Assembly: GCA_963771175.1 (NCBI GenBank)
Contig: CAVYSY010000045.1
Span: 64,001-128,000 of the forward strand
Direction of reading: 5' to 3'
Source of the DNA: an uncultured delta proteobacterium
GTDB taxonomy: Bacteria > Myxococcota > Myxococcia > Myxococcales > Myxococcaceae
DNA: 64,000 bases
Below the pieces are notes generated by a model. It was not told the origin of the DNA and searched no databases. It worked only from the letters and a program-made list of their open reading frames with translations. A program made the translations under genes and the position numbers. Numbering within the stretch: the first letter of the stretch is position 1; every line of letters begins with the position of its first letter. This document shows, one piece after another, positions 1 to 64,000 of the stretch.

Positions 1-1471
1 CCATGCCGGCCGTCCACGTGGCCGCGCTGAAGAACCCGGTGCTGATGGGGGGCCCCTACATCAACCACGGCGCGGAGCGGGTGGGGGAGGTGAAGGCGCT
101 GCTGGAGCGCACCCTCCGGGAGCAGGCTTCCTCGCTGCGGTTCGCCCAGGCGGTGGCGGAGCTGGACAAGCTGCTGGCCACCGCCAATGGCTCCTCGCTC
201 GAGGAGCTGTACCGGAAGGTGCCCGACCTGCTCCAGGGGTACGTGGAGCTGACCTATGATCTCAATAACCGTGCGTCGCCGCGCTTCTTCGAGGCGCTCC
301 TCTACCGCGGCCCCCACTACAAGGAGTCGTCGCAGAGCGTGGCGCTCCGGCTGCTAGAGGGGGACGCGCGGCCCTATGTCTTCAGTACGCCCCGGCTCGA
401 CTCGATGAACGACACCCTGCACGTGCGAGTGCCTTTCCGGCACGAGGCGCTGGATGGGCTCTTCGCCATGCGGCACACGCCCGGTTCGGTGGAGTCCATC
501 CGCGAGGCGCTGGGGATCGCCCCCGAGGACTCGGAGCGGTTCTCCACCTTCTTCACGGAGCAGCCTCCACGCCCGACGCCTCGCTATGACGGCGAGGGCG
601 TCCGGGTGCGCTACTTCGGCCACGCGTGCGTGCTCATCGAGTCGCAGGACGTGAGCATCCTCACGGATCCGGTCGTCAGCTACGAGTTCCCCACGGAGCT
701 GCCCCGCTACACCCACGCGGATCTGCCGGAGAAGATCGACTACGTCCTCATCACCCATGGCCATGCCGACCACCTGATGCTGGAGACGCTGCTGCCGCTG
801 CGCGGTCGGATCGGCACGCTCGTGGTCCCCGCGAGCAGCGGCGGCGGGCTGGCGGACCCCTCCCTCAAGCTGTTGCTGCGGAACGTGGGCTTCCGCCGCG
901 TCGTCACCCTGGAGGAGCTGGAGACCCTGGAGCTCCCCGGATGGTTCGATCACGGGCCTGCCCTTTCTCGGCGAGCACGGCGACCTGAACATCCGGGCGA
1001 AGCTGGCCCACCTCATCCGGCTCGAGGGCAAGTCCCTGCTGATGGCGGCGGACTCCAATGCCATCGAGCCGCGCCTGTACGATCATGTCCAGGCGCGCGG
1101 TGGGAGACATCGACGCGCTGTTCCTCGGGCATGGAGTCCGAGGGCGGTCCGCTGAGCTGGATGTACGGGCCGCTGCCTGCCCGCGCCGCTGCCGCGCAAG
1201 CATGGACCAGTCCCGACGGCTCAACGGCTCCAATTGCGAGCGGGCCATCGAGATCGTCAAGCGGCTCAACCCGACCCAGGTCTACATCTACGCCATGGGG
1301 CGCGAGCCCTGGATGGGCCATGTCATGGTGATGGGCTATCACGAGAACTCGCCGCAGCTCGTCGAGGCCCGCAAGCTCATCGCCTGGTGCCGGGAGCGGG
1401 GCATCTCCGCCAGCCTGCCCTATGTGCCGGGCCGAGTTCTTCCTCGGCGCTTGAACGATACGTGGACCTGA
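1..1471 (+). CDS. CmlA-like MBL-fold diiron beta-hydroxylase, 5'-truncated by the window edge, with several apparent frameshifts after ~940
   Basis: YFGHACVLIE, ILTDP and THGHADH (HxHxDH) motifs. The C-terminal part (YIYAMGREPW) continues in other frames. True stop is at 1454 or 1471. Confidence 0.7.
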
Positions 1472-1473
1472 CC

Positions 1474-2226
1474 ATGCCCCCTCCTGTCTCCAAGAACCCC
1501 TGGTTCCATAGCCAGAGCAACCCGCGAGCCCGCCTGCGCTTGATTTGCTTTCCGTATGCGGGAGGTGGTGCCTCGCTCTACAGCGGCTGGGGGGCGCGGC
1601 TCCCGGATGTGGAGGTGTGCGCCGTCCAGCTCCCAGGCCGGGAGCGTCGTGTTCGGGAGGCGCCGCTCCGCGAGATGTCCGTCTTGCTGGACGCACTGGA
1701 GCCGGCGCTGGCTCCGCTGGTGGACAAGCCCTTCGTCCTCGTTGGCTACAGCATGGGGGCGGGTATCGCCACGGCGCTCGCGCAGCGCTGGCAGGCCCGA
1801 GGCGGGCCTCTGCCGCGGGGGTTGCTGGTCCTCGCGGCCGGTGCTCCGCATCTGTCGCGGCCGTCACGTGACAAGCTCGATGACGCACGCTTCATCGAGG
1901 TGCTGCGCAATTATGGGGGCACGCCCCCCGAGGTCTTCGAGCACAGCGAGCTGATGGAGATGGTGCTGCCACTTCTGCGCGCCGACTTCGCCCTCTCCGA
2001 CACGGTGCTGCCCGCGGAGCCCGTGCGGTGCCCCATCTCCGTCTGGAGCGCGACCGAGGATCCCTACGTCACCGAGGAGCGGCTCGAGCGCTGGCGCGAG
2101 CTGACCACCCTCGAGTGCAGGGTGCGCCAGTTCCCCGGAAGCCACTTCTTCATCCGGACGGCCTGGGAGCAGGTGGTGGAGGCGCTGCGGGAGGAGCTCC
2201 CTGGCTGGTGCCCTGCCGGCCGCTGA
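1474..2226 (+). CDS. Type II thioesterase (GrsT family)
   Basis: LICFPYAGGGAS, QLPGRE, GYSMG nucleophile motif, LPLLRADF, PGSHFF. ATG at 1474. Confidence 0.9.
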   Translation: MPPPVSKNPWFHSQSNPRARLRLICFPYAGGGASLYSGWGARLPDVEVCAVQLPGRERRVREAPLREMSVLLDALEPALAPLVDKPFVLVGYSMGAGIATALAQRWQARGGPLPRGLLVLAAGAPHLSRPSRDKLDDARFIEVLRNYGGTPPEVFEHSELMEMVLPLLRADFALSDTVLPAEPVRCPISVWSATEDPYVTEERLERWRELTTLECRVRQFPGSHFFIRTAWEQVVEALREELPGWCPAGR

Positions 2227-2240
2227 ATCACTGCTTGAAC

Positions 2241-2846
2241 CTACTGTCCACGTAGCCGGGGCAAGTCCAACTCGGCCTCGTACTCCTCCCGCTGTTGCCG
2301 GGACGAGGGAGGCTGGAGCTTGCGTACCTCGACGAGCTTGCCGGGGTCGTCGAGACGGCTTCCATCCAGGAAGCGCCAACCCGTGCCCTTGCATTCGGGG
2401 CAGGTCCTTCCGTCGACCTTGCCCGTCATCAAGCACTCATCGCACGTGGCGTAGAGTGAGATGATGCGCAGCTCGCCTTCTACTCGCGCGGCGTAGAGGT
2501 TGGCTCCGTAGACGTCGACGATGAATGCTCGCGAGTCGCTGACATAGGCGCGGAAGACGTCTCCGAGCTCGGGATGGAGGTACTGCTTCACCTGGAAGAG
2601 CGTCCTCGGCCTGAGCTGCTCGAGGACCTGCTGTCCCGTCTCGAACCAGTCCTCTCCGAGGATGCCGAGCTCCAGGTCGTCGATGCCGCGGACCCGGGAG
2701 TCCGGCGTCCTGACGCCTTTCAGGAATCCCTCGAATGCCTCGAGCTTCTTCGCGTAGAGGCTGGAGTCCCGTTCGCCGTAGGCGGCCTCCGCCATCTCGT
2801 ATTCAGCCCGGATGAACCGCTGGAAGAAGTCCACCGCCTCGTTCAT
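2241..2846 (-). CDS. Hypothetical protein with CxxCxxxG...CxxCxGxG Zn-finger-like motif; candidate immunity protein
   Basis: CDECLMTG and CPECKGTG motifs. GAGGAG RBS. Lies immediately downstream of the toxin-like gene. Confidence 0.55.
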   Translation of the reverse strand: MNEAVDFFQRFIRAEYEMAEAAYGERDSSLYAKKLEAFEGFLKGVRTPDSRVRGIDDLELGILGEDWFETGQQVLEQLRPRTLFQVKQYLHPELGDVFRAYVSDSRAFIVDVYGANLYAARVEGELRIISLYATCDECLMTGKVDGRTCPECKGTGWRFLDGSRLDDPGKLVEVRKLQPPSSRQQREEYEAELDLPRLRGQ

Positions 2847-2858
2847 CACAGACACTCC

Positions 2859-5800
2859 TCATCCAGAGAACTTCACGTCGCGGAACCCGATCCACAGATC
2901 CGGGCCCGTGAACATCGGATCGATAGTCGGAGCATGAGGGCCCTTGAGGGTGAGGGTGTACTTGACGTTGGCGACCCGTTTCAAGTCAGCGCTGGCTCCG
3001 ATGAGTCCCGTGTTCAACTTGGCCGCGATCTCCTGTTGGAGGTTGTTCTTGTCCCAGTGGGGATAGTGGGCCAGCAGCTTGGCCCCCAGATCCCGCATGA
3101 TGCGTGGAATCAACTGGGGAGCGAGGACCTCCATCCAGTAGACGTTGACCTTGAGATCGAAGGTGACATTCGCCGTGTCCAACGAGAGGGACTCGAGCTG
3201 TCCGAGGTAGGCCCTCCAGGTGTTGTGGATCCGCGTCTCGATGGCCTTCATCACCGGGTCATTGAAGTAGGCGCTCGTGGTGATGAGGTTGAGCGCGTTC
3301 TTGTAGCCGGAGCCGGTGAATTGATCGGCGATCAGGTGGGCATTCACCATGGAGCGGTCGGGCACGTACGCACTGGCTTCACTCGTGTATCCGCGAAGCG
3401 TGATGCCCAGGTCTCGCTTGTGCCGCAGGCCGGTTCCCTGGATCTCCCGGATGAGCCCATCGACACGCTCGACGGTGAACTGGGCGTCCCCCGCGCCCTT
3501 GTAGACGAGCGAGAGGGTCCTGCCATCGGCGCTCTCGAGCCTGCTCAGGATGTCGGGTTTGTATTTGTCGTGGAGGCCCTCGACCTCGGTCTCGAACCGG
3601 GTCTTGTAGTCCCGGTAGATGTGGGCGTCGGTGGCGGCCTCACGCTCGCCCATGAAGATCTGGTTCAGCAGCGCCGCTCTGGCATTCGTGAAGGGCGGCA
3701 GGTTTTGATGGAGCGAGCCCTTGTAGTTGATGAGGACACTCTCGGACTTCTCAGCGGTCCGCTCATCGGCGGGGGCCCCGACATCCGTGAGGGCCTTCTG
3801 GACCTCCTTGATGCCCCGGGCGTGGAACTTCTTCCCGAAGTCGTTGTCCTGGTTCAACGGCCCCTGGAACATCTTCTGGGTGAGCGAGTCATTCGCGATG
3901 GTGCTCCGAGCGGCCTGCCAGTTGGCGAGGCTCTGGTAGGCGGTCGCGTTGTCGGTGAGCGCCTTGCGCAACAGCGGCTGGGCCGTGTCGTCCGCCATGG
4001 CGAGCTGCGGTGCGAACCGCTGGACCGGAGCGGCCCCGGTGTCGCCGAAGAGTTGGAAGAGCTGTTGCAGGATGCCGGAGAGTTGCTGTTCCTGCGATTC
4101 GAGCTGGCTGTCGTCCGGGGGGGTTGGAGTCGAGCCTCCGGTGGAACCGGCGCCGGGCGTGCCCGCGGCCGGGGGCCGGGTGGGGACGTTCCTCCACTCC
4201 TGGGCCAGCGTGTCCGCCGAGGTATCGGCTGCCCGGGTCAACGCCTGGGCCTGGATGAGGAGGCCATGCGCCCGCTGGCGAGGTCTGATCCCCTGTGCAT
4301 CGGGATCATCCGACAGCTCACCCAGCCGGGCATTCCAGCCATCCAGCAGGGTCAGCACTGACGCCGGGGTGCTGGCGACCATGATCGTCGCCCGCGTGCC
4401 CTGGACGTCGACCCACATGCGGTGCGACTCGCCGTCCGCGCTGAAGCGCACCGTCTCTCCCAGCTCGGTGTCGGTGCCCGGCGCGCCGGGTGCCGCCTGC
4501 TCCCGGCCTCCCAGCCCCATGGCGCGCAGCAGCCGCTGGGCCTGATCGGCGATCCACCCGATGACCCGGTCGAGGATGCCCTCCACCCAGTTCTGCATGC
4601 CCTGGATGGCGTCCCGGATGCGATCGGGCAGATTGCCCAGCCCGAGGTAGCCCGCCAGGAAGTCGATGACCGGGGCGATGAGCCGCGCCAGTCCCTGCTC
4701 GATCGCTTTCGCCATGCCGGCGGTGTTGCCGCGCAGGAGGTCGGCAATCCCATTCACCACCGTCTCGACGAGGCTGAAGAGGCGAGCGGCGTTCTCGAAG
4801 ATCCACTTGAGGACCCGGTAGATGGCCTCCAGCGCCTGCAGGATGGCGCCCACCGGGTTGAACATCATCAGGATGCGCGCCGTCACCCGGGTGATGACCG
4901 CCTCCATGATGGCGTCGCGTGCCGCCGTGAGGACCTGATCGAGGATCTCCCGCGGGTTGAGCCGATCCTTGAGCAGCTCGAAGATGCCGGCCGGGCCCTG
5001 CTGCACCAGCGTGGAGATGATCGTCCAGGCCTGCTCGAGCAGCGCCATGTTCCGCTCGCCGATCCGCTTGGCGATGAGACGCCGGATGCGGTCCCACGAG
5101 ATGCCCATGAGCTGCAGGAAGAAGGTGATGAGGCTGCCCAGGGACATGTCCCGCGGAATCTGGATCCCCAGGGTTCCGAGGCCCGAGAAGAGCCACTCGA
5201 CCAGCCCTCGGAGCAGGTGGCTCCCGACGTTGTCGAAGAAGAGGCGGAAGCCCTCGCCCACGGCCCGCATCAGGTTGCCGGCGAAGCCCACCGGATCATC
5301 CGCGATGTCGGCGATGACCTGCTGGATTCGCGCCACCACCGCCCAGAAGGCGGCGGGAGGAATGCCCAGCAGCGACAGCAGCCCCTCGATGATGAAGCGG
5401 GCGGGATCCCTCAGGAAGGAGTCGATGGCATCCGCGATGCGACCGACGAGTCCTCGCGCCCGCTCCCTCAGCCCGTGGACCTGCTGCCGTACCTCCTGGA
5501 CCGCCTGGGAGGCCTGCTGGATGAGCTGCTGGTTGAACTGATCCCTGCGCTGGCGGGCGCTGTCCCTCAACCCATCCAGGCTCTGGCCGAGCCGGGCCTG
5601 CTCACCCGCCGCCCACGCCTGGAGGCTCTCGGGGAGCTGGGAGAACACCTGGGCGATGTCCGCTCGCGCCTGCTCGATGAGGGCCTCGCAGGTGGCGATG
5701 ACGCCGTTGACCTGGCGGGAGATGTCCCGCGCCAGCTCACAGGCACCATCTCCGAACGCGCGCTCGGCCCGGTCGTACTCCTGGACGACCCAGTCCGGCA

Positions 5801-7469
5801 TGCCGGCGACGGCATCCCAGAGCGACACCAGCGCTCCGGTGGCGCCGGAATGGCGCTCCTCGATCGAGCGCTCGACCCGGCGCAGGTCCGACTTGAAGGT
5901 GTTGGACAGCCGCTGGATGCCAGCATCCCAGCGCTGCATGGCGGTGTCGGTCAGCGGGCGCAGCAGCTCCTCGACGCGCCGTTGGGCCTCGTCGAAGATG
6001 GTCTGCGCCCGAGCGCTGGCCTGCGTGCGCATCTGCTCCTCGGAGCCGACCATCCGCCCCTGCTGGGTGCGCGCACCGGTGGTGGTCCGGGTGCGCGAGG
6101 AACGCAGTGCCTCGAGGGCTGCTTCCTGGAGCTGGGCCATGTCGGCCCGGGAGCGGTTGAGCGTGGCTTCCTGCTCGGCGAGCACCTCCGAGGGACCGTC
6201 GGCCGCGGTCTGCTCCAGCTCTCCCTGGGCGCGGCGAGCCTCGGAGATGGGGCCATCCTGCACGAGCCGAGCCGGCTCGCTCTCCATTCCCGCGTCCGCC
6301 ATGCGCTGCTGGTTCGCCGCGACATCCGCGTCCAGGGAGACATTGGCGGCGGGCACCGGGTCCGGCGTGGCGCTCCGCGCGTTGATGGGGGGAGTCGGAG
6401 CCACCTCCGGGGTCGGCGGCATCTCCTGCCCTGGGTCCGGGGGAGCGGGGGCCGGTTCCTGCTGGAGCCCCTGGTAGGCACCCTGGACGCCGCTGACCTC
6501 GCCCTGGACTCCCTGGCCGATCTCCGAGCCCGCATCGCGCGCCATCTCCTCCGGCTTGGCCTCGACCAGCGACTCCTCGTCGGGTGGACGCTTGTTGCGG
6601 ATGACCTGGCGGATGCGCTCGCAGAGTTGCTCGATCTCCGGGCTCGGCTCGGGCTGCTGCCCCAGCGCCTCCACCAGACTTCCCTGGGCGCGGGCCTCCC
6701 GCTCCGCCACGGGCGTGGTGACCGCTTCCCGCGCGTCCGCCACCTGCTCGCCCGCCGGAGGGAGCGAGGACTGGGCGGAGGCGGTCGCGGACGCGCTCGC
6801 CTGGACCGAGGCGACGCGTGCCCGGGCGTTGGGAGAGAGCGTCTCGGGCGGCTCGGGCATCAGCAGGCCGCCGCCTCCTCCTCCCGTGCGCCGGGCGGGT
6901 GCTCCTCCGCCTTCCGCTCCAGCGGCTCCTCCCGTCATGGCCTCCTGTGCGGCACCGCCGCCGCCTCCTTCGCGGGATCGTCTGGGCTCCTCGGCGGAGG
7001 GGACGTTGGCGGGCGTGACGCTCGGGGCTCCAGCGGCCGTCGTGGGTGGAGCACTCACGGCGGAGGTGGACGTTGGCGCGGTGCCCCCCGCCGAAGAAGC
7101 CGATGCAGCCGCGAACGCGACAGTGGCCTGGATGATGGGTGCCGCGGGAGACGGAGCCGCCATGGCCCCGGGAGCCGCCGTGGCCCGAGGTGTGGCCTGG
7201 GCGGGACGGGCCACGGCGGGCGAGGCGCTCGCGGAAGGCGCGGGGCGCTCGGCGGCGCGGGCCCGTGGAGCCGTGGTGGCGGCGGGTGCCCTGGTCGCGG
7301 AGGGCACGGTGGGTCGCTCGGCCTGGCGGATGATGTTGGCGAGGTCCGCCGCGCCGCGAGAGGGCGTCAGCGTGGGGGCTCGCCGCTCGGCGCGAGCGGG
7401 GGCCGTCCCCGTCGCGCGGGCGGGCTGGACGGCGGGGCGGGCCAGGGTGCGAGACCGGCGGGGCTCCAT
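2859..7469 (-). CDS. Putative eCIS cargo effector, polymorphic-toxin-like, with C-terminal DNA/RNA non-specific endonuclease
   Basis: 1536 aa. Ala/Pro/Gly-rich N-terminus, long helical and hydrophobic core, C-terminal NAHLIADQFTGSG...NLITTSAYFN motif. Follows the eCIS ATPase gene. Confidence 0.7.
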   Translation of the reverse strand: MEPRRSRTLARPAVQPARATGTAPARAERRAPTLTPSRGAADLANIIRQAERPTVPSATRAPAATTAPRARAAERPAPSASASPAVARPAQATPRATAAPGAMAAPSPAAPIIQATVAFAAASASSAGGTAPTSTSAVSAPPTTAAGAPSVTPANVPSAEEPRRSREGGGGGAAQEAMTGGAAGAEGGGAPARRTGGGGGGLLMPEPPETLSPNARARVASVQASASATASAQSSLPPAGEQVADAREAVTTPVAEREARAQGSLVEALGQQPEPSPEIEQLCERIRQVIRNKRPPDEESLVEAKPEEMARDAGSEIGQGVQGEVSGVQGAYQGLQQEPAPAPPDPGQEMPPTPEVAPTPPINARSATPDPVPAANVSLDADVAANQQRMADAGMESEPARLVQDGPISEARRAQGELEQTAADGPSEVLAEQEATLNRSRADMAQLQEAALEALRSSRTRTTTGARTQQGRMVGSEEQMRTQASARAQTIFDEAQRRVEELLRPLTDTAMQRWDAGIQRLSNTFKSDLRRVERSIEERHSGATGALVSLWDAVAGMPDWVVQEYDRAERAFGDGACELARDISRQVNGVIATCEALIEQARADIAQVFSQLPESLQAWAAGEQARLGQSLDGLRDSARQRRDQFNQQLIQQASQAVQEVRQQVHGLRERARGLVGRIADAIDSFLRDPARFIIEGLLSLLGIPPAAFWAVVARIQQVIADIADDPVGFAGNLMRAVGEGFRLFFDNVGSHLLRGLVEWLFSGLGTLGIQIPRDMSLGSLITFFLQLMGISWDRIRRLIAKRIGERNMALLEQAWTIISTLVQQGPAGIFELLKDRLNPREILDQVLTAARDAIMEAVITRVTARILMMFNPVGAILQALEAIYRVLKWIFENAARLFSLVETVVNGIADLLRGNTAGMAKAIEQGLARLIAPVIDFLAGYLGLGNLPDRIRDAIQGMQNWVEGILDRVIGWIADQAQRLLRAMGLGGREQAAPGAPGTDTELGETVRFSADGESHRMWVDVQGTRATIMVASTPASVLTLLDGWNARLGELSDDPDAQGIRPRQRAHGLLIQAQALTRAADTSADTLAQEWRNVPTRPPAAGTPGAGSTGGSTPTPPDDSQLESQEQQLSGILQQLFQLFGDTGAAPVQRFAPQLAMADDTAQPLLRKALTDNATAYQSLANWQAARSTIANDSLTQKMFQGPLNQDNDFGKKFHARGIKEVQKALTDVGAPADERTAEKSESVLINYKGSLHQNLPPFTNARAALLNQIFMGEREAATDAHIYRDYKTRFETEVEGLHDKYKPDILSRLESADGRTLSLVYKGAGDAQFTVERVDGLIREIQGTGLRHKRDLGITLRGYTSEASAYVPDRSMVNAHLIADQFTGSGYKNALNLITTSAYFNDPVMKAIETRIHNTWRAYLGQLESLSLDTANVTFDLKVNVYWMEVLAPQLIPRIMRDLGAKLLAHYPHWDKNNLQQEIAAKLNTGLIGASADLKRVANVKYTLTLKGPHAPTIDPMFTGPDLWIGFRDVKFSG

Positions 7470-7517
7470 GACGTCCTCAGTGCGAGAGGGAGCTGCGTGA
7501 CGTCGGGCGTGGGCTCG

Positions 7518-8864
7518 TCACAGCGTCTTGCCCTCCTTCTGGTACTCCCGGCGGACGCCCTCGTGGATGTCGGCCAGGAGGATCTCCCGGCTCTGTCGCT
7601 GGATTGCCATGAGCGAGCAGTACCTCACGACGTTGAGGATGGAGCCGCCCGCGAGCTCGTACCGCTCGGCCAGCTCGGGGAGGAGGACGTCCGGCCCGAG
7701 CGTGCAGACGGGGGAGAACGCGTTGCTCCACAGCCGCAGGCGCTCGGCGGGTTTGGGCATGGGGAAGTGCACCACCGATTGGAAGCGGCGCAGGAACGCG
7801 TCGTCCAGGTTGGCCTTGAGATTCGACGCCAGGATGACGAGGCCCGCGAACTCCTCGAGCCGCTGCAGGAGGTACGCCACCTCCTGGTTGGCGTAGCGGT
7901 CATGCGCGCTGGAGACGCTCGTGCGCTTGCCGAAGAGCGCGTCCGCCTCGTCGAAGAAGAGGATGCAGTCCTGCTGCTCGGCGTGCTGGAAGACGCTCTC
8001 CAGGTTCTTCTCCGTCTCACCGATGTATTTGGACACCACGAGCGAGAGATCGACCCGGAACACGTCCCTCCGGGCCTGCTTGCCGAGGAGCGCGGCGGTG
8101 AGTGTCTTGCCGGTGCCGGGCGGGCCGTGGAAGAGGCACCGGTAGCCGGCGCCCAGCTTCCGCCCCAGGCCCCACTCGTGGAGCAGGGTGTGCCCGCAGT
8201 CCATCCAGGCGCGGATCTCCGCGATCTGATTGGACACGAACGGCTCCAGCACGAGCTCGTCCCACGAGAGCTCGCAGGTGAGCCGCCGGGCGGGGAACGA
8301 GGGCCCGAAGGCGGGGCGCCGCGTGCGGCCGAGGGTGAGGCGATCCACGAGCTCGGGGGACACGGTCAGCCGGGCCGAGCCGAGCGTGTCGAGTCCGGGT
8401 TGGGGCTCGAGCCGCAGGAAGTGGGAGCGGAAGAAGACGTGGGTGCTGTCGAGCAGGGTGCTCGCCGCCATCCGCAGGTGCAGGTCGTCGCCCGCGAGCA
8501 GGAAGAGGGCCGTCTCCGCGGTGGGCTGGAAGCCGCCGTGCGGAGGAACCACGCCGCCGAACTCGGTGAAGGGACGCTCGAGGATGGCGTTGCGGCTCAA
8601 GAACACGTCCAGGGCCTGCGGGCGGACGTGGGGCGCCAGCGCCAGGGCGAGCAGGATGCGCTCGGGAGGCGTGAGCTGGTGCTCCAGGACGAAGCGGGAG
8701 TAGGCCGCGTCAGGGGACCGCGGCTCGGGAGGCGGCAGCTCGTCGATGGAGGCGACGGGACACTCCTGGCCGCAGTGGAGGCGGACGCGGGCGTCGATGA
8801 TCCGCTGGAACCAGTCCAGCTCCGCCTGGAGGGCCGCCGCGTTCGCTTGGAGTTCCGGACTCAT
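7518..8864 (-). CDS. eCIS AAA+ ATPase (Afp15/Pvc15-like)
   Basis: GPPGTGKT Walker A, LFFDEAD Walker B, SKYIGETEKNL, DRYANQEVAYLLQR. ATGA overlap with the upstream gene. Confidence 0.9.
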   Translation of the reverse strand: MSPELQANAAALQAELDWFQRIIDARVRLHCGQECPVASIDELPPPEPRSPDAAYSRFVLEHQLTPPERILLALALAPHVRPQALDVFLSRNAILERPFTEFGGVVPPHGGFQPTAETALFLLAGDDLHLRMAASTLLDSTHVFFRSHFLRLEPQPGLDTLGSARLTVSPELVDRLTLGRTRRPAFGPSFPARRLTCELSWDELVLEPFVSNQIAEIRAWMDCGHTLLHEWGLGRKLGAGYRCLFHGPPGTGKTLTAALLGKQARRDVFRVDLSLVVSKYIGETEKNLESVFQHAEQQDCILFFDEADALFGKRTSVSSAHDRYANQEVAYLLQRLEEFAGLVILASNLKANLDDAFLRRFQSVVHFPMPKPAERLRLWSNAFSPVCTLGPDVLLPELAERYELAGGSILNVVRYCSLMAIQRQSREILLADIHEGVRREYQKEGKTL

Positions 8865-11218
8865 CGTTCCACCCGAAGCAGGCTCGTCATCCACGACAGC
8901 CGGATATGGGACACGCCCCACGGCAGTCGCTCCAGGAGCATGTCATAGGGCCGGGACTCCAGGCGCAGCATCCACCCGCTCTCCTCGTGCCGGAGGATGC
9001 CCTTGCGCTGGAGGAAGGCCTCGCGCAGCCCCCGTGTCGAGGTGTTCTTGAGCACCGCCCACTGCGTGACCACGTGCTGGAGCAACAGCTCTCCCTCGGC
9101 GCGCTCGGTCTCGGTGGGGCCGCCGAGCCGCGGCACCACCTCTTCCAGTGGGACGCCGCACAACACCTTGCTCAGCGCCATGCGGTGCTCGTCCTCGGCG
9201 CCGTCCTCGTGGACGAGCCATTGCAGCAGGCAGACCGCTCGGCACCGTGCCGCGAAGTCGCGGAAGCCCTTCCCTTCGATGAGGCCGACGGCCTCGAAGA
9301 AGGTCCTCAGGAACGGGTGGAGGATGACGACCCCGGCGTTCTCCACCGACAGCCCGAACTTGAGGTGTGCTTCGAGCGCGGCACTCGTGAAGGTGCGTGG
9401 CGACGTGGAAGGCGAAGGATGACGGGGTGACGAAGCGCGAGCGCTGGAGCCGGGCGCCAGGGGGCCGGATCGTGCGCCGGGGGCACGCGCCTCCGTCTGC
9501 CGGGCCGTACCCACGTTCACCTGGGCAGGTGGCACGTGCCGGGGCGGCTCGGTGGCATCCGAGACTGGCGCCCGGGGCCTGGAGTGAGCAGGTGCCTCCG
9601 TGGGCGGGCCGTGATGGGAGGCAGGAGCGAGCGCTTCGCTGGTGGTCGCGGAGGGGCCCCGTGGGTCGTCTACCGGGAGTGGCTCTCCCGTGAGCTGGGC
9701 ACCGGGCACGTCCACCTGCGCTGGTGGCACACGCTGAGGTGGCTCGGTGGCCTCCACGACTGGCGCCCGGGGCGTGGCGCGAGAACGTGCCTCCTGGGTC
9801 GGGGCTCGCGGGGAGTCCGGAGCGAGCACCTCCCTGGCGGTAGGCGAAGAGCCTCGTGGGCCGTCCACCAGGAGTGGCTCTCCCGTGAGTTGGGCCCCAT
9901 CCACGTCCACCTGGGCGGGTGGCACGCGCCGGGGCGGCTCGGTGGCCTCCGCGACTGGCTCCCGAGGCGTGGCGCGAGCAGGTGCCTCCTGGCGCTGAGC
10001 TTGTGGGGAGTCCGGAGCGAGCACCACCTTGGCGGCATGTGAGGGGCTCGTCCCCAGCTCGGCGTCGTGCATGGCCCGGGGGTCCGACACGAGTGGAGGC
10101 GGCTGGTCAGCGGCCCCCGACGACAGGTCCTCCTGTCTCTCGCGTGGAGCGTCCGTCACCTCCTGGGCCGGAGACGCCTCCTTCCGGGGGCGCGGCAGGT
10201 CACCGGTCTCGACAGGCGGCCGTGGCGCCCGAGTGGGAGGCGAGGCGAGCTCGGGCGCTTGTCGGGGCTCGGGCGTGAGTGAAGCCGCCCCGGTGGCCGG
10301 CGCCGCATTTCGTGAGCCGGGCTCGGACCACGTCCGCCCGGAAGAGTCCCGTGCAGCCTCGGGAGCCCACGAGGCGGGGGCGGACGGCACATGCCGAGAC
10401 CAGGTCTCTCGCACGGTCCGTACATCGGCGCCGAGCGCCATCGCGGCTTCCACCGCGACCGCGAGCACGGTGTCCGCGTCCGGTTGGCCTCGGGGCGCGG
10501 CGAGCATCACCGGGAGCAGCAGCTCCACCAGTGCGCGACGCCACCGGGAGGCTGGCAGTTCCTGCGGGGCCACCTCCACCAGCACGGCCAGGGTGGAGTC
10601 CACTCCGGCTTCCCTGGCGAGCGTCTGGAGGAGCGTCAGGGTGGTTGGCGGCGAGAACTGTCCCAGGAGACGCCGGACGATGCGCTCCACTCCAGCATGA
10701 CCCCGGAGCCACGTCAGCACGGGCCCGGCGCGGTGTTCGAGCAGTGCCACGAACCGGGCCTCGAGCTCCGCGCCTTCCACTGTCCCCGCCCACCACGGCA
10801 CGAGCCCCGTCTCCAGGAACTCCCGCAGCAGCAGCTCGTCGGAGGTCTCCGCCGACAGCACCTCCACGTCGGTTGGCTGGGGCTCGGAGACAGGAGCAGC
10901 AGCTTCACGCCGCACCGTGCCGGAGCGCGCCGCCACATCCGGAACCGGCCCGGTTCGCCTCAGCGCTTCCTGGAGGACCTCGCGCACCCGGGTCAGCAGC
11001 GCCTGCTCCAGATTGGGCCCATGGATGACCCCGAGCTCAATCTCGAGCCGCTCCAGCCGATAGTGCACCGACCCGGGCGCCAGCTCGTCGAACACCTGCT
11101 CCAGGATGCGCGGCAGGTGCTCGCGGCACATGCGACTCACCTCGTTCTGCAGGGAGAAGGGACTTTCCCCTCCCTGCAGCTCCAACTCCACGATCTGCCG
11201 GTGGATGAGGTGGTTCAT
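8861..11218 (-). CDS. Contractile injection system tape-measure protein (Afp14-like)
   Basis: N-terminal HLIHRQIVEL...FLETGLVPWW and C-terminal NAGVVILHPFL...LKNTSTRGLREAFLQRKG motifs. Position before the ATPase gene. Confidence 0.8.
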   Translation of the reverse strand: MNHLIHRQIVELELQGGESPFSLQNEVSRMCREHLPRILEQVFDELAPGSVHYRLERLEIELGVIHGPNLEQALLTRVREVLQEALRRTGPVPDVAARSGTVRREAAAPVSEPQPTDVEVLSAETSDELLLREFLETGLVPWWAGTVEGAELEARFVALLEHRAGPVLTWLRGHAGVERIVRRLLGQFSPPTTLTLLQTLAREAGVDSTLAVLVEVAPQELPASRWRRALVELLLPVMLAAPRGQPDADTVLAVAVEAAMALGADVRTVRETWSRHVPSAPASWAPEAARDSSGRTWSEPGSRNAAPATGAASLTPEPRQAPELASPPTRAPRPPVETGDLPRPRKEASPAQEVTDAPRERQEDLSSGAADQPPPLVSDPRAMHDAELGTSPSHAAKVVLAPDSPQAQRQEAPARATPREPVAEATEPPRRVPPAQVDVDGAQLTGEPLLVDGPRGSSPTAREVLAPDSPRAPTQEARSRATPRAPVVEATEPPQRVPPAQVDVPGAQLTGEPLPVDDPRGPSATTSEALAPASHHGPPTEAPAHSRPRAPVSDATEPPRHVPPAQVNVGTARQTEARAPGARSGPLAPGSSARASSPRHPSPSTSPRTFTSAALEAHLKFGLSVENAGVVILHPFLRTFFEAVGLIEGKGFRDFAARCRAVCLLQWLVHEDGAEDEHRMALSKVLCGVPLEEVVPRLGGPTETERAEGELLLQHVVTQWAVLKNTSTRGLREAFLQRKGILRHEESGWMLRLESRPYDMLLERLPWGVSHIRLSWMTSLLRVER
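9510..10030 (-). repeat. ~2.7 copies of a 195-bp (65-aa) tandem repeat inside the tape-measure gene
   Basis: ggagtccggagcgagcacc recurs at ~9812 and ~10007. The protein repeats LAP...ATEPP..VPPAQV three times. Confidence 0.85.
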
Positions 11219-11261
11219 GGCGTGACGAGTCGGGACTCAGCGCTGTCGAGCCTTCAGGGAA

Positions 11262-14200
11262 CTACTCCGTGGGGTCCTGCGGGGTCGGGAAATCACTGAT
11301 GTTGGTGAACTTGAGGATGATGCGACCCGTGCCCCTGGCTCCCGTCACGGTGTCCTTCACCTTGTAGGTGATGGTCACGGTGTCCTCGTAGCCCGGCCGC
11401 TCGATGATGGGCGGAGTCGTCGTGCCCCCGGTGTCGATGGCGATCGTGGTGCGCACGACCTCGGTGCGCAAGCTCGTGGTGCGCAGCTCGGGAAGGCTGG
11501 GGAGGCGGTTGCGGTCATAGATCCGCGCGGGGGTGAAGTAGATGGGGCCTCGATCGGACTTCAGGGCCAACGTGCCAACGGAGGGGCTCAGCGGCTCGAT
11601 CGACTCGACGATGACGTTCGGCTTGTCCGCGAGCGGGAGCGTGATCAGCGTGGACTTCAGGTAGAGCGGGTTGACGGTCACGGTGACAGCCGGCAGCACG
11701 ATCGTCGGGAGGGTCTGCTCGAGCAGGACGATGATTTTGCCGGGGACCGTCTTCTGGCTCTCGATGTTGCGGAGCGTGTAGGTGATGTCCGCGCGCTTCG
11801 CCGTCGTGAAGCCCTCCTGCGGCTGGAAGCGGACCTCCTTGCCGCTCGCCTCCACGCTCACCACGCCGAGCGTGCTGCTCGACAGCACCGCGTTGATCAC
11901 CTGCATGCTCGCGGGCAGGGCGTCTGGCGGCTTGACGGTCAGGGGCGTCGTGGCACTGGCGGTGCGGATCGTCATGTCCGCGGGAGTCGGCAGCGGCTGG
12001 TCGTTGATCAGCGCGAGGAACACCTTGCCGAGCGCCGTCTTCTCGGAGTCCTTGGCCTGGACCAGGTACTCGAAGGAGTACTCCCGCAGGCTGAACAGGG
12101 GCACCTTGCCCTCGATGTGGATCTTCCCCGCCGCCGCATCCTCCACGCGGAGGGTCGCCAGCGTCCCTGGGTCCGTGAGGATGGCCTTGAGGACGACGTT
12201 GCCCGTGACCACCTCGGGGATGATGATCGTCTTGGTGGGCGAGGCGAAGGACAGCGTGGTCTGGAAGTCTTGGGGAGGTGGCAGCGAGTCCGGGATGCGC
12301 AGCAGCAGGGCGCCGCACGGATCTCCGCAGCGGTAGGGCAGGGCGAAGTCCGCCTTCACCAACCCTTCCTGGTACGCGACGACGAAGGTGCCTCCCCGCG
12401 GCACGCCGCCCAGGTGCTCCAGGGAGGGGTGCTCGGCGAGGAACTCGCTGAACAGCAGCCGGCGCTTCTGCTCGTCCTGGCGCAGGGTGAAGCTGGCCCT
12501 CAGGGTCTCCAGCTTCTGCGGGTGGCAGAAGGCCTGGAGCGCCTGCAGGTGCTGCAACTGCTGGATCTGCTTCGACGTCAGGGCCGTCTTGATGTCCAGG
12601 AGCTGCGTCTCCAGCGAGCTGGCCGTGCTCTTCAAGTCCTGCAGGTTGCGCTTGAGCGCCTCCATGTCCGAGCTCGACAGGTCCCCCAGGTCTCCGGGAA
12701 GCAGCGCGAGGGCCTGCCCGAGCAGCAGGGCGATGCGGGCGGGGAGGCCGATCTGCCGGATCAAGTCGACCTTGCCGGCCGCGCTCCAGGTGCCCACCAG
12801 ATCCAGCAACTCCAGCCGGTTCGGTGCCTCCTTCGGATCAGGCATGCCCAGGTAGTCCTGGATGTAGTCCTTGACTCTCTTCCCCGCGCCCGCGGTCGCG
12901 CTGAACGCCGGCTTGGTGAAGCGGGTGGTGGGCTGCGCCACGTCCTTCTTGATGTTGAGGTTCTGGGCCGTCTCCTTGTTGGGATCCACGTCCAGGAAGA
13001 TGCGGTCGCCGACGTAGTCTCCCGAGAAGGCCTGCAGCACGTAGGAGCCCTCGGGCAGGTCCAGATCGAAGTTGCCCTGCTCGTCCGCGGTGAAGATCTC
13101 CCCGGTGTCGATGACCTTGACGCGCAACCGATCCGTGAGCACGGGGACGTCGGGGGCCTTCTCGATCCTTCCCTTGATCCTGCCGCTGTTGGCGGGCGGT
13201 GGCGTGAGGCTCTCGAAGTACTGCTTCTCGCGCTCGAGCGCGCAGCGGTACTCCTCCCGCAGCTCGTCGTAGACGGCCTCCAGGTCGGCGGACCGGCAGT
13301 CCTGGTCGGTCTGCTTGCCGGCCACGGTGTTGTCGAAGGCGACAGCCAGCACCTGGAAGGGGAGCCCGTAGGTGCGCCGTCGCCCCTCCAGGAAGGCGAG
13401 CACCGTCTCCACGCGTTGCTCGAGGTGTCCCTCGATGCGGAAGAACGTCGCGCCATCATGGTCGTAGCGCAGGGGATCCAGCGCCTTGCCGAGCTCGGAG
13501 GACTCATCGGCCCAGAAGGAGGGCAGGGTGCTCTGCCAGCCATGGGAGGTGCGGGAGTAGCTCCAGTGGTCCACCAGCGACGGGGCGCCGCCGGCGAGGG
13601 AGTAGTAGTGGGGCAGCGACCTGCGCTCCAATGACGCGAGGGGCCCGGCATCCGGAGTGATGGCGATCTTCGTGCCGGACTTCCAGGAGAACTTCTCGAG
13701 CTGGAGGATGAGCCGTTGCAGCAAGCAGGCGGCCCGCTCGCGCAACTCCGTCTGGGAGCCCACCGCGGGCGAGGGCAGGAAGGGGTGGCGGTACGGGCTG
13801 CGCGGACGTGGCACCCGCGGCGGCCGGTACGTCGTGGCGAGGTTGTCCTCCAGCTCGCCCAGCAGCAGGTGCCGCGGGAAGAGCTCCTGGTCCGGGCAGC
13901 ACCGGCTGCCGATCCGCGAGGCCACCTCGGCCAGCTCCTGGTAGGCGGCCGTCAGGTCCTTCACCCAGTCGTAGATGTACTGGATGCCCTGTCCGTTCTT
14001 CAGGGACTCGCGCTGGGTCTTCAGGATGTTGGCCACCGTGCCCGAGAGGAGCGCGGTGCCCAGGGCGGGCTGGAGACGGGAGATCGTCTCCTCCAGCGCG
14101 CTGCTCAGCGACGCTTCCACCTCCTGGACACTGCTGGAGAAGGCGCTCACCACGTCCGCGTAGTCCAGCAGCCCGAAGGGGGCCACCCGGTCGCTGAAGA

Positions 14201-14795
14201 TGGGACGGGGCACCCGGAGCGTGGCGGGGGCGACGGGCGGCGTGAAGGTGGTGTCTTGCGGCAGCGCCAGCTTGTCCGCGTCCTTCTTGGCCACGAGCAG
14301 CACCCGCGGCGTGAGCTGGCGACGGCGGCCCTTCTCGTTGCAGTCGTTCTCCACACAGGAGCGCAGGTCCTTCTCCAGGACCTCCAGGAAGAGCACCGCG
14401 ACGCGCTCGCGCAGGAAGTCGGGCTCGCTCGCGATGGTCGTCACGCCCGGCGTCGGTGCCTGCGGCGTCTCCATCACCTCCCAGATGGGGAACTCGGGCT
14501 GCCTCGAGCCGGTGAAGTAGCGCGCCGGATCATCGTACGCGCGGCGGTGCGTGTACGTGACGTCGCTCTCCAGCTCGAGCAGATCTCCGGTGGTGGTGAG
14601 GCCACAGCCCTTCCCCACCACCACCCGCTCGAGCAGATCGCTGCGCAGCTCCAGGCCGCAGATGATGCCCACGCCGAGCAGGCGCGTCCTCGACTGGCGG
14701 TCCTCCCGGTCGAGGTAGGTGACGATTTCGTTCAGGTGCTCGTGGGTGAGGACCTGGTTGGCCGCGAATAGAGGGTGGGACTTGATCACGGTCAA
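11262..14795 (-). CDS. eCIS Afp13-position protein (putative fibre or baseplate-peripheral protein) with C-terminal Ig-like domains
   Basis: N-terminus HPLFAANQVLT..HLN...SRTRLLGVGIICGL, EHLGGVPRGGTFV motif, beta-rich C-terminus. Start could be TTG 14795 or GTG 14789. Confidence 0.65.
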   Translation of the reverse strand: MTVIKSHPLFAANQVLTHEHLNEIVTYLDREDRQSRTRLLGVGIICGLELRSDLLERVVVGKGCGLTTTGDLLELESDVTYTHRRAYDDPARYFTGSRQPEFPIWEVMETPQAPTPGVTTIASEPDFLRERVAVLFLEVLEKDLRSCVENDCNEKGRRRQLTPRVLLVAKKDADKLALPQDTTFTPPVAPATLRVPRPIFSDRVAPFGLLDYADVVSAFSSSVQEVEASLSSALEETISRLQPALGTALLSGTVANILKTQRESLKNGQGIQYIYDWVKDLTAAYQELAEVASRIGSRCCPDQELFPRHLLLGELEDNLATTYRPPRVPRPRSPYRHPFLPSPAVGSQTELRERAACLLQRLILQLEKFSWKSGTKIAITPDAGPLASLERRSLPHYYSLAGGAPSLVDHWSYSRTSHGWQSTLPSFWADESSELGKALDPLRYDHDGATFFRIEGHLEQRVETVLAFLEGRRRTYGLPFQVLAVAFDNTVAGKQTDQDCRSADLEAVYDELREEYRCALEREKQYFESLTPPPANSGRIKGRIEKAPDVPVLTDRLRVKVIDTGEIFTADEQGNFDLDLPEGSYVLQAFSGDYVGDRIFLDVDPNKETAQNLNIKKDVAQPTTRFTKPAFSATAGAGKRVKDYIQDYLGMPDPKEAPNRLELLDLVGTWSAAGKVDLIRQIGLPARIALLLGQALALLPGDLGDLSSSDMEALKRNLQDLKSTASSLETQLLDIKTALTSKQIQQLQHLQALQAFCHPQKLETLRASFTLRQDEQKRRLLFSEFLAEHPSLEHLGGVPRGGTFVVAYQEGLVKADFALPYRCGDPCGALLLRIPDSLPPPQDFQTTLSFASPTKTIIIPEVVTGNVVLKAILTDPGTLATLRVEDAAAGKIHIEGKVPLFSLREYSFEYLVQAKDSEKTALGKVFLALINDQPLPTPADMTIRTASATTPLTVKPPDALPASMQVINAVLSSSTLGVVSVEASGKEVRFQPQEGFTTAKRADITYTLRNIESQKTVPGKIIVLLEQTLPTIVLPAVTVTVNPLYLKSTLITLPLADKPNVIVESIEPLSPSVGTLALKSDRGPIYFTPARIYDRNRLPSLPELRTTSLRTEVVRTTIAIDTGGTTTPPIIERPGYEDTVTITYKVKDTVTGARGTGRIILKFTNISDFPTPQDPTE

Positions 14796-17791
14796 TCCCC
14801 TTCGGTTGGCAGGGTGCCGAGCTGGCTACGCCCGAGGAGCAGGGGGTTCTCCCCGAGGTCCTCCTGGCAGTCGTGCAGCGTGGCCACTGGATGGACGGAG
14901 CGCAGTGACTCCAGCGCAGCCACCAGGGCACGCTGGTACTCCAACAATTTCGTTGCATCGGGCCGGGTCTTGGCCCGCTCGCGCAGCCAGGGCTGGAAGG
15001 CCGCCTCGAATGCGCGCATCTGATCGGTGTCGACCCAACAGATTTTCAGGAAGACGTGCGCGGGCGCCTCCTGCCGTGCCGTCTGTTCGAGGAAGGTGCG
15101 GAAGGTCGGCCTGGAGAAGCGCTCCAGCCACGCGGGCAGCACCAGTGTGGCGCGGAACGTGTACGGATCCGCGTCCTCCGGGCATGGCTCGCAGTCCGGC
15201 TCGAGCGTCACCTTGAGCAGCCGGTCGTCCCTCGTCATCGGTCTCAGGAGGATGTGCTCCACCAGGTGCATGCCCTCCCGCTGACGCATGTCCTCCAGGT
15301 GCGTCACGATGTACGTGATGGCGGCCTCCGCCGCCTCTCGCGTGGCGAAGGACTCGATGCGGCGGGCGATGATCTCCCCGGAGGGGTTCACCAGGTTGAA
15401 GTAGTACTTCCCCTGGGTGTTCTGCTTGAGATCGTAGCGCTCGCGCAGCGGAGCGTACTTGTCGACCTCGGCCATCTCGGCCCGGACCGCGGCCTCGGTG
15501 GAGTAGCGGGTGCTGCTGCTGAGCAGGATCTTCCCGCTCAGGTCCACCAGGCGGAACCGGTACTCGGTGGTGTTGTCCTGATCCTGCTCCGTGTACATCT
15601 CCAGGTGGCTCGCGAGGTCGCGCCGCTCGCAGTTGCGGATGCCTAGCAGGCCACACACGCGCCGCTCCAGGCCCGACACGTTGTCGCTGTGCCAGAGGTT
15701 CGCCGCGGCGCCGGTGTCGAAGCCCTTGCCGCGCTCGGCGCTCCTGCGCGGGTAGTCGCGGAGGAAGTCGATCTTCTCCGTGAGCAGGGCCTCGTCCGTC
15801 GCCGTGCCCCGGTCCAGGGTCGCCATGACGGCCGCGTACTCGGCGAAGCGCTCGTTGAAGCGCGCCAGGAGGTGATCGAGCATCCGGTCGCGGCGCGCCG
15901 TGTACTCCGCCTCGTCCTCCGCGAGCGTGTCACGAGTGCCCTGGGTGCTGGCGAAGCCGTCCTGGAACAGCTCGGCGAACTCCGGGCGCTGGAACAGCGG
16001 CTCCGCGAAGAGGGTGCGCTTGCGCTCCGGCTCCAGCGAGAACTGATCCCGCAGGTGCGCGAGCTGCGCGAGGTAGTTGCCCAGGAGCTGGTCGAAGAAC
16101 AGCAGGTAGCCCTTGAGCTGCCGGGCCTGGGCCTTGCGCCTCGGGTCCGCGGAGTCCGGCAGGCCCTCGGGGCCAATGCCGTAGACGCGCGGCAGATCGT
16201 GCTGGATGGAGCGGAAGTCGTCCAGCGCCTGCCAGGTGCCGGTGGGGGGCTCGAGGTCGAGCGGCGTCCCCTGGGGCCGGGTGACGTCGCGCATGCCCTC
16301 CTTCTCCGCGAAGAAGGCCAGCTTGTGCCGCGTCTCCTCGGCGTTGGCGGAGAAGGGGATGCCCCGCTTGAAGAAGACGAACTTGCAGCGATCCGGCGAC
16401 AGCCGTGGCAGGGCGTTCGGCTCCAGGCGGATCGTCCACGGCTCACCCGAGGCCAGCACCCGTCCATGCTGGTCATAGGCGGCCATGGAGAACGAGCGGA
16501 CGGCCACCACGTCCTCCACCTCCAGGATTTCCCCCAGCAGGTCCGAGCCATGCACCTCCTGGCGCAGCTCGGAGGCCGCGAGCTCCTCGTCGAGCAGGAA
16601 GCCATGGTCGAGCGGAGGCCCCTCGAAGATCCGCTCCACCGGCAGGTCCTGGGAGAGCAGCTCCGCGAGGGTGTGGAAGCGCGCGGGGGGTGCCAGCAGC
16701 CGCGCCGCCACGAGGAGGATTCGAGCCTGCACGGCCTCCAGATCCGCCCCGGGGGTGACGTCCACGTCGGCGCACAGGGCGATCTCCTCGAGCCGGGCCG
16801 CCGTGGGTTCGCGGAAGTCCTCGCACAGGTTGCGGTGGGACTGGAGCGTGCGGAAGGCCCGTGCCACCACGGAGAAGGCCTTCCTCAACCGCAAGCGGTA
16901 GGCGTGCAGGGGATTGTGCGTTCCCTTCCGCTCCAGCTCGGAGAGGATGAAGCTCTGCCAGGAGGCGATGGAGCCCCGGCGGGTGGTGCGCAGCAGGACG
17001 CGGACGGGGATGTCCCGGGTGACGGTCCCGCTGCCGTTCGGCACGTACACGCGCACCAGGGTCTCCAGCGTCTGATCGTCCACGAGGTGGACGTCCCGCG
17101 TGCTCAGGGAGCTGGCCTCGGTCTCGGCCAGCCACGGGTCCTCCCAGTCGAGCATCGGCTGCTGGAGAATCTCCGGGCGCCGCCATGTGTCCCAGGGGGG
17201 CACGACGAGCTCCAGCGGGAGGGGGGCCTGCCCGGAGGGAGTGGGCTGCCAGGACCAGGTGGTGTCCCCCAGGCTGCCGAGCATGGGATCGTCGGCGAGC
17301 TCCAGCACGATGTCATACACGCCTCGCGGCACCCGGGGTTGCGCATCCGGCTGCTCGGCGGGTGGAGTGAGGACGATCTGGCTCCTCACCCGGTCGGCAT
17401 AGAAGGGGATGCAGGGCCGCGGAGCCGGGACCAGCCACGCGTTGCGCACGCCCTCCACGTCCACCAGCAGCTTGCGGTAGTCGAGCGTCGTCACCGGGTG
17501 ACAGGTGAGGATGGAGCGCGCGGAGAAGAGCGGCCCCTCACCCGGGGCGGGGCGGGGCTTGTCCGGCGCGGGCGCCAGGAGGTCCTTCATGGAGAAGCTG
17601 GACCGGTACCCCAGGTCGTTGATGGCGAAGCACAGCGTCTCGAGCAGCGTGATGCCCGGATCATGGGGGTTGTAGTTGGTCCAGAGCGAGGACCCCAGGG
17701 CCTCGATATGGGTGATGCCCTCGCGCCGGAGCGCGTCGAAGTCCAGGACGGTGGGGAGTGCGCGGTCCCTGAGAATGCCGGGTGTCTTCAC
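14792..17791 (-). CDS. eCIS baseplate protein (Afp12-like)
   Basis: WTNYNPHDPGITLLE, PVTTLDYRKLL, ARQLKGYLLFFDQ, HLVEHILLRP, EAPAH motifs. GTG start overlaps the upstream stop. Confidence 0.85.
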   Translation of the reverse strand: MKTPGILRDRALPTVLDFDALRREGITHIEALGSSLWTNYNPHDPGITLLETLCFAINDLGYRSSFSMKDLLAPAPDKPRPAPGEGPLFSARSILTCHPVTTLDYRKLLVDVEGVRNAWLVPAPRPCIPFYADRVRSQIVLTPPAEQPDAQPRVPRGVYDIVLELADDPMLGSLGDTTWSWQPTPSGQAPLPLELVVPPWDTWRRPEILQQPMLDWEDPWLAETEASSLSTRDVHLVDDQTLETLVRVYVPNGSGTVTRDIPVRVLLRTTRRGSIASWQSFILSELERKGTHNPLHAYRLRLRKAFSVVARAFRTLQSHRNLCEDFREPTAARLEEIALCADVDVTPGADLEAVQARILLVAARLLAPPARFHTLAELLSQDLPVERIFEGPPLDHGFLLDEELAASELRQEVHGSDLLGEILEVEDVVAVRSFSMAAYDQHGRVLASGEPWTIRLEPNALPRLSPDRCKFVFFKRGIPFSANAEETRHKLAFFAEKEGMRDVTRPQGTPLDLEPPTGTWQALDDFRSIQHDLPRVYGIGPEGLPDSADPRRKAQARQLKGYLLFFDQLLGNYLAQLAHLRDQFSLEPERKRTLFAEPLFQRPEFAELFQDGFASTQGTRDTLAEDEAEYTARRDRMLDHLLARFNERFAEYAAVMATLDRGTATDEALLTEKIDFLRDYPRRSAERGKGFDTGAAANLWHSDNVSGLERRVCGLLGIRNCERRDLASHLEMYTEQDQDNTTEYRFRLVDLSGKILLSSSTRYSTEAAVRAEMAEVDKYAPLRERYDLKQNTQGKYYFNLVNPSGEIIARRIESFATREAAEAAITYIVTHLEDMRQREGMHLVEHILLRPMTRDDRLLKVTLEPDCEPCPEDADPYTFRATLVLPAWLERFSRPTFRTFLEQTARQEAPAHVFLKICWVDTDQMRAFEAAFQPWLRERAKTRPDATKLLEYQRALVAALESLRSVHPVATLHDCQEDLGENPLLLGRSQLGTLPTEGD

Positions 17792-20700
17792 GGGCTCTCC
17801 TCGTCGAGGGTGATGGCGTGCTCGCCGTTGGAGACCAGGATGCTGTGCGACGTCCGCGGGACGATCGTCTCCGCGTCCGAGGCCGTCGCTTCCGTGGAGG
17901 GGTCGACGAGGTGCTGCACGTGGAAGTCGGACACGTAGTCCACGTAGGAGCGCCGTTCCACGAAGTGCAGCAGCGTGGAGCGGTGGAGCGCCCCGCCGAA
18001 GACGATATCCCTGCTCGTGTCGAAGGCCCAGGGAGAGAGGAAGGCGTTGAGCTCCTGCTTCAGCCGGGACAGGCACAGCGCCGGGTCATTGCCGCGGGTG
18101 AACCGCACCCGGAAGGCGAGCCGGATGGGCTCGTACTGGGGGTTCCTCACCTGCAGTTGGACGAAGGGGCCCACCAGCGGCTGGAGGAACCGGGCCACCT
18201 CCGCGAGCGTGGCCTGGCTCGTGTAGGGCATGAAGGGGTTGTGCCCCTGGCGTCCCACGAGGTTGGGAATGGTGACCACCGTCACCGAGCCGGGGGCGAT
18301 CTCCCGATTCGAGCCCCCCTCCAGCCGCGAGTGGTTGAGGCACTTCACCTTGTAGAGGGAGGGGAAGGACTCCAGCACCAGCGCCTCGTAGTCACGGGGG
18401 GTGATGGCCCGGTTCTTGTGGCGCAGCCGCTCGCTGGTGCGCCGGGCGAAGGAGAGGGGGGCCTCGGGAGCGCGGCCACCGAAGGACGCGACGGGCTGCT
18501 CGAGCTTCTTGATGGCGGCCTGCCGCTGCTCCAGCTTGCGGATGGTACCAGCGGGGAGCACGGTGGTGAGGTGGGCGGAGTGGTGCTCGGGATGGAGCAG
18601 TGTGGCGGTGGCCGCCTGCGCGCGCAGGGCGATGAGGCGGCAGGCGGCGGCGCTCCGCGCGGGGGCGGAGGCTCGGAGCCAGAAGCGCCCGGCGGGCAGT
18701 CGGCCGCCAGCATCGGTGGCCGTGGACGGCAGCACGATGCGCACCAGCCCCGAGTGGACGAGTCCGTGCGTGCCATCCCCGAGTGCCTCGCCCCGGAGTG
18801 CGTGGAAGCGCTGGTCCGAGCCCAGGTAGCTCCAGCTCACCTCGGCGGCATCGAGCGTCGGATCTCCACTGCCTTCCTCCGCCTGGACGAGGAGGGTGAT
18901 CCGCTGCCGCGGCTGGGTGTTCTCCAGGCCGATGTAGAGCTCCCCTTCGTTCGGGTGGGACGGCAGCCAGGGGGTGTTCTCCCCGATGACCTCGCGCGTC
19001 TCCCCGAAGGGGTGGAGGTGGAAGAGGCGGTCCTCGGAGGAGGTCGTCGCCCCGGCCTGGAGCACGGCGCGGGCGCCGTAGGACAGAGTGAGGGCGGCGA
19101 GTGTCGGGGTGATGGGGGGATGGGGCAGGAGTGGCAGGTCCTTGGTGTCCTGCGCTCGGGCGATGGCCATGACGGCCGAGGCGTGCAGCCGGGGGAAGAC
19201 ACGGTGGCCGAAGCCCTGCTGGGGCGCGGTGAGGCGGACACGCACGGTGTCGATGGCACGCGTGGACAGCAGCGAAGCGGGCACATCGAAGGTTTTCGCG
19301 CTGAAGAGGGGGCCTCGGGTGATGCTCCCTGGCGTGGCACCGGGCACCGGACCGAGCCCCACTGCCAACTCGACCCGGAAGAGCTCCCGGGGATCCCGCG
19401 GGGCTGGCTTGGGCACCCTCCGCTTCTCCGCATCCTCCTTGGCGGTGAGTCCTCCTTGGCGGTGAGTTCCTCCTTGGCGGTGAGTTCCTCCTTGCGACCC
19501 TGGGCGGGAGGTTGCAGCACATACGCCTGGTAGATCTCCGCGAGGTCGAGGTCGGGAGACGGATCCAACCAGTCCAACTCGAGCTTGAGGGAGGTGAGCG
19601 CCTTGGCTTTCAGCTCGGCGCACCGCACGGAGAAGGCGGATCCGGGCAGGGGCTGGGGCCCGAAGGGGGTGAAGGGTTTGGTCGGATCGGCGCGGCCGGC
19701 ATCCGTCTCCACCTGGATCTGTCGCGCGCCCTGGACGTGCGCATCGAGCTGGATCTGGGAGAGGGTGAACGCGGAGAGCGCGCCGTAGGTCTGGCCGCTA
19801 GATGCATTCTGCACCAGGAAGACGCGGCACACCGGCCACTCCGTATCCAGGGCACCGCCGTGGAGGTCGCGCTGATAGCGGATGATGGGCGGGTCCTCGG
19901 GGGCGAGCCGCAGGCCCAGCCGCAGGATGTTGCCGTCCAGCTTCACCGTGCGGGCTTCCAGGCCGTGCCAGCCCTTGGTGATGGAGAGCTCGACGCGGAA
20001 GAGGCGGGTCAGGTTGAGCGACTGGAGCGCATCCAGGGTTCCCGAGGGGGCATTCAGGGTCAGCGCGAGGGTGATGTCGCGCGTGCCCTCGGCCAGCAGC
20101 AGGAGGGGGGAGGCGAGCGCGAAGCCGATGGCGGCGGCGGAGTGGGTGTCGGAGCCGAGGGCGGGCCACCCGGGCTGTTCCGGGGGCAGCGGCTCGCCGA
20201 GGCCGTCGGCGGAGTTCGCGACGGGGCTGGCCGTGAGCACGCCCCGTGCGGTCTTGTGCACGGCGAGCAGCGGGCCCACCCGGGTGTGGTCCAGGCGCAG
20301 GTCGTCATCCAGCGCGTACCGGAGGAACTGTCCCTGGGCATCCTTCCCGCCGAGCAGGACGGTGCCCGCGGGGAGCACATGGGACTCCAGGTGGCGGGCC
20401 AGCTCGAAGGTGAGGAAGACGTGGTCGGCCTCGGACTGGCGAGGCCGGAGCCGCAGCACCTCCTGGTAGTAGTACTCGAGGTGCCGGGCGGTGAGTCCGT
20501 TCAGGCTGTCGAGCGCGTAGCGGAAGAGGTGGAGGAACGTCAGCAGGAGGGCCATGGGCGGCTCGTGCCGGGGCCAGTCCGTGAGCGTCTTCTCCAGGTC
20601 CGCCGCCGCCACGTCCGCCATCCGCGCGAGCGTGCGCGGGAAGGACTCCATCAGCGGGCGCAGGTACTCCAGCGCTCGGGCCAGCTTCTCCACCTCGGGG

Positions 20701-21368
20701 GCGCTCGGGTCGCTGGCCCGGGCACCGAAGGCCTGGAGGTTCGCCCCCACACCCGCCACGAAGTCCGCCCACGAGGCGGTGCCGGGCGGCCACCAGTGGG
20801 GGCCGAGCCCCACCGCCAGCACCTGCTCGGCGCTCACCTGGGTGCCCGCGGGCGAGGCGGCGAGCAGCCCCAGCTCCCCGGCCGCTTTGTGGATGCCGAT
20901 GAGGAGCTGGAGATCCGCGCGGAGGCCCCCGCGCACCTGCTGCCAGAGCACGTCGGGGAAGGCGAGCTGCTCGGCTCCGAGGACGGCCCACCCGTCCAGC
21001 CGGAGCGCGAGGGCGAACAGCGCGTCGAGCAGCTCGCGGAAGGGCTTCCGACCCCCCGGGCGGAGGACGTCGTCGGCGAGTGCCAGCAGCTTCCGCCGCT
21101 CGCGCTCGGCGTCCTGGGCCGCAACCGCCGCGGCCGCGCTGCTCACGTCCCGCTCGACGAAGGGGGCCCAATCGCCCGCGGGCTGGTTGGTGAGATCGAA
21201 GTAGCGGAGCTGCCGGGCGTACTTCCGCAGGTACTCGAGGTAGGCGGCCGTATCCCGCCCGTCCACGGGAGCGGAAGCCGGGTCCAACGCCGGCAGGGCG
21301 CGGGAGGCCTGGCTCGTTCCGTCGCGCACCAACGGATTGGGGCTCTGGCAGGGACAGGTCCGGGTCAT
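17788..21368 (-). CDS. eCIS baseplate J/gp47-like protein (Afp11-like), frameshifted at ~19450
   Basis: N-terminal RDGTSQ..R..PAL and HLEYYYQEVL; C-terminal SERLRHKNRAITPRDYE. The two halves lie in different frames joined at an 18-bp repeat. Confidence 0.85.
19436..19493 (-). repeat. 18-bp tandem repeat (GAGGAACTCACCGCCAAG x3, encoding EELTAK); third copy lacks one A
   Basis: Read directly: tccttggcggtgagt(t)cc units on the + strand. Confidence 0.9.
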
Positions 21369-21808
21369 CGCTCGAGGTTCGTGCCTTCGCGCACGTAGTA
21401 GGGGAAGACGTAGTTGTGGCGGCTGTTCGTCGTGCGGATGAGGTACTCCAGCAGGATGTCGATGCGGCCCTCCTGGGGGACCGGAGTGAGCCTCAGCGAC
21501 TCCAGGCGGATGCGCGGCTCGTGGTACAGGATGGCCGTGCGGACGAGATCCTTCACATAGGCCTCCGCCGAGGCGTCCGCCGGCTCGAAGAGCAGGTCGT
21601 TCAGGTCGCACCCGTACTCGGGTCGCATCAGCCGCTCGCCCAGCGCCGTGCTGAGGAGGATCTCCAGGCTGCCCTCGATGTCCTCCACGCCATGCACCAT
21701 GACGACCGTCCCCGCCTCGCGCATGAAGGTGGGGGGAAAGCTCCACCCGCGGCCGAGGAAGGAGTCGGGGCCGGGGACGGGTTGCCCTCTGCGGCGTCCG
21801 TCCTTCAT
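21365..21808 (-). CDS. GPW/gp25 family baseplate protein (Afp9-like)
   Basis: FLGRGWSFPP, GERLMRPEYGC, HEPRI, NYVFPYY. Confidence 0.92.
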   Translation of the reverse strand: MKDGRRRGQPVPGPDSFLGRGWSFPPTFMREAGTVVMVHGVEDIEGSLEILLSTALGERLMRPEYGCDLNDLLFEPADASAEAYVKDLVRTAILYHEPRIRLESLRLTPVPQEGRIDILLEYLIRTTNSRHNYVFPYYVREGTNLER

Positions 21809-22083
21809 CCGAGTTGCACCGTGGGCGAGCCGACCGCCGCCATGGCCCCGCATGCGCAGGTGTCCGAGGTGCGCAGCGCGGGCATTCCGCCGATGAGGAC
21901 CGTCGAGCTCCCGCTGGGGAAGGGGCCCGCGGTGGGTTGGTGGGTGTTGGGAGGCAGGGAGCAGACGTGCGTGTCGCCCGCCACGGCCGCTGGCATGCCG
22001 GCGATGAGGACGGTGGAGACGCCGGGGCCCACGATGGTGCCGCCGTGATTGGTGGTGTCTCCGACCCGGGCTGCTGGGGGCAT
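21805..22083 (-). CDS. PAAR spike-tip protein (Afp10-like)
   Basis: PPAARVGD, PAAVAGD, PALRTSDTCACG. Confidence 0.95.
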   Translation of the reverse strand: MPPAARVGDTTNHGGTIVGPGVSTVLIAGMPAAVAGDTHVCSLPPNTHQPTAGPFPSGSSTVLIGGMPALRTSDTCACGAMAAVGSPTVQLG

Positions 22084-22101
22084 TGCGTGTACTCCTCGTT
22101 C

Positions 22102-23823
22102 TCAGTTGATCTGCACCAGGGAGCCCTTGAGCACCGCGGTGGCGCTGGACGACACCTCGGCGCCGCCCGAGCCCTCCGCCTTGAGCTGCGCGCTGGCCTT
22201 CACGTTCACGTTGACGCCCTCGATGCTCACGTCGCCCTGGGCCTTGAGTGTCAGGGTCCCGGCGCTCTCCACGGTGATGCCGTCACTGGAGAGTTGGATC
22301 TTGTTTCCATTCTGGTCCTCGATGAGGACGCCCTGCTCGTCGTCGCTGAGCACCAGGGTGTTGCCGCCCGGCGTGGCGAGCGTCATCACCTTCTTCTCGT
22401 CGTCGAAGAGCAGCTTCAGCTCCGAGCGGGTGACGATGCCCTTCTGATGGTTGTCATCGCTGGCGGGGAGCGGCGAGGGTTTGGCGCTGCTGTGGAGCAT
22501 GCCGAGCACCACCGCGTCCCGGGGATCCTGCTGGATGAAGCCCAGCACCACTTCGTCGCCGACCTCCGGGCGGAAGACGCTGCCCCGGTTCTCGCCCGCG
22601 TCCAGCAGGGCCAGGCGCGCCCAGACGCCCGGTGAATCGGCCGAGACGATGGGGAGTTGCACCTGGATGCGCTCCTCGCCGTCGGGATCGTCCTGGAGCG
22701 CCGTCACCACACCCACCTGCAGGCCATGGAAGGGGGGCACCAGGCCCGCGGCGGGCGGGGCCTCCGCTGGCGTCGAGTCCCGGAAGCCCTCGGGCGGCAG
22801 GCCGAACTGCAGCTCCGTGTCCCAGTTCTCGGCGGAGAGCTGGTGGCGCACGCCCGTCACGTAGGCCTTCCCCGAGAACCGCTCGCCCACGCCGAGCAGC
22901 TCGACGAGCACCCCGGGCTTGAGGCTCGCATTGCCCTGGCAGGCCGCGCGGCCTCGCACCAGGGCCATGCGGCTGCGCAGCAGGCGGCCCGCGGCCCAGG
23001 CCTTGAGCTCCTCCTCCGAGAGCCTGCCTCCGTGGCGGAGCGCCACTGGCCCGTGGCCGATGACCCCGGCCAGCTCGGAGGCGCTCTGGTTGCCCGGGAA
23101 CGTGAAGGACGGCTCCTCGCCCTCGGCCGTCAGCAGCGCCTGGTTCTTCGGATCCCACGCCTCGCCCGTGGTGCCCTCGAGCTGGTGGCGGGCATCCGTC
23201 TCCGCCTCGATCTCGAAGAGCTCCTGCCCGAAGGTGAGCTGCACCACCGCCTTGCCGGAGGCCTTCGGCTTCTCCACGGCGACGGTGCCGTCCTCCACGC
23301 GCACGACGAGCCCGTTGGCCTCGGCGCGCTCCAGGAGGAAGTCCCAGTCGCTCACGTCCACCTGGACCATCTGCACGTGGGTGACGGAGGTGCTCGCCAC
23401 CTGGGCCCGCACGTCGTTGCGGCCGAGCAGCTCGGAGAGGATGTCGCTGTCGGTCATGTCGTTGTAGATGGCGCTCCGGCGTCCGATGGTGGCCTTCACG
23501 GCCTTGTCCCGACACTCCACCGTGAGTGTGCAGCGACCGCCGCGCCGGGCGCGGATGGCGTGGCGGAGCACCAGCCCCTTGAACAGCACCTTCTCGTCGT
23601 CATGGTATCCGGCGCGGATCTCCAGCACGCGCCCGGGGGCGAAGAGCGGCTGCCCACTGAGCGGGAAGTCCGAGGTGGAGGGATCTCCATCCTGCAGCAC
23701 CACCTGGGCGGTGGGGACGCGGTTGAGCGCGCGCGTCACCACGACCGACAGGACGTGGTGCTCCTGGGTGACCTCCTGGTCATCCGAGAAGAGCCGCAGG
23801 CGGATGAGATCGGGCGAGGGCAT
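22102..23823 (-). CDS. VgrG/gp5-like spike protein (Afp8-like)
   Basis: SDWDFLLERAEANG, WARLA, FRPEVGDEVVLGF, beta-helix C-terminus ending KGSLVQIN. Confidence 0.92.
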   Translation of the reverse strand: MPSPDLIRLRLFSDDQEVTQEHHVLSVVVTRALNRVPTAQVVLQDGDPSTSDFPLSGQPLFAPGRVLEIRAGYHDDEKVLFKGLVLRHAIRARRGGRCTLTVECRDKAVKATIGRRSAIYNDMTDSDILSELLGRNDVRAQVASTSVTHVQMVQVDVSDWDFLLERAEANGLVVRVEDGTVAVEKPKASGKAVVQLTFGQELFEIEAETDARHQLEGTTGEAWDPKNQALLTAEGEEPSFTFPGNQSASELAGVIGHGPVALRHGGRLSEEELKAWAAGRLLRSRMALVRGRAACQGNASLKPGVLVELLGVGERFSGKAYVTGVRHQLSAENWDTELQFGLPPEGFRDSTPAEAPPAAGLVPPFHGLQVGVVTALQDDPDGEERIQVQLPIVSADSPGVWARLALLDAGENRGSVFRPEVGDEVVLGFIQQDPRDAVVLGMLHSSAKPSPLPASDDNHQKGIVTRSELKLLFDDEKKVMTLATPGGNTLVLSDDEQGVLIEDQNGNKIQLSSDGITVESAGTLTLKAQGDVSIEGVNVNVKASAQLKAEGSGGAEVSSSATAVLKGSLVQIN

Positions 23824-23832
23824 GGGGCGGGC

Positions 23833-24507
23833 TCAGGAGGACTTCGTGACGAGCGGCGGCATGCGGAGCACCTGGCCGGGACGCAGGTCCCTCAGGTGTC
23901 GCAGGCCGTTGAAGCGCGCCACGTCCACGGTGAACGCGGTGCTGCCGTAGATGCGCTGGACCATGAGGGGGAGGGTGTCTCCCTGGTGGAACACCCGCTC
24001 GTGAGTCATGTCGGGGGACGAGCGCCCCTCCTCGGCCGCGCGCAGGGTGTCCTCGATGGCCTCGGAGAAGATGGCCGTCACCTTGGCCCGCAGCGGGAAG
24101 CCGTCCGGCTTGAACAGGCTGTACTGGATGTCCGCCGACTTGAGGACGCACCGCACGACGAGTGGCCCCCAGCTCAGCTTGAGGTACAGCGGGCGGTGGA
24201 TGTCCCCGTTGAGCTTGCCGGTGAGGGCGAGGAACACCCGGATGTCCTCGGCCACCTCGCGCCGCTTGGAGGCCACGCCCGTCCCATCGAACACCAGCTC
24301 GAAGGTGTACTCCTGCGGCTTGATGCGGCCGAAGCGCTGCGAGGTACCGCTGGTGCCCTGGCCCTGGCCCTGGCCGTACTCGATCTCGTACTTGGACGAG
24401 TAGGTGGCTGGATTGAAGAGCACGAAGAACTCGTCCTGCTTGTCGCTGGCCTCGCACGTGATGGCCTTGTACGCCTCGATCTTCAGCTTCTTCAGTTCGC
24501 CGCTCAC
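23833..24507 (-). CDS. CIS tube initiator with LysM-like domain (Afp7-like)
   Basis: FNPATY, LFKPDGFPLRAKV, SSPDMTH, GDTLPLM...YG...VARFNGL. Confidence 0.88.
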   Translation of the reverse strand: MSGELKKLKIEAYKAITCEASDKQDEFFVLFNPATYSSKYEIEYGQGQGQGTSGTSQRFGRIKPQEYTFELVFDGTGVASKRREVAEDIRVFLALTGKLNGDIHRPLYLKLSWGPLVVRCVLKSADIQYSLFKPDGFPLRAKVTAIFSEAIEDTLRAAEEGRSSPDMTHERVFHQGDTLPLMVQRIYGSTAFTVDVARFNGLRHLRDLRPGQVLRMPPLVTKSS

Positions 24508-24526
24508 GTCTCGCTCCTCGCGACTC

Positions 24527-24691
24527 TCACCGCTCGCGCCGCTCCCGCAGGATGCGCATCACCTCTTCCACGCACTCGGCGACGAGCTCGTTGCGCTCGT
24601 CCTCGTGCCGCTGCGGGGCCGGGCGCTGGGGGTCCGGCTCTTGCGGACGGACCGTCATCTTGATGACCAGCTCGCGGATCTCGACCGGCAT
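24527..24691 (-). CDS. Small eCIS protein (Afp6/DUF5908-like)
   Basis: MPVEIRELVIK...LVAECVEEVMRILRERRER. Confidence 0.85.
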   Translation of the reverse strand: MPVEIRELVIKMTVRPQEPDPQRPAPQRHEDERNELVAECVEEVMRILRERRER

Positions 24692-24699
24692 GCTCACTC

Positions 24700-25131
24700 C
24701 TAGATGCGGGTGAAGTGGCTGTAGGCCAGCTCCAACGTCTCCACCACGATGGCGTTCTCCTGGGCCTTGAAGTCCGACAGCGCCCACTTCACCGGCCACG
24801 CCCGCTCGAAGCGCCAGGCCACGAGCGGCGCGTGCTCCTCATTGAGCAGCGTCACGTTCACCGTCACCGGTTGGAACTGGAAGTGGAGGATGGCGTCCTC
24901 ACACCATTCCACGAGCTTGGAGTCCGTCACCAGCCCGCGCCGGAGGACGAGGTTGCCGTACTTCGCCCGGCCGGGGAGCCGGTGGGTGAAGCGGTTCTCA
25001 CCGCCTTCCTCCAGCTCCTCGACTCCCAGCTCCGCGGCCAGTCCGGCCACCTCCTGGAAACGGGAGTCGATCTCCTCCGTCCCCAGGTCGAGGAAGTCCA
25101 CCCGGAAGTGGAATCCAACCGGTGGGTACAT
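24700..25131 (-). CDS. T4 gp19-like tail tube protein (Afp5-like)
   Basis: YPPVGFHFRV, EGGENRF, LVLRRG, AWPVKW. Confidence 0.92.
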   Translation of the reverse strand: MYPPVGFHFRVDFLDLGTEEIDSRFQEVAGLAAELGVEELEEGGENRFTHRLPGRAKYGNLVLRRGLVTDSKLVEWCEDAILHFQFQPVTVNVTLLNEEHAPLVAWRFERAWPVKWALSDFKAQENAIVVETLELAYSHFTRI

Positions 25132-25135
25132 GCGC

Positions 25136-25567
25136 CTATCCGTTCCGGATGGTCAACCCTTCGTGGGCGACCTCGATGGACTCGATGGCGATCTCGTTGC
25201 CGGTGGCCTTGAGCGCGGGGCCCTCGATCTTCACCGGGAAGGCGTTCTTCGCCGTCCACGTCATCACCGGCGCATGCTCCTCGTTGAGCAGGGAGATGAT
25301 GAGATCTCTGCGCTCCACCTTGTTCATCTTGGTGGTGTTGAGCCACTCGAAGAACTCGTTGTCGCCCTTCACGACGCCGCGCTTGAGGGTGATGTTGTTG
25401 TACTTGGGGATGCCGGGCTGCTTGAGCGGCGAGTACTCCTGCATCATGCCGTCCCGGTACTCGATGACCTGGTGCTCGATGTTGAGGCCGGAGACCTCCG
25501 AGAAGCCCAGGTTGGTCCCACCCCACGTCACCTGGAAGTGGAAGACCGGAAGAGGATAATTCGCCAT
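25136..25567 (-). CDS. T4 gp19-like tail tube protein (Afp1-like)
   Basis: YPLPVFHFQV, FSEVSGL, NITLKRG, AFPVK, EIAIE. Confidence 0.93.
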   Translation of the reverse strand: MANYPLPVFHFQVTWGGTNLGFSEVSGLNIEHQVIEYRDGMMQEYSPLKQPGIPKYNNITLKRGVVKGDNEFFEWLNTTKMNKVERRDLIISLLNEEHAPVMTWTAKNAFPVKIEGPALKATGNEIAIESIEVAHEGLTIRNG

Positions 25568-25608
25568 CGCGAGACTCCTTGATCAGTCGGATTGGTGGAG
25601 CCGCCTGG

Positions 25609-27546
25609 CTAGGCGGTCTGCATCTTGTGGGAGAACTTGAGGACGATGAACTCGGCGGGCCGCACCACGGCCATGCCGATCTCCACGTTCATCCGGCCCT
25701 CGAGCACGTCCTGCGGCGTCATGGTCACCCCGAGACCGATCTTCACGAAGAAGGCCTCGTCGGGCTTGGCACCCGTCAGTGCGCCGTCGCGCCACTTCTG
25801 GGTGAGGTAGTTCTCGATCATCGACTGGACCTTGATCCAGGTGTTGGCGTCGTTCGGCTCGAAGACGGCCCAGTAGGTGGACTTTTTGATCGACTCCTCG
25901 GCCATGTTGTAGAAGCGCCGGACGGAGATGTAGCGCCACTCGTTGTCGTTGCCGGAGAGCGTGCGGGCGCCCCACACGAGCGTGCCCTTGCCGGCGAACG
26001 CGCGGATGGCGTTGATGGACTTGCCGGCGTCCACGTCGACGTTGAAGTTCTCCTGGTCCCTGGAGTCGAGCTTCACCACCGGCTCCACCACCGAGGAGAG
26101 GCTGGTGTTGGCCGGCGCCTTCCACACGCCGCGGCTGTTGTCGACGTAGGCGTAGATGCCCGCCACCGCGCCGCTGGGAGGCAGCACCGCCGCCTCGCGC
26201 CCGAGCGCCTCGAAGGCGCGCTGGAGGATCGGGTTGGTGGAGCGGAGGATCTCCTCCTGGCTCTCCACGGTGCGAGCCGCGGAGTCCTCGAGGGTGGTGA
26301 GGAGGCCATACATCTCCTCGAAGAGGGCACGGAAGGCGGCGCGGCCGTTCTGCACGGCCTCCTCCTCGTCGGCGGGAGTGGTGGCGCCGTAGATCTTCCG
26401 ATCGTCCGCGGTGACCGCCGCGGCGTTGGGCAGGGTGTAGCCCGTGAAGTCGGCATCGACGATGACGCCGAGTGGCGTCGCCGGGCCGGCGGCGTCGTAG
26501 TCGAACGCGAGATCGTACCGCTTCAGCTTACGCACCAGCTCCTCGAGCCGCGCGTTGGGGGTCACCAGGGTGGTGGTCGCCGTCTTGAGCTGGTCGTTCT
26601 GGAGGCCGGTGGCGTAGGTGCGCAGCCGCTTGGCGAGCTCCTTCATCACGGTGGCGTAGTGGACGAGCTCTGCCTTCGTGTCCCGATCGACCGCAGCCAC
26701 CGTCTGGAAGTACTTCGGATAGGTGGTGTCCGAGCCCTCGGCGTCGTCGAGCGCCGCCTGGAGGGTGGTGGCGTCCGCGAGCGCCCTGTCGAGCTGTTCC
26801 ACGGACCTCCGCGCGGTGCCCGTCGAGCCGCTGAGGTTCGCCAGGGAGACGGTGCTGCCGCCCTTCGTGAAGGTGATGTCCTTGTAGCGGATGGAGAAGG
26901 GCAGGGTGGTGCGGACGTAGGGGAAGTACGCCGCGCCGTACTTGAGCGCCTTCATGCCGATGCCGTTGCGGAACGTCCCGGCCATCTCCTCCGGCGTCTT
27001 CGCGGCGTTGTACTTCACGTCGAGGATGGCGAACCGGTCCTGCAGCTCCTCGCACTGGGCCAGCATCTTCTGCTGGACCTCGGCGAGGTCGTTGTCTCCC
27101 AGCAGCGCCGCATCGGGGATGACGATGAGCGTCGGCTCGTCCTCCTTGCGGAGCGCCTCGAGGCCCGCGAGCAGCTCCGCCTTGCCGATGGTGCCGTTGC
27201 CATAGGCACCGACGGAGATGATGTAGCAGGGGCCGCCGCCGTTATCGAAGAAGAGGCGGAGGCTGTCGTAGAGGTAGTAGCGGGGGTTGATGGCCGTCCC
27301 CCGGACCCCGTTGTCATCGTCGAGCGTGACGGTGACCGACTGCGGCGAGGCCGAGCCGCCGAAGTACTGCTGGTACTCGAGCAGGTTTTTGATGCGGAAG
27401 GGCTGCTTGAGGAGGCTCGTCCCGTTGCGGTCGGCCTTCTCGGTGTAGCCAATGAATGCCGGGATGGCGGTGGCCACCTCGGCAACGGAAGGAGGCAACA
27501 GCGAGACCTCCTTGATGTAGACGTCCGGGGTCTTGTAGGTGCTCAA
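25609..27546 (-). CDS. Contractile tail sheath protein
   Basis: YKTPDVYIKE, TAIPAFIGYT, PPSGAVAG, RGVWKAPAN, VWGART, WRYISVRR, RPAEFI. Confidence 0.95.
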   Translation of the reverse strand: MSTYKTPDVYIKEVSLLPPSVAEVATAIPAFIGYTEKADRNGTSLLKQPFRIKNLLEYQQYFGGSASPQSVTVTLDDDNGVRGTAINPRYYLYDSLRLFFDNGGGPCYIISVGAYGNGTIGKAELLAGLEALRKEDEPTLIVIPDAALLGDNDLAEVQQKMLAQCEELQDRFAILDVKYNAAKTPEEMAGTFRNGIGMKALKYGAAYFPYVRTTLPFSIRYKDITFTKGGSTVSLANLSGSTGTARRSVEQLDRALADATTLQAALDDAEGSDTTYPKYFQTVAAVDRDTKAELVHYATVMKELAKRLRTYATGLQNDQLKTATTTLVTPNARLEELVRKLKRYDLAFDYDAAGPATPLGVIVDADFTGYTLPNAAAVTADDRKIYGATTPADEEEAVQNGRAAFRALFEEMYGLLTTLEDSAARTVESQEEILRSTNPILQRAFEALGREAAVLPPSGAVAGIYAYVDNSRGVWKAPANTSLSSVVEPVVKLDSRDQENFNVDVDAGKSINAIRAFAGKGTLVWGARTLSGNDNEWRYISVRRFYNMAEESIKKSTYWAVFEPNDANTWIKVQSMIENYLTQKWRDGALTGAKPDEAFFVKIGLGVTMTPQDVLEGRMNVEIGMAVVRPAEFIVLKFSHKMQTA

Positions 27547-27562
27547 GGCATCTCCTTTGGGC

Positions 27563-28636
27563 TCACAGCTGGACGTAGATGTCGGACACGAGCTGCTCGG
27601 ATGGGGGATCGGCGCGCTTCAGGGTGTTGCGTGGGGCATTGGGAAGGTGGGGCAGCAGCACTCCCCGACGGTTCTCGAGGCCCGTGCCGCGCAGCGAGGA
27701 CTCGTGGAAGGGCAGCACGGTGCTGGACTCGAAGCTCACCACGCTCTTTCCCGGGAAGAGCTCGGCGACCCCGGGGAACGAGGCGCGCGGGAAGGTGACG
27801 CCGCGCGGGTAGGGGGCCGGGGCGTCCGCCGGGTAGCGGATGGCGAGGGTCGCGAGGTCGGCGTAGTTGCTCGGCACCACGACGTGGTAGCGCCAGCGCG
27901 TGGAGCGGCGGCGGAAGCTGGCGGTGAGCTCGACCGGGGCAATGGCCTGCTTGCCATTCACCAGCCGCCGCGGTGGCCAGCTTCCCCCGAGGGGCCGCAG
28001 CTCGAGGAGGGCGAAGGGGCCCAGCGCGGGAAGCTCCGCGTCGACGAAGAGCGACTCCGGAGGCGCGGCACCCACCTTCAGCCGGGCCAGGCCCCGGAAA
28101 TCACCGAGGGCGAGCGGGAGGTCGAGCGTGTCACCCTCGAAGGAGGGCACCGGCGCGCGGGCAAGCTCGGTGCCGGCCTCGCTCTCCACCACCACCGCGG
28201 AGCCCATGGCCGCTCGCGGCACCGTCACCGTGAGCTGAGGAGGGCACAGGCGGGCCTGGTCCGCCGAGCCGACAGTGGCTCCCGCGGTGAGCGCCGTCGA
28301 GCCATCACGGTTGCGCAGCAGGTAACGCTGGCGCGAGCCTCCCTCCAGCGGCAGGTCCGTGAAGTAGAGGAAGTCTGGCTGGGCGAGCGTCAGGGCGAAG
28401 ACGAGCCTGCCCCCCACGTCGAGGGGGAATCGGGCCTGGACGTTGCCCGCGCCGTCGGCCTCCACCGGACCGATCAGGGTGAAGCCATCCGCGCGAGGCA
28501 GGAGCCGCAACTGGCGCGCGGCGAGCAGGGCCAGCGTGGAGGCCGTGGGCATCACCCGCAGGTCCGGGCAGACGCCGCTCCGGTAGTAGTCGTGCTGGAA
28601 GCGGACCTCCAGGAATCGCTCGAAGCCCCGGTTCAT
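27563..28636 (-). CDS. eCIS-associated hypothetical protein (putative cap adaptor)
   Basis: Lies between the DUF4255 cap and sheath genes. HDYY N-terminal motif, TRWRY and LPN motifs. Confidence 0.55.
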   Translation of the reverse strand: MNRGFERFLEVRFQHDYYRSGVCPDLRVMPTASTLALLAARQLRLLPRADGFTLIGPVEADGAGNVQARFPLDVGGRLVFALTLAQPDFLYFTDLPLEGGSRQRYLLRNRDGSTALTAGATVGSADQARLCPPQLTVTVPRAAMGSAVVVESEAGTELARAPVPSFEGDTLDLPLALGDFRGLARLKVGAAPPESLFVDAELPALGPFALLELRPLGGSWPPRRLVNGKQAIAPVELTASFRRRSTRWRYHVVVPSNYADLATLAIRYPADAPAPYPRGVTFPRASFPGVAELFPGKSVVSFESSTVLPFHESSLRGTGLENRRGVLLPHLPNAPRNTLKRADPPSEQLVSDIYVQL

Positions 28637-28637
28637 G

Positions 28638-29204
28638 TCAGACCTTGGCCTGGGAGATGTCGAGCGAGCTGATTCCCGGGCTGGTCCTGAGCGGCGTGCC
28701 CTCCTGGAGGATGAGCATCCGCACCCGGTAGAGCACCGAGGGCAGATAGCGCAGGGACAGCGTGCCCCAGAGTTGGTTCTGCTCCTCGAAGGTCTGCGAA
28801 TGCAGCTCGACGAGCAGCTTCTCGAGGGACTCGTCCATCCCGGGGCTGTTGGTGCGATCGAAGACCGGCCGGGACTGGAAGAAGGACACGGTCGCCGACA
28901 GGAACTTGAGCGCGTCCGCGTAGCTGGTGCCATGCGCCACCACCAGCAGGAACAGGTTCAACTTGATGTCTGGTTGAACCTCTTCAATCTGACCGTCGCG
29001 CTTGCGCGTGGCCGTCTGGGTCTTGACGACGCGCTCCTCCTCGATGCGCACGAGGCTGAGCGTGAGAGGGTGGGCGGGTGAGGCGTCCTTGCTCTGATCG
29101 GGTACGGGGCCGAGCGAGGCCCGGTCGGTGCCGTCGCTTCCAAAGCGCGCGTTGAGGAACGCGTTGAGCTGCCCGGTAAGCACCGTCAACGCCTTGTCGA
29201 TCAA
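28638..29204 (-). CDS. DUF4255/Pvc16-like cap (tail terminator) protein
   Basis: TTG start (MIDKAL) with GAGGTG RBS; YADALKFLS, FFQSRPVF, LWGTL..YLPSVLYRVR. Confidence 0.85.
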   Translation of the reverse strand: MIDKALTVLTGQLNAFLNARFGSDGTDRASLGPVPDQSKDASPAHPLTLSLVRIEEERVVKTQTATRKRDGQIEEVQPDIKLNLFLLVVAHGTSYADALKFLSATVSFFQSRPVFDRTNSPGMDESLEKLLVELHSQTFEEQNQLWGTLSLRYLPSVLYRVRMLILQEGTPLRTSPGISSLDISQAKV

Positions 29205-29290
29205 ACCGACACCTCGTCCCCCTTCGGGAGTGCGGCAACGACAGATCATCAGCGCCCGTTGCGGTGGGCACCTGTTCACGGAGCGGTGGC

Positions 29291-29338
29291 ACGATAGGAG
29301 TTGGCGGAGCGGACAGTCAAGAAATCGATAGTCCGCTC
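29291..29338 (-). promoter_or_regulatory. Putative sigma70-type promoter of the eCIS operon with an overlapping inverted repeat
   Basis: Minus strand TTGACT (29320-29315), 18 nt, TATCGT (29296-29291). GAGCGGAC/GTCCGCTC inverted repeat at 29307-29314 and 29331-29338. Confidence 0.45.
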
Positions 29339-29437
29339 GCCTGCAAGACAAGCGAATTCCAGCCCAGGGTTTTCGCGAACCCCGAGAAGATCAGCAGTCG
29401 CGGTCTTGTTACATCCCGGCGGTAGTGACGGAGCGGC

Positions 29438-30070
29438 CTAGTCCCAGATGAAGAGCCACTTCACGCCCTTGGCCAGCCCGTAGAAGATCCACCCCACGGG
29501 GCCGGGCCTCACGGGCCGCTCGAAGTCGAGCTGCACGGTGGCCAGCGCTACCGCTCCTTCCATCGTCTCCAGCCGCGCCTTCAGCGACTCGTACTCCACC
29601 GTCACCCGCTCCAACTCCTTCTCCACCAGCACTGCCTCGGACACCGTCGCCGCCCTGTCCAGGAGTTGGAGGTAGCGCTGCTTGGCCCGCTCCAGCGTCT
29701 CCAGCCGCACCCGCAGATCCTGGTGGGCCTCCGTCACGTCCTCTGCCGACACCCGACGCTCGGCCACCGTGCCCAGGTCCGGCACCTTCTCCATGAAAGG
29801 CTCGAGCTGCCCCGCCGGGATGCGCACCGTCGCCGAGGCATCCGAGACGAGCTGGGCATAGCCCCCGTGCGCCTTCGCCAGGGCCACTGCCTCCGTCGGC
29901 CCCTGCTCCGGCTCGGGGCGCTCCAGCCGCACCTGCACCGTGGTGATGATGGAGCGGTCCTTCATCGCCTGACCCGAGGCAGGGGCCTCCTGGGACATGC
30001 CGGGCGGAGGGCCCATGCGGGTGGCGCAGGCCGGGAGAACGAGCAACAGGAGCAGGACGGAGAGGCGCAC
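29438..30070 (-). CDS. DUF4349-like lipoprotein
   Basis: Signal peptide with LPAC lipobox; SATVRIP, AEDVT, coiled coil, C-terminal hydrophobic helix. Confidence 0.75.
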   Translation of the reverse strand: MRLSVLLLLLVLPACATRMGPPPGMSQEAPASGQAMKDRSIITTVQVRLERPEPEQGPTEAVALAKAHGGYAQLVSDASATVRIPAGQLEPFMEKVPDLGTVAERRVSAEDVTEAHQDLRVRLETLERAKQRYLQLLDRAATVSEAVLVEKELERVTVEYESLKARLETMEGAVALATVQLDFERPVRPGPVGWIFYGLAKGVKWLFIWD

Positions 30071-30147
30071 GGGATTCCTTTTGACTCGACGGAGCGCCTT
30101 GGGACGCTCTCGGCGCGGGCCGGGTTCCAGACGTGCGCCGCTGACTT

Positions 30148-30360
30148 CTAGGAGGCTCGAGGCAGCTTGTGGCGGCCTATGCCGTCCTCCGCGTCGTCCG
30201 ACTCGTAGTAGAGGGTGGCCCCTCCCTCGTCGTAGACGACCAGCACGCGCTCGCTCTGGTTCAGCAGACCCGTGGCGGCTGCTTCCGCCTTGCGGACCAG
30301 CGTGTCCGTCCGCGTGGGGCGCTTCTTGTTGTTGCCTGTACGCGTTGACGCACTGGGCAT
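30148..30360 (-). CDS. Small hypothetical protein (70 aa)
   Basis: AGGAG-like RBS upstream and plausible codon usage. Confidence 0.5.
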   Translation of the reverse strand: MPSASTRTGNNKKRPTRTDTLVRKAEAAATGLLNQSERVLVVYDEGGATLYYESDDAEDGIGRHKLPRAS

Positions 30361-30480
30361 GTGGGGGATGACTCCTTGGAACCCTCACGTACAGCGAGGG
30401 AGTAGCGTGCTATAGCCAACGGAACAGTTCGTTGACAAGCGCTTGACAACCCTCGGCCGGAGGCCAGGTAAGGAAGCGTC

Positions 30481-31084
30481 ATGAATCGTCTTCTCGTTCC
30501 CTGCCTCGTGTTCACCCTGTGTCTGTCCCCGGTCGCGCGGGCCCAGACGCAGCCTCCGCCCGAGACGGAATCTTCCACTCCCGCCTGGCTGCCGCGCGGC
30601 GCCTTCCTGGGCACCTTCATCCGGGGAGGAGCCGTCGCGCCCCAGGCGCGGCTGAGCTGGCAGATTCCCTTCTACCGGGGCCGCATCGACACCCTCTCAC
30701 TGGTCGTCGAGCCGCTGGCCGCGTACACGGCGTCCTTCCCCTCGTCCCTCGTCGACGAGCGCGGCGATCTCGACGCGCTGCGGCTCTATTCACTGGTGTT
30801 GGGGGTGGGGTACCGCAGCCGGCCCAAGTCCGGCATCGAGTGGGGTTTCCAGATTGGCACCGGCCCCGCCTGGTACTCCGCGAGCTTCTCCGCAGGCCAG
30901 CAAGGACTCGGAGTCCTACTTCGTCGGCTTGCTCGATGGGCGCGCGCAGATCGGCTACAACTTCGGGCGCATCTCGGCGGGCGTGGCGGTGGGTTATGGT
31001 GATCCTTACAACTACAGGCGTACGAGCCTGGCCCGTCCCTTCGTGGGCGGATTGCACTTGGGGTTGTACTCGGAGTGGCGCTAG
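30481..31084 (+). CDS. Exported or outer-membrane beta-strand protein, one frameshift at ~30895
   Basis: Signal peptide and amphipathic beta strands. Continues in ORF 30854..31084. Confidence 0.6.
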
Positions 31085-31130
31085 GCGCCTCTGGACCGTG
31101 ACCCCCCAGGTGGGGTGAAGTGCGTTCCGA

Positions 31131-31646
31131 ATGGTCGAGCTTCTCAGTCTGCACATCAGCCGCTTCCAGCGAGAGCGGGCTGAATACGAGCGCACGCTGC
31201 CGGCGGCGGTGCTCGTGTTCACGCCCGCTCCGGTCGCGTCGATGGCCACTGGCGACGAGGACGAGCACCACCACTTCCGTACGCTGACCAGCGTGGAGAC
31301 GCCCATGCTGGGAGTGGGCGAGCCCATCGTCTTCCCCGTGGTGAAGAACCAGGAGAACGCGTTCGGTCGCGGCATCACGGTGGGGCGCACGGGCAACAAC
31401 GACGTGGTGCTCGATGATGGCACCGTGTCGCGCTTCCACGCCTGGTTCCAGCGCGAGACGGGCGGGCGCTACGTCCTGACCGATGCGGGCTCGAAGAATG
31501 GCTCGTACGTGGCCGGGGTGCGACTGGCTCCCCGTCGTCCGTCCCCGGTGGTGGACGGCACCCGCCTGCGCTTCGGCCAGGTGGAGGTCACCTTTTATCT
31601 GGCGAGCGGCTTCACCAAGGTGCTCTCGCGGCGGACGGGGACGTGA
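31131..31646 (+). CDS. FHA domain protein
   Basis: ITVGRTGNNDVVL, VSRFHA, DAGSKNGS. Confidence 0.9.
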   Translation: MVELLSLHISRFQRERAEYERTLPAAVLVFTPAPVASMATGDEDEHHHFRTLTSVETPMLGVGEPIVFPVVKNQENAFGRGITVGRTGNNDVVLDDGTVSRFHAWFQRETGGRYVLTDAGSKNGSYVAGVRLAPRRPSPVVDGTRLRFGQVEVTFYLASGFTKVLSRRTGT

Positions 31647-31725
31647 GTCCGAGCCCCTTTCATGGATTTCTTGGTTTTTCGTAACGTGTGATTCACCCCT
31701 CTAGAAGGAACAGGGAGCGTTCGCG

Positions 31726-32997
31726 GTGCCATTGACCACAGAGGCGTTCGGCCAGACCGACGTGGGCCGGAAGCGGCAGCACAATGAAGACTCGATGCTC
31801 GTGGACGCCCCGCTCGGCCTGTTCATCGTGGCCGACGGGATGGGCGGCCATGCGGCCGGCGAGGTGGCCAGTGCTCGCGCCACCGAGGTCGTGCGCCAGC
31901 ACATGGCGGCCAATCGGCACCTGCTCAAGGACCTGAGCACCAACCCCACGCAGGAGAGCCGCAACGCGGCCCAGGCGTTGATGGAGGTGGCCATCCAGCG
32001 CGCCTGCGCGGACATCTTCCGCATGGCCCTGGCCGACACCACCAAGCGCGGCATGGGCACCACCTTCGTGTGCCTCGCCGTGAGCGGCAACAAGGGCGTC
32101 ATCGGCCACGTGGGTGACTCGCGCGTCTATCTGGTGCGCCACGGTCAGTGCCACCGGCTCACCGAGGACCACACCCTGGTGGCCGCCCAGCTCAAGGCCG
32201 GCACCATCACCAAGGAGCAGGCCGCCACCTCGCAGTACCGCAACGTGATTACGCGCGCGGTGGGCATCCAGGAGTCCGTCCAGGTCGACACCCTCATCGT
32301 CGATCTCTTCCCGGGCGACCTCTTCGTGTTGTGCTCGGACGGTCTGCACGGCTACCTGGATGACGACGAGGTGCTGCCCTTCGTGCAGGGCGCCACGGCG
32401 TCGGAGCTGCCCAAGAAGTTCATCGACCTGGCCAACGAGCGCGGTGGCAAGGACAACATCACCGCGGTGGTGGTGAAGATCTCCGGCGAGGGCACGCTCG
32501 AGGCGGAGACCACCGAGGCCCAGTCGCGCATGGAGGCGCTGCGGAAGATTCCCCTCTTCCGCCACCTCACCTACAAGGAGCAGACGGCGGTGCTGTCCAT
32601 CGCCACCACGCGCACCTTCCCCGCCGGGAGGGAGATTGTCGTGGAGGGCCAGCCGGGCGAGGAGCTCTTCGTGGTCATCCGCGGCCGGGTGGCCATCGAG
32701 AAGAGCGGGGTGGAGATCGCCGAGCTGCGGCCCGGCGGCCACTTCGGCGAGATGGGCCTCATCGACAACGCCCCCCGTTCGGCCACCGTGCGAGCCGTCG
32801 AGCCCACGCGCACCATGGTCATCTCGCGCGTGGACCTGATGGGACTCATGAAGCGCGAGTCCATCCTGGCGGTGAAGATGCTCTGGAGCTTCGTCCAGGT
32901 GCTGTCGGATCGTCTGCGGGCCACCAACTCGGAGCTGAGCGAGGCCCGGCAGGAGCTGGCGGTGGCGCAGGCCATCCAGCCCTTCGCCGAGGAGTGA
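31726..32997 (+). CDS. PP2C-family Ser/Thr phosphatase with C-terminal cyclic-nucleotide-binding domain
   Basis: NEDS, VADGMGGH, HVGDSR, CSDGL, GGKDNIT; FGEMGLIDNAPRSATV. Confidence 0.92.
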   Translation: MPLTTEAFGQTDVGRKRQHNEDSMLVDAPLGLFIVADGMGGHAAGEVASARATEVVRQHMAANRHLLKDLSTNPTQESRNAAQALMEVAIQRACADIFRMALADTTKRGMGTTFVCLAVSGNKGVIGHVGDSRVYLVRHGQCHRLTEDHTLVAAQLKAGTITKEQAATSQYRNVITRAVGIQESVQVDTLIVDLFPGDLFVLCSDGLHGYLDDDEVLPFVQGATASELPKKFIDLANERGGKDNITAVVVKISGEGTLEAETTEAQSRMEALRKIPLFRHLTYKEQTAVLSIATTRTFPAGREIVVEGQPGEELFVVIRGRVAIEKSGVEIAELRPGGHFGEMGLIDNAPRSATVRAVEPTRTMVISRVDLMGLMKRESILAVKMLWSFVQVLSDRLRATNSELSEARQELAVAQAIQPFAEE

Positions 32998-33101
32998 GCC
33001 CCGGGGGTGGGAAGACGTCGAGCGGGCGACGCGTTGGAATGAACCGCTCGAAATGTCGGTTGGCGGGCCGGTCGCGGGGGTAACGTCCCGCACCGGTCCG
33101 C

Positions 33102-36068
33102 ATGCGGAAATGGCTTGTCATAGGGGCGGCAGCCGCCCTGGTCGTCGTAGCGGTGGCGATGCTGTGGCCTCGGGACGAATCGCTCCAGGGGCCCATGGAG
33201 GCCAGCGCGCCCGCCGTGCGAGCGCTGCCCGAGTTCGAGTCGGTGGAGGTGTCCTCCGGCGAGGCCGAGGGCCTCACCCTCACCGGGCGGGTGCTGGACG
33301 CCGCCGGCAGGCCGGTGGCGGGGGCGGACGTGTTCCTCTCCGCGAGCGCGCAGAAGACGCTCGACTCGGTGCGCTGTGACGAGTGCGGGCTGGCGCTGCT
33401 GGCCTGTCCGGCGCGGGAGAGCGGCCTGCACGCGCTGGCTTTCTTCGAGCAGGCGCGGGGTTTCCTCCAGGCGAAGGCCACCGCGCGCACGGACGCGCAG
33501 GGGCGCTTCCGTTTCGAGCACCTGGCGGGCGTGTCCTTCTCCGTGTGGGCCCGGGCGCCGGGCTTCGGCTCGGCCATGCGCGAGCGCGCGGCCCCGGGCG
33601 AGTCGGTGGACCTGTACCTGCCTCCGTTGAGGAGCATTGGTGGGCAGGTGGTGGACGAGGCGGGCCAGCCGGTGCCGGGGGCGCGCATCCACGCGGTGTC
33701 GCGCAAGGTGCCGCTGCCGTACGAGGCGGTGGCGAAGGAGGATGGCTTCTTCACGCTGCCGGAGCTCGGCGAGGGGCCCTTCTACGTGCTGGCCACCGCG
33801 AAGGGCTTCCTCCCGACGGTGGAGCCCCTGGTGGAGGCGGGCCCGCAGTTGGTGCGGCTGCGACTGGAGCCCTCGCGGACGCTGGAGGTGCGCGTCACCC
33901 GCCAGGGCGCGCCCGTGGTGGCCACGGTGCGGCTGAAGGCGGACCACCTGGCGCGCGAGTCCCGCACCGAGGGTGGGGTGGCGCGCTTCGAGGGCCTGTA
34001 CCCGGACGAGCTGGTGGTGACGGCCGAATCCGGCAAGCTGGGCGCGGTGCCGCGGACCCTCACGCTCGACGAGCGCCTCACGCAGGTGACGCTCGAGCTG
34101 GAGGAGGCGGGCACGCTGCTCGTCACCGTGGTGGACGAGGCCGGGCAGCCGGTGCCCTCGCCGGAGCTGGTGCTGCGCTCGGTGCGCGGGCAGGCCATCC
34201 AGTCGCAGAAGCCGTCCACGGGAGCGCTGGTGCAGTTCGGCCCGCTCGCCATGGGTGACTACGAGCTGGAGGGGCACGCGAAGGGCTACCAGGACGCGCG
34301 GTTGCCGGCGCGGGTGAAGCCGGGCGAGACGATGCTGGAGCTGGAGCTGGCCCGCGCCACGCTCATCTCCGGGCAGGTGTTGGACCAGTACGGCCGGCCG
34401 GCGCCCAATGTGACGGTGCTGGTGCAGCCCACGGGCGAGACGGTGGTGGCGGACGCGGAGGGCCTCTTCTCCGCGGCGGTGCCCACGCCGGGCCTGTACG
34501 AGCTGCACGCGCACCACTCCGAGTGGGGCGGCGGGCAGGTGAAGGTGACGGCGCCGGCCGAGGACGTGAAGCTGGGGCTGGAGCCCCGGGCCTCGCTGGA
34601 GGTGACGGTGATGGCGGAGGGGCGCCGCGTGGAAGGCGCGGACGTGATGCTGTGGCTGGAGGACGAGGGCATCTTCCGCAGCGACACTTCCTCCGGGCCG
34701 GACGGGCTGGTGCCCATGCGCGGGCTGCCGTCGGGGACGTATTCGATGCTGGCCACGCACCGGGACTACGTGCCCTCGGAGCCGCGGAAGGTGGTGGTGG
34801 TGGATGGGCAGACACAGCGGGAGACGGTGACGCTCGCCTCGGGGGCGGCGCTCAGCGGCGAGGTGGTGGACACGCGGGGTGCGCCGGTGGCGGGAGCGTC
34901 GGTGTCGGTGCTGCCGCGCCTGGCCCAGCCGGTGACGACGGATGCGCGGGGGCACTTCGAGATCCGCGCGCTGAAGCCCGAGCGCTCCTTCCAGGTGGAG
35001 GCGCGGCACCCGGGGTACGACCAGCGCGAGCGCGTGCAGGCGAAGGCGGGCTCCGGCTCGGTGCAGGTGGTGATGGAAGCGCGGAGCATGTTCCGCGGCC
35101 GGGTGGTGGCCAGCGATGGCGAGCCGGTGCGGCGCTTCCGGCTGGACGAGCACGACGTGACGAGCCCGGACGGGCGCTTCGAGGTGGCGCTGCCCACGGC
35201 GGGCGATCGCGTCATCGTATCGGTGGAGGCGCCGGGCTTCGAGCCGCTGATGGTGGACAAGCCGGTGCAGCCGGACCTGGGCGAGCTGGTGCTGGAGCGG
35301 GCGCCGACGGTGACGGGGCTGGTGCGGGACGAGGGCGGCGGGCCGGTGGCGGACGCGGTGGTGTCGTGCGATGCGTGCGAGGACTCGGTGATGACGGGGC
35401 CGGATGGGCGCTTCGCGCTGCCGAGCCCGCCCTTCGTGGCGAAGTTCACCGTGTCGGCGCGCAAGGGGCGGTTGAGCGCGTCGGTGCCGGCCACGCGCGA
35501 GGGGACGAAGGCGGTGGAGCTGGTGCTGAAGCCGGCCACGCGGCTGTACGGGACGGTGTACCAGCCGGGCGGGACGCCGGCGGCGGGCTTCCAGTTGGAG
35601 GGCGTCAACGCGGACCGGGGCGAGCCCATCAGCATCGTCACGGGCCCGGACGGGAGCTACAGCGTGGACGTGTCGCCGGGCCACTACCGCTTCGCGCTGG
35701 GCGTGGCGCGCGAGTTCTCCGGCGAGCCGGCGCTGCTGGTGCAGGTGGGGGGAGGGGAGCTGCGATTGGACGTGGGGCCGGCGCCGGGCACGGGCTCGCT
35801 GTCGGTGCAGCTCAAGCCCGAGATGGGCAAGGCGCTGTGGGTGGTGGCCGGAGACGTGGGTTCCGTGAGCAACCCGCCGAGGGAGCTGATGCAGGCCAGC
35901 TACGGGCAGCTCCTCTACCAGCCTCGCGGCGAGCGGGTGACACTGCACGGGCTGCGGCCCGGACGCTACACCCTGGTCTGGGGGCACTTCCACGTGGACT
36001 CGGAGGGCGCTCCGGTTGTGCGCACGGTGGACGTGCCGAGCTCGGGAGACGTGGTCCTCGCTCCGTGA
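33102..36068 (+). CDS. Membrane-anchored protein with repeated carboxypeptidase-regulatory-like domains
   Basis: N-terminal TM segment; repeated G.V.D..G.PV.GA.V units. Confidence 0.85.
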   Translation: MRKWLVIGAAAALVVVAVAMLWPRDESLQGPMEASAPAVRALPEFESVEVSSGEAEGLTLTGRVLDAAGRPVAGADVFLSASAQKTLDSVRCDECGLALLACPARESGLHALAFFEQARGFLQAKATARTDAQGRFRFEHLAGVSFSVWARAPGFGSAMRERAAPGESVDLYLPPLRSIGGQVVDEAGQPVPGARIHAVSRKVPLPYEAVAKEDGFFTLPELGEGPFYVLATAKGFLPTVEPLVEAGPQLVRLRLEPSRTLEVRVTRQGAPVVATVRLKADHLARESRTEGGVARFEGLYPDELVVTAESGKLGAVPRTLTLDERLTQVTLELEEAGTLLVTVVDEAGQPVPSPELVLRSVRGQAIQSQKPSTGALVQFGPLAMGDYELEGHAKGYQDARLPARVKPGETMLELELARATLISGQVLDQYGRPAPNVTVLVQPTGETVVADAEGLFSAAVPTPGLYELHAHHSEWGGGQVKVTAPAEDVKLGLEPRASLEVTVMAEGRRVEGADVMLWLEDEGIFRSDTSSGPDGLVPMRGLPSGTYSMLATHRDYVPSEPRKVVVVDGQTQRETVTLASGAALSGEVVDTRGAPVAGASVSVLPRLAQPVTTDARGHFEIRALKPERSFQVEARHPGYDQRERVQAKAGSGSVQVVMEARSMFRGRVVASDGEPVRRFRLDEHDVTSPDGRFEVALPTAGDRVIVSVEAPGFEPLMVDKPVQPDLGELVLERAPTVTGLVRDEGGGPVADAVVSCDACEDSVMTGPDGRFALPSPPFVAKFTVSARKGRLSASVPATREGTKAVELVLKPATRLYGTVYQPGGTPAAGFQLEGVNADRGEPISIVTGPDGSYSVDVSPGHYRFALGVAREFSGEPALLVQVGGGELRLDVGPAPGTGSLSVQLKPEMGKALWVVAGDVGSVSNPPRELMQASYGQLLYQPRGERVTLHGLRPGRYTLVWGHFHVDSEGAPVVRTVDVPSSGDVVLAP

Positions 36069-36087
36069 GGAGCCACCCTTCCTGCGC

Positions 36088-36822
36088 TCAGTGACGCGTG
36101 GATTCCGGTCGGGGCTCGCCAACCCTCAGGGGGCGCCCCTCGCCGCGAATCCGCTGGGCTTCGGGCCGCGCCAGGCCGCGCCCGCTCTCCGCCTCCGCGC
36201 GTTGTTTGATGCCCCGCAGCATCTTCCGCTCCAGGATGAAGTGCAGCGGTCCGAGGAACAGGGTGGGCAGGGGAGAGCCCGGCTTCCAGAGATACGCGGA
36301 GCGGACGCGGGAGACGATGCGCGTGGAGCCATCCTGCTCCGGGTAGAGCCCGAGCGACCAGCTCACCGAGGACTCTCCAGGCGGCGCGTCCGGTTGGGAG
36401 CCGATGACCAGGGCGGCATTGGGCTTCACGGCATGCACGGGCAGCTGGAGGCCCCGGGTCGCGGGGATGACATCTCCGGGCTGCAGATTCTGGAACTCGG
36501 GGATGACGTGCTCCACGGAGGAGATGCTCAGCTCGGCGAGTCGCTCGAACCACTCGTAGCCATAGAACCCGGCCCGGCCCATGCCGATCTGCACCACCCA
36601 GGGCCAGACCTCCTCGGGCGCGGCCTGGATGGTGATGGCCCGGTTGGTGACATAGACGGGCTTGCGCACCAGCTCGTCACCCGGCATGGGTCGGGTCCTC
36701 TCCTCTTGGGTCGCCCCCCAGCGCATGTGCCAGGGGCGGGCGATGAGGTAGTAGCCCGCCAGGCTGCCAGCCCCCACGGCGGCCAGCGTTCCGAGGGAAC
36801 TGCGATTTCCCGTGCGCCTCAT
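36088..36822 (-). CDS. SRPBCC-like protein
   Basis: WGATQEE..RPMPGD, RAITIQAAPEEVWPWVVQIG.GRAGFY. Confidence 0.75.
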   Translation of the reverse strand: MRRTGNRSSLGTLAAVGAGSLAGYYLIARPWHMRWGATQEERTRPMPGDELVRKPVYVTNRAITIQAAPEEVWPWVVQIGMGRAGFYGYEWFERLAELSISSVEHVIPEFQNLQPGDVIPATRGLQLPVHAVKPNAALVIGSQPDAPPGESSVSWSLGLYPEQDGSTRIVSRVRSAYLWKPGSPLPTLFLGPLHFILERKMLRGIKQRAEAESGRGLARPEAQRIRGEGRPLRVGEPRPESTRH

Positions 36823-36939
36823 GCGATGCCCTCCTTTGGAGCTGTGAGAGAGGGTGCGCCCGATTCAGGGGAGGGCAAGGCGCCCTGGAGGATGGGTCGG
36901 CGGTTGCGAGCCCGACTCCGCGCGCGTAAGGAAGCTCGC

Positions 36940-38157
36940 ATGGTGGCTTCGGCTCTGCAGGGACGTCGGGTGATTGTCGGCGTGGGCGGCGGCATCGCGG
37001 CGTACAAGGCGTGCGAGCTGGTGCGCGAGCTGGGGCGCGCCGGGGCGCAGGTGCGGGTGGCGATGACGGAGGCGGCGAAGCAGTTCGTCACCCCGCTCAC
37101 CTTCCAGGCGCTCAGCGGGCACCCGGTGCTGACGGACTACTTCGATCCCGCGCAGGAGGGGAACTTCGGTCACCTGGACCTGGCGCGCTGGGCGGAGCTG
37201 TACGTGGTGGCGCCGGCCACGGCGGACCTGCTGGCGCGCATCCGGGCGGGGATGGGGAACGACGCGGTGACGACATCGCTGCTCGCGTTCCGGGGGCCGG
37301 TGCTGCTGGCGCCCGCGATGAACGTGGCGATGTGGGAGAACGAGCGGACGCAGGAGAACGTGGAGGTCCTGCGCACCTCGCCGCGCTTCCATGTGGTGGG
37401 GCCGGGTGCGGGGCTGCTCGCGTGCGGAGACGTGGGGGCGGGGCGACTGGCGGAGGTGGGCAACATCGTGGAGGCGGCGGCGAGCCTCTTCGCCGAGGGG
37501 CCACTGGCGGGCCGGCGGGTGCTCATCACCGCGGGGCCCACGCGCGAGTACCTGGACCCGGTGCGGTTCATCTCCAACCCCTCGACGGGGAAGATGGGGC
37601 TGGCGCTGGCGGAGGCCGCGCGGGCGATGGGGGCGCGGGTGACGGTGGTGCTGGGCCCGGTGGGCGAGGTGGCGCGAGGTGGCTACGAGGTGGTGGACGT
37701 GGTGAGCGCGGAGGACATGGCGCGCGAGGTGCTGGCGCGGGTGGAGGAAGTGGACTGCTTCATCGCCTCGGCGGCGGTGGGCGACTGGAAGCCGCAGCTG
37801 CGGGAGTCGCAGAAGGTGAAGAAATCGGAGGGCCCGGAGACGCTGACGCTGGTGCGCACGCCGGACGTGCTGGCCGAGGCCTCGCGGCGGGTGGCGGGGC
37901 GGGCGCGGCGGCCGGTGCTGGTGGGCTTCGCGGCGGAGACGCAGCGGGTGGTGGAGTACGCGCGGGAGAAGCTGGAGCGGAAGGCGCTGGATGCGATCGT
38001 CGCGAACGACGTGACGGCGCCGGGCGCGGGCTTCGGGGTGGACACCAACCAGGTGACGGTGCTGACGCGGGACGGCAGGCAACAGGAGCTGTCGGGGACG
38101 AAGCGGGAGGTGGCTCGTTCCGTCCTGGAGCTCGTCAAGGACCTCCTCCCGCATTAA
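36940..38157 (+). CDS. coaBC: Bifunctional phosphopantothenoylcysteine decarboxylase/ligase
   Basis: GGIAAYKA, APATAD, PAMN, TAGPTREYLDPVRFISN.STGKMG, GFAAET. Confidence 0.95.
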   Translation: MVASALQGRRVIVGVGGGIAAYKACELVRELGRAGAQVRVAMTEAAKQFVTPLTFQALSGHPVLTDYFDPAQEGNFGHLDLARWAELYVVAPATADLLARIRAGMGNDAVTTSLLAFRGPVLLAPAMNVAMWENERTQENVEVLRTSPRFHVVGPGAGLLACGDVGAGRLAEVGNIVEAAASLFAEGPLAGRRVLITAGPTREYLDPVRFISNPSTGKMGLALAEAARAMGARVTVVLGPVGEVARGGYEVVDVVSAEDMAREVLARVEEVDCFIASAAVGDWKPQLRESQKVKKSEGPETLTLVRTPDVLAEASRRVAGRARRPVLVGFAAETQRVVEYAREKLERKALDAIVANDVTAPGAGFGVDTNQVTVLTRDGRQQELSGTKREVARSVLELVKDLLPH

Positions 38158-38270
38158 AACATTCCCGCCTCCAACATGGCGTCCCCGCTCGACCCTGGGG
38201 TAAGCGTACAGGCGCCCTACCCGGCAGGCGGTTGAATCGAAGTACCCGGACCCATAAACCCCTAGGCACC

Positions 38271-39197
38271 GTGAGCGAAGCCCTCGATACCGCGCATGAG
38301 CTGAGCGAAGTGCTGGAGGACCTGCGCCGCCACCTCCTGTGGCAGGAGGAGGCGGGGGGCCGGGTTCTCCAGGTGGATGCACGCCTTGCCGCCGAGCTGC
38401 GCGCGGCGCGTCCCCTGGCGATGCAGCGTGCCCAGGCCGTCGAAGGCCGCGCCGCAGCAGGCCCCGGCTGCTCCGCCTCCCACTCCTGTTGCCCCTCCGC
38501 CGCAGCCCGCGCCCGCCGCGCGCCCGCTGGCCGCCCGCCCGGCGACTCCTGCACCCGAGAAGCATCTCGAAGCCCCCCCGCAGGCGCGCCCTTCCGCCGG
38601 CTCGCTGCCCGGCGTGGTGGAGGGCGAGCGGCCGACGCTGGATCAGATCCGCCGCGAGCTGGGCGACTGCCGGCGCTGCAAGCTGTGCGACGGGCGCAAG
38701 AACATCGTCTTCGGGTCGGGCAACCCGCGCGCCGAGCTGGTCTTCGTGGGCGAGGGCCCGGGCGACGAGCGAGGACCTGCAGGGCGTGCCCTTCGTGGGC
38801 GCCGCCGGGCGAGCTGCTGACGAAGATGATCGAGGCGATGGGGTACCGCCGCGACGACGTCTACATCTGCAACGTGGTGAAGTGCCGGCCGCCGGGCAAC
38901 CGCAACCCCGAGCCCGACGAGATCGCCGCGTGCGAGCCGTTCCTGCGCGCGCAGCTCGCGGCGATGCAGCCCAAGGTGATCGTGGCGCTGGGCAAGTTCG
39001 CGGCGCAGACGCTGCTGCGGGACAGCACGCCCATCACCCGGCTGCGCGGACAGTGGCGCGAGTACGAGGGCATCCAGCTGATGCCCACCTTCCACCCGGC
39101 CTACCTGCTGCGCAGCCCGGCGGAGAAGAAGAAGGCGTGGGAGGACCTGCAGCAGGTGATGAAGTTCTTCGGCAAGCAACCCGGGCAGCGAGGCTGA
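38271..39197 (+). CDS. Family 4 uracil-DNA glycosylase with apparent frameshifts
   Basis: [34 protein letters not shown] split across frames. Confidence 0.88.
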
Positions 39198-39222
39198 CCG
39201 GGTTCCCGGAGGGGGATACGCG

Positions 39223-40244
39223 ATGAAGGGAGTCGCTCGAGACGCAGCGAGATGCACTCGCCGGCGCTGGAGGGCAACCCGCTGGGAGACCCGGCACGCG
39301 CGCGAGCTCCGGGTGTACCTGCCGCCGGGTTACGCGGAGGGCGAACCGGCGCTACCCGGTGGTCTACTTCCTCACGCCTTCTCCGACAGCGGCAAGTCGT
39401 GGACGAACGTCTCGCGCGTTCGCGCCGAGCGTCCCCGAGCGGCTGGACGCGCTCGATCGCGGCGGGGACGATCCCCCCGGTCATCGGCGTGTTCGTGGAC
39501 GGGTGGACGTCGCTGGGCGGCAGCCAGTGGGTGAACAGCGAGGCCATCGGCCGCTACCGGGACTTCCTGGCGCAGCGACGTGGTGGGCTTCGTGGACCGC
39601 ACGTTCCGCACGCTGCCCAAGGCCGGCGTCGCGCGCGGTGGTGGGGCACAGCTCGGGCGGCTACGGCGCGCTGGTGATGGGCCGCTACCACCCGGACGAT
39701 CTTCGCGCACCTGGGCGCCCACTCCGGCGGACGCCTACTTCGAGTACTGCTACCTGCCCGACCTGCCCAAGGCGGCCGGCGGCGCTGCTCAAGGCGGGCG
39801 GCGTGGAGGCGCTGGTACCGCGACTTCACCCGGCGCGCGCCGCGAGACCAAGCTGCGCGGCGACGACTTCACCGGTCATCAACGTGCTGGCCATGGCCGC
39901 GGCGTACTCGCCGAAGAAGGGCGAGCCGCTCAACCTGGAGCTGCCCTTCGATCCGCAGACGGGCCGGCTGCAGCTGGACGTCTGGAACCGCTGGCTGGTG
40001 CACGACCCGGTGCGCTTCGTGCCCAAGTTCCTGGACGCCTTCCGCAAGCTGAAGACCGTCTTCATCGACTGCGGCACCCGCGACGAGTTCAACCTGCGCT
40101 GGGGCGCTCGGATGATCACCGAGGAGCTCAAGGACGGCGGCGTCGAGCTCATCCACGAGGAGTTCGAGGACGGGCACATCGGGCGTCAACTACCGCTTCG
40201 AGCGCTCGCTGGCGGTGCTCGCGCCGCGGCTCGCGAGCGAGTAG
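39223..40244 (+). CDS. Putative esterase (alpha/beta hydrolase), multiply frameshifted
   Basis: HSPALEGNPLGDP, VYLPPGY, GHSSGGYGAL, IDCGTRDEF, EEFEDGH across frames. Confidence 0.75.
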
Positions 40245-40375
40245 CGGACGGGGAGGGCCCCGATGACGCGGGGCGTTGTCGAAGCCTCTGGCGCTCCCAC
40301 GTTCGCCCGGATAGACGCTACCCGTGCACTCGTGCGGGTAGCGGCTGTGTCCACCCGCGACCAGGAGATGGAGCC

Positions 40376-41408
40376 ATGAGCATCGACCGCTATGGATTGT
40401 CCCGTGTCATTGGGGAGAAGGGCGTGCTGCCCCAGCGGGCGCGCAAGCTGGACCCTTCGCTGCCCTGCCGGGAGGCCGAGCTGCCTCATCGACGTGGAGA
40501 GCCTCAACATCGACGCCGCCTCCTTCAAGCAGATCAAGGACGAGGTGGGCGCGGAGCCGGCCCGCATCGCCGCGCGCGTGCAGGAGATCGTCCGCGAGCG
40601 GGGCAAGATGCAGAACCCGGTGACGGGCTCGGGCGGCATGCTCATCGGACGGGTGAAGGAGATCGGCCCGAAGCACCCGGCGCGCGGCGAGCTCCAGCCG
40701 GGCGACCGCATCGCCACGCTGGTGAGCCTCAGCCTGACGCCGCTCGTCATCGAGGAGGTGAAGGCCGTGCACCCGTCCATCGACCGGGTGGACATCCGCG
40801 GCTACGCCATCCTCTTCGCCTCGGGCCTCTACGCGAAGCTGCCCACGGACATGCCGGACACGCTGGCCCTGGCGGCGCTGGATGTGTGCGGCGCGCCGGC
40901 CCTCGTGGACCGGTACGTCCGGCCGGGGATGACGGTGGCGGTGCTCGGGGCGGGCAAGAGCGGGGCCCTCTGCCTCGCGCAGGCGCGGCGCAACCTGAAG
41001 GGGCAGGGGCGGCTGCTGGCGCTCGACATCTCCGAGCCGGCCCTCACCGCCCTGAAGGGCATGGGCCTCTGCGATGCGGCGCTCCAGGTGAATGCCACCC
41101 AGGCGGTGGAGGTGATGGAGACCGTCTCCCGGGCCACCGACGGCGCGCTCTGCGATCTGCTCATCAACTGCGCCTCCGTGGGCAACACGGAGATGGCCTC
41201 CATCCTCAGCGTGAAGGACGGCGGGACGGTCATCTTCTTCTCCATGGCCACCAGCTTCACCGCGGCCGCGCTGGGCGCCGAGGGCGTGGGCAAGGACGTC
41301 ACCATGGTGGTGGGCAGCGGGTACGTGCCCGGGCACGCCGACTTCACCCTCGAGCTGCTGCGCTCCGAGCCCGCCCTGCGCCGGCTCTTCGAGTCGCGCT
41401 ACGTCTAG
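40376..41408 (+). CDS. kdd: L-erythro-3,5-diaminohexanoate dehydrogenase, frameshift at ~40485
   Basis: LNIDAASF, RGKMQNPVTGSGGMLIG, LDVCGAPA, FFSMATSF. Adjacent to kamDE. Confidence 0.88.
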
Positions 41409-41604
41409 TCGGAACCTCGGCGAGCAGGAGTGCCCGAGCGCCCGGGATGCGGCCGATCGAGCCGCCCCGGGCGTCATTACGCACTGAGCCATTTCCGCGC
41501 GAGTTCTCGGGGGACGAGACTCCGTGTAGGCGCGGGCAATACTGCGGGTGGCGGGCGCCGAGGTTATTGAAGTACTCCGCCTGCTTGGCGGATAAGGTGC
41601 CACC

Positions 41605-43155
41605 ATGCCAGGTCCGTTCATCGAGGACGCGCAGCTCGTTCATGCGCGAAAGCTGGCGGAGGACATCACTGAGCCCATCTTCGAGCTCATCCGCCGCCAC
41701 ACCACTGTCTCCGTCGAGCGCACCGTGTTGCGTTTCTTCGGCATCTCGGATGCTGGAGCCGGAGGCGTGCCGCTCGCCAATCTGATGGTCGATCGGCTCA
41801 AGGAAGCCCGAGTCCTCAACAAGGGGGCGGCGTACTGGTACGGCCGCGCCCTGCAGATGGGGGCCCGCAGTCCCCTGGAGGCCGTGGAGCGCCTGACCGT
41901 GCTGCCCATGGAGAAGCTGGGGCCCCTCTCGCCGGAGATGGAGCACAACCTCCGCGAGGAGGTTCGCGCCGAGGCCCACGCGGCCATGGAGGACTTCAAG
42001 TCCCGCATCGCCCAGCGTGACGCGCTGCGCAAGGAGCTGGGCAGTGCCCCGGCGCCGCACAAGTACGTCATCGTGGCCACGGGCAACATCTACGACGACG
42101 TGGATCAGGCTCGGGCCGCCGCGCAGGCCGGCGCGGACATCATCGCGGTCATCCGCTCCACGGCGCAGTCGCTGCTGGACTACGTGCCCCACGGCGCCAC
42201 CACCGAGGGCTACGGCGGCACCTACGCCACCCAGGAGAACTTCCGCATCATGCGCGAGGCCCTGGATGACGAGAGCCGCAAGCTCAAGCGCTACATCCAG
42301 CTCACCAACTACTCGTCGGGCCTGTGCATGGCGGAGATCGCCTTCGCCGCGGCCTACGAGCGGCTGGACATGCTGCTCAACGACGCGATGTACGGAATCC
42401 TCTTCCGCGACATCAACATGCGGCGCACGTTCATCGACCAGTACTTCAGCCGCCGCATCTGCGCCCAGGCCGGCATCATCATCAACACCGGCGAGGACAA
42501 CTACATCACCACCGCGGACGCCTACGACGCGGCGCACACGGTCATCGCCAGCCAGTTCATCAACGAGTCCTTCGCCAAGCGCGCGGGCCTCGAGGACTGG
42601 CAGCTCGGCCTGGGGCACTCGTACGAGATCGACCCGTACCGGGCGGACACGCTCCTGTTGGAGCTGTCGCAGGCCATGCTCGTGCGGCGGTGCTTCCCCG
42701 ACGCGCCGCTCAAGTACATGCCGCCCACCAAGCACAAGGAGACGGACATCTTCTTCAGCCACGCGTACGACGTGATGGCGGACCTGGTGGCCATCTGGAC
42801 GCGGCAGGGCATCCAGCTCCTGGGGATGATGACCGAGGCCATGCACACGCCACTGCTGGCGGACCGGTACGTGGCGCTCAAGGCGGCCAGCTACATCTAC
42901 CGGGCGGCGGCGGGCATCGACGAGGAGTTCACCGTGCGCGAGGACGGGAAGATCGCCAACCGCGCGCGCGAGGTGTTCGCCAAGGCGATGGAGCTGCTGG
43001 AGGAGTGCCAGAAGGACGGCATGGTGGCGGCCATCGGCCGGGGCCACTTCGGCGACGTCAAGCGCGCCGAGACGGGTGGCAAGGGGCTGGATGGGGTCTT
43101 CGAGAAGGCGCCCGACTATTTCAACCCGTTCCAAGAGCTGCTGGAGGCGCCGTGA
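41605..43155 (+). CDS. kamD: Lysine 5,6-aminomutase alpha subunit
   Basis: TTVSVERTV, VATGNIY, GYGGTYATQENFR, NYSSGLCM, KYMPPTK. Confidence 0.92.
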   Translation: MPGPFIEDAQLVHARKLAEDITEPIFELIRRHTTVSVERTVLRFFGISDAGAGGVPLANLMVDRLKEARVLNKGAAYWYGRALQMGARSPLEAVERLTVLPMEKLGPLSPEMEHNLREEVRAEAHAAMEDFKSRIAQRDALRKELGSAPAPHKYVIVATGNIYDDVDQARAAAQAGADIIAVIRSTAQSLLDYVPHGATTEGYGGTYATQENFRIMREALDDESRKLKRYIQLTNYSSGLCMAEIAFAAAYERLDMLLNDAMYGILFRDINMRRTFIDQYFSRRICAQAGIIINTGEDNYITTADAYDAAHTVIASQFINESFAKRAGLEDWQLGLGHSYEIDPYRADTLLLELSQAMLVRRCFPDAPLKYMPPTKHKETDIFFSHAYDVMADLVAIWTRQGIQLLGMMTEAMHTPLLADRYVALKAASYIYRAAAGIDEEFTVREDGKIANRAREVFAKAMELLEECQKDGMVAAIGRGHFGDVKRAETGGKGLDGVFEKAPDYFNPFQELLEAP

Positions 43156-43643
43156 TGCTCGGCTCGTTGCTGGTGATGGTGCTCGCCGCCGGAGAGCCGG
43201 CGGAGACGCTGACGAAGTACGAGGTGAAGACGCTCGCGCTGCAGGTGCCCTCCGAGTGGAAGCAGTCCGAGGCGGATGGCACCCAGCGCTTCGACGACCC
43301 GTCCGGGGACGCGTACCTGTTGCTGGACGTGGGCTCGGTGCAGACGTCGGGGATGAAGGCCCGGGTGTGCCTGGAGAAGATCCTCGCCGCCATGGGCAAA
43401 GAGGATTGGAAGAAGCTCAAGTTGGGCAAGGCTCCCGCGGCGCGGCGCGTGAACACGGACACCACTCCGGATGGCGCCGAGTCCGTGGAGACCGTGACGT
43501 ACGTGGGCTGTGACGGGAAGACCACCTGGTCGCTCGTCTTCCACATGGACGTGAAGAAGAAGGACCGCTTCGAGGCGCTCGTGGCGAAGGTGGCCAACAG
43601 CGTCGCGTACTCGAAACCGTCCGTGAGCAAGAAGGGGAAGTAG
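43155..43643 (+). CDS. Hypothetical exported protein
   Basis: TGATG coupling to kamD; hydrophobic N-terminus MLGSLLVMVLAA. Confidence 0.65.
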   Translation: MLGSLLVMVLAAGEPAETLTKYEVKTLALQVPSEWKQSEADGTQRFDDPSGDAYLLLDVGSVQTSGMKARVCLEKILAAMGKEDWKKLKLGKAPAARRVNTDTTPDGAESVETVTYVGCDGKTTWSLVFHMDVKKKDRFEALVAKVANSVAYSKPSVSKKGK

Positions 43644-43648
43644 CCGCC

Positions 43649-44437
43649 ATGGCGACGAAGCCGACGAAGCAGATCATCCGCCCCTATGGCGACCGTCGTG
43701 ATGACGGCGTGGTGCAGCTCTCGTTCACGCTGCCGGTGCCGTTGTCGGAGAAGGCCAAGGAGGCCGCCGCCGTCTTCACCAAGAAGATGGGGTTCACCGA
43801 TGTGAAGGTGGCCGCCGCCGAGCGCGCCGCCGATACGTACACCTTCTTCATCGTGTACGCGCGCACCTCGATCTCGCTCGACTATGCGGAGATCGACGTG
43901 CCCGAGGTCGTGGTGAAGAAGCTGGGCTTCGATGACCTCAACGTGCTCATCAAGGACAAGGTGGGCCGGCGCATCGTGGTGTTCGGCGCCTGCACGGGCA
44001 CGGACACGCACACGGTGGGCATCGACGCCATCCTCAACATGAAGGGCTACGCGGGCGACTACGGTCTGGAGCGCTACCCCGGGTTCGAGGCCCACAACCT
44101 GGGCAGCCAGGTGCCCAACGAGGACCTCATCAAGAAGGCCCAGGCGCGCAACGCGGACGCCATCCTCGTGTCGCAGGTCGTCACCCAGCGTGACGTGCAC
44201 AAGGACAACTCGCGCCAGTTCATCGAGGCCGCCAAGGCCGCGGGCATCCACGGCAAGACGCTCCTGCTGCTGGGCGGGCCGCGCGTGGACCACAAGCTGG
44301 CGTTGGACCTGGGCTTCGACGCGGGCTTCGGCCCCGGCACCAAGCCCTCGGACGTGGCCAACTACATCGTGCACCAGGTCCTCCAGAAGGAAGGCAAGGA
44401 GGAGAAGAACATGCACTGGGAGGGGGAACCCAAGTGA
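43649..44437 (+). CDS. kamE: Lysine 5,6-aminomutase beta subunit (cobalamin-binding)
   Basis: [21 protein letters not shown] (DxHxxG), MKGYAG. Confidence 0.92.
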
Positions 44438-44829
44438 GTAACGTGAAGGCCGTCATCCGCCTGCGCATGAGCAGCCACGACGCGCACTACGGCGGCAACC
44501 TGGTGGACGGGGCCCGCATGCTGGGCCTGTTCGGCGACGTGGCCACCGAGCTGTGCATCCGCCTCGACGGGGACGAGGGCCTGTTCCGCGCCTATGACTC
44601 CGTGGAGTTCCTCGCGCCGGTGTACGCCGGGGACTTCATCGAGGCCGAGGGGGAGATCGTCCAGACGGGCAACACCTCGCGGAAGATGCGCTTCGAGGCG
44701 CGCAAGGTCATCCGCCCGCGTCCGGACGTGAACGACTCGGCGGCGGACGTGTTGCCGGAGCCGGTGGTGGTGTGTCGGGCTAGCGGCACCTGCGTGGTTC
44801 CCAAGGACAAACAGCGAGGCCAGCGATGA
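44434..44829 (+). CDS. kal: 3-aminobutyryl-CoA ammonia lyase (hotdog fold)
   Basis: [27 protein letters not shown]. Confidence 0.88.
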
Positions 44830-45665
44830 GCACTCCCATGGTCATTACCGCGGCGATGATCGGCGCGGAGACGACGCGCGAGCAGACGCCCTACCTGCCC
44901 ATCAGCGCGGAGGAGATCGCCGAGGACGCGGCGAAGTGCCGGGAGGCCGGTGCGGCGATGGTGCACCTGCACGTGCGCACGCCGGACGGCAAGCCGTCGC
45001 AGGACACGGAGCTGTTCCGGGCGGCCATCCGGGCCATCCGCAAGCGGACGGACATCCTCATCCAGGTGTCCACGGGTGGCGCGGTGGGGATGGGCGTGGA
45101 CGAGCGCTGCGGCGGGCTGCGGCTGACCGGCGAGGATCGGCCGGACATGGCCACGCTGACGACGGGCACGGTGAACTTCGGCGACGAGGTGTTCTGGAAC
45201 CCGCGCCCGCTGGTGAGGGACATCGCCCGGCGCATCAAGGCGCTGGGCCTCCGGCCGGAGTTCGAGTGCTTCGACGTGGGCATGGTCGACGAGGCTCGGG
45301 CGCTGGCGAAGGAGGGGGTGGCGGAGCTGCCGGGTCACTTCGACTTCGTGCTGGGCGTGCCGGGAGCGCTGACGGCTCGCGAGGACGCGCTGGACTTCAT
45401 GATCAAGTCCCTGCCCGAGGCGAGCACCTGGACGGTGGCGGGCGTGGGGCGGCACCAGTTGCCGTTCGTGGAGCTGGCGGCGGAGCGGGGCGGTAACGCG
45501 CGCGTGGGGCTCGAGGACAACATCTACGTGTCCAAGGGCGTGCTGGCGAAGGGCAACTGGGAGCTGGTGGCGGAGGCGGCGAAGCGGGCGAAGGCGAAGG
45601 GCCGCACCCTGGCCACCCCGCAGGAGGCCCGCAAGCTGCTGCGTCTGGACGTGCCCACCGCCTGA
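44826..45665 (+). CDS. kce: 3-keto-5-aminohexanoate cleavage enzyme
   Basis: ITAA..GAE, HLHVR, STGG, RVGLEDN. Confidence 0.9.
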
Positions 45666-45748
45666 GCGGAGGTGGACCCTACCTCTCCCGTCAGACCTTC
45701 CTGTAGAATGTGAGCAGTCAGGCAGGAAGGTCTGGGAGAGGAGCGGGT

Positions 45749-46333
45749 ATGGGTCGGGTCAAGCGTCCAGCCACCTACGAGGACATCGAGGCATTACCGC
45801 CGGGGTGGGTGGGGGAGCTCATCGATGACGAGCTGTGGGCCTTCCCACGGCCGGCGTCGTGGCATGGATGGGTGGCGTCGGTGCTGGGGGGAATGCTGGG
45901 GAATTCGTTCAGCTATGGAAGGGGAGGGCCGGGCGGTTGGTGGATCATCGACGAGCCGGAGTTGCACTTCGGCCGGCAGGTGCTCGTGCCTGACCTGGCG
46001 GGCTGGCGTCAGGAGCGCGCACCCGGGCTGCTCGAGCGAGAGGTGCCCTTCTTCGAGCTGGCGCCCGACTGGGTCTGCGAGGTGCTGTCCCCCTCGACGG
46101 CCGCGTTGGACCGAGGGCGCAAGCTGTCCGTCTACTACCAGGAGGGCGTGAGCCACGCGTGGTTGGTGGACCCGAGGGCCCACACCCTGGAGGTCTACCG
46201 CCGGGGAGCGCGAGGCTGGCGGTTCGCCCGGTACGGGGGTGAGGACGTGGTCCGCGCCGAGCCGTTCGATGCCGAGCCGCTCGACCTGGGGCGGCTCTGG
46301 GCTCCGGGCTCCACCCGGTCGCCCGTGCCCTGA
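45749..46333 (+). CDS. Uma2-family endonuclease
   Basis: EPELH, VPDLAGWR, APDWVCEVLSPST, WLVDP. Confidence 0.9.
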   Translation: MGRVKRPATYEDIEALPPGWVGELIDDELWAFPRPASWHGWVASVLGGMLGNSFSYGRGGPGGWWIIDEPELHFGRQVLVPDLAGWRQERAPGLLEREVPFFELAPDWVCEVLSPSTAALDRGRKLSVYYQEGVSHAWLVDPRAHTLEVYRRGARGWRFARYGGEDVVRAEPFDAEPLDLGRLWAPGSTRSPVP

Positions 46334-46343
46334 GTCCTTGGGT

Positions 46344-47081
46344 TCACGGGCCAGCGGGGCCCTGGAATCCCTTCGCGCGGAAGGTCAGGACCAGCGTGTC
46401 CCGGTGCCCCCGGTCGGCCAGCGGCTGGATCGGCGTGCTCTCGTGGATGACGCGCTCGTCGTCGAGCAGGAGCACCGACCACGGCTCGGTCAGGGTGAAG
46501 CGGATGCCGTGCGGGCCGGCGGCCTCGAACACGCGCGTCTCGCCGCCCTTGATGCCCTCGCGCCCGACGAGCAGCACGGCGACGAAGTCCACACCGTCGC
46601 GGTGCGCGCCCTCGGGCGTCGGCCGGCCGATGCCGTCCGTCGTGTCGATGCGGAACTGGTGCGCCTCGACGAACCACGGCTGTGGCCCCTTCATCGCGGA
46701 GCAGCACGCGGCGAGCCCGCGCAGCAACTGCGGCCAGACCGGCTGCGCGACAACGGCTGGCATCATCGGCTCGAACCAGCGCTCCAGTCCGCCGTGCAGC
46801 GCGTTGTATTCGATCGGCTGCCAGTGCGCGCGGTGCGGCACCGGGCTGACCGACGCGCCCTCGACGACGAAGCACGAGTGCCGGCGCGAGCGATAGCGGC
46901 CGCCGTCGCGCAGGTAGGCGTCGGGCGGCAGGTCGTTCCAGGTCGGACGCAGGGCCTCGAGCGCGGCGGCCGGGGTGCCCACCAGCTCGCACAGGCCCGT
47001 GCGGCTGAGGACGGCGTAGCCGCGGTCGCGCAGGACGGCGGTGAGTTCGGAAGGCGGTGTGACGGGCGGCGAGAGACTCAT
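46344..47081 (-). CDS. 2OG-Fe(II) dioxygenase family protein
   Basis: YRSRRH, PTPEGAHRDG, HEST, RDTLV. Confidence 0.85.
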   Translation of the reverse strand: MSLSPPVTPPSELTAVLRDRGYAVLSRTGLCELVGTPAAALEALRPTWNDLPPDAYLRDGGRYRSRRHSCFVVEGASVSPVPHRAHWQPIEYNALHGGLERWFEPMMPAVVAQPVWPQLLRGLAACCSAMKGPQPWFVEAHQFRIDTTDGIGRPTPEGAHRDGVDFVAVLLVGREGIKGGETRVFEAAGPHGIRFTLTEPWSVLLLDDERVIHESTPIQPLADRGHRDTLVLTFRAKGFQGPAGP

Positions 47082-47182
47082 GGGGGCGGTGTAACCATCG
47101 CCGGGCGGTGCCTGCTTGGAAAGAGCCTTGGCGGGTCCTGGCTGGACTCAACCCCCGCTCCCTCTGCTAGAGGGCAACACCT

Positions 47183-47959
47183 ATGGATACGGAACTGCGC
47201 GGAAAGGGTGTCCTCGTCACGGGAGGAGCGGGTGGCATCGGGAGCGCGGTGGTGCGCGCCTTCGCGGAGGAGGGGGCGAAGGTGGCGGTGCATTACCACC
47301 AGAGCGCCGAGAAGGCCGAGTCCCTGGCGAAGGAGCTGGGCGGAGCCGCGCTGAAGGCCGACCTGACGTCCGAGCCTGACGTGGACGCGCTGGTGCCGGC
47401 GGCGGTGAAGGCGCTGGGTCGGCTGGACGTACTGGTGGCGAACGCGGGCGTGTGGCCGCCGCCGGACGAGGGCGTGTGGCAGATGTCGCTGGAGCGCTGG
47501 CGCCGGACGCTGGCGGAGAACCTGGACAGCGTGTTCCTGAGCTGCCGGGCGTTCCTGCGCCATGTGGCGACGACGGGGACGGGGAACATCATCCTCATCA
47601 GCTCGACGGCGGGGCTGTTCGGCGAGGCGGGACACTCGGACTACGCGGCGGCGAAGGGCGCGCTGGCGAGCGGGTTCCTCAAGAGCCTGAAGAATGAAAT
47701 CACCCGCATCGCGCCGCTGGGCCGGGTGAACACGGTGTGCCCGGGGTGGACGGCGGTGGACCGGCACAAGGACAAGCTGGAGAACCCGGCGTTCATCAAC
47801 CGGGTGACTCGGACGATGCCGCTGCGCAAGGTGGGCCGTCCCGAGGACGTGGCGCGGGTGGTGGTGACGCTGGCATCCGACCGCATCTCCGGCCACGTCA
47901 CGGGCGAGGTCATCACCGTGGCGGGAGGCATGGAGGGCCGCGTCCTGCACGAGACCTGA
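47183..47959 (+). CDS. SDR family oxidoreductase
   Basis: TGGAGGIG, ANAG, YAAAK. Confidence 0.92.
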   Translation: MDTELRGKGVLVTGGAGGIGSAVVRAFAEEGAKVAVHYHQSAEKAESLAKELGGAALKADLTSEPDVDALVPAAVKALGRLDVLVANAGVWPPPDEGVWQMSLERWRRTLAENLDSVFLSCRAFLRHVATTGTGNIILISSTAGLFGEAGHSDYAAAKGALASGFLKSLKNEITRIAPLGRVNTVCPGWTAVDRHKDKLENPAFINRVTRTMPLRKVGRPEDVARVVVTLASDRISGHVTGEVITVAGGMEGRVLHET

Positions 47960-47985
47960 GCCCATGCGGCTGGAGCGAGCCGACA

Positions 47986-48905
47986 TCACCGTCGCTCTTC
48001 GTCGACCTGGCCATTCGCGAGGATGACCCAGCGGTAGTCATCGTCGCAGGCTCGGCACGCCTTGAACCAGGAGCCCTCGGTGATGAGGGTGCGCTTGTGC
48101 TCCACCAGCCAGGCCCAGGTGTGGTCACGCACATGCCCGAGCCGTCCCTCTCCCGCGCACGTCGTTCACGCACGGCATCAGCTCTCCTTCCACCGTGATG
48201 AACGTGACAGCTCCGAAGATGCCGCATCCCTGGCAGCCATTCGCTGGTCGATGCGAAGTGACGACTCCCCCACGCGTGTGGAGGCGCCGGTAGAAGAAGT
48301 CGAAGCCGAGCTCCGTGGCCCAGTTTCTAACGGCATCCCGGCCGTGGGCGTTGTTGGGCGTCTCCACGAAGTTCACACGGACTCTCAGGTGCTCCGGACG
48401 GAGAGTCGCGGAGATGCTCGAGGTTCTCCCGGACTTGTTCGGGTTTCGCGCCGCGCGTGACGATGGGGGCGAGCTCCCGCGCATCCAGACCATGAACGCT
48501 CACCTGGAACTGCGCCAGTCCCGCGGCGATCAGCTTCCGCTGCCGGTCTGGCGTCAGACGGATGCCGTTGGTGATCGCACAAGGAGAGAAGCCCCGTGCC
48601 GAGAGCGCTTCGACGAAGGACTCCAATCGCGGGTGCAGGAGCGCGTCGCCGAGCCCGCTGAACATCACCACGGCGTTGTCGGGCAGGAACGCCAGGATCT
48701 CCTGGAAGGTGCTCTCCAACATCAATCCCTTCGGGCGCGTCATCTCCTCTCGGGGGCAGAACGAGCAGACGATGTTGCAGGCCGAGGCGAGCTCGATGTC
48801 GAACAAGGGGGCCTGCTCGAGCAGGGCAAGGTTTGCTGCCCGTCGCCGCTCCTCGGACCAGGCCTGCACGGTGGCGACGAGAGCATCGGTCCGCTCAGCG
48901 TCCAT
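47986..48905 (-). CDS. Radical SAM protein with SPASM/twitch-like C-terminus, ~3 frameshifts
   Basis: CNIVCSFC; later C..CGIF, MPCVND, CRACDD in successive frames; stop at 47986. Confidence 0.75.
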
Positions 48906-50030
48906 GGCGTCTTCCCGTGAGGTCGAACTGCCGCATCCGTCCACTCCATCGCACCGGCGAGACGACACCTGCCCCGTGCCGAGCCCTCCACGTGGGCGAC
49001 AGGAAGTTCTCGCGGTCATAGGGCACGGAGGCGTGTTCCTCGGACTTCTGGCAGTTCATTCCGCACCCGTCGCAGTGCCACTCCAACCGTCCTACGGAGA
49101 ATCCTCGCCGGATCCTCCGGTAGAGGGGGCCGTTCCAGATGGTGGTGAAGGGCTCGTTCAGGATGTTGCCCGCTGCGTCGCCTCCATGGGAGTGGCAGGC
49201 CAGCACGGCACCGTCGATGTCGATCCAGGTCTCGTGCCAGGGGAGGTGGCAGGCCGTGGCCTCCAGCGCGGCCGTTGCCGCCGGGGCTTCGGGCTCGGCG
49301 CATTCGAGGGCGATTCCCAGGCGTTCTCCTTCCCGCACGGCTTCTTCCAGCACGGGAGGCCACACGGAGAGGTCGTGCATCAGGGACTCGTCATCCAGCT
49401 CTTCCGTGAACGAGAAGAGGTGGTAGGCCTTCACGCGGTGGGCTCCGAGCTCCGCGGCGAGGCGCACCAACGCGGGCAGCTCCCGGTAGTTCGAGCGCAT
49501 GAGCGTCATCTGCAAGGAGATGGTCGGACGCGCGGGCGCATCGCGCAGGGCATCCACCAGTCGGCGGACATTGGCGCGGATGGCGTCGAAGCTCGCGCCA
49601 CGGCGGAGCCGTTCGAACGTCTCGCGGCTCGCGCCGTCGAAGGACACCTTCACATCTCGGGCGATGGGCTGCATCCAGGCGATGCGCTCGGGCGTGAGCA
49701 GCGTACCGTTGGTCGTGAGATCGAGCAGCACTCCATGGCGCTCCATTTCCCCACACAGCCTGGAGAAGAGCGGCCAGGTGAGCGGCTCGCCGAGGTTGGT
49801 CGGGTGGAGCTCCGTCAGGGTGGGGAACAGCTCGGCTACCACTCGCTCCAGCACTCGCTCGTCCATCCGCGGTTTCTTGCTCGCGCGCGGAATCTGGCAG
49901 ATGCGGGCAGTCGAGGTTGCAGCTATCGGTGGTCTGGAGGGTCAGCTTGACGGGTAGGGCGTCCAGCACCTCCGCGTGGGCCTGGTGGGCCTCGTCCCCG
50001 CGCCGCAGGTATGTCCATCATCTCGCGCAT
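48895..50030 (-). CDS. Radical SAM/SPASM protein, 2 apparent insertions near the 5' end
   Basis: CNLDCPHCQ restored by removing one base; GEPL, TTNGTLL, CHLPW, LACH, CDGCGMNC. Confidence 0.8.
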
Positions 50031-50056
50031 GGAGCGGGTGCCGGGAGTCCAGCTTC

Positions 50057-51713
50057 TCAGGGGCGATATAGGGATCCATCGATGACTACTCCATCCAGTC
50101 CGAGCCGGTGGGCACAGGGAAGCGCATCCTCTGGCCGATGCACGATAGGCTCTCCCGGACCGTTGAAGGAGGTGTTGATGAGACCGGCGATTCCGTGCCG
50201 CCGCCACAGCCGCGTGAGCAGGGCGCACAGGAACGTCTGATCGTGATCATCCTCCCGGATGACCTGGGCCCGAAGCGAGCCGTCCGCGTGGAGGACGCCC
50301 GCGAACCGTGCTTCCCACTCAGGCCGCAGTCGCCATGCGCCGAGCATGAACGGTGCGAGGTGACTTCGCGCCACCTCTCCGCCGAAGGCTTGTTCGGCGA
50401 CTTCCCGCAGGAGCACGGGGGCCACTGGCCGATACCACTCCCGCCTCTTGAGGGTCTCACTGGACACGTCGCCGGAGCTCGGCGCGATCCGGCCGGGCCA
50501 GGATGCTCCGATGTCCGAGGGCGCGCGGGCCGATCTCGGCCGCACCATTGCAAACGCCGATGACCCTGCCCTCGGCCAGCAAGTCCGCGATCGTGTCCAC
50601 CTCCTGGAGTGGCGTGTCACCCGGACCGGTCCTCGTGCGCCCGAGGAAGGGCCCGTGGAGTGCCACCTCACCGTGTTCGAGGAACTCGACCCAGGCCGCC
50701 GCTCCCAGTGCGAGCCCGGTGTCATTGGTGCAGGGCGGAACGTGCACCGTCTGGAATGCGCCCGAGGCCTCGAGGCGGGCGTTGGTGGGGATGTTCAGCG
50801 CCGCGCCCCCCGCGTAGTAGATGACGGGCGCCAGTGCGGCGCTGCCAGTCGAGGAGCTCCGCGCTGACACTCTCCTCGAAGTGGTGTTGGAGCGTCGCGC
50901 AGAGATCTCGACAGAGTTCCTCATGTGGCTCGAAGGTGGACCACCGGGTGCCGAACCGCCGGTTGACGAGCTCGAGCAGCCTCGCCGGGTCCTCGGGCCC
51001 TTCGAGGAAGAAGCGGTGCTCCTCCAGCCAGGAGAGGAGTGAAGGGGCGGGGGTGCCGTGGCCCGCGTAGCCCATCAGCTTTCCCGGAATGGTCAGGTGC
51101 TCGTGGCTCCCGAACCCGAGGATGGCCCTGACCAGGGGGTTGACGTTGAAGTTGTTCACTGGGGCCTTCAGCCGGTCCCAGGAGGACTCCAGCAGCCGCG
51201 CCTCGCGTCCATCCCACCACCAGAAGGAGCATGCGGAATCCGAGGCGCCGCCGTCGATGTGCGCCAGCAGGCTCTGGGGCTCGAAGCGCCCGACGAAGGG
51301 GAGCAGGCTGGCGACATGGGCGAATTCATGACAGAGCGCCCAACCCGTGGCGGTGCGTGGCCGGAGACCGTCTGGATACCACCGCACCCTGGCTGGCACC
51401 GGCCGTGCGTCGATGCCGACCGCCGCAGTGGGTTCGATTCGGAGGTTGCCATCCGCCGTCTGGAAGCCATCGCCGACGAACGCGTTGACCGAGACGAAGC
51501 GGACCGGCTCGTCCCCGATGCCCACCGCCTCGAGCAACTCGTGCAGATACTGGTCGAGCCGGTTGTCGTGCTTGCGCCGGGTCCACCGTTCCAGCGACAG
51601 CACCGTCTCCACGCGCCCTTCCCGGGCATCACCGCGAGGCCGTGGTCATGGGTGTAGGTGGGTGCCGTGCCGTGCGAGGTATCTCGAATCCCATAGAGCC
51701 CGACAGTCACCAT
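50057..51713 (-). CDS. NodU/TobZ-like carbamoyltransferase, ~3 frameshifts
   Basis: [75 protein letters not shown]. Confidence 0.85.
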
Positions 51714-52351
51714 GGCTCCACCGCCCTGTGCTCTCCGCGCCAGATACAGCGCAGGCCGCCGCCGAGCCGCTGGATGGCGAATCCATCGAGCGGCGCCAGC
51801 CAGGTTCCTGTGAATTGCTCGCCGGAGAGCGGAGCGATGGCGGGCATCAGCACCGAGTCATGGGTGATGCACACGCCACTGCCCCTTCTCGCGTCGAGGC
51901 GATCGAGCGCCGCTGACAGCAGCAACCGGGTTCCCTCTCCAGCCGCGCGGACGAAGGGCCAGCGCCGCCCGGAGAGCTGCGCGCGGACGACCCCTTCGGT
52001 GCCCAGCTCGGCGAACAGGCGCGCCCCCTCGGTCCGGTCCATCACCCAGGGGCCAGGCGAGCCCAGCCGGGTGTCCACCTCCACGCTGCTCGTTCCCGGC
52101 CGCTCCGCGAGCGCCTCCGCCGTGCGCCGGCACCGGAGGAAGGGGCTGATGGCGGCCCAGGAGATTCGCGTGCGAAGCCTGTGTCCGAGCTCCAGGGCGG
52201 CTTCGTGGCCAGCGGGAGTGAGGTCGACATCGGCGTAGGGCTCCTCGGGAGGGAGGGGGGCCCGCTCCGCGTGGCGCAGGAACAAGGTGAAGGGGGCGGA
52301 GGGGTCCAGGGCATTGAGCGTACGGACGAGTCCCTCGGGCAGGAGGGTCAT
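51707..52351 (-). CDS. Histidine phosphatase family protein
   Basis: LFLRHAER, LT..G, SPFLRCRRTA, ITHDS. Confidence 0.85.
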   Translation of the reverse strand: MTLLPEGLVRTLNALDPSAPFTLFLRHAERAPLPPEEPYADVDLTPAGHEAALELGHRLRTRISWAAISPFLRCRRTAEALAERPGTSSVEVDTRLGSPGPWVMDRTEGARLFAELGTEGVVRAQLSGRRWPFVRAAGEGTRLLLSAALDRLDARRGSGVCITHDSVLMPAIAPLSGEQFTGTWLAPLDGFAIQRLGGGLRCIWRGEHRAVEPW

Positions 52352-53282
52352 GGCTCATTCCCCAGGTGCTCGAGGCCCCAGAAGGTGAGCAGCTCGATGC
52401 GCTTGTCGAGCGGGAGCGGCTCGATGGGGCCACAGGCCCGTGCGGTCATGACCACCTTGGCGTAGTGCTCCAGGCCCTCGACACGGAGGAAGGCGTTCCA
52501 GATGGAGTCGGCCCAGGCAACCACTCCGTGGCGCGGAAGGATCGCCCAGTTGTAGTGCTCCATGTACGGGCGCAGCACGGCGGGGCTCTGCTCCGAGGAG
52601 ATCCGGGCGTACTCCGTGGTGGGAATGGGCGCGACGCTCACGTAGGTCTTGTGCAGGTCGACGCCCGCCAGCGAGGCCGCCACGGCATAGGGCGAGTGGA
52701 CGTGGATGACGCAGCGGCAGTCCGGACGGGAGCGGTGCAGCTCGACGTGCAGGCGGTACTCGGACGTCGGACGGCGGTCGCCTCGGAGCAGGGTTCCATC
52801 CGGGTGGGTGACGACGAACTCCTCGGGGCGGATGAATCCGTTGTGCGAGCCGCTCGGTGTCATCAGCAGGGTGCCATCATCGAGCCGGTAGGAGAGGTTG
52901 CCGTCGATGGAGACGTTGTACCCGCGCTCATAGATGAGAATGCGCGACGCGGGTGAGCTCCTGGCGGATGCGCCACTCGGGGTCGGCCTGGTCTGGATGG
53001 AAGAGGCCTTCACGGTCGAGCTGCCCGTGTGTGCCCTCCACCGTGCAGGACGAGGCGTGACCATCGACGAATGGGAGGATCCACTGAAATCGGAGCCCAT
53101 GGGTGGGAAGCTCGTGACCGTGGGGATCGATGAGGACGGCGCTTCCATCGAACCGGTGGGCGACGGCGAACCCCTCCCGGAAGGCGCTGACCGCACGGTA
53201 GCGGGATGCATAGACGGGCTGTCCGGTCCCATCGACATGGGCCCAGGTCCCATCCGGCATCCGCGCGGGATGCGGTTCTGAC

Positions 53283-53290
<8 letters not shown>
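52348..53290 (-). CDS. WG-repeat-like N-terminus fused to class II aldolase/adducin domain, one frameshift at ~52937
   Basis: SAFREGFAVA and LPFVDGHA repeats; removing one base gives QELTRVAHLIYERG, then GNLS, TPSG, PTSEYRLH, HVHSPY, HG. Confidence 0.75.
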
Positions 53291-54835
<1,545 letters not shown>

Positions 54836-54836
<1 letters not shown>

Positions 54837-57214
54837 CACGTCACCTCCACCGGCTTGCGCATGTTGCAGCCGAGGCAGAGCGTGCGGTTCCGGTAGGTCG
54901 CGACGAGCCGCTGGTAGGCCTCGCCGTTCCAGATCTCCATGAAGCCCGTCGTCGTGCAGGTTGCCGAACTCGCCGAGCGTGCGCCGCTGCGCGTCCGGCG
55001 CGCAGCAGGGATCGAAGCGGCCCTCCGCGCTCACCCAGGCCTCCTGCCCGAGGAACGGGCACGGACCGCCGGGCGCGAGATCCTCCTGTCGCGTCGTCGT
55101 CGAGCAGGAAGATGTTCTCGAGCAGGACGGGCTCGCCGTTCGGCAGCGGCCCGCTCGGCGGCGGCCGCGCGCGCCTCGAGCACGGCCTCGTTCCAGCGCC
55201 GGATCGCACTCGGGCTCCGCCGCATCGAGAGCGGTTCTGATCTCGTCGAAGTGGGCCCAGAGGTGGTGGCCCTTCACGCGGTCGACGCCGAGGTCGACCG
55301 CGAGCCGCACGATGTCGGCGAGCTCGGCGACGTTGCGTCTCGAGGAACGTGAGCTGGAACGTGACGCGGCAGCGGTTGCCGCCGCTCGCGCGCGTGCGCG
55401 TCGCGCACCGCGATGAACGTGCGCACGTTCTCGAGCACCTTCTCCCAGCGCGCGCCGAGCATGATCGCCTCGTGCGTCGCCTTCGTCGCGCCGTTCCACG
55501 AGATCTTCACGTCCGAGGTGACCGGCACGATCCGCTCGGCCCACGCGCGCGCGCCGAGCCGCGGGAAGGTGCCGTTGGTGGTGAGGTTGAGCTTCACGCC
55601 GTGCGTCGCGCAGAGGTCGAGGATCTCCTCGAAGTGCTCGTAGAGCAGCGGCTCGCCCATCGTCGACGGGATGATCTCCCGCAGCCCGTGCGCGGCGCAG
55701 CCTCCGCGACGACCCGCGCGAATCAGCTCGATCGGCATCACCCGGCGCGGCCTCCCGCGGCCTTGCGCGCGGCTCTGCAGCGGGCTGTGCGGCGAGTGCT
55801 CCTCGCACATGACGCAGTGCAGGTTGCAGGTGTCCGGGTTGGTGTCGAACGTGATCCGCCACGGGCCCGGCGCGGCGTGGCACGCGCGCGGTGTCACGCC
55901 GCGCGAGGACCTGCTCGTAGAGCGCCTCGACGTCGCGCGACGTGGTCGCCGATGTCGGGGATGTCGCCGCTCGCGCTGAAGCAGGTAGCCGCGCGCGCCC
56001 GAGGCGCTCGCGCCAGCGCCGGGTCGTCGACGAGCCGCTGCATCTGCTCGGCGAGCGCCGTCGGGATCGCGGTGCTCGAAGAGCAGCCCGTTGACCTCGT
56101 GGTGCACGTACTCGGCCATGCCGCCCGACGTCGGCGGTGATGACCGGGACGCGGGCCTGCTGCGCCTCGTGGATGACGAGCGGCGAGTTCTCGACCCAGA
56201 CCGACGGCACGACGATCGCGTCGACGCGGTCGAAGACGTCGCGGACGATCTCCTGGTTGCGGTACTCGGGCAGCCACTCGACGCGCTCGGCCAGCGTCCC
56301 CCGGCAGGCGCCGCGGCGATCGCCTTGAGCGCCTCGGTGTCCTGGCCGCGCGGCCGCCCCCAGATGCGCAGCCGCGGCGTCGCCGCGCAGCCGCGCCGAA
56401 GGCGTCGAGAGGTGGTGGATGCCCTTCGCCGGGATGTGCGTGCCGATGTAGCCGAACGTGAATGGCTCGCCCGGCGCGCGCTGCGCGGCCGCGCAGCCGC
56501 GTCGCGGTCGAAGCCGTAGTCGAGGTAGACGCAGCTTGCGCTCGGGCAGCCCGAAGTCGTCGCGATAGCGGTCGATGGAGGTACCGCGACGGGCGCGATG
56601 AAGAGGTCGACGAGCTCGGCCATCTCGCGCACGTGCGCGCATCCGGCGCGCGACCCAGTCGCGTCCAGTAGGCGACGTCCGCCTCGCGCTCGTCGGGCGC
56701 GCCGCGAGAAGTAGCGGGCGTAGCAGCGCTCGGCGCACTTGCGGTCCTCCTGCCCGTCGCACGCGGCCCAGAGGTCGTTCGGGTCCTCCGGGTGCATCTG
56801 CATGAACTGGCCGCGCGGGCACATCAGCCAGTAGTCGTGCAGCGTGAAGACGATCGGGAGCTCGCGGGTCGCGGCCTCGCCGAGCAGCGAGGTCGAGAGG
56901 TGGTTGAGGTGGCCGACGTGGACGACGTCGGGCGCGAACGCGATCGAGCACCTCCGCGAAGCGCTGATCGACGCCGACGTGCCGGTAGCGATCGCGGCTC
57001 CGCGGCATGTTGACGACGTGCAGCGTGACGCGCGGGTCGTCGCGTCGCGCTCCGCGCGCAGCGCGGTAGTCAGGCGCGAACGGGATCCTCCTCGCGCGTG
57101 AAGACGTGCACCTCGTGCCGCTCGGCGAGCGCCGTGGCAGAGGGTCTGCGTGTAGACCTCGGAGCCCGCGTTGTACCGCATCGGGTAGCCGTGGATGACC
57201 TGCAGGATTTTCAT
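54836..57214 (-). CDS. GT4-like glycosyltransferase fused to radical SAM/SPASM domain, multiply frameshifted
   Basis: MKILQVIHGYPMRYNAGSEVY, TLHDYWLMCPRGQ, YIGTHIPAKG, PSVWVENSPLVIHEA; then CNLHCVMC, GEPL, TTNG, CPFLG, PCC, CLGC. Confidence 0.78.
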
Positions 57215-57356
57215 GCGCCCTCTCGCATGAAGCTCATCACAGATCATCAAAGCGCAGCATCCATCCCGGCGAGGTATTTCCTGAACAGCGCGGTCCGACA
57301 GTCCTTGACAGCAGGAGGGACGGACCAGCACTCCGATGAGCTCTCCTGCCCCGATT

Positions 57357-59037
57357 TCAGAAGGGGGCCGGCTGCTCGAAGGAGACGAGCTGTCCCGTCT
57401 CCGGATGGCGGAACGAGAGTGACTCCGCGTGCAGGTGCAGGCGGCGGTCCTCGTGCCCGTAGAGGCGGTCCCCGACGATGGGCGCGCCGAGGCCGAGCGG
57501 GTGCGCCGCGTGGACGCGCAGTTGGTGGGTCCTCCCGGTGAGGGGGAAGAAGGCCACGCGGGTGCGCTCCCCACTTCGCTCGAGGACCTCCCACCGGGTG
57601 ACCGCGGCCTTTCCGTGCACGGGGTCGTGAATCTGCCGGGGCCGGTCGTGGAGGTCGACGCGCATCGGGAAGTCGATCGTTCCTCGCTCGCCCTGGACGT
57701 GTCCCTCGAGCCAGGCCACGTAGCGCTTCTGGACCTCCCGGTGGACGAACTGCCGCTGCAGGGCCGCGTGCGTCCGCGAGTCGAGCGCCGCGACGAGCAG
57801 GCCCGAGGTGTCCAGGTCGAGCCGATGCACGAGGAGCGGGCCCGTCGCGTGCGGGTACCGGGCGCGCAGCCGGGCGAGCACCGAGTCCGTCACCGAGGCG
57901 TCCTTTCCGGGCACGGAGAGCAGGCCGCAGGGCTTGTCGACCACGACGACCCACGCGTCCTCGAAGACGACGGACAGCTCCGAGGCCACGACGGCCGGTG
58001 GCGAGAAGGCTCTCGGGGAGGTGACTCGCAGGCCCTCCAGCATGAACGGAAGGAGGGGGCCGCACTTGTCCCGGCAGGCGGCGTAGAAGGCGCCGGTGAC
58101 GCGTCCTCCCGAGAGCGGCGGAGCGCCCCACCAGAACTCGGCGAGCGCCAGCGGACGCAAGCCGTGCGCGAAGGCATGGGCGAGGAGCTTCGGGGCCGCG
58201 CAGTCAGCGGCGCCCGAGGGAGGCTCTCCGGGTGCGTACAGGGCCCGCAGCGGACGCTGCTCGCCCCGCGCATTGGGGACTTCGTAGGTGTCGTGGAGCC
58301 GCTTCATGAGCGCGCGACAGACGATCCGCCGCAGGCGCTCGAGGGCCCGAAGACGCCGTTCGAGCCGCGCTCGCTTCGGCACGAGCGCCCGTCGTTCCTC
58401 CTCCTGCGCCGCATCCAATCGGCGCTGCTCCGCCTTGTCGCCCCGGCTCTCCTGGTCGAGCGCATGGAGGGCCTCGCGCTTCTCGGCCTCCGCGAGCGCA
58501 TCCGACGCCGTGAGCTCCGCCCGCCGCGCGTGGCGCCGCCGCCGCTTCTCTTCATGCCGGGCGCGCAGCGCCGCTCGTTCCGCGGTGTGGCGTGCCTGCT
58601 GCGCTTCGTGGGCGGCCCGGAGCGTGACGAGCTCCGACGAGGTCCGGAGCTCCTCGGCGCGGGCGAGCAGCGCCTTCACCACGGCCTCGCCCGCGGGCTC
58701 CACCTGGGCTCGTGCCTCGCGGTCGAAGAGGGGCGGGACGAAGCCCGGGACGTCCCAGCGGCCCGCGAGCATGCCGGAGAAGGACCGGAGGAACCCGAGG
58801 CGTCCGTCTGGCTGCTGCACGACCAGCACGCCGAACATCTTGCCGCCCTCCGGGCCGTCGAGCGTCGCGCTCGGAATCCCCGGGGCGACGAAGCCCGGCA
58901 CGGAGCTCCGCCTGCATCACCTCCGCGGCCTGGCGGGCCAGTTCGTGAGGACCGAGCTCGTCGAAGGGGCTCGGGAAGGCGTCGGCGACATCGTCAGAGG
59001 CCGGCCGCGGCTCGAAGGGTGTGACCCAGGTCTCCAC
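57357..59037 (-). CDS. RluA-family pseudouridine synthase (long form), frameshift at ~58905
   Basis: GKMFGVLVV, CAAPKLL, DKPCGLLSVPG, HRLDLDTSG, TGRTHQLRVH. Confidence 0.9.
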
Positions 59038-59320
59038 GGCCCTCCGGTAGCACGAAACGGCGAGAAACGGTGCCACCATCCAGGATTCTAGCCGTAGCGG
59101 TGCCAATCCAGGCGCAAATGTCGAGAACTCAATGTCGGATGACCCGACTCGTGGGCGGGGTTTTCATCGGTGAATTCGGCAGCGGCCATCAAGGAGCCCA
59201 CGAAGGCTTGTTCGCGCCCACGAGGTACAGCACCTTGTCGTCAGAATTGAAGGAGAACTGACCCGCTCTGTCCGAAAGGCTGGAGATCCTGGCATGTCGA
59301 ATCTCTCCGTTCGTGCAGTT

Positions 59321-59992
59321 TTACGAATCACTTGCGGCATTCCCGGAACTCGATGTCGCTTCCGTCGACGTCTCCGAGGAACAAAGCCATATTGAATTCT
59401 CCCAGTATTTGCTGGCCAATTGCGGGATCGCCTCCGTGGATTTGATGAGGTAGTCTCTTTGGTGTGCCCCTGCTGGTCCCGATTGCGAAATATGTGCGAG
59501 GATCCCCCCTTTCCGCTCGTTGGACGGATGATCATGCCCAAGCAGCCAGCAAATCCTCCGGTATAGAGATTCGTGGCCCCATTTAGGGATGCCAATATGC
59601 TTCTCAGATACGAAGAAGGTGTTGGACATGTGCGGCGCCGAAGCACTATCGGAGACAAACTCGATTTTTACCCTTCCGTCTCCCGCCAGTGTCATCGTCT
59701 TCAATTTTTTCTTGAGGCGGTCTGTTTGGAAGCGTTCGCGTGCTGCTTTCACGCTGGGAAACATGGGACAATCACCACTAACATGCGGCGCGATCATGGC
59801 GCCGAAAATCCAACATGAAGGGATCTTGCCGAAGGAAGCCATACTTCACGTTGGCGGTCATCAGGAAGACGCCCAGGAACTTGTGCTCGCGAGGTGTGAG
59901 CACAACCCCACCTCGACGCAGCCACTTGCTGGCGCATCGATGTCCAAGGCCTCTCCCTCTTCGCTGTGCATGTATACAACTCGTACCGTCAT
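59321..59992 (-). CDS. Low-GC orphan protein, apparently frameshifted
   Basis: GGGAGA RBS before ATG 59992; long ORF 59321..59842; visibly AT-richer than flanks. Confidence 0.4.
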
Positions 59993-60073
59993 GACATATC
60001 TCCCGATGTTGTCGGCTCGAATGGCGCGGATGTGAGGTGCTGACGATTTGAGTCGTCTGACCCCCTGCCTGGC

Positions 60074-60682
60074 TCACGCCGGGGGCAGAGAGGCCACCAG
60101 CTCCTCCAGGGCCTCGTGCCCACGTCGGAAGACGGGCCAGCCGTCCCCCACCAGCACCGCGTCGATGCGCGACCGTGAGAGCAGCCCACGCACCGAAGCA
60201 CGCGCCCTCGCGGCGTCCTTCAGCTTCGCGTCCGGCAGGAGGTTGAGCCGACCCCCCAGGTGGCCGCGGACGAGGTCGCCCGTCACCAACGTGGTGTCCT
60301 CGAGGAGGAGGGCCAGCTCGCCGGGCGTCTTGGAGCCGTGCAGCTCCAACGCCACGAGCCCGGGGACGAGCACCTCGCCATCCGCGAGCCAGCGGTCGCA
60401 CCGCAGGGGGAAGGAGTCCGCCTCGGCGCGAGGGCCGGCGACCTTCGCGCCGAAGTCGGCGACCAGCTCACGCGTGGCGCGGAGGTGCTCCGAGTTGGTC
60501 ACCACCACCCAGGCCACCCCGCCGAGCGAGCGCAGGCGCGCGGCCTCGTGCGCGGACAGCGGGAGCGGATCGATGACCACATTGCCCTCGGGGCGTACCC
60601 AGAGGACGCTGTGGAAGTCCAGGTTGCGCGCCTCGTCGAAGCGGGACCAGCCGTAGAGCGATGGGCGGTGCAGGGCTTTCAT
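60074..60682 (-). CDS. MBL-fold hydrolase-like protein
   Basis: VIDP, VVTNSEHLR, GSKTPGE, VTGDL, VGDG. Confidence 0.75.
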   Translation of the reverse strand: MKALHRPSLYGWSRFDEARNLDFHSVLWVRPEGNVVIDPLPLSAHEAARLRSLGGVAWVVVTNSEHLRATRELVADFGAKVAGPRAEADSFPLRCDRWLADGEVLVPGLVALELHGSKTPGELALLLEDTTLVTGDLVRGHLGGRLNLLPDAKLKDAARARASVRGLLSRSRIDAVLVGDGWPVFRRGHEALEELVASLPPA

Positions 60683-61022
60683 GCGCCCGAGCCTGCCCTA
60701 CCGGCCGGCCGGTGGGAAGCTGCGCACGCGCTGGCCCTCGGAGACGTAGAGCGTGTCCTTTGTCGGCCGCGGGCTGCACCGGGAGCGGGGTGTCAGTCCA
60801 GTACGGCAGGCAGTATTCCGACCGGAGGTACAGGTAGCCCATCAGCACGACGCCCCCGAAGCGGAGGACGGGGACTGGACGGGCGCGCTGCTCGCGGAGC
60901 TGGACGCACTCGTGGTTTTCATCTGAAAGCCATCACAAATAACGCGGGAAGCGTCGGGAACCTGAAGGAGTGCCGGGCGCCCTCTTTGATCAACCGGGCG
61001 TCTCTCCCACTCTGGGGTCGTG

Positions 61023-62444
61023 ATGAAGCCACACACCCCATCTGGTCTCACCTCGCGCGGGCTGGTGGCGATCGCCGCCCTGACGGGAGTGCTGTTCGCC
61101 CCGCCCGCGTCTTCCCGCGATGGCGCTCCGAGTCTGGACGTCAATCGTTTTCATCCCGCGGCGGGCTCGGCCCGGTTGCTCACCGTCGACCTCGCCGACG
61201 TGGGCCGCTCGAAGGAACTGGTGTCCCAGTTCGTCCTGCACTACGCGGACCTGCCGCTCGCCTACACCTTCGGTGAGCGCATCACGGGCAAGCTGGTGCG
61301 GGATCGGCTCACCGCCGACCTCTCGTTCGCCTTCTCCCTGCTGGACAGGGTGCAGCTCAGCATGGCCATTCCGGTGACGCTCCACCAGGCCGGCGACATC
61401 GTCTCCTACCCGGACATGGTGACGCGCGAGCCGCGCTCGCTCCCGAGCATCGCGAGCGGCGGGCTGGAGGACCTGCGGCTGGGCCTCAAGGGTCGCTTCT
61501 GGAGCAACGAGCGGTTCGGTCTGGGCGGGGTGGCCGAGGTGGTGGCGCCCACGGGCAACGCCGAGAGCTACCTGGGCTCGGCGAGCGTGACGGGGTCGGC
61601 ACAGCTCATCGGTCACGCCCGGTTCCAGCGGGTGACGGTGGCGCTCAACCTGGGCTGGCGGTGGGCGGAGGAGCAGCGGCTGCTCAACATTCGTGCGGGC
61701 CACGGTCTGCTCTACGGCGCGGGCGTGGAGGTAGAGGTGGCGCGCCCCTCGGACATCCCCGTCTTGCTGCTCGGTGAGGTGTATGGGCTGGCCGCTCCAC
61801 GGTTCGGCGATACCGTGAGCAGTCCCGCCGAGGCGATGTTGGCGGGCAAGGTGCGGGTGCGCGACTGGAGCTTCTTCCTCGGCGCGGGCGCGGGGCTCAA
61901 CGCCGGCTACGGAGAGCCCCGGGTGAGGGTCATGGCTGGCCTCTCCCATGCCTGGGAATACCGGCCCCCCCCGCCTCGGTCCGTGGCTCCGCCGGCGGTT
62001 GCCCCACCACCCGCCATCACCGTGGCGGAGCAGGACTCCCGCCTGCGGCTCTGGGAGCCGGTGTACTTCGCCTTCAACAAGGACTCCATCGACCCGGTGA
62101 GCTATCCGCTGCTCGACGAGGTGGCGCGCTTCATTCGCGAGCACCCCGAGCTCGGTCCCGTCCGGATCGATGGGCACACGGATGACGTGGGCAACCCCCA
62201 ATACAACCTGGAACTGTCGCAGCGCCGGGCCCGGTCCATCCTCGAATACCTCAGCACGAAAGGCGTGCCGGTGGAGCGGCTGAGCCCCGTGGGCTACGGC
62301 AAGCGCTGCCCGCTGCTGTCCAATACGTCCGAGGAAGGTCGTGCCACCAACCGGCGGGTGGACTTCATCCTCGTGGACCGAGAGCGTCGCCGCCCCCGCC
62401 CGGGCGAGTGTCCCGAGCCGCCTACCGCCCAGGGCGGAGAGTGA
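61023..62444 (+). CDS. Outer-membrane beta-barrel plus OmpA C-terminal domain protein
   Basis: Signal peptide, beta-barrel-like region, Pro linker, DGHTDDVG..YN.ELSQRRA, NRRVDF. Confidence 0.9.
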   Translation: MKPHTPSGLTSRGLVAIAALTGVLFAPPASSRDGAPSLDVNRFHPAAGSARLLTVDLADVGRSKELVSQFVLHYADLPLAYTFGERITGKLVRDRLTADLSFAFSLLDRVQLSMAIPVTLHQAGDIVSYPDMVTREPRSLPSIASGGLEDLRLGLKGRFWSNERFGLGGVAEVVAPTGNAESYLGSASVTGSAQLIGHARFQRVTVALNLGWRWAEEQRLLNIRAGHGLLYGAGVEVEVARPSDIPVLLLGEVYGLAAPRFGDTVSSPAEAMLAGKVRVRDWSFFLGAGAGLNAGYGEPRVRVMAGLSHAWEYRPPPPRSVAPPAVAPPPAITVAEQDSRLRLWEPVYFAFNKDSIDPVSYPLLDEVARFIREHPELGPVRIDGHTDDVGNPQYNLELSQRRARSILEYLSTKGVPVERLSPVGYGKRCPLLSNTSEEGRATNRRVDFILVDRERRRPRPGECPEPPTAQGGE

Positions 62445-62454
62445 GGAGCGAATC

Positions 62455-63493
62455 ATGCGCAACGCCCCCTGTCTGATCCTGCTGTTGCTCGCCGTCGTGT
62501 CCGTTCCGGCGCATGCCTTGGAGGACGTCAACTGCAACGGCATCGCGCGCTCGGTCGAGAAGGACTCCCGGAGGCCGGATCGAGACTGCATCGACTACTT
62601 CCGCAGCGGCATGACATGCAATGGGGGCGAGCTCCCCCTGTACCGAGCCTGCGATGACTATGTCGCTCCGGGCCCTGGCATGGCGGCCACCTGCAGCAGC
62701 CAGCTCGCGGTGGACCAGGACGCGGATCTGCTCGGGGACTCGTGCGACAACTGCCCCAGGCACGCCAATGCCAGCCAGCAGGATGGGGATGCGGACGGGC
62801 TGGGAGATGTCTGTGACATTTGCCCGGGCCAGGCCAATGCCGACCAGCGGGACTCGGACGGGGACGGGCAGGGAGATGCCTGTGACAGCTGCCCGGGCCA
62901 GGCCAATGCCGACCAGCGGGACTCGGACGGGGACGGGGTGGGGGATGTCTGTGACATCTGCCCAGGCGTGGTCAACGCCGACCAGCGGGACACGGATGGG
63001 GATGGGATAGGGAGATGCGTGCGATGTCTGCCCCGCGAGTGCGAGCGGCGACCAGCGGGACACGGATGGGGATGGGGTCGGGGATGCGTGCGATGTCTGC
63101 CCCGCGAGTGCGAGCGGTGACCAGCAGGACACGGATGGGGACGGGCTGGGGGATGCCTGCGATGTCTGCCCCGGGCATGCCAACCCTGGCCAGCAGGACG
63201 TGGATGGGGACAGGCTGGGGGATGCCTGTGATGTCTGCCCCACGCTGGCCGGCGTCAGCCAGGAGGACGCGGATGGCGATGGGGTGGGGGATGCGTGCGA
63301 CAACTGCCCGATGGAGGCCAACCCCGGCCAGGAGGTGTCGTCGCTCTCCCCGGAGCTGGGCGAGGTCTGCACCCCTGGCGTCCGGGGAGGTGGGGGCTGC
63401 TCGTCAGACGGGGGCGGCCTGGGCGGGATGTTGGGCGGGATCGCGCTCGTGGGGGCGCTGCTGCTCGGCATGAGCCGCCGACGGAGCGCATGA
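62455..63493 (+). CDS. Thrombospondin type 3 repeat protein with MYXO-CTERM-like tail, frameshifts at ~63010-63105
   Basis: Signal peptide; repeated DxDGDGxGDxCDxCP; C-terminal GGGCSS, hydrophobic helix, RRR. Confidence 0.82.
62740..63330 (+). repeat. ~69-bp tandem coding repeat (TSP3 units)
   Basis: tgcccgggccaggccaatgccgaccagcgggactcggacggggacggg at 62821 and 62890. Confidence 0.85.
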
Positions 63494-63535
63494 GCGGGAT
63501 TGGGACGGACGCCGCGCCCATCCGCACGTCATCAA

Positions 63536-64000
63536 CTAGCGACCGTTCTTTGCCACCGCACTCTTGTCCATCCACCCCAGGGTCTTCGCGTGGAGGCTCT
63601 GGATGTATAGCCGGTCCTCCGTCTCGGTGACGGAGGTGGCCTCGGGGTAGGTGCCGCTCGGGTCCTGCATGTCCACGAGCACCCGGCCCGCTCTCGTCGA
63701 AAGCGAAGACGTGGCCGTAGGGCTTCGGCACCGGCCACATGGACTTGGGCAGCCGCACCGAGAGCGCGCGCAGCCAGGGCTTGTCGGCCGTCTTGTCCAC
63801 GAAGGCGCCGCGAGGCTTGGTGAAGCCCACCCAGATGCGACCCTCCTGCCCGCGCATCAGGTTGTCTGGATAGCCGGGCAGGTTGGAGAGCAGCACCTGG
63901 GCCTGCTCGCTCGGCCGGGCCGCCAGCTGCTTCGCATCCAGCTCCCTCGCCTCCACGGCCACCTTCCAGATGCGGTACTCGCCTGTCTCGGTGAGGAACA
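63536..64000 (-). CDS. Strictosidine synthase/SMP-30-like beta-propeller protein, 3' part, one frameshift
   Basis: NLPGYPDN, GRIWVG, QDPSG...LYIQSL. Confidence 0.75.

What the first reader, a model, noticed from the sequence alone, without database searches (positions are those of the whole stretch)
47986..57214. Seven-gene operon of unusual fusion enzymes: candidate undescribed sugar/nucleoside-modifying system
Seen: seven co-oriented genes with overlapping or near-abutting stop/start codons (54836, 53283-53290, 52348-52351, 51707-51713, 26-bp gap at 50031-50056, 48895-48905). They encode GT4+radical SAM, WG-repeat+kinase, WG-repeat+class II aldolase, His-phosphatase, carbamoyltransferase and two more radical SAM/SPASM proteins. 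No NRPS/PKS, transporter, regulator or precursor peptide gene is evident within the block. Established: TobZ/NodU enzymes O-carbamoylate sugars and aminoglycosides; GT4 plus phosphatase pairs make glycosides; radical SAM enzymes such as BtrN/NeoN oxidise or epimerise sugars; phage base-hypermodification clusters also use carbamoyltransferases, glycosyltransferases and kinases. Inference: an accessory pathway that makes a carbamoylated, radical-tailored glycoside or nucleoside, or modifies a macromolecule. With no exporter it may act inside the cell, for example in chemical anti-phage defence. I cannot match it to a named pathway.
Basis: partly seen in the sequence, partly recalled or inferred. 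Interest (0 to 1): 0.85.

Follow-up and report, generated by a model that had tools for sequence, protein, structure and literature searches.

The report
Radical-SAM sugar-tailoring operon, Wolbachia-island relative
This is a real seven-gene operon for an unknown modified sugar compound, and its core genes are the same as those of an unexplained gene island carried by the Wolbachia prophage, so culturable soil bacteria could be used to find out what that island does.

Summary
The window copy differs from its nearest relative (an Archangium MAG, 86% DNA identity) by 96 small indels, 81 of them in 54148-57215. Once these are set aside the frames are clean and still show purifying selection. The breaks therefore look like sequence errors rather than decay.

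All seven genes keep the same order in 6 of 6 related myxobacterial loci, and the flanks there are unrelated. The cassette is a self-contained module.

It has a named relative. The GT4/radical-SAM fusion, the WG-repeat domain and an SDR epimerase (present in 4 of 6 relatives) are colinear homologues of WD0612-WD0614. These are the core of the 'Undecim Cluster' of Wolbachia prophage WO, also found on Rickettsia and Arsenophonus plasmids. Its function is still unknown.

Giant fusion proteins in a choanoflagellate and in Chromera join the same parts. The WG domain is a beta-propeller-like module fused in different lineages to an O-methyltransferase, two kinds of kinase, a phosphatase or an aldolase.

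Best reading: an intracellular pathway to a radical-tailored, O-carbamoylated glycoside. The substrate is unknown. I found no support for anti-phage defence. This is a new variant of a known but uncharacterised cassette.

The parts
54836..57214 (-). g1: glycosyltransferase family 4 fused to a radical SAM/SPASM domain (782 aa in the intact orthologue). It is broken by about 60 small indels in the window.
   Evidence: Pfam. Start and stop. It is 85% aa identical to L001 after projection, with 0 premature stops. Homologues at 74% identity or more fill the best 120 clusters. It is 52-56% identical over 97-100% of its length to the Wolbachia WO, Rickettsia and Arsenophonus protein.
53283..54836 (-). 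g2: WG-repeat beta-propeller-like domain (about 54100-54836) fused to a Hanks-type kinase domain (53283 to about 54100). The WG part is broken by indels; the kinase part is in one frame.
   Evidence: Pfam Pkinase scores 56 bits in the window. WG_beta_rep and Pkinase are found in L001. AF2 model of the WG domain has pLDDT 96.6. Foldseek best matches are BamB and designed propellers, TM 0.45-0.55. The partner domain varies between lineages.
52348..53290 (-). g3: short WG-type repeat domain (52941-53290) fused to a class II (FucA-like) aldolase domain (52348-52938). A 1-base insertion at 52940 separates the two in the window.
   Evidence: Aldolase_II E=7e-39. PDB sequence matches are 6vop/6voq aldolases and L-fuculose-phosphate aldolases. 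The nearest NCBIfam model, OtnC, scores 107 bits against a cut-off of 250.
51707..52351 (-). g4: histidine phosphatase (branch 1), 214 aa. This is the only gene intact in the window.
   Evidence: His_Phos_1. It is 84% identical to L001 with no indel.
50057..51713 (-). g5: TobZ/NodU-type carbamoyltransferase (551 aa in L001). It is split over four frames in the window.
   Evidence: Carbam_trans_N/C. PDB matches are TobZ (2e-40), NovN and GdmN. Frame changes are at 51626, 50821 and 50463, plus a +1/-1 pair at 50633/50624.
48895..50079 (-). g6: radical SAM/SPASM enzyme, a paralogue of the g1 C-terminal half (32% identity). The third Cys of the CX3CX2C motif is lost to the frameshift at 49900 in the window.
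   Evidence: Pfam. Paralogy. PDB matches are PqqE, SkfB and BlsE. Start.
47986..48905 (-). g7: third radical SAM enzyme with a short SPASM/twitch-like tail (314 aa in L001).
   Evidence: Pfam. Best PDB sequence matches are BtrN (2.4e-7), 8wm2 (named AbmM), NifB, DesII and BlsE. Stop at 47986-47988.
57215..57356 (-). 142-base spacer between the upstream pseudouridine-synthase gene and g1. This is the likely promoter region of the operon.
   Evidence: Sequence read. No promoter test was run.

Best explanation
The block is one operon. It is a myxobacterial variant of a widespread cassette whose constant core has three parts: an NDP-sugar epimerase/dehydratase, a GT4 glycosyltransferase fused to a radical SAM/SPASM domain, and a WG-repeat beta-propeller domain. 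This is the same core as WD0612-WD0614 of the Wolbachia prophage 'Undecim Cluster'.

It most likely makes, inside the cell, a small radical-tailored and O-capped glycoside. The proposed steps are:
1. The GT4 half of g1 transfers a sugar from an NDP-sugar to an acceptor, probably a small phosphorylated one.
2. The fused radical SAM half, with the two further radical SAM enzymes g6 and g7, oxidises or rearranges the sugar.
3. The FucA-like zinc aldolase g3 makes or breaks a C-C bond next to a ketol phosphate, using a DHAP-type unit.
4. The kinase g2 puts on a phosphate and the histidine phosphatase g4 takes one off.
5. The TobZ-like enzyme g5 O-carbamoylates a free hydroxyl. This is the step that other variants carry out with an O-methyltransferase.
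6. The WG propeller acts as a portable module that brings the tailoring enzymes to the core enzyme or to its product.

Shown: the homology, the synteny, the fusions and the domain swaps. Inferred: the order of steps, the acceptor and the product.

The many frame breaks in the window copy are most likely sequence errors.
For: Operon and module:
- All 7 genes are in the same order in 6 of 6 loci, with 45-95% aa identity.
- Flanks differ in every locus. The only flank gene recurring on the coding strand is an SDR epimerase directly upstream of g1, seen in 4 of 6 loci. It is a separate gene in L002 and L006 and is read in one frame with g1 in L003 (1105 aa) and L005 (1111 aa).

Same core elsewhere:
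- tblastn of g1 finds 52-56% identity over 97-100% of its length in 2 of 5 matching phage records (both Wolbachia WO) and 5 of 112 matching plasmid records (2 Rickettsia, 3 Arsenophonus).
- There the SDR (39-40% identity), GT4-rSAM (52-58%) and WG protein (43-48%) are colinear.

Rosetta-stone fusions:
- Stephanoeca diplocostata, 2280 aa: weak His_Phos_1 + carbamoyltransferase (38% to g5) + GT4-rSAM + WG domain.
- Chromera velia, 2458 aa: WG + O-methyltransferase + nucleotidyltransferase (weak match) + GalK-like GHMP kinase + GT4-rSAM.
- The sugar kinase plus nucleotidyltransferase point to supply of an NDP-sugar.

WG domain as a portable module:
- Among the 120 best clusters (63-100% identical WG domain) the partner is an O-methyltransferase in 102, a Pkinase in 12, an AAA_33 P-loop kinase in 4 and a His_Phos_1 in 2. 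This is my count from the listed Pfam domains.
- L003 and L004 carry WG + P-loop kinase. L002 carries WG + aldolase.

Sugar chemistry:
- g5 matches TobZ, NovN and GdmN.
- Four of the five protein families among g7's ten PDB matches are sugar-modifying radical SAM enzymes: BtrN, AbmM, DesII and BlsE.
- A profile of g1 matches best the GT4 enzymes sucrose-phosphate synthase Tll1590 (4.6e-20), MshA, GlgM and BshA. From recall, these glycosylate small and mostly phosphorylated acceptors.

Capping alternatives:
- No O-methyltransferase homologue occurs in the 7 carbamoyltransferase loci, and no carbamoyltransferase occurs in the 3 O-methyltransferase loci.

Indels as errors:
- 69 insertions against 27 deletions; 88 of 96 are 1 base long; 81 of 96 lie within 3.1 kb; only 10 of 63 single-base insertions equal a neighbouring base.
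- After projection on the L001 frames there are 0 premature stops in six genes, 80-92% aa identity, and synonymous changes that equal or outnumber non-synonymous ones except in g2 (100 against 102).
- Third codon positions carry 51-71% of mismatches.
- The rest of the window has long intact ORFs.
Against: - No product, substrate or activity is known for any homologue. The literature states that the Undecim Cluster functions are unknown (bioRxiv 10.1101/2025.04.16.649125, passages).
- None of the 7 proteins reaches the cut-off of any NCBIfam model.
- The GT4 matches to solved structures cover only the donor-binding half, residues about 180-434.
- The best stand-alone relatives over the whole GT4 domain (31-33% identity) sit in a Sinorhizobium polysaccharide-type cluster. 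That favours a glycan acceptor.
- The kinase has the full Hanks-type C-lobe and matches protein kinases such as PknB, not small-molecule kinases.
- The fold of the g1 radical SAM domain matches peptide maturases (SuiB, SkfB, anSME) as well as sugar enzymes (DesII, BlsE), all at TM 0.54-0.67.
- A beta-propeller is more usual as a binder of proteins or polymers than of small molecules.
- The six related loci were fetched with the aldolase as query, so they cannot show how common this variant is.
- Without reads, the error explanation of the indels is not proven. Their avoidance of homopolymers is unexplained.
Confidence: 0.45

Rival explanations
1. Glycan tailoring. The GT4-rSAM works on an oligo- or polysaccharide or an envelope glycoconjugate. 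The WG propeller binds that polymer. The kinase, methyltransferase or carbamoyltransferase put caps on sugar residues, as the WbdD kinase/methyltransferase does at the end of the E. coli O9a antigen (recalled).
For: - The whole GT4 domain is 31-33% identical to stand-alone GT4 genes of Sinorhizobium/Ensifer megaplasmids. There they lie among GT2, GT4, methyltransferase and type I secretion genes.
- Baldridge et al. 2015 (PMC4701759, passages) call the WD0613 GT domain ExpE7-like.
- The Undecim variant adds UDP-glucose dehydrogenase, an ABC exporter, and MFS and EamA carriers.
- The WG domain has a propeller fold.
- The capping enzymes are interchangeable.
Against: - None of the 6 myxobacterial loci nor the window has a flippase, polymerase, priming transferase or exporter in or beside the cassette.
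- The parts occur as single fusion proteins in protists.
- The aldolase looks to keep the sugar-phosphate aldolase residues. This is by eye against a recalled FucA motif and was not tested.
- The best profile matches in solved structures are GT4 enzymes with small acceptors.
Confidence: 0.25
2. Protein or peptide modification (RiPP-like). The SPASM radical SAM enzymes, the Hanks kinase, the phosphatase and the GT4 modify a protein substrate that the propeller recognises.
For: - SPASM enzymes are mostly peptide maturases. The top fold matches of the g1 rSAM domain are SuiB and SkfB, and g6 matches PqqE and SkfB.
- The kinase is of the protein-kinase type.
- Propellers commonly bind proteins.
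Against: - No conserved small ORF lies within or beside the cassette. The genes overlap, and the flanks share nothing but the SDR gene.
- The kinase is replaced by a P-loop kinase, an O-methyltransferase or nothing in other variants.
- The aldolase, the TobZ-like enzyme, the SDR epimerase and the fused sugar kinase/nucleotidyltransferase all point to sugar chemistry.
Confidence: 0.1
3. Anti-phage or other conflict system. The cassette makes a toxic or modified nucleotide or sugar that blocks phage.
For: - Pfam GT4-conflict (PF20706) scores 48 bits against a cut-off of 26 on g1.
- Weak pVip matches on the three rSAM parts, and kinase matches to mad6 and PD-T4-6.
- The core rides on a prophage module and on plasmids in endosymbionts.
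Against: - General GT4 families score higher than GT4-conflict (89 against 48 bits).
- The PADLOC matches are at the level of the superfamily.
- The flanks of 6 loci and of the window hold unrelated housekeeping-type genes.
- Homologues are fused genes of protists.
- Sequence conservation is very high (74% or more across myxobacterial suborders), unlike fast-evolving defence genes.
Confidence: 0.07
4. The window copy is a truly decayed, dead locus, whatever the cassette does elsewhere.
For: There are 96 indels against the nearest relative, six of seven genes are out of frame, and neighbouring genes are intact.
Against: - After removing the indels there is no nonsense codon in six genes, and constraint is preserved.
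- Insertions outnumber deletions 69 to 27 and avoid homopolymers. Natural bacterial decay is deletion-biased and slippage-driven (established knowledge, recalled).
- Substitution divergence is about the same in indel-rich genes (84-86% identity) and indel-poor genes (87-91%).
Confidence: 0.12

Closest known systems
Undecim Cluster of Wolbachia prophage WO (WD0611-WD0621), and the syntenic WD0612-WD0618 arrays on Rickettsia plasmids (pREIP, R. asiatica) and on Arsenophonus plasmids
   Same: The core is colinear: SDR epimerase/dehydratase, GT4 + radical SAM/SPASM fusion, WG-repeat protein. Identities to the myxobacterial proteins are 39-40%, 52-58% and 43-48%. The genes are tightly packed and operon-like. 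The function is unknown in both. Baldridge et al. 2015 (PMC4701759, passages) had already listed BLASTp hits of WD0612-WD0614 in Haliangium, Chondromyces and Stigmatella.
   Different: The window cassette lacks the PhyH dioxygenase, ABC exporter, two PLP threonine-aldolase genes, GlpT-type carrier, UDP-glucose dehydrogenase, EamA permease and GlmU-like gene. The window and L001 also lack the SDR gene. Its WG domain is fused to a kinase, not an O-methyltransferase. It adds a WG-linked class II aldolase, a histidine phosphatase, a carbamoyltransferase and two more radical SAM enzymes. It is chromosomal in a free-living bacterium, not on a prophage or plasmid.
Aminoglycoside-type sugar tailoring sets (TobZ carbamoyltransferase, GT4 transferases, BtrN radical SAM dehydrogenase)
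   Same: g5 matches TobZ at 2e-40. g7's best solved relative is BtrN. A GT4 transferase is present.
   Different: No 2-deoxy-scyllo-inosose synthase or aminotransferase gene lies in the window block or in the loci. The similarities are at superfamily level, and none of the proteins reaches an NCBIfam cut-off.
GT4-plus-phosphatase routes to small glycosides (sucrose-phosphate synthase/phosphatase, MshA/MshA2, glucosyl-3-phosphoglycerate synthase with the histidine-phosphatase GpgP; the pairings are recalled)
   Same: The GT4 profile matches sucrose-phosphate synthase Tll1590, MshA, GlgM and BshA best. A histidine phosphatase lies in the operon and, as a weak match, in the choanoflagellate fusion.
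   Different: The matches cover only the donor-binding half of the GT4 domain. None of those routes has radical SAM, aldolase or carbamoyl steps.
WbdD-type terminating kinase/methyltransferase of polymannan O antigens (recalled)
   Same: A protein-kinase-fold enzyme or a methyltransferase, carried on an extra docking domain, works beside a GT4 enzyme. Kinase and methyltransferase versions alternate between variants.
   Different: I ran no sequence comparison with WbdD. There is no ABC exporter or polymer machinery in the myxobacterial cassette. The docking part here is a propeller, not a coiled coil.

Membership tests
Undecim Cluster (Wolbachia WO, WD0611-WD0621) | GT4 + radical SAM/SPASM fusion protein (UC3/WD0613) followed by a WG-repeat protein | tested here: met
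   g1 is 52% identical over 100% of its length, and the g2 WG domain is 48% identical. They lie in the same order and on the same strand.
Undecim Cluster (Wolbachia WO, WD0611-WD0621) | SDR epimerase/dehydratase directly upstream (WD0612) | tested here: not met
   It is absent upstream of g1 in the window, where an RluA-type gene lies at 57357-58901, and in L001. It is present in L002, L003, L005 and L006.
Undecim Cluster (Wolbachia WO, WD0611-WD0621) | WG domain fused to an O-methyltransferase (WD0614) | tested here: not met
   The window has WG + Pkinase. No O-methyltransferase homologue occurs anywhere in the window or in L001-L006 at E<=1e-3.
Undecim Cluster (Wolbachia WO, WD0611-WD0621) | The other genes of the eleven: PhyH dioxygenase, ABC exporter, two threonine aldolases, GlpT-type carrier, UDP-glucose dehydrogenase, EamA permease, GlmU-like gene | tested here: not met
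   None lies in the block. The block's own genes g3-g7 have no homologue in L007-L009.
TobZ/NodU O-carbamoyltransferases | Kae1-like N domain plus YrdC-like C domain | tested here: met
   Carbam_trans_C scores 161 bits and Carbam_trans_N 58 bits, both above cut-off. TobZ matches at 2e-40, and NovN is matched over residues 18-546. The NodU equivalog model is not reached (131 against 1000 bits).
Class II (FucA-type) aldolases | Aldolase_II fold | tested here: met
   E=7e-41, covering profile positions 1-182 of 183. L-fuculose-phosphate aldolase structures match at 1e-19 to 1e-12.
Class II (FucA-type) aldolases | Zinc His triad, catalytic Glu and phosphate-binding Ser/Thr | tested here: inconclusive
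   Residue strings resembling the FucA motifs are visible in the g3 sequence. The FucA numbering is recalled, and I made no residue-by-residue alignment to a solved FucA.
Radical SAM / SPASM enzymes | CX3CX2C cluster motif and a C-terminal Cys-rich auxiliary domain | tested here: met
   The motif is present in g1, g6 and g7 of L001. It is invariant in 38 g1 homologues (C456, C460, C463), as are C709, C727, C728, C770 and C773. In the window g6 loses the third Cys to a frameshift.
Known anti-phage defence systems (PADLOC-DB 2.0) | A specific match of the proteins to a system's models | tested here: not met
   Only generic kinase models (mad6, PD-T4-6) and pVip at 21-41 bits match. g3, g4 and g5 have no match.
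2-deoxystreptamine aminoglycoside clusters | 2-deoxy-scyllo-inosose synthase and aminotransferases beside the GT4, BtrN and TobZ types | tested here: not met
   No such domains occur in the block or in the flanks scanned.

The most novel reading that the evidence does not exclude
The WG beta-propeller is a portable recognition or docking module, a sugar-pathway counterpart of the RiPP recognition element. It recruits interchangeable tailoring enzymes (O-methyltransferase, Hanks kinase, P-loop kinase, histidine phosphatase, zinc aldolase) to a GT4/radical-SAM core enzyme. The cassette makes a still unknown class of radical-modified, O-capped glycoside. That class would be shared by myxobacteria, by the prophage and plasmids of insect and tick endosymbionts, and by protists such as choanoflagellates and chromerids.
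Probability: 0.3. Interest if true: 0.85.

Novelty: new variant of a known kind. Interest (0 to 1): 0.66.

Why it matters
The Undecim Cluster is conserved, highly expressed and horizontally shared among Wolbachia, Rickettsia, Cardinium and other endosymbionts. It is even duplicated in an obligate Wolbachia strain. Yet its function is unknown, and its hosts cannot be cultured or easily engineered (PMC9203015; bioRxiv 10.1101/2025.04.16.649125).

Its three-gene core sits in free-living, culturable and genetically tractable myxobacteria, inside a compact self-contained operon. The product and the enzymology of the GT4/radical-SAM fusion therefore become directly testable.

The protist fusion proteins and the swappable partners of the WG domain give independent, sequence-based constraints on which steps belong together.

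If the product is a new kind of modified glycoside, it would also add a polar, non-PKS/NRPS metabolite class to myxobacterial chemistry.

Tried and rejected
- Literature searches for combinations of radical SAM, carbamoyltransferase, glycosyltransferase, class II aldolase, WG repeat and myxobacteria found nothing on this cassette. Searches gave 0 papers; one search gave 34 papers, none relevant by title or abstract.
- The Rickettsia buchneri 'aminoglycoside antibiotic (AGAB)' cluster (passages of PMC9111745 and PMC6300072) lies in the chromosomal element RAGE-A. I could not show that it is the same array as the plasmid WD0612-WD0618 homologues. Gillespie et al. 2012 is not held, so I do not equate them.
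- ESM Atlas only returned the proteins' own clusters and generic GT4 and aldolase clusters. One viral cluster at 0.90 was a lead; the phage search then explained it as Wolbachia WO.
- Rfam and tRNA scans of the whole window found nothing.
- Foldseek on the g1 radical SAM domain could not tell peptide-type from sugar-type enzymes.
The docking idea therefore stays untested.
- The methionine-salvage / 5-deoxyribose-shunt reading of kinase + class II aldolase was rejected. There is no isomerase, the kinase is dispensable or swapped, and the aldolase is tied to the WG module.
The neighbourhoods of the commoner WG-O-methyltransferase form in Sorangium, Polyangium and Haliangium were therefore not seen.

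Full report
**1. What is in the window.**

The window has about 70% G+C, so spurious ORFs abound. Stop-to-stop reading of the minus strand and a third-position G+C plot show coding sequence from 57214 down to 47986. The frame changes very often.

- Glyco_transf_4 and Glycos_transf_1
- Radical_SAM and SPASM
- Pkinase
- Aldolase_II
- His_Phos_1
- Carbam_trans_N and Carbam_trans_C
- a second Radical_SAM + SPASM
- a third Radical_SAM

There is one exception: g6 by homology begins at the ATG at 50079, inside the end of g5. The stated 26-base gap therefore comes from frameshifts at 50023 and 50011.

**2. Intact relatives and synteny.**

A scan of one genome per species used the clean aldolase part as query. 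It matched 52 stretches, and 6 of them encode a relative. The six loci are:
- L001, an Archangium MAG
- L002, a Myxococcaceae MAG
- L006, a Polyangia MAG
- L003-L005, three MAGs labelled Pseudomonadota or 'proteobacterium'

In L001 the seven genes are intact and overlap one another:

| Gene | Length | Content |
|---|---|---|
| g1 | 782 aa | GT4 + rSAM/SPASM |
| g2 | 514 aa | WG + kinase |
| g3 | 315 aa | WG + aldolase |
| g4 | 214 aa | histidine phosphatase |
| g5 | 551 aa | carbamoyltransferase |
| g6 | about 390 aa | rSAM/SPASM |
| g7 | 314 aa | rSAM |

tblastn shows all seven in the same order in 6 of 6 loci. L004 is cut by its contig end inside g1.

An all-against-all comparison of flank ORFs finds only one recurring flank gene on the coding strand, an NAD-dependent epimerase/dehydratase directly upstream of g1. 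It is a separate gene in L002 and L006. In L003 and L005 it is read in one frame with g1, giving ORFs of 1105 and 1111 aa. The window and L001 lack it.

The other flanks hold unrelated genes. By DNA, only the cassette itself aligns between the window and L001. The cassette is therefore a self-contained module that sits in different places.

**3. The frame breaks.**

blastn gives one alignment, L001 5706-14936 against window 57275-47997. It has 86.3% identity and 96 gap openings. The pattern of the gaps is as follows:
- 69 are insertions in the window and 27 are deletions.
- 88 are one base long.
- 81 of 96 lie in 54148-57215, that is in g1 and the WG part of g2.
- Only 10 of 63 single-base insertions repeat a neighbouring base.

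I projected the window bases onto the L001 frames. The result:
- There are no premature stops in six genes. The single one lies in my over-long 5' extension of g6.
- Amino-acid identity is 80-92%.
- Synonymous codon changes equal or exceed non-synonymous ones in all genes but g2, where they are 100 against 102.
- Third positions carry 51-71% of mismatches.

The neighbouring genes and the rest of the window have long unbroken ORFs. A locus that had truly decayed long enough to collect about 60 frameshifts in one gene should also show nonsense codons, relaxed constraint and a bias to deletions. I therefore read the indels as local sequence or assembly error. Their odd avoidance of homopolymers is unexplained (note), and only reads can settle the question.

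**4. What the proteins are.**

No protein reaches the curated cut-off of any NCBIfam model. Against solved structures:
- g5 matches TobZ (2e-40), NovN and GdmN.
- g3 matches two unnamed aldolases (6vop, 6voq) and L-fuculose-phosphate aldolases. Its nearest NCBIfam models are OtnC, MtnB and FucA.
- g7 matches BtrN, 8wm2 (named AbmM), NifB, DesII and BlsE.
- g6 matches PqqE, SkfB and BlsE.
- The kinase matches bacterial and eukaryotic protein kinases.
- A profile of 38 g1 homologues matches best the GT4 enzymes sucrose-phosphate synthase Tll1590, Alr3699, MshA, GlgM and BshA, over the donor-binding half only.
- An AlphaFold model of the g1 rSAM domain (pLDDT 93.2) resembles SuiB, SkfB, DesII, BlsE, anSME, viperin, PqqE and MoaA about equally, at TM 0.54-0.67. 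The fold does not reveal the substrate class.

PADLOC gives only generic matches.

**5. How wide the family is.**

With g1 as query, the best 120 clusters at 90% identity are all 74-100% identical over 98-100% of the query. They come from Sorangium, Polyangium, Myxococcaceae, Myxococcota MAGs and one Gammaproteobacteria MAG, under generic names only.

A search of 1.84 billion representatives gives 1280 proteins at E<=1e-30. Among these are giant fusions:

| Protein | Source and length | Domain order |
|---|---|---|
| P0129 | choanoflagellate Stephanoeca diplocostata, 2280 aa | weak His_Phos_1, carbamoyltransferase (38% to g5), GT4-rSAM/SPASM, WG domain (34% to g2) |
| P0136 | Chromera velia, 2458 aa | WG, O-methyltransferase, weak nucleotidyltransferase match, GalK-like GHMP kinase, GT4-rSAM |
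| P0126 | unnamed source, 2277 aa | the same as P0136 |
| P0275 | unnamed source | nucleotidyltransferase, GHMP kinase, GT4-rSAM |
| P0154, P0190 | unnamed source | WG, O-methyltransferase, GT4 |

These fusions tie g1, the g2 WG domain, g4 and g5 into one process. They also show that a sugar kinase and a nucleotidyltransferase, which supply an NDP-sugar, can stand where the bacteria have the SDR epimerase.

**6. The WG domain.**

With residues 1-245 of g2 as query, the best 120 clusters are 63-100% identical in the WG domain but differ behind it. By my count of the listed Pfam domains, the partner is:
- an O-methyltransferase in 102 clusters
- a Pkinase in 12, as in the window
- an AAA_33 P-loop kinase in 4
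- a His_Phos_1 in 2

L003 and L004 have the P-loop form. L002 fuses the long WG domain directly to the aldolase and has no kinase.

The domain models with pLDDT 96.6. It resembles BamB and designed beta-propellers at TM 0.45-0.55. An alignment of 47 sequences has 23 invariant columns, many of them polar.

The tailoring enzymes carry the WG domain and the bacterial core enzyme does not. This fits a module that brings tailoring enzymes to the core enzyme or to its product. The complex prediction that could have tested docking was not available.

**7. The named relative.**

tblastn of g1 against the phage and plasmid collections gave these results:
- 52-56% identity over 97-100% of the query in one Wolbachia phage WO record and in 5 plasmids (2 Rickettsia, 3 Arsenophonus).
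- A second WO record covers 84% of the query.
- The other 107 plasmid records match the GT4 half only, at 31-33% identity.

The annotated context in WO is as follows:
- a GlmU-like nucleotidyltransferase
- an SDR epimerase
- the GT4/rSAM fusion
- a WG + O-methyltransferase protein
- a PhyH dioxygenase
- an ABC exporter
- two PLP threonine-aldolase genes
- an MFS carrier
- UDP-glucose dehydrogenase
- an EamA permease

This is the 'Undecim Cluster' WD0611-WD0621 (Bordenstein and Bordenstein 2022, PMC9203015; I read section 16 whole and other passages). The same core lies on pREIP and on an Arsenophonus plasmid, colinear with the myxobacterial genes.

That paper predicts functions from annotation only. 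A 2025 preprint says the functions are unknown (10.1101/2025.04.16.649125, passages). Baldridge et al. 2015 (PMC4701759, passages) showed the proteins are expressed. They also listed BLASTp hits of WD0612-WD0614 in Haliangium, Chondromyces, Stigmatella, Desulfovibrio and others. The link of the core to myxobacteria is therefore not new. In my searches I found no description of the seven-gene variant, the protist fusions or the partner-swapping of the WG domain.

**8. How it most likely works.**

Shown:
- one co-inherited module
- a constant core of NDP-sugar enzyme, GT4/rSAM fusion and WG domain
- variable tailoring sets

The 7 loci with the carbamoyltransferase (L001-L006 and the window) have no O-methyltransferase. 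The 3 endosymbiont loci with the O-methyltransferase have no carbamoyltransferase. The fusion proteins follow the same rule. This suggests two alternative caps for one hydroxyl. The sample is biased, because L001-L006 were fetched with the aldolase as query.

Each variant also has an aldolase. Here it is a zinc, DHAP-type enzyme followed by a phosphatase. In the endosymbionts it is a PLP, glycine-type enzyme beside a dioxygenase. This suggests that a carbonyl made on the sugar, by radical SAM enzymes here, is extended or cleaved by an aldol step.

Inferred order:
1. NDP-sugar.
2. GT4 transfer to a small, probably phosphorylated acceptor.
3. Radical oxidation or rearrangement by g1-C, g6 and g7.
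4. Aldol step by g3.
5. Phosphate put on and taken off by g2 and g4.
6. O-carbamoylation by g5.

The kinase step is filled by three unrelated folds (Hanks, P-loop, GHMP), which argues for a metabolic rather than a signalling role. With no exporter in any myxobacterial locus, the product probably stays in the cell.

**9. Rivals.**

I keep four:
- glycan tailoring with end-capping (0.25)
- protein or peptide modification (0.10)
- a conflict or defence system (0.07)
- true decay of this copy (0.12)

Their evidence is given in the Rival explanations section.

**10. Verdict.**

The cassette is a new variant of a known but uncharacterised kind. Its value lies in making the Undecim core testable in culturable bacteria, and in the WG-domain and fusion evidence about which steps belong together.

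Noticed in passing
window 54148-57215 (and 47997-54147): Single-base insertions relative to the Archangium relative avoid homopolymers. Only 10 of 63 equal a neighbouring base, against roughly half expected for random bases of this composition. They are packed into 3 kb while the neighbouring genes are clean. The pattern fits neither natural slippage nor the usual homopolymer sequencing error.
   Followed up: partly
g1, window about 56700-56830; residues C131, C151, C159, C163 of L001 5768-8113: Four invariant cysteines lie in an insertion of the GT4 N-terminal domain, conserved in all 38 aligned homologues. They may form an extra metal or Fe-S site inside the glycosyltransferase half.
   Followed up: no
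window 41596-45662 (+): This is a run of lysine-fermentation-type genes: D-lysine 5,6-aminomutase alpha subunit, a B12-binding aminomutase beta subunit and a beta-keto acid cleavage enzyme (BKACE). A Uma2 endonuclease gene, a PF10014 2OG-Fe dioxygenase gene and an SDR gene follow. They are not conserved next to the cassette in other loci.
   Followed up: no
window 57357-58901 (-): An RluA-type pseudouridine synthase has a long N-terminal extension of about 320 residues, rich in charged residues. It lies directly upstream of the operon on the same strand. It is not found beside the cassette in the six related loci.
   Followed up: no
window 58900-60080: This stretch has lower G+C (about 0.65) and no ORF with the coding signature. 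Neither Rfam nor the tRNA scan finds anything here or elsewhere in the window.
   Followed up: partly
L006 17818-19958: In the Polyangia locus a B12-binding radical SAM gene and a thymidylate-kinase-like gene lie about 3 kb downstream of the cassette. This was seen in this locus only.
   Followed up: no
proteins P0484, P0494 and neighbours in the listing: Stand-alone aldolases without the WG part are 54-73% identical to the g3 aldolase domain. They occur in other lineages, including a Methanolobus (archaeal) MAG. Their gene neighbourhoods were not seen.
   Followed up: no
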